DNA of 32,000 nucleotides. Source: an uncultured bacterium (GTDB lineage Bacteria; Patescibacteriota; Gracilibacteria; UBA1369; PNNO01). The stretch covers positions 90,001 to 122,000 of the forward strand of contig OY969931.1 of assembly GCA_963704705.1 (NCBI GenBank), written 5' to 3'. The notes below the pieces were generated by a model. The model saw nothing but the letters and a program-made list of their open reading frames with translations, was not told the DNA's origin and made no database searches. Positions 1 through 32,000 of this stretch are shown one piece after another; positions within the stretch are counted from its first letter, which is position 1; the number at the start of each line of letters is the position of its first letter. Position numbers and translations under genes: made by a program.

Positions 1-1191
1 CATCATAACAACGTCAGCATCCTGCTCAATTGCACCTGATTCCCTTAAATCTGAAAGTTGAGGGATTTTGCTTGGCCTTAACTCAACTGCACGCGAGAGC
101 TGCGATAACGCTATAACAGGCAAGTGTAATTCACGGGCAAGGCTCTTTAATGCGCGTGAAATTTCTGAAATTTCCTGAACTCTGTTTGTTTGTCCAAAGT
201 TGGCTTTTCCTGCGCTCATAAGCTGCAAATAATCCACAATAAGAAGATCAAGACCGTGTTCCATTTGAAGTCTGCGTGCTTTTGCTCTAAGCTCAGCGAT
301 TGATCCGCCAACGGAATCATCTATAAATAATTTCATAGAATTTAGTTCGTCCATAATTCCACCGATTTTTGCAAAGTCTTCATCAGTTAATTTTCCGGTT
401 CGCATTTTCCAAGAATCAACTCCCAAAAGCGAACAGAACATTCTTTCAACCAGTTGTTCTTTGGACATCTCCAGCGAAATTATACCAACCGATTTTTGGT
501 TTTTAGCTATATTTTCAGCTATATTAAGCGCAAAAGCGGTTTTACCCATTGAAGGGCGGGCAGCGATAATTACAAGATCAGCTGGCTGCAAACCACTTAA
601 AATATTATCGAGGTCGCGATATCCGGTTGGAATTCCGCGGTATTTATCTTTGCTTTCAGGGTCGTGAAGGTCAGCAAGTTTTTCGTATGTCTGGCTTAAA
701 ATTTCTTTTACATGAACAAATCGGTCTTTAATAAAAGTCTGTGAAACATTGAATAATGATTTTTCAGCTTCTTCTAACAAATTTTCGATTTCTTCTGTTT
801 CGTTAAATCCAAGGCCTTTAATTGTATCGCCGGCTTTAAGCAGTTTCCTTAAAATAGATTTTTGTTTAACGATTGTTGCGTATTGGAAAATATGGCTTGC
901 AGTAGGCACTTCTGTTGTTAGCTCCGCGATATAAGAAGCTCCGCCCACCTGCTCAAGCTCTTTTTTATCTTCAAGGTGCGAAGTAACTGTTAGCACATCA
1001 ATAGGATTTCGTTTTTCAAAAACTTCCATGATCGTCCTATAAATCATTTCATGCTTTTCATGGTAAAAATCTTCCGGCGCAATTATGTCAGCGATTTTAA
1101 TAATTGCGTCTTTGTCGATTAAAAGCGATCCGAGGGTTGACCTTTCGGCCTCCAGACTGTGTGGGGGTACTTTTGAGATATCCTGATTCAT
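1..1191 (-). CDS. dnaB: Replicative DNA helicase DnaB (C-terminal end runs off the window start)
   Basis: Absent from the ORF track because it is open at the window edge. My reverse-complement translation from ATG 1191..1189 reads MNQDISKVPPHSLEAERSTLGSLLIDKDAIIKIADIIAPEDFYHEKHEMIYRTIMEVFEKRNPIDVLTV, a canonical DnaB N-terminal domain. Further in it reads LVIIAARPSMGKTAFALNIAENIA (Walker A) and IVDYLQLM...LSQLSRAVE...LRESGAIEQDADVVMM. The frame is exact to position 1 (397 codons). Confidence 0.92.
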   Translation of the reverse strand, partial: MNQDISKVPPHSLEAERSTLGSLLIDKDAIIKIADIIAPEDFYHEKHEMIYRTIMEVFEKRNPIDVLTVTSHLEDKKELEQVGGASYIAELTTEVPTASHIFQYATIVKQKSILRKLLKAGDTIKGLGFNETEEIENLLEEAEKSLFNVSQTFIKDRFVHVKEILSQTYEKLADLHDPESKDKYRGIPTGYRDLDNILSGLQPADLVIIAARPSMGKTAFALNIAENIAKNQKSVGIISLEMSKEQLVERMFCSLLGVDSWKMRTGKLTDEDFAKIGGIMDELNSMKLFIDDSVGGSIAELRAKARRLQMEHGLDLLIVDYLQLMSAGKANFGQTNRVQEISEISRALKSLARELHLPVIALSQLSRAVELRPSKIPQLSDLRESGAIEQDADVVMM

Positions 1192-1297
1192 GTCCTTATT
1201 AATTAAGGGCTTTCAATATACTTAAAGTTATGAAAAATTTCAAAATTTTTTATGTTTTTTTAATACTTTTTTAATGATTGTTTGTTAGATTTGCTTT

Positions 1298-1657
1298 ATG
1301 AAGAATATGCAGACTGGCAAAAAAGGGGAACAGCATGCGGCTTTTTATTTAAGATCGTGTGGTTATGAAATATTAACAACAAATTATAAAGTGCTTGGCG
1401 GCGAGATTGATATTATTGCGCGGTATAATTTGGAACTTGTTTTTATCGAGGTAAAAACAAGACACGGCAGAAGTTTTGGGTTGCCTGAAGAAGCCCTGAC
1501 TTATCACAAAAAGAAGAATTTAAAATATGCCATCATTAAATTTATGCATGAGAATTATCATCGCGGCCCTTTTAGATTTGATATGATTGCGATTGAGTTA
1601 AGCGATATTGATGAACTTTTACATTTAAGGCATTATAAGAATGTTCAATTAATCTAA
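1298..1657 (+). CDS. yraN: YraN family (UPF0102) endonuclease-like protein
   Basis: 119 aa. GKKGEQHAAFYLRSCGYEILTTNYKVLGGEIDIIA...LVFIEVKTR is the signature YraN/UPF0102 PD-(D/E)xK-like core. Confidence 0.85.
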   Translation: MKNMQTGKKGEQHAAFYLRSCGYEILTTNYKVLGGEIDIIARYNLELVFIEVKTRHGRSFGLPEEALTYHKKKNLKYAIIKFMHENYHRGPFRFDMIAIELSDIDELLHLRHYKNVQLI

Positions 1658-1662
1658 AAAAT

Positions 1663-2958
1663 ATGCATGACCAGGATAAAGAGCGATTCCTCGCCATAGT
1701 AGTGATTGTTGTTATTATTCTAGGTGCGCTTGGATACTTTTTATGGAATTTTGCTTTAAATAAAGGAACCATTACATTTAACGGCAAACCGCCATATATT
1801 ATTACGGTTGATGAAAAAGAATATAATTGCGATATCGAAAGTTGTGAACTTGTTATTCAAGAGGGAACTCATACATATAAAATTACAAAACAAGGTTACA
1901 ATTCTTTAAGCGGTTCAATCACAATTGCGCGCAGCCAGCAGTTAACAATTAATGCTGAACTTACCTATATTCCAATACTGTCACAGCCGCAAACATATAC
2001 AATATTCAGTTTGCCTGAAGGTTATTCAAAATTTATAGAAAAACTTGATTCGATCAGCTTATTCAAAACTTATGATGCCGACTACCAATTAAAACGACTA
2101 CCCAAAGTAATCGAAAATATCGTGTTTAGTTTCTCGGGTGAAAAAGCTTTAGTTTTCGAGAAAGATCAAGTATCTACTTATCAGGTCGCTGACTACACAA
2201 TTAATAAAATTGAGGGCTTAACCGGGGCAATAAACGGTGTTTTTACAGAAGATGAGAATTTCTTTTACACAGTTGCATTTGATGAGGAAGCAGGAAAAGA
2301 TGCGCTTGTTCGCGTGCCGTTTGGTGGTGGAACTTTTGAAAATATGGTTTTTTTCACAAGAAATATTGATGAATATGATTTAAAGGTTTCTTCTGATGAA
2401 AAATTTGCGGTTTTGGCTGATGACACAGGCGAAACAACGATTTTATATTTGATTGATCTTCAGAAAAAAGAACGCACAAATATTTATGAAGGAATTTCTG
2501 CTAACCTCGGCAAATTCACAAATGAAGATGATTATTTTGTTTTTGAAGGTCGAAGTGAAAATGAGGATATTGCCACTTTAAAATATCTTGATACTACAAC
2601 TAAGCAAGTCAAAGACCTGCCTTTTGATAGTTCATTGGCATTGTTTGATTTTAGCCAGGATCCTTATGCGTATTTTGTGTCTGATTCCAATTATACTAAC
2701 AGGGGAGCATTTGTTGATTTTCAAAAAGAGCAGGTCAAAGAAATAACTGTTGAGGATTTATTTCAAGATCAAATTCAGGAAACTCAACCATTGTATTTAT
2801 TTAAATGGGATCCTGTTTTAAATGAATATTTTATGATCGCTAACTTGTCAGACTTTTTTGCAGATCAAAAACCTATGCGAATCGAAGCAACAAAAGATGG
2901 GAAAGAAGTACGGTTTTTAATTGGTGAAAGCGTTTATGATTTAGTGCTGGCTGAATAA
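1663..2958 (+). CDS. Membrane-anchored hypothetical protein with PEGA-like domain
   Basis: 431 aa. N-terminal TM helix (FLAIVVIVVIILGALGYFLWNF), then a PEGA-like beta-sandwich (GTITFNGKPPYIITVDEKEY...LVIQEGTHTYKITKQGYNS...LTINAEL). The rest is a repetitive beta-rich region with no recognised family. Confidence 0.7.
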   Translation: MHDQDKERFLAIVVIVVIILGALGYFLWNFALNKGTITFNGKPPYIITVDEKEYNCDIESCELVIQEGTHTYKITKQGYNSLSGSITIARSQQLTINAELTYIPILSQPQTYTIFSLPEGYSKFIEKLDSISLFKTYDADYQLKRLPKVIENIVFSFSGEKALVFEKDQVSTYQVADYTINKIEGLTGAINGVFTEDENFFYTVAFDEEAGKDALVRVPFGGGTFENMVFFTRNIDEYDLKVSSDEKFAVLADDTGETTILYLIDLQKKERTNIYEGISANLGKFTNEDDYFVFEGRSENEDIATLKYLDTTTKQVKDLPFDSSLALFDFSQDPYAYFVSDSNYTNRGAFVDFQKEQVKEITVEDLFQDQIQETQPLYLFKWDPVLNEYFMIANLSDFFADQKPMRIEATKDGKEVRFLIGESVYDLVLAE

Positions 2959-3001
2959 TAAATTTTAGATTTTTTTTAGAAAAATTTAATCAAAATGTGA
3001 G

Positions 3002-4528
3002 ATGTTTGATGCTCACATTAACAATTTTTCTATGAAAATCTACAGCGCGGCAATCGATGGTTTAAGCCTTTGTTTAACTGAAATCGAAGCTGATATCTCG
3101 CGCGGTTTTCCGACTTTCACTATAGTCGGCCTTGGCGATACTTCAATTAAAGAGGCGCGTGAGCGAATCCGCGCCGCACTTAAAAATTCAGGATATATTT
3201 TCCCTCCGACCCGTAAAGTTATAAGCCTTTCGCCTGCTGATGTAAAAAAGCAGGGCTCTCATTTTGACCTTCCGATCGCTTTAAAAATTTTAACAGCTTC
3301 GGGTCAGATTAGCAGGAAAAGTATAGAGCCAATATTTTGTGCCGGAGAACTTGGCCTGGATGGCAGCCTTAAAAAAATTCCGGGAATTTTGCCTTTAACC
3401 CACTTTGCTTTAAAGAGAGGCTTCAAACAAATTTTTATACCGTATGAAAATAAAGAAGAAGCCGAAATGATAAAAGGAATTGTAATTTTTCCAATCAAAC
3501 ACATAAAAGATTTGATTAGCCATTGTGAAGGCGTGAAGCCAATTACACCGTTAAAGCCGGTTTTTATTAAAGCAAAATATACAAAACCTGAAATTGATTT
3601 TGAACATATCAAAGGTCATCAAATTCCAAAGCGTGCACTTGAAATTGCAGCGGCAGGCAACCATCACATTTGTTTAATAGGGCCTCCGGGCACAGGCAAA
3701 ACAATGCTCGCAAAAGCGTTTTCTTCAATTCTCCCGCCTTTAAATCAAAAAGATTCAATGCAGGTGAGCATGATTTATTCGGTTATGCAAAACAAGCTTA
3801 AACAAAAGCTTCCAATTACGATTCCACAATTCAGGCATGTTCACCATTCAACAACATCAGCAACTTTGATTGGCGGGGGAGTTCCTTTGCAACTTGGCGA
3901 AGCAACCCTCGCGCATAAAGGAGTTTTATTTTTGGATGAGTTCACAGAATTTAATAAAAGAATTATCGAAGAGCTGCGCGAACCATTGCAGGAAGGAGTA
4001 ATAAGACTGGGACGTCATGGACGTACACGCCAACTCCCTGCCAAATTTCAGCTTGTTGCTGCCATGAATCCATGCGCTTGCGGATATTTTGGCGATATGT
4101 ACAAAAGATGCCAGTGCACTCCATATCAAATCAAAAACTATTATAAAAAAATTTCAGGCCCAATCCTTGACCGTATCGACATAATCACCGAAGTACCGCG
4201 TCTTACAAAAACCAGCATCCGAATAAAAAACAATGCCGAACCATCGCGAACAATTCAAAAGCGGGTAATCAAAGCACATGAACTTCAGGAAAAACGCGGT
4301 TTAAAAAACAATCAGCTCCAAATGAATCAAATAAAAGAAGTATGTAAACTAAGTCACGAATCAGAAGATTTTATGTCAAAAGTTATTGAAAAGCTGCACA
4401 TTTCACCGCGGAGCTATTTAAGTATTCTCAAAGTGGCACGAACAATCGCTGACCTCGAACAATGCGACCGTGTTTTAACCGATCACATTGCTGAGGCAGT
4501 TCAATATAAAAAGGACTTTGTTTATTGA
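3002..4528 (+). CDS. comM: YifB/ComM family Mg-chelatase-like AAA+ ATPase
   Basis: 508 aa. N-terminal Lon-protease-like domain (FPTFTIVGLGDTSIKEARERIRAAL), Walker A GPPGTGKT, Walker B VLFLDEF, and a C-terminal Mg-chelatase helical domain. Family N-termini usually begin near MKIYSAA, so ATG 3032 is a plausible true start. An inverted repeat ATGTGAG/CTCACAT spans 2995-3019 over the upstream ATG. Confidence 0.9.
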   Translation: MFDAHINNFSMKIYSAAIDGLSLCLTEIEADISRGFPTFTIVGLGDTSIKEARERIRAALKNSGYIFPPTRKVISLSPADVKKQGSHFDLPIALKILTASGQISRKSIEPIFCAGELGLDGSLKKIPGILPLTHFALKRGFKQIFIPYENKEEAEMIKGIVIFPIKHIKDLISHCEGVKPITPLKPVFIKAKYTKPEIDFEHIKGHQIPKRALEIAAAGNHHICLIGPPGTGKTMLAKAFSSILPPLNQKDSMQVSMIYSVMQNKLKQKLPITIPQFRHVHHSTTSATLIGGGVPLQLGEATLAHKGVLFLDEFTEFNKRIIEELREPLQEGVIRLGRHGRTRQLPAKFQLVAAMNPCACGYFGDMYKRCQCTPYQIKNYYKKISGPILDRIDIITEVPRLTKTSIRIKNNAEPSRTIQKRVIKAHELQEKRGLKNNQLQMNQIKEVCKLSHESEDFMSKVIEKLHISPRSYLSILKVARTIADLEQCDRVLTDHIAEAVQYKKDFVY

Positions 4529-6399
4529 TAAGTGCAGGTCGTTGCAGTACTGGTATCAACTCTGTTGTCTAAGTAGTAATAATCTCCTACCTGATATTGG
4601 CAACCATAATAGTCGTCAATTCCATAAACCGGAATAAAGTCACCGTCTCTTGCACCGAATTCACGAGCATCGTAAACACCATTATCTGAAGCCATCGCCA
4701 CAGTATTTTTATTTATTTCATATTTGAAAACTCTTCTTGTATTGTTTTCAGTATAATCAGGAATAAAAATCAACATTGTATTATCTAGAGCCAAGCAGTA
4801 CTCTCCCTTATCATCAACAGCTGAATCCATATAAGATGGCCATTCTCCAGGTAGTGTCGATGAATATGAATCAAGAGATCCAATAAAATCTACATACCAA
4901 TCTTGATCACTGTAATCCTGAATGCTTCCGCATCCGTCAAAAGCAATTCCCGCTATTGGTGTAAATTCAAGTGAATCTAGCATTGAATAATAATCTGGCA
5001 TGTAATCATTTAATGTATTTGCATTAGGGGCGCTAAAGAAAAATTCAATATGACTATCCCATTCATTATCAACAACATAGTAACCATTTCGTACAAATAC
5101 ATAATCGGTATTTTCCTCTGTTGCATACCAGGGAGTTTCCTCATTTAAGCCTTGAATTGGGTGTGGTGTCCCATCTGTAATAATATTTCCTTCATATCCG
5201 GTTTCCACCGGAGGAGCATTAATTATGATTCTTAAATCAGGGTCAGCTTCATTTACAAATGCTAATCGAAGTTGGCTAAAAGTGCCAAAATCAGTAGTCT
5301 CTTCTTGATCTAAAGTCCATCCTTCAGGAATATCAAAACTTAAATTAAAATCAGGATTATTATAAGAATTTGAAGCAGAAGTATTTGGCTCTCTGAATGT
5401 AAGCATTATGTGATTAATCAAATAGCTGGCTTCAAGGCTTGGACTAAAAGAACCTATTCTGTAATTTTCATTTATATTAAAACAAGTGGCCTGATATGTT
5501 TCAGGACCGCAATCCATTTGTCTTTGATTTATGGCCACTATTTCATCACCCGCATCTGTAGTGCCTTCAATTATTATACTTGGATAATCAGCAACCACAC
5601 CACCTGCAGTTGTATAAAAATTATCTGAAGTCACCTCCCACCCGTCAGGCATAATAAAGCTTACGCCATTTGAAGGGCTGACATAATAATTAAGTGGATT
5701 TGGCGACATTGTATCAACATAACCAAACACTGAATTATCAGTTAAAGTCTTCATTCTATAAAGCATTTCAGCCACTTCTTTTCTGCTCATTGAATCGCCC
5801 GGATGAAAATAAATTTCATTCATACTGTCAGCAGCAAGTTGTGTTACGTGGTCTTTTCCAACCGCATTTCTATCAACAGCTGAATATATGTAAACATCAA
5901 ACCAGTTGTTGCCTGGTAATACATCTCTGTAAACATTGTCGCCACGATTTAATGATTCTTCGTTTAATAAATCAAATCCAACCACCGCCATTTTAATTGC
6001 TTCAGCCCGGTTAACACACTGTCCCGGTTTAAAAGTTCTATCAGGATATCCTTGAACAGCTTCGTCGCGGATTCCCTGATCAACATATGGCCAATACCAT
6101 TCTTCAGGCGAAACGTCGCTGAAATAATCAGCGTAATACATTGAGCCTGCATGCGCATCGCTCACAATAATGTTTGTACCCAAAGTTAAGTACATCATTT
6201 TTAAAAATTCAGCGCGATTCACACATTGGTCAGGCATAAAAGTGCCATCAGGATATCCCTGAATAACACCGTTATCAGCCATCCACTGAATAGATGAAGC
6301 ATAACTTGTGCTTGTAGTAACATCAGAAAAAGCTGCGCCAGCCACCTGTCCGATCATCAAAGTCAAAATAAAAACAGGAATTAGAAAAACTTTTTTCAT
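4522..6399 (-). CDS. Secreted S-layer-homology (SLH) domain surface protein
   Basis: 625 aa. Signal peptide MKKVFLIPVFILTLMIGQVAGAAF. Tandem SLH motifs (FSDV..W..GVIQGYPDGTFMPDQCVNRAEFLKMMY; ..VQGYPDRTFKPGQCVNRAEAIKMAV). Long acidic, aromatic-rich C-terminal region with no recognised family. The 3' end overlaps comM by 7 nt (convergent). Confidence 0.8.
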   Translation of the reverse strand: MKKVFLIPVFILTLMIGQVAGAAFSDVTTSTSYASSIQWMADNGVIQGYPDGTFMPDQCVNRAEFLKMMYLTLGTNIIVSDAHAGSMYYADYFSDVSPEEWYWPYVDQGIRDEAVQGYPDRTFKPGQCVNRAEAIKMAVVGFDLLNEESLNRGDNVYRDVLPGNNWFDVYIYSAVDRNAVGKDHVTQLAADSMNEIYFHPGDSMSRKEVAEMLYRMKTLTDNSVFGYVDTMSPNPLNYYVSPSNGVSFIMPDGWEVTSDNFYTTAGGVVADYPSIIIEGTTDAGDEIVAINQRQMDCGPETYQATCFNINENYRIGSFSPSLEASYLINHIMLTFREPNTSASNSYNNPDFNLSFDIPEGWTLDQEETTDFGTFSQLRLAFVNEADPDLRIIINAPPVETGYEGNIITDGTPHPIQGLNEETPWYATEENTDYVFVRNGYYVVDNEWDSHIEFFFSAPNANTLNDYMPDYYSMLDSLEFTPIAGIAFDGCGSIQDYSDQDWYVDFIGSLDSYSSTLPGEWPSYMDSAVDDKGEYCLALDNTMLIFIPDYTENNTRRVFKYEINKNTVAMASDNGVYDAREFGARDGDFIPVYGIDDYYGCQYQVGDYYYLDNRVDTSTATTCTYQ

Positions 6400-6463
6400 T
6401 TAAAATATGGTTAATAGTAATTCCGAGGAATACAATAACACATTTTACTATGAAAGTTGCCGT

Positions 6464-7138
6464 TTATTTTTTTCTGAATCCAAGCACCGAAACATATCCG
6501 CCTTCAATTGGGTAGTCGCCTAATGAATAGTCAATTTCATCATTGATATAAAGGCGTAATGCGTAAGGATTTTCGATTTGGAATTTGAATCTTGAGCCCG
6601 ATTTAACATCTCCTGTTATATCAAGAACAACTTTATATTCTTTTGATGATTCAGGTTGTAGTATTGAAGTGAATTTTGAAAATGAAATAACTCCTTCGCG
6701 AACTTTGCTGCGGGCAATTACTTCATCTCCTTCCAAAAGTCTTGCTTCCAGCATTTCGCGGCTATCAACATTGCCAATCAAATTTAATTGAATGCCTTTT
6801 AAAACAAGAGTTTCTGTATTTGATTCAATTATAAATGAAAAAACCTGAGCGTTTTCTTCACCTGGATTTATATAATGAAGATTAGTAGAATCGCTTGCAA
6901 TAATGTTATATGCATTATTAATTTTAAATGCCTCTTTAACTTCCGAACCACTATGCATTACATTTGCCTGCGCAGTATCAGGATTAAATTTTGCATCAAA
7001 ATAAGCCTGGGTTCCATACGCAAAAACCGCCATTAAAAGGAAAACAGCAATGCTCCAGCGTTTATTTCTGAAGCCAGAAATTTCTTGTCTGTGCTTCTTT
7101 ATTAACTTCTTGATATTTATTTTTTTGTCTTTTGTCAT
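6464..7138 (-). CDS. Hypothetical membrane-anchored protein
   Basis: 224 aa. Lys-rich N-terminus, one TM helix (WSIAVFLLMAVFAYG), then a beta-rich ectodomain. No family recognised. Confidence 0.6.
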   Translation of the reverse strand: MTKDKKINIKKLIKKHRQEISGFRNKRWSIAVFLLMAVFAYGTQAYFDAKFNPDTAQANVMHSGSEVKEAFKINNAYNIIASDSTNLHYINPGEENAQVFSFIIESNTETLVLKGIQLNLIGNVDSREMLEARLLEGDEVIARSKVREGVISFSKFTSILQPESSKEYKVVLDITGDVKSGSRFKFQIENPYALRLYINDEIDYSLGDYPIEGGYVSVLGFRKK

Positions 7139-7192
7139 AGTTCGTGAGGGTTTTTACGTCCAAATATTATACCATACTTTAGCGCTTTCTTG

Positions 7193-7975
7193 CTAGTCCT
7201 TCTTTATATAAATTATATCTCCGCCAGCAGCGTCCATTGCCTTTTTAAACACATCATAATCATAGCTGAAATCTTTACCTCGTTTTGTTCCAACATCGTT
7301 TGTAATAATTTTTTCAGGTGTATAGCCGATAACAGTAAGCATATGATAACCAGGGTATGGATAGTATGGGTTTTGAAGAATATCTCCCATGATAGGAACG
7401 ATAACCGGATGACCGGCCGATATAGCTTTTTTAATGTCTAGAATATCCGCATCATAAACAATCACAATGTTTTCTTCCGGAATAGAATAATAACCTTTTA
7501 TAAAAGTTTTCATTTCGTTTGCATATAAATCTTTATGTTCTCCGAAAGCTTTTTTCTCCCATTCAATCATATCCAAAATCGTGTCATTAGCGGCTTGCTT
7601 ATCAATTTCTTTGATTCCGTCCAAATAATATTTAACCTGCAGGAGTGATGCTTCCTCGCAGCTTTCTTCATGAAATTTCCAGTTAGCCTCTGTCTCTAAT
7701 GGTGCCTGACAAACAAAAGGCACATCAAGATATGCATTTTCTAAAATAACAACATTTTCTTCCGGGTTTTCTTCAGCGATTTCCGCAATGCTTTCAATTG
7801 TGTTTTCTAAAATCCCACCATCAACAATTTGATCCATCACATTTGCGTTTTCCTCTTCCATTTGTAGTCGTTCAATATAAGCAGTTAGTTTTGGCCAGCC
7901 AATAAAACCAGCGCCAATTGTTATGCCGATTGCAGCGAATACCGCATATTTAGCGAACTTTTGCTTTTTGCTCAT
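7193..7975 (-). CDS. Membrane-anchored C39-like (Peptidase_C39_2 / YvpB-like) cysteine peptidase domain protein
   Basis: 260 aa. N-terminal TM anchor. LDVPFVCQAP...HEESCEEASLLQV (candidate Cys) and PGYHMLTVIGY...NDVG (candidate His/Asp) match the C39-like fold family pattern. Overlaps the murJ 3' end by 26 nt on the same strand. Confidence 0.65.
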   Translation of the reverse strand: MSKKQKFAKYAVFAAIGITIGAGFIGWPKLTAYIERLQMEEENANVMDQIVDGGILENTIESIAEIAEENPEENVVILENAYLDVPFVCQAPLETEANWKFHEESCEEASLLQVKYYLDGIKEIDKQAANDTILDMIEWEKKAFGEHKDLYANEMKTFIKGYYSIPEENIVIVYDADILDIKKAISAGHPVIVPIMGDILQNPYYPYPGYHMLTVIGYTPEKIITNDVGTKRGKDFSYDYDVFKKAMDAAGGDIIYIKKD

Positions 7976-9467
7976 AAGCTTTAAGTAAAATTGCCACTAT
8001 AAAATAAATTAATGCTCCAACAGCTATTCTGAATAACTGCAGAGTGAAAAAAGACGTTGAAATTATACTAGGAATATAAATAACCGCAAGTCCCATTAAG
8101 CCGGAGGCAAGAGCGATTTTTATTAATTTTAAGCCAAATTTTCGCCATTTGAATCCTTTGAGTTTTTTTGAGAAAAAAGCAGCGAGCAAAATAAGCTGAA
8201 TAGATGTACCAATTAAAAACGCAATGGATATTGCTGCAACACCAATAAATTTTGCAGCGATTATACAAAATCCAATATTAATTGCATATCCAATCAACGA
8301 AAATGACATTGGCGTTAAAGTGTTTTTATACGCATAATATCCGCGCGCAAAAATATGAACCGCGCTTTCAACCGGAATCGATAAAACAAAAAATACAAGC
8401 ACTGTACTGGTTAATGTAACAGCGGCTTCATCAAAAACTCCTCCTTTCAATATAATTTCGATTATTTCTCGATTCATAATCAGCATTCCAACTGTTGCGG
8501 GCACTGCGAAAAATAATATTTTTTCCAATGTTTTCTGAAAATCAAATGAGAAATTTTTAACATCTTTATTGTGCACATGGTCAGCTAAAAACGGAAAAAC
8601 CGCAGTAGCAAAGGCTATTCCAAATAGACTAACCGGAAAACTTTGCAAATTTCGAGCATAATTAAATGCCGCAACACTTCCCTCAGCCAAACTAAAAGCA
8701 ACAAAAGTATATGTCCAAAGCATTATCTGCCATGCCACAAGGCTAATTGTTTTTGGAATCATCAGTTTAAAAATTTTTCTGACTCCCTCATGTTTTAAAT
8801 CCAATGTTAACTTAAATTTGTATTTAACAGTTAGAATATCCAGAATTCTAACTGCAAGATGAAAGAATGATCCGATGATGGCGCCAAAAGCAGCAGCATA
8901 AATTCCAAATTGTTTACTCAATAAAAGAATTCCAAGAATAATTCCAAGATTATATAAAAATCCGCTAAGCGCATAAGCCATAAAATGCTTCTGAGTAATC
9001 AAAATGCTCCCTAGCGCATTACTTATTGCAAACAAAATCGGCGACAATAAAAGTATTCTCGTCATTCCAATAATCAGTTCATGGTCAGCAGGATCAATAT
9101 GGCTAAAAAAACCGCTTATTACATATGGAGCCAAAAAGAAAAATACAATTCCAAGTCCGCCAAGCAAAAGCGAACCAAAGGTAATAATCGTATTTGCAAT
9201 TTTGCGCGCAACCTCTTCGTTTTCTTTAAAATAACTTGTAAAAACCGGCACAAACGCCACACTAAGCGCACCCGCAATAACCAGATTAAATAAAAGATCA
9301 GGAATCAAAAAAGAAGCATTATAAGCGTCGGTATAGTGTGTTGCACCAAATGTTGTTGAAAGAACACGATCGCGCATCAACCCTGCCGCATAACTAAGTG
9401 CCGACGCAGCCATGAGCAAAAACGCTGCCTGTCCTGTTTTTTGCGATCTAAATATTTTGCTTAGCAT
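7950..9467 (-). CDS. murJ: Lipid II flippase MurJ (MviN)
   Basis: 505 aa polytopic protein. The N-terminus ...AAFLLMAASALSYAAGLMRDRVLSTTFGATHYTDAYNASFLIPDLLFNLVIAGALSVAFVPVF is the conserved MurJ/MviN signature. Confidence 0.9.
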   Translation of the reverse strand: MLSKIFRSQKTGQAAFLLMAASALSYAAGLMRDRVLSTTFGATHYTDAYNASFLIPDLLFNLVIAGALSVAFVPVFTSYFKENEEVARKIANTIITFGSLLLGGLGIVFFFLAPYVISGFFSHIDPADHELIIGMTRILLLSPILFAISNALGSILITQKHFMAYALSGFLYNLGIILGILLLSKQFGIYAAAFGAIIGSFFHLAVRILDILTVKYKFKLTLDLKHEGVRKIFKLMIPKTISLVAWQIMLWTYTFVAFSLAEGSVAAFNYARNLQSFPVSLFGIAFATAVFPFLADHVHNKDVKNFSFDFQKTLEKILFFAVPATVGMLIMNREIIEIILKGGVFDEAAVTLTSTVLVFFVLSIPVESAVHIFARGYYAYKNTLTPMSFSLIGYAINIGFCIIAAKFIGVAAISIAFLIGTSIQLILLAAFFSKKLKGFKWRKFGLKLIKIALASGLMGLAVIYIPSIISTSFFTLQLFRIAVGALIYFIVAILLKAYEQKAKVR

Positions 9468-9483
9468 GGCTGTATTTTATATT

Positions 9484-9544
9484 AATTACTTAGTAAGTGC
9501 CAATTACTTAGTAATCTGGAATTACTAAGTGATCCCTGATCACT
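9484..9544. promoter_or_regulatory. Array of three palindromic boxes at 18-bp spacing plus a perfect 7-bp inverted repeat (candidate operator array)
   Basis: AATTACTTAGTAA at 9484-9496 and 9502-9514, and AATTACTAAGTGA at 9520-9532. The core TTACT-N-AGTAA is palindromic. AGTGATC-CCT-GATCACT at 9528-9544 overlaps the third box. All lie in the 133-nt divergent murJ/murA intergenic region. Confidence 0.5.
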
Positions 9545-9561
9545 CGGTGATTTATTTGACT

Positions 9562-9590
9562 TTGTCAAAAATTTAAGTTGAAGCTATAAT
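9562..9590 (+). promoter_or_regulatory. Sigma70-type promoter of murA (TTGTCA-17 nt-TATAAT)
   Basis: TTGTCA at 9562-9567 and TATAAT at 9585-9590, with exactly 17 nt between them. The -10 element ends 10 nt before the murA ATG at 9601, which implies a leader of only a few nt and no SD. Confidence 0.55.
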
Positions 9591-9600
9591 ACACATCACT

Positions 9601-10854
9601 ATGGCAAAATACATTGTACAGGGAGGTCAAAAACTCGAAGGAACCATTAAAGTCAGCGGTTCCAAGAATGCCGCATTACCTATTTTATGCGCAACCCTTC
9701 TTGCAAACGAAAAATCTATAATTAAAAATGTTCCGAATATTGCTGATATAAAAGCCATGATTCAGCTTCTTGAATTTCTTGGATGTAAAGTTGAGTTCAG
9801 CAACGGCACTGTTGAGGTAGATCCGAAAAATCTTAAAAGTAAAACAGCTTCAATGGAAGGGGTTTGCAATATGAGAGCATCTGTTCTTTTGCTCGGTCCT
9901 TTGCTTGCGCGCTTTGGAAAAGCCAAGATGTCGTTTCCGGGTGGATGTATTTTGGGTAAGCGTCCTGTTGATTCTCATCTTTCAGCGCTCGAAGGCCTTG
10001 GCGCAAAGGTGGTTGATGAAAATGAAATGATCAGCATGATAGCACCACAGTTGAAAGGCGCAGACATCACAATGAAAGAAATAAGCGTTACAGCAACTGA
10101 AAATGCAGTTATGGCAGCGTCAGTTGCCAAAGGAAAAACCCATATTAGGCTTGCCGCAGCTGAGCCACACGTTCAGGATCTCTGTAAATTTCTTAATAAA
10201 ATGGGCGCTAAAATTAAAGGAATAGGAACACATGATCTTCAAATTGAAGGCGTAGCTAAGCTAAAAGGCGCAACACATACTGTTACAGGCGATTATCTTG
10301 AAGCCGGAACATTCGCGATTGCCGCAGCACTTACAAACGGAAAAGTTAAAATAACCGGCATAAATCCACACGATCTCGACATTGTTTGGAATAAATTTGA
10401 AGAAGCCGGCATTGAATATAAAATCGACACTGATTCAATTACTATATTACCTCATGGTCGCCTTAAAAATGTGGCAAAAGTGCGTACTGCTGTTTTTCCG
10501 AGTTTTCCAACAGATCTTCAGGCTCCATTTACAGTTCTTCTTACCATGATTCCAGGAGAGAGCATGGTTCATGAAACACTTTTTGACGGCCGCTTAAATT
10601 ACCTTGCTGAGCTTGAAAAAATGGGGGCAAAATTTGATATTTTGAATCCTCATCAGGCGATTATTCATGGGCCGCACAAATTAAAGGCAGCACCAATTTC
10701 ATCTTGGGATATTCGCGCTGGAGCAGCCATGGTTTTGGCTGCGCTTGCAGCAAAAGGCACAACAGAAATAAGCAACATCGGATTTATTGATCGCGGTTAT
10801 GAAAATTTGGAAGGAAAATTAAAAAAGCTGGGCGCTAAAATCGAGAGAGTTTAG
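9601..10854 (+). CDS. murA: UDP-N-acetylglucosamine 1-carboxyvinyltransferase MurA
   Basis: 417 aa. MAKYIVQGGQKLEGTIKVSGSKNAALPILCATLL, an active-site loop FPGGCILGKRPVDSHL with the catalytic Cys, and C-terminal IDRGYENLEGKLKKLGAKIERV. Confidence 0.95.
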   Translation: MAKYIVQGGQKLEGTIKVSGSKNAALPILCATLLANEKSIIKNVPNIADIKAMIQLLEFLGCKVEFSNGTVEVDPKNLKSKTASMEGVCNMRASVLLLGPLLARFGKAKMSFPGGCILGKRPVDSHLSALEGLGAKVVDENEMISMIAPQLKGADITMKEISVTATENAVMAASVAKGKTHIRLAAAEPHVQDLCKFLNKMGAKIKGIGTHDLQIEGVAKLKGATHTVTGDYLEAGTFAIAAALTNGKVKITGINPHDLDIVWNKFEEAGIEYKIDTDSITILPHGRLKNVAKVRTAVFPSFPTDLQAPFTVLLTMIPGESMVHETLFDGRLNYLAELEKMGAKFDILNPHQAIIHGPHKLKAAPISSWDIRAGAAMVLAALAAKGTTEISNIGFIDRGYENLEGKLKKLGAKIERV

Positions 10855-10875
10855 ACACCCAGCAATTGTAGTTTT

Positions 10876-12042
10876 TTATGCTGCGCAGTAGGTTTCGGGG
10901 TCGTTTAGGAATGACGAGATGTTGTAGCTGTTACGTGTAGTAATTGCCTCAAAAGCACCATCCTCTTCTGAATCGAATCCGTGATAAATTAATTTTTCTT
11001 TTAATAAGGGAGCCAAATCTTCTTCCAAATTTAAATCCAGACTGAATTCTCCTGCATCATATAATTCGCATAACATTTCTTTATTTGCTGCATCAAATCT
11101 TTGTTTTTCACCAAGTATAAGTCTGTAAATATTTTCACTTACTCCTCCTCTTGTTATAAAATCACCCGGATTATATAAACCTGTTTCTTCCAATAAATTC
11201 AATTCTGCAGCTGTTATTACATAAGTTGAATACCATTGATCAAGTCCTACATCTTCAAATGGAGATTCCGGCAAATAGGATAATCTTACATTGAATATTT
11301 CTAAAAGCATTTTAATCGCCTCAACCTTTAATACATTGTTTCCCGGTTTAAATGTTCCATCTTCATATCCTTCAACCCATCCTTGTTCTTTAGCAAAACA
11401 AATGTATCGAGCAAACCATTCATCTCCTACATCAGGAAAACAATTATTATATTGATTTGCATCAGGGTCATAACCAGCTCCAAGAACCAATATTTTCATT
11501 AATTCAGCTCTTGTTAGATTATTGTCAGGCTTAAAAGTACCGTCAGGATAGCCTTCGACAATCCCTTTATCATACAAATATTGAATAGCTGTTTCGTTTT
11601 GATGTCCGGTGTAATCCGAAATATTCATTTCTGGTAACGATTCATAGCTATAAACAGTTATCACTTTTGATTCTGCGGACATTTCTGATGCATCATTCAT
11701 TACTGCATTTACTGTGTAGCTAACAGCTGAATCACCTTCTGCGATTGCAGTACAAACTAAAGTTGAGCTGTCAGGATTTGGCTGAGGAGAACAGTCTAAT
11801 ACAGCCGGATCATAATTCCATACAAAATCAAAACTTTCCATTCCAACTGAAACAATTTTTCTTGTAAAAGTTATTTCATCGCCAACTTCAACATCCAAAT
11901 AAGAATCGCCATTAGCATTTGTAATTTCTTTAGGGTCACTACCAAACACAACAAGAAGCTCGTTGTCTTGTGGCTGAGCAAAAGCAGTGCTGAATGGCAG
12001 CATTAATCCTATTACCAGCATTGCGATAAAGATTTTTTTCAT
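10876..12042 (-). CDS. Secreted SLH-domain surface protein
   Basis: 388 aa. Signal peptide MKKIFIAMLVIGLMLPFSTAFA, an Ig-like N-terminal region, then SLH repeats (IQYLYDKGIVEGYPDGTFKPDNNLTRAELMKILV; ..GWVEGYEDGTFKPGNNVLKVEAIKMLL). Confidence 0.8.
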   Translation of the reverse strand: MKKIFIAMLVIGLMLPFSTAFAQPQDNELLVVFGSDPKEITNANGDSYLDVEVGDEITFTRKIVSVGMESFDFVWNYDPAVLDCSPQPNPDSSTLVCTAIAEGDSAVSYTVNAVMNDASEMSAESKVITVYSYESLPEMNISDYTGHQNETAIQYLYDKGIVEGYPDGTFKPDNNLTRAELMKILVLGAGYDPDANQYNNCFPDVGDEWFARYICFAKEQGWVEGYEDGTFKPGNNVLKVEAIKMLLEIFNVRLSYLPESPFEDVGLDQWYSTYVITAAELNLLEETGLYNPGDFITRGGVSENIYRLILGEKQRFDAANKEMLCELYDAGEFSLDLNLEEDLAPLLKEKLIYHGFDSEEDGAFEAITTRNSYNISSFLNDPETYCAA

Positions 12043-12085
12043 TACTTTTAAGGGTTATTAATATGCGAAAATTATTTTACCTTGC

Positions 12086-12904
12086 TTAAAAAATAAAATC
12101 CACCCTCCCCTCAATATCATTTCGCCTTACCTCGAACCCTCTTTCCATATATTTTTGCAGACTTTCTTTGTGAGGATGGCCAAAGCTATTACCTTCACCG
12201 CTTTGAATCACAACAGTTGAAGGGGAGACTTTATCCAAAAATTCATCAGAAGAAGCTGTGCGGCTGCCATGATGTCCTGCTTTATAAATATCAGCAGATA
12301 AATCAAAACCTGACTCAACCATTTCGGATTCTTCATCTATTTCAGCATCACCGCTTAACATAAATGAAAAATTGGGCCCGATTAGACGCATTGCAACCGA
12401 TGCATTATTTAAATTTTCAAATTCCTTTCCTATCATAGAATGCTCCGGCCACACAACATCCAAATATATAAACGAACCAATTCTATAATCCTGATCAGCC
12501 TTGGCATAAATAATCGGCACATCAAGCTCAAGCAATTTTTGATAATAAGGATTCCAGGAAGGCGTTCCAACAAGCATCAATCGTTTTACATCATATCTTT
12601 TCAAAACTTCAACAAGACCATTTACATGATCCGCATGCGGATGCGTTAAAACAACTAAATCAATTGTTCGGTTGTAGCGCGGCATCACGTCAGTTATGCG
12701 CTCAAGAACATTCATGAAAGGCCCTCCATCAATCAAAATAAAATAATCATCAGGTGTGCGAACAAAAATGCTGTCACCCTGCCCGACATCTAAAAACGAA
12801 ACGCGGGTTTGTGCGCTAGGCAAATCAGCAATCAAAAATCCGCCAATTAAGATTAGCGAAATTAAAAATGTGATAATTTTAGTTGGGCTTAGCATAATAA
12901 GCAA
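12086..12904 (-). CDS. Membrane-anchored MBL-fold metallo-hydrolase, ComEC/Rec2 C-terminal-domain type
   Basis: 272 aa. N-terminal TM helix, then FLDVGQGDSIFV...LVVLTHPHADHVNGL...AGHHGS...FGHPH, the beta-lactamase-like domain typical of the ComEC C-terminus. The OB-fold (DUF4131) and competence-channel domains are not present in this ORF. Confidence 0.8.
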   Translation of the reverse strand: MLIMLSPTKIITFLISLILIGGFLIADLPSAQTRVSFLDVGQGDSIFVRTPDDYFILIDGGPFMNVLERITDVMPRYNRTIDLVVLTHPHADHVNGLVEVLKRYDVKRLMLVGTPSWNPYYQKLLELDVPIIYAKADQDYRIGSFIYLDVVWPEHSMIGKEFENLNNASVAMRLIGPNFSFMLSGDAEIDEESEMVESGFDLSADIYKAGHHGSRTASSDEFLDKVSPSTVVIQSGEGNSFGHPHKESLQKYMERGFEVRRNDIEGRVDFIF

Positions 12905-13005
12905 TTCTAACCAACAATCATTAAGAAAACTTAAACTTTTTCTAAAATTTACTTGCCGGGCAATCCCACTTTGGTCGGCAAACCCCCTTTGCTAAGCAAG
13001 CTAAT

Positions 13006-13034
13006 AAAAAAACCCCCGCGTTTTACAGCGAGGG
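13006..13034 (-). terminator. Rho-independent terminator downstream of the FN3 surface-protein gene
   Basis: The minus strand reads CCCUCGC-UGUAAAAC-GCGGGGG followed by U7. A second imperfect hairpin (13050-13086) lies directly after the stop codon. Confidence 0.7.
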
Positions 13035-13100
13035 TCTTTTAGGATCTTTCTTTGCGAATCTTCGTAAATGCACGAAGGATGCAAAGTATTATTGAGAAAC

Positions 13101-14672
13101 TTATTTATTCTTTTTTCGTCTTCGTAGTGCTGCTAAGCCGAGTGCCGCTCCAGTTAGTAGCCCTAATCCAGGTCCGGTTTCTGGTAACTTAATGTGTGCG
13201 ATCATTCCATCGCTCTCTTCTCCGTCTGCGTTTTTAGTAGTAAGTTTAAAGTAATATTCAGTTCCAGGAGTTAAACCTGTTACATCAACTTCTGAACGAT
13301 CAGCTCCAAGTGAAGTTCCGTCGTCATAGTTAGTTCCGCCATCAGTACTTCTATATAGGATTTGATCGATAATTGAAGGATCATCTGGTTTATCCCAGGT
13401 TAATTTAACAACAATGTCAGTAACTAAAGAAGCCATGAAGTTTTTAACATTTTCAGGTGTCAAAGCCATGCTTGGCTCTTCGTCACCATTTGCTATCACA
13501 TCAGGTTCTTCGGTATTTGGAAGGTCAACCGACATTGTCTCTCCTTGATTTCCCATAAAATCTGCGCTTGTATTTGAAGCGGTTTCATTTCCTGCTTCAT
13601 CAAGAACGCCACTTATAATAATGGTATAACTAGCATTTTTTTGTTTAGTTGTTTTAATTGTTGCAACAGTTCCTGTTGAATCGAGTGAAACATTGATTAT
13701 ATCAAGAACATCAGTTGCATCATCAGTTGCTGCAATGAAGAAATTTAAAGATGGATCACTATCCAAGATAACTGGTTCAGAGAATACAACCTTCATTTCA
13801 TCTTCTGCAGTTGATTCCGCTGAAACAACTTCAGGAGCGATGAAATCATCTGCAGGAAGTTCTCCTGTTAAATCAGAACCAGGTTCAATTGTGCTTCCAA
13901 TGAATGCTGCGGTATCAGATGTTCCGCTTACAATTGGGTTTCCTGCAGTGTCTTCAATCTGGATTCCGGCAGTCAAAATATATTCTGCTCCGCCTTCCTG
14001 AGAGTCTGTTGTTAAAAGTACAGTACCACCAACAACATCATCAGGATCCATTTCAACAGATAAAACATTAAGAGGTTCTGAAGTTGCATTGTTAACAATG
14101 CTGAATGCGCCTTCCGCATCTAGTGCAGGAAGAACAATTGCTTCAGAAAATTCCACTTTTACTGTTTCCATATCAACTGCCTGAGCATCACTTACAGTAG
14201 GAGGTTCTTCATCAGCAGCCATATGTTCTGCTTCCGGAGCCGGTCCAAAACTTGGATCAGGTGTTCCGTAAACTTCGTTACTATAGCTTTCGCTTTCATT
14301 GCCTGCTGCGTCATATGCAGTCACAGCAAAGTAAACAGTCTCACCATTTGTAAGACCATCAACTAAATATTCAATAACGTCACCGGCATCGATAACATCA
14401 TTTGAATACTCACCTTCGTCCACACTTACTGGGTCAGGACCAGAATAGATTTTGTATCCCACAACCTCTGTGTCGTCGGTTGCCACGTCCCAGCTTAGCA
14501 TAACTGCGCTGTCGTAAACCTGAATATCAAGGTTTTCAACATCATCCGGCGCAGTAGTGTCTACTTCGCCTGCAGCGCTTGCATTCGGTATTATGCTAAT
14601 CATTAGCAGAAAACCGATCGCAGCAGTTGCCAGCCAAAACAGTAGTTTATTTTTTGCGGCATGTGTTTTCAT
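13101..14672 (-). CDS. Acidic surface protein with FN3 and Ig-like (SbsA-type) domains and a C-terminal LPETG-type sorting signal
   Basis: 523 aa. Signal/anchor MKTHAAKNKLLFWLATAAIGFLLMISIIPNASA. FN3 domains at both ends (VENLDIQVYDSAVMLSWD...GYKIYSG...YFAVTAYDAAGNES; VVKLTWDKP...YRSTDGG...GTEYYFKLTTKNADGEES). Two internal Ig-like repeats. C-terminus KLPETGPGLGLLTGAALGLAALRRRKKNK. Confidence 0.85.
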   Translation of the reverse strand: MKTHAAKNKLLFWLATAAIGFLLMISIIPNASAAGEVDTTAPDDVENLDIQVYDSAVMLSWDVATDDTEVVGYKIYSGPDPVSVDEGEYSNDVIDAGDVIEYLVDGLTNGETVYFAVTAYDAAGNESESYSNEVYGTPDPSFGPAPEAEHMAADEEPPTVSDAQAVDMETVKVEFSEAIVLPALDAEGAFSIVNNATSEPLNVLSVEMDPDDVVGGTVLLTTDSQEGGAEYILTAGIQIEDTAGNPIVSGTSDTAAFIGSTIEPGSDLTGELPADDFIAPEVVSAESTAEDEMKVVFSEPVILDSDPSLNFFIAATDDATDVLDIINVSLDSTGTVATIKTTKQKNASYTIIISGVLDEAGNETASNTSADFMGNQGETMSVDLPNTEEPDVIANGDEEPSMALTPENVKNFMASLVTDIVVKLTWDKPDDPSIIDQILYRSTDGGTNYDDGTSLGADRSEVDVTGLTPGTEYYFKLTTKNADGEESDGMIAHIKLPETGPGLGLLTGAALGLAALRRRKKNK

Positions 14673-14777
14673 TTTGTTTGTGTTAGGTTTATTTTTATTT
14701 AAATCACATCATTATAACAAAAAATGCCAATCCGGGCAATCATGTAGACTTTACGAAAATATAATTTTGTTGAATGA

Positions 14778-16022
14778 TTATTTCTTTGTGTTTTTGCTTA
14801 CACTTACCTTCACAATTTTATTTCCAACGATTTTTAATATTTTTATTTTTGCATGAGGCAAATCAATAATTTCTCCGTTTTTTGGGAATCGATTCAGTTT
14901 GTCTAGTATTAAAGCTGAAATAGGCTCTTTTTCATGACCCTTTATGCTTATTCCAAGAAAATCATTAATATCTTCCAGTTTGGTAACACCGTGCGCTTCA
15001 ATTTCAAATTCAGAAACTGCTGAAATTGGCATTTCTTCAATATCCGATTCATCAATTATTTCACCTACAATTTCTTCAAGGAGATCTTCCAAAGAAACAA
15101 TACCCGCGGTTCCCCCATATTCATCAATAACAACGGCTATATGAGTGCGCGCTTTTTGAAATTCTTTAAACAAAACATCTATTTTTTTGCTAACTGGCAC
15201 AAATAAAGGATTTTTAAGTTCGCAATTTGCAAGTTTTTTATTGTAATTAAATTGTTCCGATAGCATCAAAATATCCTTGATTGTCACAATTCCCACAACA
15301 TTATCAATTGTATTTTTATAAATTGGAATTCTGGAATGTGATTTTTTAATAACGAAATTTATAGCATCTTGCAACGTAGTGTCTTCAGAAAGCGCATCAA
15401 CGGAAATTCTGGGAGTCATCACTTCTTCAACAGTAATATCATTAAACTGTAAAATATTTTTTAAAAGCTCTTTTTCGCGTTTTTGAATACTGCCTTTTTC
15501 AGCTCCCAAATCAATCAATGCTTTAATTTCTTCTTCACTTACTTCTTCATCATTATATTCATGACCCATTAAATTAATGAGGAATTTAACCAATTTATTC
15601 ATGACCCAAATAATCGGGCTGAAAATAATTTGCAGCATATAAAGAGGCTTAGCCACAAAAAGTGCTATTCCAACTGAATATTTAGTGGCGAATGATTTCG
15701 GAGTAATTTCACCAAAAATTAGAACAAGAAAAGTCATCACACCTGTTGCAATTCCGAGTCCTGATGAACCAAAAGCATTAGTAAAAACAACCGTAGCCAA
15801 CACTGAAGCTGTGATATTTACCAAATTATTACCTATTAAAATGGTAATTAATAGTTTGTGTGGATCTTTTTTTAATACATCTAATATATTTGCACTCTTT
15901 TTTTTCTCTTTTACAAGACTTCTAACTCTGGCATCACTAACAGAAATAATGGCTGTTTCGCTTCCGGAAAAGAATCCGGAAAGAATTATTAGTAAAATTA
16001 AAGAAATTATTTGTATCGTCAT
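14778..16022 (-). CDS. CNNM/HlyC-CorC family transporter (DUF21 TM domain, CBS pair, CorC_HlyC domain)
   Basis: 414 aa. N-terminal 4-TM DUF21 (FFSGSETAIISV...GEITPKS), CBS pair (VEEVMTPR...VGIVTIKD), and HIAVVIDEYGGTAGIVSLEDLLEEIVGEI, the hallmark of this family. Confidence 0.9.
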   Translation of the reverse strand: MTIQIISLILLIILSGFFSGSETAIISVSDARVRSLVKEKKKSANILDVLKKDPHKLLITILIGNNLVNITASVLATVVFTNAFGSSGLGIATGVMTFLVLIFGEITPKSFATKYSVGIALFVAKPLYMLQIIFSPIIWVMNKLVKFLINLMGHEYNDEEVSEEEIKALIDLGAEKGSIQKREKELLKNILQFNDITVEEVMTPRISVDALSEDTTLQDAINFVIKKSHSRIPIYKNTIDNVVGIVTIKDILMLSEQFNYNKKLANCELKNPLFVPVSKKIDVLFKEFQKARTHIAVVIDEYGGTAGIVSLEDLLEEIVGEIIDESDIEEMPISAVSEFEIEAHGVTKLEDINDFLGISIKGHEKEPISALILDKLNRFPKNGEIIDLPHAKIKILKIVGNKIVKVSVSKNTKK

Positions 16023-16104
16023 GATTTTATTTTACCAAAAAAAGGGTTTTATACAATCGAATAAACGTATATAATTTCTGCGGCCTTTTTTAACGTGCAA
16101 AAAA

Positions 16105-18759
16105 ATGAAATTAATCATAGATGAAAAAGTTCTGCAAACCTATCCAACGCTAAGTTTTGGCATAGTGCTTGCGAAAAGTGTTAACAATGAAAGAAAAACC
16201 ATTGCATTGGAGCAGATTTTTAATGGAATGAGTGCGCAGGTTAGGAACAAAATGAAGAAATCCGAACTAAACGATATGCCAAGAATCACAAATTGGGAGA
16301 ATATTTATAAAGATATTAGCGGAAAAACCTTCCAGACAAACCTTGAAAAATTATTAAGAGATGTTTTGGCTAATCGCGAAGTCCCTTTTACTGATAATCT
16401 GGCTAAAATTAGGGATTATTTTATGCTTAAATGGAAATTGCCTATTATTTGTTTCAGCTTGAATCACATTTATGGAAATATCGAACTGACTTATGATGGC
16501 AAGGATATAATTTATAAAGATAAAGGCTCTGTTTTAACAAAAAAATGGAATAGCGAACAGTACGAAAGAGGTGATATTAATCGTGAAACCGACAGTGTTG
16601 TGTTTATTATAGAAAATTTGGGGATTTTGGAACCTGAAAAACTTAAAGATGAATTAAATGAATTGGCGTTAATGCTGCAAAAATATTGTTTTGGTTCTGA
16701 TATTGAGGTTGATTTAATTGTTCCGCCGCATAATGAAAAAGATTTGGGAGTTGCCGGGTTAAGTGAATTTACTGGTGTTCAACCTGAACAAACTGAAAAA
16801 CCTGAAGAAGAAGAGGCCCCTCAAAATGTTCCTGAAACCATCGATAAAGAACTTCCTTCAGGTGCTGAAATTCAAAAAATAATTAACGAAACTGAATTTG
16901 CGCCAGCAGAAGAGCCGGTTGAACCTGTTTTGCACCCAAAAGAATCAGTTCAGATTAATGACAATTCCCTGAAATTCAGAATTGGGGAGATGTTTAAAGA
17001 AGCTTTAAATAAATCTTACCCTGAAGTTACAGATGAAATAAAAGTTGAATATCCGCGTGATCCATCACATGGAGATTATGCCTGTAGTATAGCAATGAAA
17101 TTGGCTAAAACGCTTGGTCAGAATCCAATGGAAATAGCTGAAAAAATTACTTCAAATATTTCACCGCTTCAGTTTGTTGGTAATATTGAGGTTGTTCAGC
17201 CGGGATTTATAAATATAAGACTTTCATCGGAATTTTTGACTACACAGGTTAATGAAATCGCTCAACAAAAAGACCTCATTCATACAAAAATAGGTGAAAA
17301 TAAAACCGTGGTAATTGATTATTCGTCTCCGAATATTGCAAAGCCTTTAGGCGTTCATCATCTTTTATCAACTGTGATTGGACAGGCAATTTACAATATA
17401 TATAAGGCACTTGGGTATAAAACAATTGGAGTGAATCATCTTGGGGACTGGGGCACGCAATTCGGTAAACTTATTTATGCTTTTAAAACCTGGGGTGATA
17501 AAAAAATAATTGAAAAAGATCCGATTCCTGAACTTTTAAAACTTTATGTTAAATTTCATGATGAAGCTGAAAAATCATCTGAACTTGAAGATAAAGCTCG
17601 TGAAGAATTTAAAAAACTTGAGCAGGGAGATGAAGAAAACACTAAATTATGGGAATGGTTTAAAGATTTGAGCATGGCTGATTTAAAAGCCACTTATGAA
17701 AAGCTTGGAATTGCATTTGACGAATATATCGGCGAAAGTTTTTTTAATGACAAAATGGCTTCTGTTATTGAAGAAGGCAAAGAAAAAGGAGTCTTTGTAG
17801 AGGGCGAGGGAGGGGCTTTGATTGTTAAATTCAAAGATGAAACCATGCCACCTTATATGGTGCAAAAATCAGACGGAGCAACTCTTTATTCATTAAGAGA
17901 TCTCGCAACTATTAAATACAGACTTCAGACCTGGAATCCCGATCAGCTTTTATATGTAGTGGATAGCGCTCAAAGCCTTCATTTTAAGCAGTTATTTGAA
18001 ACCGCAAAAATGCTTGGTTATGATCATGCAAAATTTGAACATATTTCTTTTGGAAGAATGAGCCTGCCTGATAAATCAATGAGTACTCGAAAGGGAAATG
18101 TTGTTTTGCTTGAAGAAGTTCTAAAAGACGGACTTGAAAAAGCACGCGAAATCGTTAAAGAAAAAAGCAAAGATTTGAAGAAAAAAGATCAGGAAAAAGT
18201 AGCTGAAATGGTGGCAATAGGTGCTATTAAATACAATATTTTATCTCAAAACAGAACAACCGATATAGTATTTGATTGGGATAAAATGCTTAGCATCGAA
18301 GGAAACAGCGCTCCATACCTGCAATATAGTTATGCGAGAGCAGAAAGCATATTAAGAAAAAACGCCGAAGAAAAGCCAAAAAAAGAAAAAAAGAAACCAT
18401 TAAAAGATGAAAAGACTGAAAATCAAATAGATTTATTTCAGGCAATTGAAATTGCCGAAGACAAAGCAGTAAACGGTGTAGCACCTTTGGAAAACGAACA
18501 TGAATTGGAAGTTGCGCGACTTTTGCCAAAATACAGTGAGTTATTATTATTTTCAGCTGAAGAATACAAACCTAATTTATTCTCAAATTATTTATACGAA
18601 CTTGCGCATGCATTCAATGGATTTTATAATGCTGTACCGGTTTTACAAACTGAAAATTCGGAGCTTAAAGAAGTTCGTTTAAATTTAACAAGGGCAGTTT
18701 CCAGAAGTTTAAAAGAAGGATTACATATTTTAGGTATTGAAGTTCCTGAAAGAATGTAA
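16105..18759 (+). CDS. argS: Arginine--tRNA ligase with an N-terminal B3/B4 (PheRS-beta-like, COG3382-type) domain fusion
   Basis: 884 aa in one uninterrupted frame. Residues ~288-884 are ArgRS: the Add-1 domain, SSPNIAKPLGVHHLLSTVIGQAIYN (HIGH-region equivalent), SMSTRKGNVV (MSTR motif) and a C-terminal DALR anticodon-binding domain ending in the family-typical terminal Met. Residues 1-~225 follow the stand-alone B3/B4 pattern (MKLIIDEKVL..YP.LSFGIV...PRITNWENIYK...LEKLLRDVLANREVPFTDNLAKIRDYFMLKWKLPIICFSL). An acidic Pro/Glu linker covers ~226-287. Confidence 0.85.
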   Translation: MKLIIDEKVLQTYPTLSFGIVLAKSVNNERKTIALEQIFNGMSAQVRNKMKKSELNDMPRITNWENIYKDISGKTFQTNLEKLLRDVLANREVPFTDNLAKIRDYFMLKWKLPIICFSLNHIYGNIELTYDGKDIIYKDKGSVLTKKWNSEQYERGDINRETDSVVFIIENLGILEPEKLKDELNELALMLQKYCFGSDIEVDLIVPPHNEKDLGVAGLSEFTGVQPEQTEKPEEEEAPQNVPETIDKELPSGAEIQKIINETEFAPAEEPVEPVLHPKESVQINDNSLKFRIGEMFKEALNKSYPEVTDEIKVEYPRDPSHGDYACSIAMKLAKTLGQNPMEIAEKITSNISPLQFVGNIEVVQPGFINIRLSSEFLTTQVNEIAQQKDLIHTKIGENKTVVIDYSSPNIAKPLGVHHLLSTVIGQAIYNIYKALGYKTIGVNHLGDWGTQFGKLIYAFKTWGDKKIIEKDPIPELLKLYVKFHDEAEKSSELEDKAREEFKKLEQGDEENTKLWEWFKDLSMADLKATYEKLGIAFDEYIGESFFNDKMASVIEEGKEKGVFVEGEGGALIVKFKDETMPPYMVQKSDGATLYSLRDLATIKYRLQTWNPDQLLYVVDSAQSLHFKQLFETAKMLGYDHAKFEHISFGRMSLPDKSMSTRKGNVVLLEEVLKDGLEKAREIVKEKSKDLKKKDQEKVAEMVAIGAIKYNILSQNRTTDIVFDWDKMLSIEGNSAPYLQYSYARAESILRKNAEEKPKKEKKKPLKDEKTENQIDLFQAIEIAEDKAVNGVAPLENEHELEVARLLPKYSELLLFSAEEYKPNLFSNYLYELAHAFNGFYNAVPVLQTENSELKEVRLNLTRAVSRSLKEGLHILGIEVPERM

Positions 18760-18841
18760 GATGAACAGCTAATTCTCACATTGAGTGGATTTTTTAAAAA
18801 TATTTGTTATATTAAATAGGTGTTGAACGACAGACCAATAC

Positions 18842-18929
18842 GGAGAGATGGCAGAGTGGTCGAATGCGGCGGTCTTGAAAACCGTTAGGCCTTAGGGTCT
18901 CCTGGGTTCGAATCCCAGTCTCTCCGCCA
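18842..18929 (+). tRNA. tRNA-Ser (anticodon UGA), class II with long variable arm, CCA encoded
   Basis: Acceptor stem GGAGAGA/TCTCTCC. Anticodon arm GCGGT-CTTGAAA-ACCGT gives anticodon TGA. 16-nt variable arm. T arm CTGGG-TTCGAAT-CCCAG. Discriminator G followed by CCA. Confidence 0.93.
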
Positions 18930-18964
18930 TTTTAGAATATGCTAGTCGGATAGCAGGTGAATAA

Positions 18965-19222
18965 TTATTTTTTCTTAGCAATTAGATTATAAACAAATGC
19001 GAGTATTGCTCCACCTATTGCACCGTCGATAAATCCCAGAAGGCCTCCTATAATTCCGCCTAAAAGACCGGGTTCGAATCCGATATAAAGTGAGCTGAGT
19101 GTTTGAACGATTCCCGCACCATAGCCTCCAACGGAAATCCATCCTAAGAACAGCATGTATAAGCCCCATGAGACTCCTGCAGCAATAGCAAAAGCCATTA
19201 CATTTAATTTTTGCATAGTCAT
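18965..19222 (-). CDS. Small glycine-zipper membrane protein, paralog B (85 aa)
   Basis: Sequence MTMQKLNVMAFAIAAGVSWGLYMLFLGWISVGGYG...IGFEPGLLGGIIGGLLGFIDGAIGGAILAFVYNLIAKKK, i.e. hydrophobic helices with a GxxxG-type zipper. About 80% identical by eye to the 21709..21960 product. Same strand as the P-type ATPase and immediately downstream of it. Confidence 0.75.
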   Translation of the reverse strand: MTMQKLNVMAFAIAAGVSWGLYMLFLGWISVGGYGAGIVQTLSSLYIGFEPGLLGGIIGGLLGFIDGAIGGAILAFVYNLIAKKK

Positions 19223-19271
19223 GATTTTAAGAAATATAATATAGTTATAATAAATATTTTCATCACATTAT

Positions 19272-21671
19272 TCAATCATTATTCGTTTGACCTTTTAATT
19301 TATCAATAATTCGGTAAGACAAAACTTTCACCTGATCATTAATAAGCCACCAGACAATTGCATAGAGCCACATCAATCCTGCCAGCTTCCAGCCTATTGG
19401 TTCCATGAATATACCGTATACTGCAATTAACGTACCTATTGCTCTTGATCCAAATGCAGGAATAAAAAACTTTAATGAAGGAAAAGGTTTATGCCAAAAA
19501 TGGTATCTGCCTGTTCGTGTTAAATATAGAGTTGAATGGCCTGCAACATCCAGTTTTATAAATAATAAAGTTTGTATTAAAGCCAATGGAACAGCATAAG
19601 CCTGTAATATAAAAAATATTAGAAATGATGCAACAAGCCCGGCAGTCCCCAAAATAATTGCAATTATAATGGTATCTTTTAAATGCCAGCGTATAGGTTT
19701 TGGAGAAACCGGCGCATTGTCATAAGCAATTGCCATTACAGGTATGTCATTTAATAAAGCAAGTGCGATAATCATTACAGCCGTAATAGGATAAAAATTA
19801 AACACTATAATTGAAACTGACATGAATAATACAATACGTATTGTTTCAGCTATACGAAACGTTGCGTAGGCTTCCATTCGTCCAAAAATAACACGCGCAC
19901 TATTTATAGCCTGATGAATGACTGACAAACCAGGTTTTAATAATATTAAGTCAGCGGAAGATCTGGCTGCATCAGTTGCACCGGAAACAGCTATACCAAT
20001 ATTTGCTTCTTTTAATGCAGGAGCATCGTTAACACCGTCTCCTGTCATTGCTACAATATGTTTATGTTTTTGCAACGATTTAACGATGTCATATTTATCT
20101 TCCGGCAGAACTTCCGAAAAAGCATCGGTATCCATAATCTCCTTATAAGGTTCGGATTTACCTTTTTTCTTCTTCCCAAGTGCTGACGATGCAACTAAAA
20201 CCTTTTTCCCAAGTTTTAATATCCCACTGATTTGTTTCGCTATTGCAACATTGTCACCGGTCAGCATTTTTACCTTTATACCTAATTTTTTTATAAATGA
20301 AATAACTCTTGCAGAATCATCACGAGGCGCATCATATAAAGCAATAACACCAACGAGTTTATATTTTTTTTCTGTTTTTTCTTTAATGCAAATTGCTAAA
20401 GTTCTAAAACCTTTATTCGCATAGTTATCCACATCATTTGTAAGTTTATCGGAAAATGAGTTTTTAGGTATTAATTTTGAAACTACCTGTGAAGCGCCTT
20501 TAATAATTTCAAATGTTTTGCCACCTTTACTAACCATAGCCCTTGTAAATTTTTTGTCAGGATCAAAGGGTGTAAAATTTTCTACCTTATATAACTTTAA
20601 GTTTTTGGAAAGCTTTTTTTTGTCGGAATATTCATATATTGGAATTTCTATGGGATCATTATTTTCTTTTTTGCTTGCAAGCATTGCAAAAGTAAATAAT
20701 GATTTTTCATCATATTTATTGTATGTGAAATATGATGAAACAGTCATTTTATTCTTAGTTAGTGTGCCTGTTTTATCGGAACATAATATATCAACGCCGG
20801 CTAATTCTTCTATTGATTGAAGATCCGCAACAACAGCATGTTTTTTTGCTAAATTATAAGCACCAACAGCTAATGTAACTGATAACACAGCAGGAAGGGC
20901 AACAGGAATTGAGGCAATCGCTAAAATAAGAGCAAATCTAAATGTTTCAATAACAGAATCTCCTCGTAATAAAGATATCGCCACCAATATTGTAATGATA
21001 AACAGCGTAGATAATATTAAAAAATGCCCAATATTAATAATTGCTTTTTGAAAATGGCTTACATTATTTTTTTCAGCTTTGGCTACTAAAGCTACATTTT
21101 TCCCGAAGAAGGTATTTTTACCGGTTTTAGTTATTTCAGCGAGCATTTCGCCAACTTTAACTACAATATTTCCATAAATATTTTCACCTACTTTTTTTTC
21201 TACAGGTAATGACTCTCCTGTAATGGATGATTGATCAACTAAAAGATATTTACCTTGGCGTAAGATAGCATCCGCAGGAACAACATCTCCGATTTTTAAT
21301 TCAATTATATCACCCGGAACTAAAAATTTTGCTGGTATTGTAGAGAATTTACCATCACGTAAAACCAATGCTTTAGGTGATAACGTAGCCTTTAATGCCT
21401 TTAAAGCTTTATTGGCTTTTTGTTCCTGAAGAAAATCAACAATTATATTAAGGGAAAGTAATACGGAAATAATTATCAGATCATCCCATTTCCCTACAAT
21501 TGTTGAAAATACCATAGCCAACTCAATCATCAATGGTATAGGGCCAATAAATTTTCCTATAAAACGTATAAAAGCAGGAGTTGATTTTTCAGTGATTTCA
21601 TTTAAGCCAAATTGTTTTTGTCTTTCGTTGGCTTCTTTTTCAGTTAATCCATTTTTAAGATCTGTTGGCAT
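19272..21671 (-). CDS. Plasma-membrane proton-efflux-type (type IIIA) P-type ATPase
   Basis: 799 aa. N-terminus GLTEKEANERQKQFGLNEI, phosphorylation motif CSDKTGTLTKNKM, hinge MTGDGVNDAPALKEANIGIAV. The TM6 segment ALALLNDIPVMAIAYDNAPVSPKPIRW parallels plant AHA2 ILNDGTIMTISKDRVKPSP, including the Asp proton-acceptor position. Confidence 0.88.
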   Translation of the reverse strand: MPTDLKNGLTEKEANERQKQFGLNEITEKSTPAFIRFIGKFIGPIPLMIELAMVFSTIVGKWDDLIIISVLLSLNIIVDFLQEQKANKALKALKATLSPKALVLRDGKFSTIPAKFLVPGDIIELKIGDVVPADAILRQGKYLLVDQSSITGESLPVEKKVGENIYGNIVVKVGEMLAEITKTGKNTFFGKNVALVAKAEKNNVSHFQKAIINIGHFLILSTLFIITILVAISLLRGDSVIETFRFALILAIASIPVALPAVLSVTLAVGAYNLAKKHAVVADLQSIEELAGVDILCSDKTGTLTKNKMTVSSYFTYNKYDEKSLFTFAMLASKKENNDPIEIPIYEYSDKKKLSKNLKLYKVENFTPFDPDKKFTRAMVSKGGKTFEIIKGASQVVSKLIPKNSFSDKLTNDVDNYANKGFRTLAICIKEKTEKKYKLVGVIALYDAPRDDSARVISFIKKLGIKVKMLTGDNVAIAKQISGILKLGKKVLVASSALGKKKKGKSEPYKEIMDTDAFSEVLPEDKYDIVKSLQKHKHIVAMTGDGVNDAPALKEANIGIAVSGATDAARSSADLILLKPGLSVIHQAINSARVIFGRMEAYATFRIAETIRIVLFMSVSIIVFNFYPITAVMIIALALLNDIPVMAIAYDNAPVSPKPIRWHLKDTIIIAIILGTAGLVASFLIFFILQAYAVPLALIQTLLFIKLDVAGHSTLYLTRTGRYHFWHKPFPSLKFFIPAFGSRAIGTLIAVYGIFMEPIGWKLAGLMWLYAIVWWLINDQVKVLSYRIIDKLKGQTNND

Positions 21672-21708
21672 ATTTTTAATTAAAATAATAAATTTAATTT
21701 TGCCAAAA

Positions 21709-21960
21709 TTATTTTTCTCTGGTGATCAAATTATAAATAAAAGCGAATATTGCACCACCTATTGCACCGTCGATAAATCCCAAAAGGCCTCCTATGATAC
21801 CGCCTAAAAGACCGGGTTCGAAGCCGATATAGAGCGAACCGAAGGTCTGTACAATCCCCTTACCATAACCTCCAACTGAAATCCATCCCAAAATCAACAT
21901 TGCAAAGCCCCATGTTATTCCTGCAGCAATAGCAAAAGTCATTACATTGAATTTTTTCAT
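21709..21960 (-). CDS. Small glycine-zipper membrane protein, paralog A (83 aa)
   Basis: Sequence MKKFNVMTFAIAAGITWGFAMLILGWISVGGYGKGIVQTFGSLYIGFEPGLLGGIIGGLLGFIDGAIGGAIFAFIYNLITREK. Lies 37 nt upstream of the ATPase start on the same strand. Shares long identical nucleotide runs with paralog B. Confidence 0.75.
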   Translation of the reverse strand: MKKFNVMTFAIAAGITWGFAMLILGWISVGGYGKGIVQTFGSLYIGFEPGLLGGIIGGLLGFIDGAIGGAIFAFIYNLITREK

Positions 21961-22119
21961 AATAATAATTTTAAGAAATATAATATAAATATAATAGCAA
22001 TTCTAGTTGCTTCATTCAATAATATTGCTTCATGCCCTTAACTTCAATTCTTGCAAAACTTCAAGATAAAACAGAATTAGATTCGATATGAATTCGTACA
22101 TTGTACATGATTTTGTGCC

Positions 22120-22144
22120 AGGCTTTATTAAAAGCCTTTTTTTT
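22120..22144 (+). terminator. Strand-specific intrinsic terminator-like hairpin with no annotated upstream gene
   Basis: AGGCTTT-ATTA-AAAGCCT followed by T7-8 on the + strand. The opposite strand has no T tract after the stem. Sits ~50 nt upstream of the SemiSWEET start and is immediately followed by an extended -10-like TGTTATAAT. Confidence 0.5.
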
Positions 22145-22192
22145 GTTATAATAATATGAACATTTTGAACCTAAAATTAAAACAAATACAAA

Positions 22193-22531
22193 ATGCCAAC
22201 TGGATCACAAGTAATACATCATCTTCAGCAACAAAAAAGTTCGCTTGAAGCTGTTATAAAACCAAAAACCAAATTCCAGATAATGCTTGATAAAATGGTT
22301 TATTTAACTGGCGCGGCATCTGTGTTTATGGCAATTCCTCAGGTTATGCAAATATGGGGAACTCAGAGCGCGCAGGGTGTTTCTTTTATTACATGGTTTA
22401 CTTTTTTAATTAATGCGGTGATTTGGTCTGTTTATGGTTTTTATCATAAAGAAAAGCAAATTATTATAATGTATATCGCATATTTTTTTATTGATTTGTT
22501 TATTGTTTCAGGAATTATAATTTATGGATAA
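22193..22531 (+). CDS. SemiSWEET / PQ-loop family small sugar-transporter-like protein
   Basis: 112 aa with 3 predicted TM helices and the PQ motif in TM1 (FMAIPQVMQIWGTQSAQGVSFITWFTFLINAVIWSVYGF). An internal Met at residue 31 would give the more usual ~82 aa. The stop TAA overlaps the next ATG (ATAATGG). Confidence 0.75.
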   Translation: MPTGSQVIHHLQQQKSSLEAVIKPKTKFQIMLDKMVYLTGAASVFMAIPQVMQIWGTQSAQGVSFITWFTFLINAVIWSVYGFYHKEKQIIIMYIAYFFIDLFIVSGIIIYG

Positions 22532-23667
22532 TGGCTAAAAAACAAAGAAATCAGTACAAATGCTGTTGTAATATGAAATGGGGTTTATTGATAATTTTAT
22601 TTGCGATTGCAATAGTAGTAGCTTTAATCCTTGCAGAAGCAAATTCTCAGGCGAAAACAAAAAGTGAAAGCCCGTATTATAAAGCTATTGAACTCGGAGG
22701 AGAATGGTTTTTGGATAATCAAAATGACGATTTTTTGCATTACACTTATTATCCATTTGAAGATAGATATAGTGAAGAAAGTCATGGAATGCAAGAAATG
22801 GGTGCTCTATGGTCGATAGCAAAATTAAGTAACTATTTGGAAGATCCAAGATTTGAATTGCTTGCCCAAAAAGGTTTTAGCTATTTTGAAAAATACTTTG
22901 AATATTCAAAGGACCGTGATTTCATTTATGTAAATATCACACCGCAAAAAATTAAACTCGAATACAGTGCTTTTGCAATCTTGTCGCTTATTGAAATCGA
23001 TTATCCAAATAAAGATGAACTTTTGGATAAGCTGGCTCAGGGAATTTTAAACTTACAGCAGGCAAACGGGAGTTTGCGAACTTTCTTTTATTCAGTTCGT
23101 TCAACAGGAAAAGATTATTATCCAGGGGAGGCGCTATTGGCTTTGATGTCTCTTTATGAATATACGGGCAATCAGGAATATTTAAATGCTGTGAAAAAAG
23201 CTTTTCCTTATTATGTTGATTATTTTGATAAGAACCCGAATACAGCTTTTATACCTTGGCAAACTCGCGCATACTATAAATTATTTAAGGCTACAGGTGA
23301 CCCTGAAGTGCGATCTTTTATTTTTAAAATGAATGATTTTATACTGCGCCAATATAAACCAAAAGCAAAATGCAGCAATTTTGAATTGAACGGAATTGTT
23401 ACTGCTGTTCATGCGGAAGGCGTTAATATGGCTTATGATCTGGCTCGTTCTGCTCAGGACAAAGTACGCGCAACCTGTTATAAAAATTTCTCAAAAGAAG
23501 TGGCTGACTATGTTTTAAGTCTCCAGTTAACAGAAGGCAATAATTTTATTAAAAGGGGTATTGGTGGATTTTTACGTGATCCTGCTTCAGATTTCCAAAG
23601 GGTCGATCTCAATCAGCATGCGGTTTTGGCCTTGCTGGATATGCTTAATTTTGGCATTTTGGAATGA
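22531..23667 (+). CDS. Membrane-anchored protein with a probable (alpha/alpha)6 toroid (six-hairpin glycosidase/epimerase-like) fold
   Basis: 378 aa. N-terminal TM helix (WGLLIILFAIAIVVALILA). Repeated helical-hairpin motifs such as YYPGEALLALMSLYEYTGNQEYLNAVKKAFPYY, typical of alpha/alpha toroid enzymes. The exact family is not recognised. Start codon overlaps the SemiSWEET stop. Confidence 0.6.
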   Translation: MAKKQRNQYKCCCNMKWGLLIILFAIAIVVALILAEANSQAKTKSESPYYKAIELGGEWFLDNQNDDFLHYTYYPFEDRYSEESHGMQEMGALWSIAKLSNYLEDPRFELLAQKGFSYFEKYFEYSKDRDFIYVNITPQKIKLEYSAFAILSLIEIDYPNKDELLDKLAQGILNLQQANGSLRTFFYSVRSTGKDYYPGEALLALMSLYEYTGNQEYLNAVKKAFPYYVDYFDKNPNTAFIPWQTRAYYKLFKATGDPEVRSFIFKMNDFILRQYKPKAKCSNFELNGIVTAVHAEGVNMAYDLARSAQDKVRATCYKNFSKEVADYVLSLQLTEGNNFIKRGIGGFLRDPASDFQRVDLNQHAVLALLDMLNFGILE

Positions 23668-23689
23668 TGCTATATAATCAAATATAGCA
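23668..23689 (+). promoter_or_regulatory. Perfect 8-bp inverted repeat (weak AT-rich terminator or operator) between the toroid gene and the DUF1761 gene
   Basis: TGCTATAT-AATCAA-ATATAGCA starts immediately after stop codon 23665-23667 and is followed by the T-rich tttaaccttttt. Confidence 0.35.
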
Positions 23690-23704
23690 TTTAACCTTTT
23701 TATT

Positions 23705-24115
23705 ATGGTCGGTTTTGAATCAATCAATTTTCTGGCAATTTTTGTTGCTGGCTTGTCAGCTTTTGTGCTTGGCAGCCTTTGGTATTCACCACTGCTTTTT
23801 GGTGATCTTTGGAAAAAACTAGCAGGAACAAAAAAGGGAAAAAAAGATAAATACATATGGCTCCGATTTCTGATTTATTTAATTGGAATGCTTGTTATGT
23901 CGTTTGTGCTTGCGCATTTTTTAATTTTTGCAGCTGCCGTTACTTATGTTGAAGGCTTGATAACAGCATTTTGGCTCTGGCTTGGTTTTATTGCTCCTAT
24001 TACTATCGGTGGTGTTCTTTGGGAGAAAAAATCAATCAGTCTTTTTGCGTTAAATAATGCATATAATTTAATTGCGCTTGGATTGATGGCAACTATTTTA
24101 ATTGCAATGTCGTAA
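23705..24115 (+). CDS. DUF1761 family membrane protein
   Basis: 136 aa. INFLAIFVAGLSAFVLGSLWYSPLLFGDLWKKLAG is the characteristic DUF1761 N-terminal motif. 4 TM helices. Confidence 0.8.
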   Translation: MVGFESINFLAIFVAGLSAFVLGSLWYSPLLFGDLWKKLAGTKKGKKDKYIWLRFLIYLIGMLVMSFVLAHFLIFAAAVTYVEGLITAFWLWLGFIAPITIGGVLWEKKSISLFALNNAYNLIALGLMATILIAMS

Positions 24116-24808
24116 ATGAAAACATCGGATATTCAGAAAGAATTAAAAGCTTTGGTTACCCCTGGGAAAGCTGAACTTTTAGCTCGGTTTTTTAAAACCG
24201 GAAAAGGGGAATATGGAGAAGGCGATATTTTTATCGGGGTTATGGTTCCTCAAATTCGTGAAGCTGCAAAAAAATTTAAAGAAATTTCACTTATTGAATT
24301 GCAAAAATTAATTCAGAGCGAAATACACGAAGAACGGCTTTGTGCAGCCTTAATTTTAACATATAAAAAACTTGGCAAAGACATTGTGGATTTTTATTTG
24401 CGAAATACCAAGTACTTAAATAATTGGGATATTATTGATTTAACAGCTCCGAGAATTTTAGGAAATTGGATGTTGGAGAATAAAAATGATAGAAAAATTT
24501 TGTATAAATTCGCAAAATCGAAATCTTTATGGGAGAGAAGGATCGCTGTACTTTCAACTTTTATGTTTATAAGAGAGCGTGATTTTTCCGATTCGTTTGC
24601 CATTAGCGAAATTTTACTTAATGATACACATGATCTAATACATAAAGCGGTTGGCTGGATGCTGCGCGAAATAGGAAAACGTGATCAAAAAACAGAAGAA
24701 AAATTTCTGCAAAAATACTATAAAAAAATGCCGCGAACTATGTTAAGATACGCTATTGAACGGTTCGAAGAAACTAAACGAAAATCTTATTTAAATGGAA
24801 CTAAATAA
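24116..24808 (+). CDS. DNA alkylation repair protein (AlkD/AlkC-like HEAT-repeat DNA glycosylase family)
   Basis: 230 aa. AELLARFFKTGKGEYGEGDIFIGV.VPQIR..AKKF...NNWDIIDL.AP.ILG...LWERRIAVLSTF...HDLIHKAVGWMLREIGKRD matches the DNA_alkylation family pattern. The ATG directly abuts the previous stop codon. Confidence 0.85.
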   Translation: MKTSDIQKELKALVTPGKAELLARFFKTGKGEYGEGDIFIGVMVPQIREAAKKFKEISLIELQKLIQSEIHEERLCAALILTYKKLGKDIVDFYLRNTKYLNNWDIIDLTAPRILGNWMLENKNDRKILYKFAKSKSLWERRIAVLSTFMFIRERDFSDSFAISEILLNDTHDLIHKAVGWMLREIGKRDQKTEEKFLQKYYKKMPRTMLRYAIERFEETKRKSYLNGTK

Positions 24809-25607
24809 TGTACTGATAGCTTTCGGACTCACTTTATTTGCAGGTCTTTCTACGGGAATCGGCAGCGCTTTGGCTTTTTTTACAAAGCACACTAATAAAA
24901 AAGCTTTGTCTGTAGCTCTGGGTTTTTCTGCCGGAGTCATGATTTATGTTTCTTTTATTGAGATTTTTCCTGAAGCAAAAAATCATTTAATGCTTACACA
25001 GGGTGATTTTAATGGCAGGTGGATTGCAGTTGGGGCTTTTTTTCTTGGAATATTTTTGGCTGCAATTATAGACAGAGTGATTCCTTCTTTTGAAAATCCA
25101 CATGAACTTCATACTGTTGAAGAATTAGAAAAACATAAAGATAAACGCGAATGTAAAAGGTTAATGAGAATGGGGATTTTTGTTGCCTTGGCAATTGCAA
25201 TACATAATTTTCCTGAGGGATTTGCAACTTTTGCATCTGCGCTTATTGATTTAAAGCTTGGTATCGCCATTGCAATCGCTATTGCTATACATAATATCCC
25301 TGAGGGTATTGCTATATCATTTCCTATTTATTGCGCTACAAATAATAAGAAAAAGGCATTCGTATATTCATTTTTATCCGGATTAACTGAACCATTAGGT
25401 GCTTTGGTCGGCTATTTTATTTTGCTTCCTTATTTGAATGATACTGTTTTAGGAATAGTTTTGGGAGCGGTTGCCGGACTTATGGTTTTTATTTCATTGG
25501 ATGAATTGGTCCCTGCTTCCCGCGAATTTGGCCATCCGCATTTGGCAATTTATGGCTTAATTGCCGGAATGAGCATAATGGCACTTAGCCTTCTGTTGGC
25601 TATTTAA
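24795..25607 (+). CDS. zupT: ZIP-family zinc transporter ZupT
   Basis: 270 aa. LFAGLSTGIGSALAFF, duplicated AIAIHNFPEG/AIAIHNIPEGIA metal-binding motifs, and a C-terminal SLDELVPA. Confidence 0.9.
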   Translation: MELNNVLIAFGLTLFAGLSTGIGSALAFFTKHTNKKALSVALGFSAGVMIYVSFIEIFPEAKNHLMLTQGDFNGRWIAVGAFFLGIFLAAIIDRVIPSFENPHELHTVEELEKHKDKRECKRLMRMGIFVALAIAIHNFPEGFATFASALIDLKLGIAIAIAIAIHNIPEGIAISFPIYCATNNKKKAFVYSFLSGLTEPLGALVGYFILLPYLNDTVLGIVLGAVAGLMVFISLDELVPASREFGHPHLAIYGLIAGMSIMALSLLLAI

Positions 25608-25664
25608 ATTATAATTGACAAATTAAATAAATATGTTAGAATAAACTCAGTGTGAATTTTGACA

Positions 25665-25989
25665 TCGGGTTTTTTAACCCAAGGAGGATAGTGTGATGCT
25701 GAATTTCATGGGAATGGTAATCCATCTGGTCGCGGACTACATGCCCATCGATGGAGAGTCGACAGGATTCGTCCATCTCAACGCATACCCAGACCCGCTT
25801 CATCCCGGTCAGTTCACTATCCACGAGTGGCTGAGCCGCAGCTCCATCCTGGAGCCGTGGATCAAGTCGTACTGTCTCGTGCCGAACGCCTGCAACTAGC
25901 CGACAGTTCTGCCGGACACCCGCCGTTCACATGGGGCTAGCTCTAAAGCTGCCCCCACCTCTGTCGATGAAATCGGCACTGATGAGTTC
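25665..25989. other. Compositionally anomalous GC-rich island (~56% G+C) in the convergent zupT/lgt intergenic gap
   Basis: Hand count gives 169 G+C in the 300 nt from 25681 to 25980, against 22/60 for 25561-25620. The right edge abuts the lgt stop codon at 25990-25992. Confidence 0.8.
25693..25899 (+). CDS. Small hypothetical protein (67-68 aa) of foreign-looking composition, possibly a remnant of a longer gene
   Basis: AAGGAGGA at 25681-25688, then GTG 25693 / ATG 25696. Third codon positions are ~80% G/C and second positions ~40% (ttc atc gac tac ctc aac ccg ...). Ends at TAG 25897-25899. The peptide MMLNFMGMVIHLVADYMPIDGESTGFVHLNAYPDPLHPGQFTIHEWLSRSSILEPWIKSYCLVPNACN is not recognised. 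Confidence 0.5.
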   Translation: MMLNFMGMVIHLVADYMPIDGESTGFVHLNAYPDPLHPGQFTIHEWLSRSSILEPWIKSYCLVPNACN

Positions 25990-26772
25990 TTACTTCTTTT
26001 TACGCCAGAACGAAAGGTAAATAAAATATCCAACAGCAATTAATACAGGCAGAATGCTTAGCCACTGCCCCATCGATAAAGGAATGTCATAACTAAGTAC
26101 ATGCCTTTCTTTCCAAAATTCAACAATAAATCTCGTAATAAAATAAAGGAAAATATATAAAAATAAAATAAATAATGGCGGCAGTTTTTTAAACCATTTT
26201 AAATAAACAAATAACAACACAAAAAAAATCGCGAAACTTAAAGCCGATTCATATAATTGAGAAGGATGTCTTGGAAATTCTTCTCCCAATTTTTGAAATA
26301 CAACTCCCCAGCTGCCATCAGTTGGACGGCCAACAATCTCGCTGTTAAAAAAATTCCCTATTCTTACAAAGCCTGAAGTGATTGGAAAACCTATGACCAA
26401 TAAATCCAGATAAAATGTGAATTTTTTTTTGTGTATCCAAATCCATAATAAATAAGCGACCAAGAGACCAATTGCTGCGCCGTGGCTTGCCAGACCGCCT
26501 TTCCAAATCATAATGATTTCCAAAGGATTCTGAAGATAATACGTGAGATCATAAAACACAATGTGGCCGAGTCGCGCTCCAACAACCATACCTACAAATA
26601 AATAAAGCGCCACACTTTCCAGATCGCGCACATCCAGTTTTTCACGTTTAAAAATCCATCTTAAAACCAAATAGGTCAGCACAAGCCCGATTACAAACAA
26701 AAGGCCGTACCACCGTAGTGATAGCGGCCCCAAGTTAGCAATAATCGGAGATATATCGTGATAAAAAATCAA
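25990..26772 (-). CDS. lgt: Prolipoprotein diacylglyceryl transferase Lgt
   Basis: 260 aa. LSLRWYGLLFVIGL...GARLGHIVFY...WKGGLASHGAAIG...GNFFNSEIVGRPT...HPSQLYES are the Lgt signature blocks. Confidence 0.92.
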   Translation of the reverse strand: MIFYHDISPIIANLGPLSLRWYGLLFVIGLVLTYLVLRWIFKREKLDVRDLESVALYLFVGMVVGARLGHIVFYDLTYYLQNPLEIIMIWKGGLASHGAAIGLLVAYLLWIWIHKKKFTFYLDLLVIGFPITSGFVRIGNFFNSEIVGRPTDGSWGVVFQKLGEEFPRHPSQLYESALSFAIFFVLLFVYLKWFKKLPPLFILFLYIFLYFITRFIVEFWKERHVLSYDIPLSMGQWLSILPVLIAVGYFIYLSFWRKKK

Positions 26773-26773
26773 A

Positions 26774-27259
26774 TTAAATATTTTTTAGATCTTCTTCTAT
26801 TTGCTGTAAATCATCCTCGTGCTCAATTTCATCTTTTAAAATAGCTAATGCCATTTCGTAAGTTGTAACATCTTTATCTTTCGTCATGTCAGAAAGATCT
26901 TTGTAAACCTGTATTGCGCACTGTTCACCTTTAATATTTTGAGCAAGGATTTTTTTAATTGCAGGATCAGATGGTGCTGCATAGCCGCAGTTTGTTTTGT
27001 CATACCATTCTTTTGGTTCTAAAATAGGTGTTCCTCCAAGTTGAATTATTCTCATTGCAAGCATATCTGCGTGCCTAAGCTCATCAGCTGCGTGCTGAAT
27101 TAATTCTGCAACTGCTTCGCCTCGCATTGGACCTGAAATAACTTTTGAACCTACCCAGTATTGGTAGTATGCAAGCCATTCATCAGCAAGAGCTTTGTTT
27201 AATATGTCGATTAATTCTTTAACATCGAGGTCAAGAATTTCAATGCCTTTTGTTCCCAT
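26774..27259 (-). CDS. Ferritin-like di-iron protein, Dps-like/bacterioferritin-related (DPSL-type, with a Cys pair)
   Basis: Called from the internal Met MGTKGIEILDLDVKELIDILNKALADEWLAYYQYW (ATG 27259..27257). The 38-codon upstream extension in the track ORF (to 27373) is low-complexity hydrophobic and overlaps the divergent gene. Di-iron ligand motifs are E..(A)YY.YW, AADELRHADML and EIEHEDDL. Cysteines occur in NCGYAAP and GEQCAIQVY. The stop lies 1 nt from the lgt start, so the two are probably co-transcribed. Confidence 0.75.
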   Translation of the reverse strand: MGTKGIEILDLDVKELIDILNKALADEWLAYYQYWVGSKVISGPMRGEAVAELIQHAADELRHADMLAMRIIQLGGTPILEPKEWYDKTNCGYAAPSDPAIKKILAQNIKGEQCAIQVYKDLSDMTKDKDVTTYEMALAILKDEIEHEDDLQQIEEDLKNI

Positions 27260-27896
27260 GATTAATTTGGTTAATAAAATTACATATAACAGTATCTCAT
27301 TATTGAGAAATTTTTCAAGGTGTGTAATAATTAAATTTGTGGCTAAAATAATTATAAAAAAATCAATTCGCAAAACAATATCGTTGTCTGTTGAAGAGGA
27401 CGGGATTGTTTTGGCGAGAGCACCAAGGTATGTTTCGAATAAACAGATTGAAGATTTTATATACGAAAAAAAATCATGGATTAATAAAAGACTTGCGGAA
27501 ATGAAGGAAAGAAAAGAAAAAGCTCAAAGATTCAATGATTTGATTGATCCGAATAAAACAATTTATTATCGCGAAAAAGCACGTTCACTTTTAACGGATC
27601 GAACCGATTATTATGCTGAAAAATTTGGCCTTAAATATAACGGTATACGAATTAATGGCGCAAGAACACGCTGGGGTTCATGCAATTATAAAAATGGCCT
27701 AAACTTCAATTGGAAGATTTTATTTGCACCTCCTCAGGTTATGGATTATTTGGTTGTGCATGAGCTTGCACACACAATCCATAAAAATCACAAAAAATTA
27801 TTTTGGAATAAAGTTGCTTTAATGCATCCGGAACATAAAGAATCACGCAAATGGCTTAGGCAGAATCAGCATTTACTTGAGGCAAAATTATCCTAG
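27258..27896 (+). CDS. YgjP-like/DUF45 (M48-related, SprT-like) metal-dependent hydrolase
   Basis: KKSIRKTISLSVEEDGIVLARAP...IEDFIYEKKSWINKRL, then RINGARTRWGSC and the zinc motif VVHELAHTIHKNHKKLFW. The start is uncertain: the track TTG at 27195 overlaps the ferritin-like gene, and the alternatives are ATG 27258, TTG 27303 and GTG 27339. Confidence 0.75.
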   Translation: MINLVNKITYNSISLLRNFSRCVIIKFVAKIIIKKSIRKTISLSVEEDGIVLARAPRYVSNKQIEDFIYEKKSWINKRLAEMKERKEKAQRFNDLIDPNKTIYYREKARSLLTDRTDYYAEKFGLKYNGIRINGARTRWGSCNYKNGLNFNWKILFAPPQVMDYLVVHELAHTIHKNHKKLFWNKVALMHPEHKESRKWLRQNQHLLEAKLS

Positions 27897-28791
27897 GGAA
27901 AACATGATATAAATATGCGATAAACACACTTAATAAAAATATTGCACTTAAGTATTCATGGAATAAATTTATCGCGAGTTCAGGTGAATAAAAAGCGCCA
28001 ACCGAAACAATAATCGCGATTCGAATAATGTTTAGAATAAACAGCACTACCAATCCGGCGAAAAGTGCCAGAGCAGCTTTTAATGAATTAATTTTGGCTT
28101 TTTTCTTTATCATCATCAATGCCGCAACAAATAAAAAGCTAAAAGTAACCATTGAATAAATTCCCGAACACGTTGCCCCGACAATAACTTCAAACTTTTC
28201 CATACGAACCAAAAGCTGGCTTGGATCAATAGTCACCAGTTTTGAAAATAATGGCAGAACAAATGCAAGTGCGGATAAAATTACACCTGAAAAATATATC
28301 CAAAGTGATTCAAGAAGTATATCGCTGGCAGTATAAAGTGTGATTACATAAGTAAGCAAAAATAATTCTGATGAGAATTTTTTAATGAATTTAACATTGA
28401 ATATCGCGCAGAATAAAAATATAAAACCCAGAAACAGAGGATAATAATAAATAAAAGTTCCAGGTACGTTGTCACCGAAAAACAAATAAACTCCTCTTAA
28501 CGGTAAAAGAAAAACCGTTATTGCTGCTATACTGAAAAGAAGCGTTTGCCAAAATTTGTTTTTAATTGGCTCCATTTCTTTAAGTTGCTTCCATCTAAAA
28601 AGCACAAAGAGCGAAACAACCGGATACATCAAATAAATAAAGTATGGTTGATAAAAACTTTGTTTATAGCCAAGAAATCTAGAAGTAAATTCAGAATGAT
28701 ATGTGAAAATCAGTGCATATAGCACCAGAAACAATCCAAGCCGCACAAAAAATCCAAAGGTTTTATGATTTTTAATTTTTGCCAAATTCAT
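27856..28791 (-). CDS. Exosortase/archaeosortase (EpsH) family polytopic membrane protein
   Basis: 311 aa with ~8 TM helices. VIVGATCSGIYSM (Cys208 in the family CSG context), LNIIRIAII (Arg257) and LFHEYLSAIF (His278) occur in the order and approximate spacing of the exosortase/archaeosortase conserved residues. The 3' end overlaps the DUF45 gene by 41 nt (convergent). Confidence 0.65.
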   Translation of the reverse strand: MNLAKIKNHKTFGFFVRLGLFLVLYALIFTYHSEFTSRFLGYKQSFYQPYFIYLMYPVVSLFVLFRWKQLKEMEPIKNKFWQTLLFSIAAITVFLLPLRGVYLFFGDNVPGTFIYYYPLFLGFIFLFCAIFNVKFIKKFSSELFLLTYVITLYTASDILLESLWIYFSGVILSALAFVLPLFSKLVTIDPSQLLVRMEKFEVIVGATCSGIYSMVTFSFLFVAALMMIKKKAKINSLKAALALFAGLVVLFILNIIRIAIIVSVGAFYSPELAINLFHEYLSAIFLLSVFIAYLYHVFPRIILPQVNADSA

Positions 28792-28942
28792 AATTTTTTG
28801 TTTTTTATATCCTGATTATTATAGCATTTTTGGCTTAAACTTGCAATGTTTAGACAATAGAGTAAAATTAATATATTAAGAAAATATAAAATTCAAAAAT
28901 AATTAATGCCAACAGGCATAATAAAAAAATAACCCAATAATT

Positions 28943-29527
28943 ATGGAACACAAAACTATTGAGCTGCCATATGCATTCGATGCCTTGGAGCCTCATATCG
29001 ACGCAAAGACCATGGAGGTTCATTATTCCAAACACCATCAGGGATATGCCGCTAAAATGAATGAAGTTTTAGCAAAATATCCAAACCTTGCGGATGAAGA
29101 TCCTGAAGAATTATTAAAAAAAGTTGATTCTCTGGATATGGATGTTGTGGATAAACAAAAATTTATTAATTTCGGCGGAGGATTTGTAAATCATAATCTC
29201 TTCTGGTCAGTAATGGGACCTGAAAAACAAATTGACGAAAATCTTGTTGCGCAAATTGAAAAAACATTTGGCAGCATGGACGCATTCAAAGAAAAATTTA
29301 ATGGCCTTGCCGGAACTTTATTTGGCAGCGGATGGACATGGTTAGTAAAAGACCCAGAAGGAGAACTTGAAGTATACAACCTTCCTAATCAGGATTCACC
29401 TTTATCAAAAGGTCACACACCTATTTTAACTTTGGATGTTTGGGAGCATGCTTACTACCTTAAATACCAAAACCGCAGACCCGAATATATTGATGCGTGG
29501 TGGAATGTTGTGAAAATGATACCTTAA
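28943..29527 (+). CDS. sodA: Superoxide dismutase, Mn-type signature
   Basis: 194 aa. LPYAFDALEPHIDAKTMEVHYSKHH, GGGFVNHNLFW, NQDSPL and LDVWEHAYYLKYQNRRPEYI. The GG..NH and NQD patterns are the Mn-type discriminators. Confidence 0.92.
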   Translation: MEHKTIELPYAFDALEPHIDAKTMEVHYSKHHQGYAAKMNEVLAKYPNLADEDPEELLKKVDSLDMDVVDKQKFINFGGGFVNHNLFWSVMGPEKQIDENLVAQIEKTFGSMDAFKEKFNGLAGTLFGSGWTWLVKDPEGELEVYNLPNQDSPLSKGHTPILTLDVWEHAYYLKYQNRRPEYIDAWWNVVKMIP

Positions 29528-30585
29528 TAAAGATTGATATATTTTATTTGTAGTTTATCAGAGCCGAAGCTTAACGCTTCGGCTTTTTTATAAGGAATAT
29601 CCGTGTTAATTGAAGGAATGCCTTTATCAAATTTTTGCTCTGCTGTGAAAATTTGTATTTGATCAACCAATCCCGCTTCCAAAAATGACTTCCAAATTTG
29701 CGGTCCGCCTTCAGCTAAAATAGAACTTATATTTAATGTCGCAAGTTTTTCGAGCATATCCTTCAAATCAACATGGCCGCCCTTTGATTTGCATTTTATA
29801 ACTTTAATATTGTGCGGATTTTGAAATTTCGTATCTTCTCCGACTAACCAGATTGTTTTTTCAGCATATTCATCCGTGAGGATTTTTTTTGATGAGCTTA
29901 TCATCTCAGCGTGGGTATCCAAAACAAGCCTCAGCGGTTGCCGTCCGGTTACATGCCGAATAGTCAGCTCCGGATTATCCTTTATTAGAGTGGTTTTCCC
30001 GATTAGTACGGCGTCATACCAAGCTCTCATTTCGTGAACAAAAGTTCTGCTTTTCTGATTTGTGATGTGCGGGCAGGAGCCATCCGGGTATGCAATGAAG
30101 TGGTCAGATGTTTGTGCAATTTTTAAGGTAACATATGGAAGCCCTGTTTTAATAAATTTAAAGAAAAATTGATTAAGCAAAATGCATTCTTCTTCTAAAA
30201 TTCCGGTTTCAACTTCAATTCCTGCTTTTTGAAGTGCTTCCACACCTCTTCCAGAAACCTGTTTATTTGGATCAAGACTACCCACAACAACATTACTTAT
30301 TTTTTCTTTGATAATTCTTTCAGTACATGGGCTTGTTTTGCCTTTAAAGCAGCATGGTTCCAAATTAACATAAAGAACTGCGCCTTCTGCCCCCCCTTTT
30401 ATTTTATCCAGAGCATCGATTTCTGCATGTTTGTCTCCGAATTTATGATGATAGCCTTCGGCTAAAATTTTACCGTCTTTTACAACAACACAACCAACCA
30501 AAGGATTTGGGCTTGTTAATCCCTTTCCTTTTGAAGCAAGTTCTATGCATTTTTTTATATAATCTTTTTTATCCATGGCCTTCAT
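29524..30585 (-). CDS. ribD: Bifunctional riboflavin biosynthesis protein RibD (pyrimidine deaminase/uracil reductase)
   Basis: 353 aa. CMP/dCMP deaminase zinc motif HAEIDAL...LEPCCFKGKTSPC, then the RibD_C reductase domain (VTLKIAQTSD...AVLIGKTTL..DNP.LT.R...EGGPQIWKSFLEAGLVD). Confidence 0.9.
   Translation of the reverse strand: MKAMDKKDYIKKCIELASKGKGLTSPNPLVGCVVVKDGKILAEGYHHKFGDKHAEIDALDKIKGGAEGAVLYVNLEPCCFKGKTSPCTERIIKEKISNVVVGSLDPNKQVSGRGVEALQKAGIEVETGILEEECILLNQFFFKFIKTGLPYVTLKIAQTSDHFIAYPDGSCPHITNQKSRTFVHEMRAWYDAVLIGKTTLIKDNPELTIRHVTGRQPLRLVLDTHAEMISSSKKILTDEYAEKTIWLVGEDTKFQNPHNIKVIKCKSKGGHVDLKDMLEKLATLNISSILAEGGPQIWKSFLEAGLVDQIQIFTAEQKFDKGIPSINTDIPYKKAEALSFGSDKLQIKYINLY
29562..29589 (+). 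terminator. Rho-independent terminator of sodA, embedded in the 3' coding end of convergent ribD
   Basis: AGCCGAAGC-TTAAC-GCTTCGGCT (perfect 9-bp stem) followed by TTTTT. Confidence 0.8.
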
Positions 30586-30654
30586 TCTAGAAAAAATTCA
30601 AAAACAATACAAATTAATGTATAATTTTTAATTGAGTATTCTTAACCGACGATT

Positions 30655-30945
30655 ATGTACAAATGTCAGTCATGTGGATTCACATCTGAACAAGCGGGTG
30701 AACATTGTGGTATGCCTATGGTAGAGGTAGCTACAACACCTACGGAAGGAGCGCCAGCTCCAGCAGAATCAGCACCAGCGCCTGAAGCGCCAGCGCCAGC
30801 ACCAGCACCTGAAGCGCCAGCACCAGCACCAGCGCCTGAAGCGCCAGCACCAGCTGAACCAGCTCCGGGCACACCAGCGTCTGCGCCTGAAATGCCTGCA
30901 ACTCCGGCTGCTGAGCCGCCTGTTGAAGAAAAACCTCCAATGTAA
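30655..30945 (+). CDS. Small zinc-ribbon-like protein with an Ala/Pro-rich repetitive tail
   Basis: 96 aa. MYKCQSCGFTSEQAGEHCGMPM (CxxC...HC), then (APAPAPAPE)n and a PA-rich tail. Both antisense track ORFs over this region are low-complexity artefacts. Confidence 0.6.
   Translation: MYKCQSCGFTSEQAGEHCGMPMVEVATTPTEGAPAPAESAPAPEAPAPAPAPEAPAPAPAPEAPAPAEPAPGTPASAPEMPATPAAEPPVEEKPPM
30787..30858 (+). repeat. 27-nt in-frame tandem repeat (2.7 copies) encoding APAPAPAPE
   Basis: gcgccagcgccagcaccagcacctgaa (30787-30813), gcgccagcaccagcaccagcgcctgaa (30814-30840) and a partial gcgccagcaccagctgaa (30841-30858). Confidence 0.85.
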
Positions 30946-30955
30946 AACTAATTCA

Positions 30956-31816
30956 ATGCTAAAAATATTTTTAAAAGCATTTAAGGAATGGGGTAATGGC
31001 AGAGCATCAAATTATGCCGCTGCCCTTACGTTTTACGCATTATTTGCCCTTGCACCTATAATCATTATTGTGATTGCGGGTGCAGGGGCTATTTTTGGTG
31101 AACAGGCAGCAAGAGGAGAGATTGTTGTACAAATTCAATCTCTTGTTGGACACGAAATTGCTTCTGCGATTCAGGTAATTATTGAAAATGCAAATATAAG
31201 CAGCGGTAATATTATCATTGCTACTTTAAGTTTCTTATTGTTCTTATTTGCTGCAAGCAGAATAGTAACAAGTTTAAAATATGCTTTAAACAGAACATGG
31301 GATAAAGAACTAACAAGATTTAAAAAGGTCCATCACGCTATAAAATCACAATTTTTATCAATGCTCGCAATAGTCGCTTTTGGATTTTTGCTTGTTTTAC
31401 TTATTTTAGTAAGTGGAATTATGGCTACTGTATGGGTCTATTTGGCAAATTTTTTGCCAGTCGGATCATCACTGTTTCAAATTTTGAATATAATAATTTC
31501 TTTCGGTGTAATAACTTTTGTAATTGCGGCAATAAATAAATATTTACCGGATATTGAGATAGCATGGAAAGATGTTTGGATTGGTGCCGCAGTAACAACA
31601 ATACTCTTTATGCTTGGAAATTATTTGATAGGTTTATATTTGCGCAATGTTTCAGTTGGTTCGGTTTATGGAGCTGCCGGATCACTCGTGCTTATATTGA
31701 TTTGGCTTTATTACAGCTTCCAGATTTTTCTTTTCGGAGCTGAATTTACAAGGGTATATTCGGAAAACAAAGGTACATACCGTGGAATTTTTAAGAAAAT
31801 TTTAGATTTATTTTAG
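30956..31816 (+). CDS. YihY/BrkB (formerly 'RNase BN') family membrane protein
   Basis: MLKIFLKAFKEWGNGRASNYAAALTFYALFALAPIIII...GSLVLILIWLYYSFQIFLFGAEFTRVY are the family N- and C-terminal signatures. The track start 30923 overlaps the upstream gene by 23 nt, so ATG 30956 is preferred. Confidence 0.85.
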   Translation: MLKIFLKAFKEWGNGRASNYAAALTFYALFALAPIIIIVIAGAGAIFGEQAARGEIVVQIQSLVGHEIASAIQVIIENANISSGNIIIATLSFLLFLFAASRIVTSLKYALNRTWDKELTRFKKVHHAIKSQFLSMLAIVAFGFLLVLLILVSGIMATVWVYLANFLPVGSSLFQILNIIISFGVITFVIAAINKYLPDIEIAWKDVWIGAAVTTILFMLGNYLIGLYLRNVSVGSVYGAAGSLVLILIWLYYSFQIFLFGAEFTRVYSENKGTYRGIFKKILDLF

Positions 31817-31824
31817 ATTTTTTT

Positions 31825-31856
31825 AACAGAAATTTAATTTTTTTCTGTTTTAATTT
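31825..31856 (+). terminator. AT-rich intrinsic terminator after the yihY-like gene
   Basis: AACAGAAA-(9 nt loop)-TTTCTGTT followed by the T-rich TTAATTT. Confidence 0.45.
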
Positions 31857-31875
31857 AGCCCCTAACTAATAAATC

Positions 31876-32000
31876 ATGGCTGAACTTTTTCTTATTTCCC
31901 CGCATTATCCCCTTAAATTTTTACAGTTTATTAAGAAGCAGATAACAGAACAGGGGTTAAATTGTGAAGTATTAAGTTCACCAATTGAAGCGCTAACTAA
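31876..32000 (+). CDS. 5' end of an unidentified ORF running off the window
   Basis: From ATG 31876 the frame is open to the window end (MAELFLISPHYPLKFLQFIKKQITEQGLNCEVLSSPIEALT). It is too short to assign. Confidence 0.35.
   Translation, partial: MAELFLISPHYPLKFLQFIKKQITEQGLNCEVLSSPIEALT

Follow-up and report, generated by a model that had tools for sequence, protein, structure and literature searches.

The window analysed was a 32,000-nt stretch of DNA from an uncultured bacterium (GCA_963704705.1 OY969931.1:90001-122000). Open reading frame (ORF) calling in the window showed a three-gene block on the minus strand in the order mini-protein A, P3A H+-ATPase and mini-protein B. Mini-protein A (21709-21960, minus strand, 83 aa) was co-directional with the ATPase and scored 73.3 bits with NCBIfam model NF037947. 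The ATPase gene (19272-21671, minus strand) encoded a P3A-type P-type ATPase of 799 aa without an R-domain, which was identified with TIGR01647 and the Pfam domains E1-E2_ATPase, Hydrolase and Cation_ATPase_N. Mini-protein B, a glycine-zipper protein with two transmembrane (TM) helices, was called as an ORF of 85 aa (18965-19222, minus strand; NF037947, 72.9 bits). A was located upstream of the ATPase with a spacer of 37 nt, and the ATPase was separated from B by 49 nt; gene order and both gaps were as an earlier note on this DNA had given them. The length of 85 aa assigned there to B was revised. Because alignment of the DNA set the ATG of A opposite the second ATG of B (19216), B probably starts at 19216 and would be a protein of 83 aa (MQKLNV...).

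The left edge of the block was marked by a tRNA-Ser gene with anticodon TGA (18842-18929, plus strand, ARAGORN). The right conserved flank, outside the module, was a SemiSWEET-like gene (22193-22531, plus strand; Pfam MtN3_slv/PQ-loop) that was syntenic with tRNA-Ser in the congeners G001 and G003. In these two of three congeners argS, tRNA-Ser, the SemiSWEET gene and a gene for a 378-aa protein were contiguous without the block, and the distance between ArgRS and the 378-aa protein was 3772 nt here, approximately 700 nt in G001 and approximately 1180 nt in G003. The block, missing from between these flanks in G001 and G003, is an insertion beside tRNA-Ser; its approximate extent from the congener comparison was 18930-22192, comprising the three genes and the flanking spacers. 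It showed the pattern of a tRNA-adjacent genomic island, with presence or absence between conserved flanks and a tRNA neighbour. No integrase was found in the insert, which held three ORFs only, and no flanking duplication of the tRNA 3' end was found; the sole tRNA-like repeat, GGGTTCGAATCC, matched the tRNA T-arm over 12 nt and was located inside both mini genes. Among 41 relatives, a P3A pump above the cut-off was present in this genome only. Relatives had one mini, or in the case of G008 two, and this genome had three.

Class of the pump

The window ATPase scored 832.4 bits with the TIGR01647 equivalog (cut-off 615.5), and the next-best family, PMR1-type Ca, scored 341 bits against its own cut-off of 798. 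The best solved relatives were the AHA2 (5KSD) and PMA1 structures with approximately 510-516 bits; Ca-ATPases reached 266 bits. The translation carried the DKTGT and TGDGVNDAPAL motifs (CSDKTGTLTKNKM and MTGDGVNDAPALKEANIGIAV, aligned to AHA2), which together with the TM5 Arg and TM6 Asp were common to the window pump and to AHA2 (5KSD) and Pma1 (7VH5, 1MHS, 7NXF). D684 in TM6 and R655 in TM5 of AHA2 are proton-site residues (PMC10654040), and both were aligned and conserved in the window pump; the phmmer alignment to 5KSD placed 'aetiriv' opposite 'sitiriv' and 'allndipvm' opposite 'ailndgtim'. Overall, the family score, the best PDB matches and the retained proton-site residues confirmed the earlier assignment to the plasma-membrane proton pumps: the window ATPase is P3A plasma-membrane H+-ATPase-like, with H+ export predicted.

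In contrast to plant and fungal H+-ATPases, the window pump (799 aa) was without N- or C-terminal regulatory domains, an absence that is typical of prokaryotic P3A pumps (PMC10654040). The 2023 Palmgren review treats P3A pumps as single polypeptides and gives the transport function of the prokaryotic ones as undetermined (PMC10654040). The window pump branched at the base of a CPR pump clade with 51-60% identity. The description of the class as sporadic in bacteria held for this phylum, in which 5 of 401 genomes had a P3A pump, but not overall, as E ≤1e-50 was reached by 7984 out of 8000 scored candidates.

Duplication and family of the mini-proteins

Alignment of A and B showed 67 identical residues out of 83 (81%, E 7e-38), close to the approximate 80% that had been estimated by eye. 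The genes were part of a direct repeat of 300 nt with 82% identity and a spacing of 2744 nt, of which copy 1 (18963-19262) contained the B gene and its 5' region and copy 2 (21707-22006) the A gene and its 5' region; the repeat reached approximately 45 nt upstream of both start codons. The 20-mer TATATTATATTTCTTAAAAT was found before B (19224-19243, minus strand), where it probably makes up most of a short 5' UTR, and as an exact copy before A (21968-21987, minus strand). These were the only two copies in the 1.37-Mb genome, and the report of one 20-mer ahead of both minis was thus upheld. Its distance from the ATG of A was 7 nt as reported; the 1 nt given for B was replaced by 7 nt from the probable start. 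A consensus scan identified the promoter-like sequence TTGAAT-17-TATTAT before B (19275-19247, minus strand), with its -35 hexamer overlapping the ATPase stop codon, and before A (22019-21991, minus strand), and DNA alignment showed that both hexamers were kept between the copies; they may function as promoters. As evidence that the upstream signal was selected, the 20-mer was weak: A/B identity was 32/40 from -40 to -1 and 58/83 at third codon positions, and conservation of the 20-mer was no higher than that of certain runs within the mini coding sequence. After the comparison with third codon positions it was no longer taken as strong proof of selected regulation.

The coding parts of A and B gave dS 0.64, dN 0.10 and dN/dS 0.16. 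This coding-sequence comparison showed purifying selection on both copies, and a dN/dS of 0.16 at dS 0.64 argues that both are functional. In the tree, A and B formed a sister pair (support 99) that was placed among metagenomic relatives, apart from the rpmA-linked CPR clade. A recent copying of A and B from the resident paralog C was rejected, as A/C identity was only 33% and the tree grouped A and B elsewhere.

NF037947 is named 'holin_4, bacteriophage holin' and has a cut-off of 70 bits, which paralog C passed with 82.1 bits. No match to the minis was found in the PHROG families, in 50,697 phage records (INPHARED, tblastn), in 2.9 million IMG/VR contigs or in a plasmid collection. ORF calls and Pfam showed neither an endolysin nor another phage gene in the insert. 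Paralog C was located after rpmA (ribosomal protein L27) in an rpmA-mini-227aa synteny that was kept throughout the family and in parts of the order, and the rpmA-linked paralog also existed in genomes without a P3A pump. The absence of relatives from the phage collections and the housekeeping synteny of paralog C make the holin name doubtful; the minis are probably not phage holins and 'bacteriophage holin' is probably a misnomer. The earlier note had counted membership of a known unrelated family, such as holins, against its proposal: the family is formally known as NF037947, but the holin label was unsupported.

No match of A or B to Pfam, including PF18926 DUF5676, was found at E ≤0.1, and DUF5676, a 2TM family without assigned function, gave weak matches in 8 of 22 relatives (best E 0.0032). 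The minis agreed with NF037947 and PF18926 DUF5676 in size and two-TM architecture and differed in context, which was chromosomal and housekeeping or transporter-linked, with no phage association in the collections searched. A literature search on DUF5676, on small partners of bacterial P3A pumps and on holins in Patescibacteria returned nothing relevant. The mini is a member of a large non-phage family of two-helix glycine-zipper membrane proteins of approximately 80 residues (NF037947, distantly DUF5676-like), one branch of which has repeatedly ended up beside P-type cation pumps.

Recurrent and non-obligate linkage of minis and pumps

A metagenome scan seeded with the mini alone (5-sequence alignment) produced A/B-like relatives at 80 loci in 42 lineages. 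The neighbour family that recurred most often was the P-type ATPases (7/42 lineages), and the next family was found in 3. A true P3A pump was adjacent in 5/42 lineages and a CopA-type pump in one. By loci, a P3A pump was adjacent at 12/80, and all five pumps that were scored passed the TIGR01647 cut-off (655-1073 bits). Pump genes were located ≤221 nt from the mini in 13 of 14 cases, and the flanks beyond 500 nt (375 kb) contained only 1 pump gene. The hosts of linked minis ranged from 28 to 61% GC, and the linked pumps belonged to at least four separate ATPase clades with 38-50% identity. The co-directional mini->pump order was found again in L070/71, L072/73 and L122. In one linked lineage the mini abutted TrkH (gap 0) and was divergent from the pump, so that its immediate partner may be TrkH. 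The other 35 of 42 lineages had no P-type pump in the available flank, which was short for many contigs, and the neighbours of unlinked minis were varied (DUF488, C1 peptidase, aminotransferase and others). Further contexts included xanthine dehydrogenase/PAP2, ArsR/ArsP, a PEP-synthase operon and an archaeal ribosomal-protein region. Among the best 150 family representatives there was no fusion to an ATPase, and fusions to Wzy_C, a YgaP-like TM domain and a His-rich tail were present. None of the 80 loci had two minis; the bracket was unique to this genome.

From the pump side, 11 P3A loci that were either nearest or of the same phylum were all mini-less; they comprised the 3 closest species-representative genomes, 4 other CPR genomes and the 4 closest metagenomic relatives (58-60% identity). 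An 80-aa ORF upstream of the pump in L145 and a small ORF downstream in L148 were examined and were not members of the mini family. In a second phylum, none of 30 mini-bearing genomes had an adjacent pump: 27 were without a P3A pump and 3 had one on a different contig. A/B-like minis were likewise present without a P3A pump in G438 and G439, and the pump was absent from many mini-bearing genomes. The linkage of mini and pump is thus real, recurrent and non-obligate; it is facultative and a minority state. Co-localisation in other genomes, which the earlier note had proposed as a check, gave a mixed picture: P-type pumps were the top neighbour from the mini side, and adjacency was absent at the 11 pump loci and in the 30 genomes of the second phylum.

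Candidate role of the mini-proteins

The AF2 model of A was a helical hairpin (H6-30, H34-41, H51-79) with a pLDDT of 94.7. TM2 was a GxxxG-rich helix with a mostly conserved Asp, and the C-terminal YN was invariant. A fold search with the hairpin against the PDB gave nothing significant (all E >1), and the minis had no match to known regulin families in Pfam/NCBIfam. The hairpin presumably lies in the membrane with both termini cytoplasmic, as suggested by the basic N- and C-termini. In size (approximately 80 aa), hairpin form, glycine-rich helix and membrane carboxylate (Asp64 in GF[IV]DG) the mini resembled the c-subunit of F/V-type ATPases. The fold match was insignificant (1A91, E 4.8), there was no sequence homology, and in the mini the Gly motif and the Asp are on the same helix; the likeness is an analogy only.

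Small partners of P-type pumps include PMP1/PMP2 (Pma1), FXYD (Na,K-ATPase), phospholamban/sarcolipin (SERCA), KdpF (KdpFABC) and MgtS/MgtR (MgtA); MgtA is a P3B pump, and KdpF is encoded in the operon of its pump. The minis share with PMP1/2, FXYD, PLN/SLN, KdpF and MgtS a very small hydrophobic product and, in several lineages, a gene beside the pump gene. They differ in having no sequence relationship with these proteins (no Pfam match), in being a two-helix hairpin of 83 aa where the known partners are a single helix of 30-70 aa, and in a linkage that is facultative and confined to a minority of lineages. Accessory subunits of P-type ATPases are shown in the Palmgren review, in which P3A pumps are single polypeptides; a partner of this kind has not been described for the prokaryotic ones (PMC10654040).

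We propose that this Patescibacteria (CPR) genome acquired the block horizontally, as a cassette of three genes that was inserted next to tRNA-Ser. At the core is the 'mini -> P3A pump' pair, the order and orientation of which were common to three other lineages; the second mini downstream of the pump diverged long ago, and both copies retain a promoter-like site and a short 5' leader of their own. Co-inheritance of mini and pump from the other linked lineages was unsupported: the window pump was in a CPR clade whose checked members were mini-less, and the remaining linked pumps formed clades separate from it in the ATPase tree. The minis and the pump would be co-transcribed, and the mini may contact or affect the pump as a small facultative partner that stabilises or tunes it, with two diverged copies supplying dosage or forming a hetero-oligomer. 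We regard the mini as a candidate small partner or modulator of the pump with chances that are nearly even; less probable, and rather doubtful, is a role as a specific physical subunit. The partnership suggested in the earlier note was partly supported: the recurrent linkage spoke for it, and the mini-less pump loci, the second phylum and the housekeeping paralog C spoke against a dedicated subunit.

With a probability clearly short of even, the mini could instead be a general-purpose small membrane protein without pump contact, for example a homo-oligomeric glycine-zipper ion/proton leak channel or a membrane-stress/packing factor. Adjacency to P3A, CopA, TrkH and ArsP would then reflect co-regulation in ion-homeostasis clusters, and the two extra minis here would be functionally related cargo carried with the pump without binding it. 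The housekeeping paralog after rpmA in genomes without a P3A pump, the majority of family members that are not pump-linked, the range of neighbouring cation/metal transporters (TrkH, CopA, ArsP), the Asp in the GxxxG-rich TM2 with the invariant YN, and the fusions to unrelated membrane domains are all in line with such a protein. For such a protein, however, P-type pumps would be an unexpected top immediate neighbour over hosts that range from 28 to 61% GC, and in four lineages the mini->pump orientation, with short gaps of 37-221 nt, points to co-expression with the pump in particular.

It is improbable that the minis are structural leftovers of a tandem [mini-pump] duplication followed by pump loss, or of Campbell-type recombination between mini copies, so that the direct repeats on either side of the pump would have a mechanistic origin and no functional tie to it. 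A 300-nt direct repeat flanking a single gene, the insertion beside a tRNA gene, the T-arm match in both mini genes and a double-mini bracket seen at none of the 80 metagenomic loci fit that origin; yet both copies are intact at dN/dS 0.16 through dS 0.64, the congeners had no resident mini at the site to recombine with, and independent mini-pump adjacency elsewhere would be unexplained. A small two-TM glycine-zipper build is a common holin-like architecture, and the minis have this build and NF037947 scores just above the cut-off (72.9 and 73.3 vs 70). True holins or holin-like lethal pores, as a prophage lysis-cassette remnant or a toxin-like module, are nevertheless very improbable and largely refuted, given the lack of a PHROG, INPHARED or IMG/VR match and of an endolysin or phage gene in the insert, the conserved position of the paralog after ribosomal protein L27, and two copies kept under purifying selection beside a pump.

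Beyond the partner or modulator reading, it is conceivable but unlikely that NF037947/DUF5676-like hairpins include a new class of prokaryotic P-type-ATPase 'regulins' that bind the membrane domain, with A and B heteromeric. If true, such regulins would act in trans on R-domain-less P3A pumps and some CopA pumps, and would provide the regulation or stabilisation for which eukaryotic pumps rely on terminal domains or on PMP1/FXYD/PLN-type peptides.

Prokaryotic P3A pumps are almost unstudied, and a recurrent small neighbour gives a concrete hypothesis; if true, the theme of a small peptide that regulates a P-type pump would reach bacterial proton pumps. The 'bacteriophage holin' name is attached to NCBI-annotated family members from MAGs, among them those of Patescibacteria and DPANN archaea. 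Finally, CPR bacteria have a reduced energy metabolism, and an acquired ATP-driven proton pump with putative helpers would bear on how they energise or pH-stat their membrane.

Gene block and leader sequences

The window covers G000:C1:90001-122000 of the source genome, which is complete, with a size of 1.37 Mb and a GC content of 35.5%. The ORF coordinates confirmed the three-gene order and the spacers of the earlier note, with mini A (21709-21960, 83 aa), the P-type ATPase (19272-21671, 799 aa) and mini B (18965-19222, listed as 85 aa) on the minus strand, separated by 37 nt (A to ATPase) and 49 nt (ATPase to B). The two small membrane proteins showed 81% identity (67/83 residues), close to the approximate 80% noted before. 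Their genes lie in a 300-nt direct repeat with 82% identity (18963-19262 and 21707-22006) which extends approximately 45 nt 5' of the start codons. The 20-mer TATATTATATTTCTTAAAAT was found in only two copies in the whole genome, those before A and B. In the DNA alignment, the ATG of mini A faces the second ATG of mini B (19216), which indicates that mini B is probably 83 aa long with its start at 19216. The 20-mer would then lie 7 nt from both starts, as previously described for A but not for B, where 1 nt was given.

A promoter-like site (TTGAAT-17 nt-TATTAT) is kept in both copies on the minus strand, before A at 22019-21991 and before B at 19275-19247, where it overlaps the stop codon of the pump. 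No terminator-like site was found on the minus strand between A, pump and B, and one A-pump-B transcript with an internal start ahead of B is plausible. Identity between A and B was 80% over the upstream 40 nt compared to 70% at third codon positions, which makes the shared leader weak evidence of selection on a 5' signal.

The pump and the mini-protein family

The ATPase scored 832 bits with TIGR01647 (plasma-membrane proton-efflux P-type ATPase, equivalog; cut-off 615.5). Its top solved-structure relatives were AHA2 (5KSD, 516 bits) and fungal PMA1 (510 bits), with Ca-ATPases at 266 bits, and it retained the TM5 Arg and TM6 Asp known as proton-site residues (PMC10654040), so the assignment to plasma-membrane proton pumps was upheld. 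Terminal regulatory domains were missing from the pump, as in prokaryotic P3A pumps in general (PMC10654040). In the same review, P3A pumps are single polypeptides and the prokaryotic ones have an undetermined function (PMC10654040). The nearest relatives of the ATPase were from Patescibacteria/CPR, and in the pump tree it was the basal member of a CPR-type clade with strong support. The class had been called sporadic in bacteria, which held for the host phylum (5 of 401 sampled genomes) but not for bacteria overall, since P3A pumps at 50-60% identity are plentiful in Bacteroidota, Planctomycetota, Myxococcota, Patescibacteria and others. An 80-aa two-TM ORF was located approximately 110 nt upstream of the closest known pump relative (60% identity; locus L145, 129-371) and proved unrelated to the mini family on comparison; small membrane ORFs beside P3A pumps may be a wider theme.

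A Pfam search of minis A and B produced no match, while 8 of 22 mini relatives matched Pfam DUF5676 ('2TM family of unknown function') weakly, and no mention of DUF5676 was found in a literature search. The family profile search produced 3055 clusters at 50% identity, almost all of stand-alone proteins of 80-110 aa. The AF2 model of mini A was a confident hairpin (pLDDT 94.7) with helix 6-30, short helix 34-41 and helix 51-79, and a structural search with it showed no significant match. Conserved features of the minis were basic termini, an MKL N-terminus, a GF[IV]DGxIGG motif whose TM2 Asp is mostly conserved and a YN at the C-terminus that does not vary. Paralog C, the third mini of this genome (G000:564260-564517, 85 aa, 33% identical to A), is located outside the window (locus L001, G000:C1:563951-565213) directly after rpmA (L27), and the next gene downstream encodes a conserved 227-aa protein without a clear domain. 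This synteny was kept across the host family and into several other families of the order. The mini family was also identified within larger proteins (P0269, P0274, P0313 and P0334). In one of them, three tandem mini modules are joined to an O-antigen-ligase (Wzy_C) domain; another member carries a YgaP-like TM domain, another has an N-terminal tail rich in His, and a triple-repeat protein is 344 aa long. No mini-to-ATPase fusion was found among the best 150 family representatives.

Linkage between minis and pumps

A metagenome scan seeded with A/B-like minis only produced 303 relatives, and the best 80 (40-57% identity) were fetched with their flanks. Among these 80, a P3A pump was the immediate neighbour at 12 loci, with all five scored linked pumps passing the TIGR01647 cut-off (655-1073 bits), and a CopA-type pump was adjacent at one further locus and 1.8 kb off at another. 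None of the 80 loci had a second mini. When the 314 ORFs located up to 3 kb from the minis were clustered with no family chosen beforehand and the minis were grouped into 42 lineages at 80% identity, P-type ATPases were the top recurrent neighbour family (7/42 lineages; runner-up 3). Pump genes were within 221 nt of the mini in 13 of 14 cases, with one in 375 kb of flank past 500 nt. The host GC of linked lineages ranged from 28% to 61%, linked pumps shared 38-50% mutual identity in separate clades of the pump tree, and linked minis were dispersed over a poorly resolved mini tree. Overall, the adjacency is far above chance and recurrent in unrelated hosts.

Co-directional mini-pump pairs with gaps of 42-221 nt (L070/71, L072/73 and L122) showed the same arrangement as mini A and the pump here. 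At L082, L084, L086, L087, L091, L094 and L097, the pump was divergent from a mini abutting TrkH. In one low-GC lineage of this type (L082, L086, L087 and L091; for example L086 2934-4739), the gap between mini and TrkH K+ transporter was 0, the P3A pump was divergent from the mini and thymidine kinase followed. This cluster of proton pump and K+ uptake recalls the H+/K+ coupling of fungi and plants.

The mini family was absent from the entire genomes of the three closest species-representative pump genomes, from the four further P3A-bearing CPR genomes and from the flanks of the four closest metagenomic pump relatives (58-60% identity). In a second phylum, 30 of 301 genomes had the mini family and only 3 of the 30 had a P3A pump, always on a different contig. 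Other neighbours of A/B-like minis were xanthine dehydrogenase/PAP2 and ArsR/ArsP; one mini was found in a PEP-synthase operon of a Woesearchaeote and another in an archaeal ribosomal-protein region. Co-localisation with P-type ATPases elsewhere was thus observed from the mini side but not from the pump side (0/11 loci) or in the second phylum (0/30 adjacent), and linkage is the less common state.

Insertion beside tRNA-Ser and role of the minis

The spacing from ArgRS to a 378-aa protein was approximately 700 nt in congener G001, where it contains tRNA-Ser and a SemiSWEET gene, approximately 1180 nt in congener G003 and 3772 nt here; the A-pump-B block is an insertion. Among 41 relatives, a P3A pump above cut-off was found in this genome only, which has three minis compared to one in relatives and two in G008. 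No integrase was found among the ORFs of the insert. In a third congener, G002, which has a single mini elsewhere and no P3A pump above cut-off, an assembly break (C5 end/C63 start; L063, L064) falls exactly between tRNA-Ser and SemiSWEET, the insertion site here. The tRNA-Ser T-arm 12-mer GGGTTCGAATCC (18904-18915) has an exact copy in mini B (19070-19081) and one with a single mismatch in mini A (21814-21825). In the minis this stretch codes for a conserved loop, GFEPG; the recurrence may reflect chance or a microhomology that bears on insertion at the tRNA. Mini A and SemiSWEET are 232 nt apart, and this gap contains a clean terminator-like hairpin with T-run (22120-22144, plus strand). The hairpin is preceded by no plus-strand gene and might be the tRNA-Ser terminator displaced by the insertion. 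The ArgRS (16105-18759, plus strand, 884 aa) carries an N-terminal extension of approximately 290 residues without Pfam match before normal Arg_tRNA_synt_N, catalytic and DALR domains; the extension is kept in congeners, which show 60-75% identity over the full length.

The earlier note held that membership of a known unrelated family with random distribution, such as holins or stress proteins, would speak against a partner role. Minis A and B did match NCBIfam NF037947 ('holin_4, bacteriophage holin') narrowly above its cut-off of 70 (73.3 and 72.9 bits), a name carried by NCBI-annotated MAG proteins of Patescibacteria, Woesearchaeota, Nanoarchaeota, Aminicenantia and others. However, no match was found in PHROG and no relative in 50,697 phage records, IMG/VR or plasmid collections. 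Because phage association was absent from these collections and paralog C is in conserved rpmA synteny, the holin name is very probably a misnomer, and a true holin is highly improbable. That the minis are a mechanistic leftover of insertion or duplication appears improbable; the A/B duplication is old and both copies are under purifying selection, as shown by a dS of 0.64, dN of 0.10 and dN/dS of 0.16.

The recurrence of adjacency beyond chance in unrelated hosts supports the functional link proposed before, but 'dedicated subunit' is too strong since, in most genomes, each of the two genes does without the other. The minis could instead be general small membrane or ion-homeostasis proteins, co-regulated with transporters and not binding the pump, which is a realistic possibility. 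The most favoured reading, at somewhat below even confidence, is that the mini serves P-type pumps as a small membrane partner in a facultative way; that such a partner is a direct physical subunit is rather doubtful. Under the facultative-partner reading, mini and pump would have arrived together as a cassette and the mini would have been duplicated afterwards. The evidence at present is comparative, and the partner hypothesis is specific and readily testable at the bench. If true, the minis would join a known kind, the small peptides that accompany P-type pumps.

Follow-up and report, generated by a model that had tools for sequence, protein, structure and literature searches.

An insertion between zupT and lgt

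The window, by which we mean the whole stretch of 32,000 nucleotides of bacterial DNA analysed here, contains two convergent genes, zupT and lgt, separated by an insertion of 0.38 kb that occupies the entire gap between them (25608..25989, + strand). The left-hand gene encodes a ZIP transporter (24795..25607, + strand; PF02535, 2e-38) and ends with its stop codon at 25605-07. The right-hand gene, lgt (25990..26772, − strand; PF01790, 8e-67), whose homologues bear Patescibacteria/CPR group names, has its stop codon at 25990-92, and the last inserted base is 25989, as the original prediction of an island ending exactly at this codon had it. The G+C counts given there, 169/300 for positions 25681-25980 and 22/60 for the flank 25561-25620, were reproduced exactly. 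Over 25681-25989 the GC content is 56%, as against 35.9% for the whole window, and the shift in composition is abrupt at both edges. The only other stretch of the window that is equally GC-rich, 30626-30950, was considered as a second copy of the island and rejected, being a Pro/Ala-rich ORF of native type (GC3 0.26).

Seven distinct sister loci (L081, L082, L083, L085, L086, L087-89 and L090/91) have no counterpart of the island; the 3' ends of zupT and lgt overlap there by 8-32 nt, and both flanking genes are collinear between the window and the sister genomes. The only relative carrying the island is L084 (JGI contig 3300009320), which comes from a different metagenome and an independent assembly and represents a genome that is related, though more distantly than the sisters. 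Its copy is likewise flush with the lgt stop codon and shares 71% nucleotide identity with the window copy over 358 nt. A ZupT search of genome contigs added only matches of 57-68% identity from many phyla, without synteny and without any similarity to the island. Comparison of these loci documents an insertion polymorphism and bears out the earlier reading: the island is almost certainly an insertion, absent from most sister genomes. The homologous copy found independently, at the same site in another metagenome, also places the observation beyond chance.

The sharp change of composition at both edges would be expected of an assembly chimera, or of contaminant read-through joined to a CPR contig. 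This explanation is extremely unlikely: the L084 copy is diverged, belongs to a related genome and was assembled independently, yet it has the identical lgt junction, which excludes the concern over a chimeric join raised at the outset. Furthermore, a blastn search with the island in distant mode against plasmids, phages and E. coli came back empty, and the AT-rich promoter within the insertion is host-like.

In L084, the island is adjoined by a gene for an ECF sigma factor and by a 351-aa neighbour. A link between the sigma factor and the island was considered and rejected, as the window has no homologue of either gene and neither can therefore be required by the inserted unit.

Promoter and leader

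Near the left end of the insertion lies a putative σ70-type promoter with an extended −10 element, TTGACA-16-TGnTAGAAT (25615..25642, + strand), which matches the consensus at 11/12 positions in addition to the TGn. Among 18 candidates in 3 kb it ranks first, and scores of 11/12 or more occur at just 3 sites in the window, this one included; its counterpart in L084 reads TTGACA-16-TGcTAAGAT. The conserved unit includes this promoter, which is AT-rich and native in style.

Transcription is predicted to start near 25649-50, giving a leader of 47 nt. The box GUGUGAAnnUUGACAUC (25651..25666, + strand) is identical to L084 at 14/16 positions. It overlaps the hexamer CAUCGG (25662-25667), whose last base, a G, opens the 5' hairpin and whose sequence complements the core CUGAUG of the hammerhead described below. 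RNAalifold pairs the corresponding columns (16-21 with 338-343), all of which are invariant and thus show no covariation. The hairpin itself, GGGUU-UUUU-AACCC, lies directly 5' of the Shine-Dalgarno (SD) sequence; it had been recognised in the original prediction but placed one base too far to the left, its actual position being 25667..25680 (+ strand). In L084, the same place is taken by GGGCAGA-AUCAG-UCUGCCC, so that the structure is kept while the sequence of the upper stem is replaced.

The SD sequence AAGGAGGA (25681..25688, + strand) stands 7 nt 5' of the ATG, and GGAGGAT is retained in L084. Its sole other occurrence in the window, at 8439 on the minus strand, is inside a gene. The earlier observation that native starts lack an SD was confirmed on 25 native ORFs, none of which is preceded by an SD-like motif longer than AGGA, and the island ORF is the only one in the window with an SD upstream. 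The host bacterium, which is AT-rich, appears not to be an SD user, and the sequence supports a functional-looking SD in the island.

An orphan small gene

The island ORF (25696..25899, + strand; ATG at 25696, TAG at 25897-99) encodes the peptide MLNFMGMVIHLVADYMPIDGESTGFVHLNAYPDPLHPGQFTIHEWLSRSSILEPWIKSYCLVPNACN. It comprises 67 codons in both the window and L084, and its 204 nt align without gaps at 68% nucleotide identity, as opposed to both UTRs, which are gapped. The sense frame retains 61% amino acid identity (42/68 identical residues) and a BLOSUM62 score of 221, compared with 84-148 for the other five frames. G+C by codon position is 0.53/0.37/0.76 in the window (chi-square p = 3e-5) and 0.49/0.40/0.94 in L084 (p = 7e-11), while the GC3 of native genes, 0.21-0.34, is far below either value. 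The SD, ATG and TAG are all conserved. We conclude that the ORF is very probably a real protein-coding gene. The two-copy comparison and GC3 thereby support the prediction of coding sequence with codon usage alien to the host, except that GC3 falls a little below the roughly 80% first estimated; of the two starts considered, ATG is retained and GTG at 25693 is not, L084 having ATC there. Purifying selection on the protein seems only moderate (dN/dS = 0.46 between the copies, with 26/67 residues differing), and the ORF also reads without stops in frame +2 and in antisense frame 0.

The original prediction also entertained the possibility that the ORF is a decaying fragment of a larger gene from a high-GC organism, cut short at the lgt junction and carrying a nonsense codon within its frame. 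In the window copy, the frame does remain open past the TAG, and its lower GC3 resembles amelioration, given that at 14 of the 24 differing third positions L084 has G/C where the window has A/T. The comparison with L084 contradicts this reading, which we regard as very improbable indeed: the TAG occupies the same codon in both copies, alignment gaps of 3 nt and 1 nt break the frame downstream of it, and conservation in that segment tracks hairpins rather than the frame. Conservation also extends to a promoter of the gene's own, the SD and the ATG, and phmmer against 1.84 billion representative proteins returned no homologue, including none longer than the peptide.

Other searches were equally negative. 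The peptide matched nothing in Pfam, NCBIfam, PHROGs, PADLOC or PDB, even at E up to 1-10, and no homologue emerged from a word-indexed search of 5.8 billion clustered proteins or from tblastn against plasmids and phages. A search of metagenome and viral contigs with the two-sequence alignment revealed no related loci, and the codon-degenerate pattern IHEWxxRxxILEPW was absent from the viral and metagenome contigs searched. The same pattern does match L084, which indicates that these collections simply lack the gene. Used as queries, the antisense ORFs, which are miscalled, retrieved only the entry of L084 itself. The protein is thus a true orphan: the clustered libraries searched, which stand for approximately 15 billion predicted proteins, contain no relative of its two copies. 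It is soluble and mildly acidic (67 aa, 7.6 kDa; GRAVY 0.15 and −0.26, pI 5.2-5.8 for the two copies), and single-sequence AlphaFold prediction gave an unusable model (pLDDT 46) with no confident fold.

In AT-rich genomes, a GC-rich island is typically a structured RNA, and this background speaks for reading the whole island as a structured non-coding RNA, its GC content arising from selection on folding and its ORF being incidental. Such a reading could also draw on modest folding z-scores (−2.4 and −2.5), on 7 pairs of the RNAalifold model for the two sequences in which both partners have changed, and on the dS of the ORF, which at 0.75 is lower than the 1.05-1.46 of the flanks. We nevertheless consider it highly unlikely, since folding offers no explanation for a three-base periodicity that puts G+C at 94% in one codon position of L084, the sense frame is conserved far above the others, indels occur in both UTRs and spare the ORF, and the SD, ATG and TAG are conserved. 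No Rfam family reached its gathering score over the island, a tRNA-Ser being the sole match of this kind in the whole window. In E-value mode, with E up to 10, the interval 25650-25950 gave nothing but a chance match to Glutamine-II (E = 8.5), and ARAGORN found no tmRNA. The caveat of structured RNA attached to the original prediction is applicable to the 3' UTR, with its GGGGC...GCCCC hairpin and hammerhead-like motif, and to that part only. The stem at 25841-55 cited in the same context is invariant coding sequence (S-I-L-E-P) and is uninformative on structured RNA either way.

Import from a higher-GC genome is plausible, and no donor of the island was found in the collections searched. The GC richness would reflect either foreign origin or selection on RNA.

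A candidate hammerhead across the insertion junction

The 3' UTR includes the hairpin GGGGCUAGCU-CUAA-AGCUGCCCC (25933..25955, + strand); L084 shares its lower stem, GGGGC/GCCCC, and departs from it in the loop and the upper stem. Next to it lies a candidate type III hammerhead ribozyme (25957..26018, + strand), detected as a match to RF00008, by a descriptor scan and in the minimum free energy (MFE) fold. It is composed of 33 nt from the right-hand end of the island and 29 nt of antisense lgt, so that the antisense of the last 9 codons and stop of this gene forms the 3' half of the motif. All of its elements are read on the + strand. Stem III (25957-59 with 26016-18) has 3 bp plus the A-U pair of U16.1 (25960) with A15.1 (26015). 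It is followed by C17 (25961), with cleavage predicted between 25961 and 25962, by stem I (25962-68 with 25972-78; 7 bp) and by the core CUGAUGA (25979-85), which is identical in L084. Stem II (25986-90 with 26007-11; 5 bp) is closed by an unusually long loop of 16 nt that holds the lgt stop codon. The GAA (26012-14) and A15.1 that complete the motif are the same in L084. The invariant core is therefore complete in both copies (C3 U4 G5 A6 G8 A9, G12 A13 A14, A15.1-U16.1, C17).

Scores against RF00008 are 18.4 bits (E = 0.42) for the window copy and 26.5 bits (E = 0.002) for L084, the latter over the full model (Infernal; corrected for 4227 families); both fall well short of the Rfam gathering threshold of 48.5 bits. 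The descriptor scan, run over 684 kb on 2 strands (1.37 Mb), recovered these two sites and no others, and shuffled sequence amounting to about 27 Mb yielded no hammerhead. The MFE structure is a three-way junction in both copies when segments of 96 and 99 nt are folded. Taken alone, the ribozyme segments of 66 and 68 nt (z = +0.39 and −0.04) do not exceed their shuffles in stability. Stem III is a weak helix whose outer three pairs Infernal flags as non-canonical.

The half of the motif encoded by the island (ACCUC, stem I and CUGAUGAG) is the best-conserved part of the 3' UTR, and its stem changes are all compensatory. In stem I, a G-C pair is replaced by A-U and a U·G pair by C-G, the wobble being valid on the + strand only; with only two copies available, which are related, the covariation rests on these two compensated pairs. 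Inspection by eye alone suggests a possible contact of 3 bp between GAA of loop I and UUC of loop II; loop I reads GAG in L084, and this A-to-G substitution would preserve a G·U pair. The half contributed by lgt is coding sequence and is nearly the same in the island-less L082, so its conservation requires no ribozyme. At the position where the island-bearing pair keeps AGAAC-GAAA, the lgt tails of island-less relatives read AAAAC or CAAAAGG, which speaks for the hammerhead. A 20-base pattern for the hammerhead region also matched a viral contig (L092); this match was rejected as coding sequence without a hammerhead, about 0.2 such matches being expected by chance on our estimate.

Could the resemblance to a hammerhead be non-catalytic? 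The same small-protein cassette would then end in 3'-UTR hairpins serving as stabilisers, or as terminators common to both convergent transcripts, those of the small gene and of lgt. The sub-threshold scores, the coding constraint on the 3' half and its presence in L082, the ability of the hairpins to fold on either strand and the unremarkable stability of the isolated ribozyme segments all point this way. They are set against the combination of a complete core with three stems, which occurred nowhere in the shuffled sequence or elsewhere in the 1.37 Mb, and against the purely compensatory stem changes in the best-conserved part of the 3' UTR. Moreover, a U-tract is absent after both hairpins, and scanning the island for terminator-like sites gave none. 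We regard the non-catalytic reading as an alternative of some weight that is the less likely of the two, and lean, by a little over an even chance, towards a hammerhead that is active.

Relation to known elements

Prophage morons are autonomous units of promoter, gene and terminator with deviant base composition. The island resembles them in that it brings a σ70 promoter for its one small gene, deviates in composition and shows a presence/absence pattern between collinear genomes. In contrast to morons, it resides between chromosomal housekeeping genes, has no PHROG match and lacks a factor-independent terminator, in the place of which stands the ribozyme candidate. With type I toxin-antitoxin modules it shares a small ORF, a strong promoter, a structured 5' UTR beside the SD and a convergent neighbour whose transcript could pair with the 3' end. 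The 67-aa peptide with its acidic pI is, however, not a short hydrophobic membrane toxin, and the island has neither an identified antisense RNA gene nor a PADLOC or Pfam match.

The ribozyme candidate shares with type III hammerheads (RF00008) the complete core and the arrangement with stems I and II closed and stem III open; it differs in its sub-threshold score, very short stem III and 16-nt loop II. In mobile DNA, bacterial hammerheads, including those of prophages, are known to occur beside single genes (Perreault et al. 2011, PMC3088659); the candidate, too, belongs to accessory DNA, in which it stands at the end of one small gene. Gene-flanking hammerheads have been proposed to cut long transcripts into gene-length mRNAs (PMC3088659), a role that the placement in the island would fit. 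Unlike the prophage examples, the island has a single ribozyme and no integrase or prophage nearby. It further departs from known hammerheads in that the 3' half is antisense to the conserved coding sequence of a housekeeping gene, lgt, and the ribozyme straddles the insertion junction.

A more radical possibility is that the GC-rich body of the island, about 350 nt from the 5' hairpin to the hammerhead, is a DNA-resident form of a mobile RNA, ribozyme-bearing and protein-coding (a viroid-like, Obelisk-like or retro-element derivative), captured in a CPR bacterium. Its GC content and synonymous constraint would be kept because the RNA is the selected or replicating entity, and it would be directed to the 3' end of lgt, the antisense of which makes the ribozyme complete. 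The size of about 0.35 kb, the GC content of about 56-60% and the type III hammerhead are features shared with viroid-like and Obelisk RNAs and retrozymes, and the small ORF is shared with Obelisks. Against this, the island is found in chromosomal DNA behind a DNA promoter, has one hammerhead of one polarity with no tandem repeat or second cleavage site, is predicted to fold into a structure that is not rod-like, and owes half of its ribozyme to a host gene. We consider such an origin quite improbable.

Proposed function and implications

The explanation we favour, with rather modest confidence, is that the island is a strain-variable accessory cassette carrying a small gene and a probable 3' hammerhead between convergent zupT and lgt. 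It would form a self-contained unit consisting of a strong σ70 extended −10 promoter, a 47-nt leader with a hairpin, a consensus SD, a 67-codon gene with nearly all codons ending in G/C, a 3' UTR with a GC-clamped hairpin and the type III hammerhead; the promoter, SD, hairpins and ribozyme core are conserved between the two copies. RNA polymerase starting at the island promoter would proceed into lgt in antisense orientation. The hammerhead would then fold and cut after C25961, releasing a monocistronic mRNA of about 313 nt that ends in the stable 3' hairpin (25933..25955) and a 2',3'-cyclic phosphate. Cleavage would in this way detach the mRNA from the lgt-antisense read-through. Transcription of the cassette, self-cleavage and the role of cleavage are inferred from sequence.

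If the hammerhead is active, the cassette would be a compact natural case of a ribozyme serving as the 3'-end-forming device for a single bacterial mRNA, and of a catalytic RNA built across an insertion junction from the antisense of the coding sequence of an essential gene. The L084 gene was called on the wrong strand by one pipeline, suggesting that such genes are systematically missed. The persistence of a GC3 of 76-94% amid native values of 21-34%, while the flanks reach dS > 1, is hard to square with neutral amelioration. The island therefore offers a clean test case for distinguishing selection on synonymous sites and RNA structure from recent lateral transfer in reduced, AT-rich episymbionts.

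Insertion between zupT and lgt

Lgt homologues of 77-92% identity were followed to their contigs, and the window proved collinear with these sister loci on either side of the segment (25608-25989) that separates the ZIP transporter gene zupT (24795-25607, + strand) from lgt (25990-26772, − strand). The original prediction took the GC-rich part of this segment for a foreign-looking island, and in keeping with it the island is absent from the zupT-lgt gap of sister loci L081-L083 and L085-L091, a homologue being found only in L084. In the island-less loci (Lgt identity to the window 92% in L081, 87% in L082, 86% in L083, 83% in L090/91, 81% in L085, 80% in L086 and 77% in L087-89) the convergent lgt and zupT overlap by 8-32 nt, which leaves no space for any insert; more distant Lgt homologues are labelled Patescibacteria, Gracilibacteria and Peregrinibacteria. 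Similarity to the closest relatives, L081 and L083, ends at 25595 and restarts at 26023-24, indicating that zupT and lgt acquired new 3' tails together with the island. On these alignments, the island is a strain-variable insertion.

The L084 locus (JGI 3300009320, Lgt 83% identical) holds an island homologue, flush with the lgt stop and with 71% identity across 358 nt. Since this diverged and separately assembled copy shares the lgt junction, an assembly chimera is excluded. The L084 island is separated from zupT by an ECF sigma factor gene and a 351-aa orphan gene, both AT-rich and absent from the window, and the lgt-zupT gap is a hot spot for accessory genes.

Within that gap of L084 (4745-6532), the ECF-type sigma factor (184 aa) is transcribed divergently from the small gene of the island, and the 351-aa protein, which has no family match, overlaps zupT at its 3' end. 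The C-terminal tail of Lgt exists in distinct versions (…GYFIYLSFWRKKK, …GYFAWLLIKRKSKG and …GYFGWILYKKK; window 25990-26030 and L081-L091). The tail in the window matches those of L082 and L084 while the remainder of lgt is nearest L081, a mismatch that suggests recombination at the lgt-zupT junction. A second presence/absence slot lies at 27876-28929: L081-L084 lack the exosortase-like gene (27856-28791, PF09721), its place being taken by a fatty-acid hydroxylase gene in L081 and L084 and by an SLH-domain gene in L082; L087 has both the exosortase and the SLH gene. The ferritin-like ORF at 26774-27373 (− strand) is 199 aa long as listed, counted from a TTG, and its orthologues have 161-162 aa; the true start is probably an internal ATG (MGTKGIEILD...), in which case the ORF would no longer seem to overlap the YgjP-like ORF at 27195-27896.

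Composition and expression signals

The hand counts of G+C behind the prediction were exact (169/300 at 25681-25980, 22/60 at 25561-25620), and every sequence feature it quoted was found, the small hairpin with its coordinates corrected one base to the right (25667-25680). GC of the whole window is 35.9%; in 200-nt sliding windows it climbs from ~0.34-0.42 to 0.555-0.570 (starts 25700 and 25800) and drops to 0.305 (start 26000). In both copies the GC richness begins at the 5' hairpin and continues up to the lgt stop, and the conserved island promoter has 19% GC (11/58). Just one other stretch in the window is as GC-rich, at about 30626-30950, and it is unrelated to the island. It contains a 96-aa ORF (30655-30945, + strand, 56% GC) that encodes an N-terminal CxxC...C motif followed by a long tail of Pro/Ala-rich repeats (APAPAPEAPAP...); the ORF's GC3 of 0.26 indicates a native gene owing its GC richness to amino-acid composition.

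The claim that the island ORF alone has a Shine-Dalgarno sequence holds against all 25 window ORFs of at least 120 aa, none of which has one. Native promoters are σ70-like. Just three sites in the window have 11/12 matches: the island's TTGACA-16-TGtTAGAAT, and two that closely precede native genes. Conserved in L084 are the −35, the spacer and the extended −10 of this promoter, a 16-nt 5'-UTR box (GUGUGAAnnUUGACAUC), and GGAGGAU with the ATG 7-8 nt downstream. The hairpin abutting the Shine-Dalgarno keeps its structure with the upper stem replaced (GGGUU/AACCC in the window, GGGCAGA/UCUGCCC in L084). Elsewhere in the window, a near-consensus promoter at 9562-9590 ends about 10 nt ahead of ATG 9601, so near as to suggest leaderless or very short-leader mRNAs, and stop codon usage (TAA 17, TGA 3, TAG 3) indicates the standard code rather than code 25.

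The small protein gene

The island ORF (25696-25899, + strand) consists of an ATG, 67 codons in all and a TAG in the window and L084 alike. It aligns without gaps over 204 nt at 68% nucleotide identity, the gaps falling in the 5' and 3' UTRs. Amino-acid identity is 61% in the sense frame and 35%, over 51 aligned residues, for the antisense ORF called by JGI in L084; in the ungapped block the BLOSUM62 score is 221 for the sense frame and 84-148 for the five other frames. G+C by codon position is 0.53/0.37/0.76 in the window (p = 3e-5) and 0.49/0.40/0.94 in L084 (p = 7e-11), native genes having a GC3 of 0.21-0.34, and the conserved peptide blocks are ML-F-G-VI--V-D-MPI, AYPDPL, TIHEW-SR-SILEPW and C-VPN--N. 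The two copies thus point to a protein-coding gene, as had been proposed. Of the suggested start pair GTG 25693/ATG 25696 only the ATG stands, because L084 has ATC in place of the GTG. The idea of a nonsense-interrupted, truncated remnant fails, because the TAG is conserved and gaps of 3 nt and 1 nt break the frame beyond it. With dN 0.34, dS 0.75 and ω 0.46 (flanking genes: ω about 0.1, dS 1.05-1.46), the protein is under moderate selection only; its predicted structure (pLDDT 46) is too poor for use. For L084, JGI's pipeline predicted a 51-aa ORF (P0121, 4564-4719, + strand) antisense to the gene, and owing to this wrong-strand call the true protein is missing from protein databases.

A described RNA, a contaminant or a known protein is ruled out by the searches: at gathering score the sole Rfam match in the window is a tRNA-Ser, ARAGORN found no tmRNA, and blastn gave no match to plasmids, phages or E. 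coli genomes. Nor did the peptide match Pfam, NCBIfam, PHROGs, PADLOC, PDB, a word-indexed 5.8-billion cluster library, 1.84 billion representative proteins (phmmer), or plasmids and phages (tblastn).

What could account for the GC richness? The L084 copy keeps 94% GC3 though its flanks have diverged to dS > 1, and among 24 third-position differences 14 set a G/C of L084 against an A/T of the window, and just 2 are the reverse. Either the cassette came from a GC-rich source and was recently passed laterally between related lineages, or selection acts on synonymous sites, favouring RNA stability, RNA structure or particular codons.

A candidate hammerhead in the 3' UTR

The Rfam Hammerhead_3 model matches at 25960-26015 (18.4 bits, E = 0.42), the sole notable E-value-mode match in the window, and matches the L084 copy over its full length (26.5 bits, E = 0.002 corrected for 4227 families); both scores lie under the 48.5-bit gathering score. 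On the + strand of the window, stem III pairs A25957-C59 with G26016-U18, U16.1 and C17 are 25960 and 25961 (predicted cut after 25961), stem I pairs 25962-68 with 25972-78, the core CUGAUGA is 25979-85, stem II pairs 25986-90 with 26007-11 and closes a 16-nt loop containing the lgt stop codon, G12 A13 A14 are 26012-14, and A15.1 is 26015. The invariant nucleotides are complete in both copies. Stem I differs by G-C to A-U and U·G to C-G, its wobble pair being compatible with the + strand only, and at minimum free energy the 96-nt and 99-nt segments of the two copies fold into this three-way junction. A custom descriptor (core, UH, stems of at least 5, 4 and 3 bp) matched only these two sites in 684 kb searched on both strands, and had no match in about 27 Mb of block-shuffled sequence (20 replicates). 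A match to the 20 specified bases of a sequence pattern for the hammerhead region, in the IMG/VR viral contig L092 (7681-7702, − strand), lies within an open reading frame (...AVADEIGTDEYS...) with no hammerhead and was judged to be chance.

The right-hand 29 nt of the hammerhead lie antisense to the Lgt codons that specify ...YLSFWRKKK. Island-less L082 has this tail too, with AAAAC replacing AGAAC, and L090 has CAAAAGG; the right half was therefore already present or is under constraint from the Lgt protein. Stem III is minimal, and the comparison rests on two copies. Weighing this, we lean towards predicting an active type III hammerhead ribozyme. Its context is precedented: bacterial hammerheads border single genes in prophage or mobile DNA, and their proposed role is to trim transcripts to the length of a gene (PMC3088659). 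That the cassette derives from a viroid-like agent or a retro-element is very improbable, given the single ribozyme, the DNA promoter and a fold that is not rod-like. The cassette is similar to a prophage moron, although it lies outside any prophage, and it is not a type I toxin, because its peptide is soluble and acidic.

Proposed mechanism

Transcription would start near 25649-50, and the leader hairpin and Shine-Dalgarno would drive translation of a 7.6-kDa protein. Since no terminator-like site was found, the polymerase would continue into lgt in antisense. Cleavage by the hammerhead after C25961 would then yield a roughly 313-nt mRNA, its 3' end protected by the GGGGC...GCCCC hairpin (25933-55) and uncoupled from the lgt-antisense tail. 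The CAUCGG of the 5'-UTR box (25651-25667) is complementary to CUGAUG of the hammerhead core (25979-25984); all six pairs are invariant in both copies and so give no covariation evidence for long-range pairing. If this pairing is real, the ribozyme could be masked in the full-length transcript.

The island is genuine: a small-gene cassette, rare and varying between strains, that probably carries a hammerhead at its 3' end. This ribozyme candidate would be a new type III hammerhead in an atypical place.
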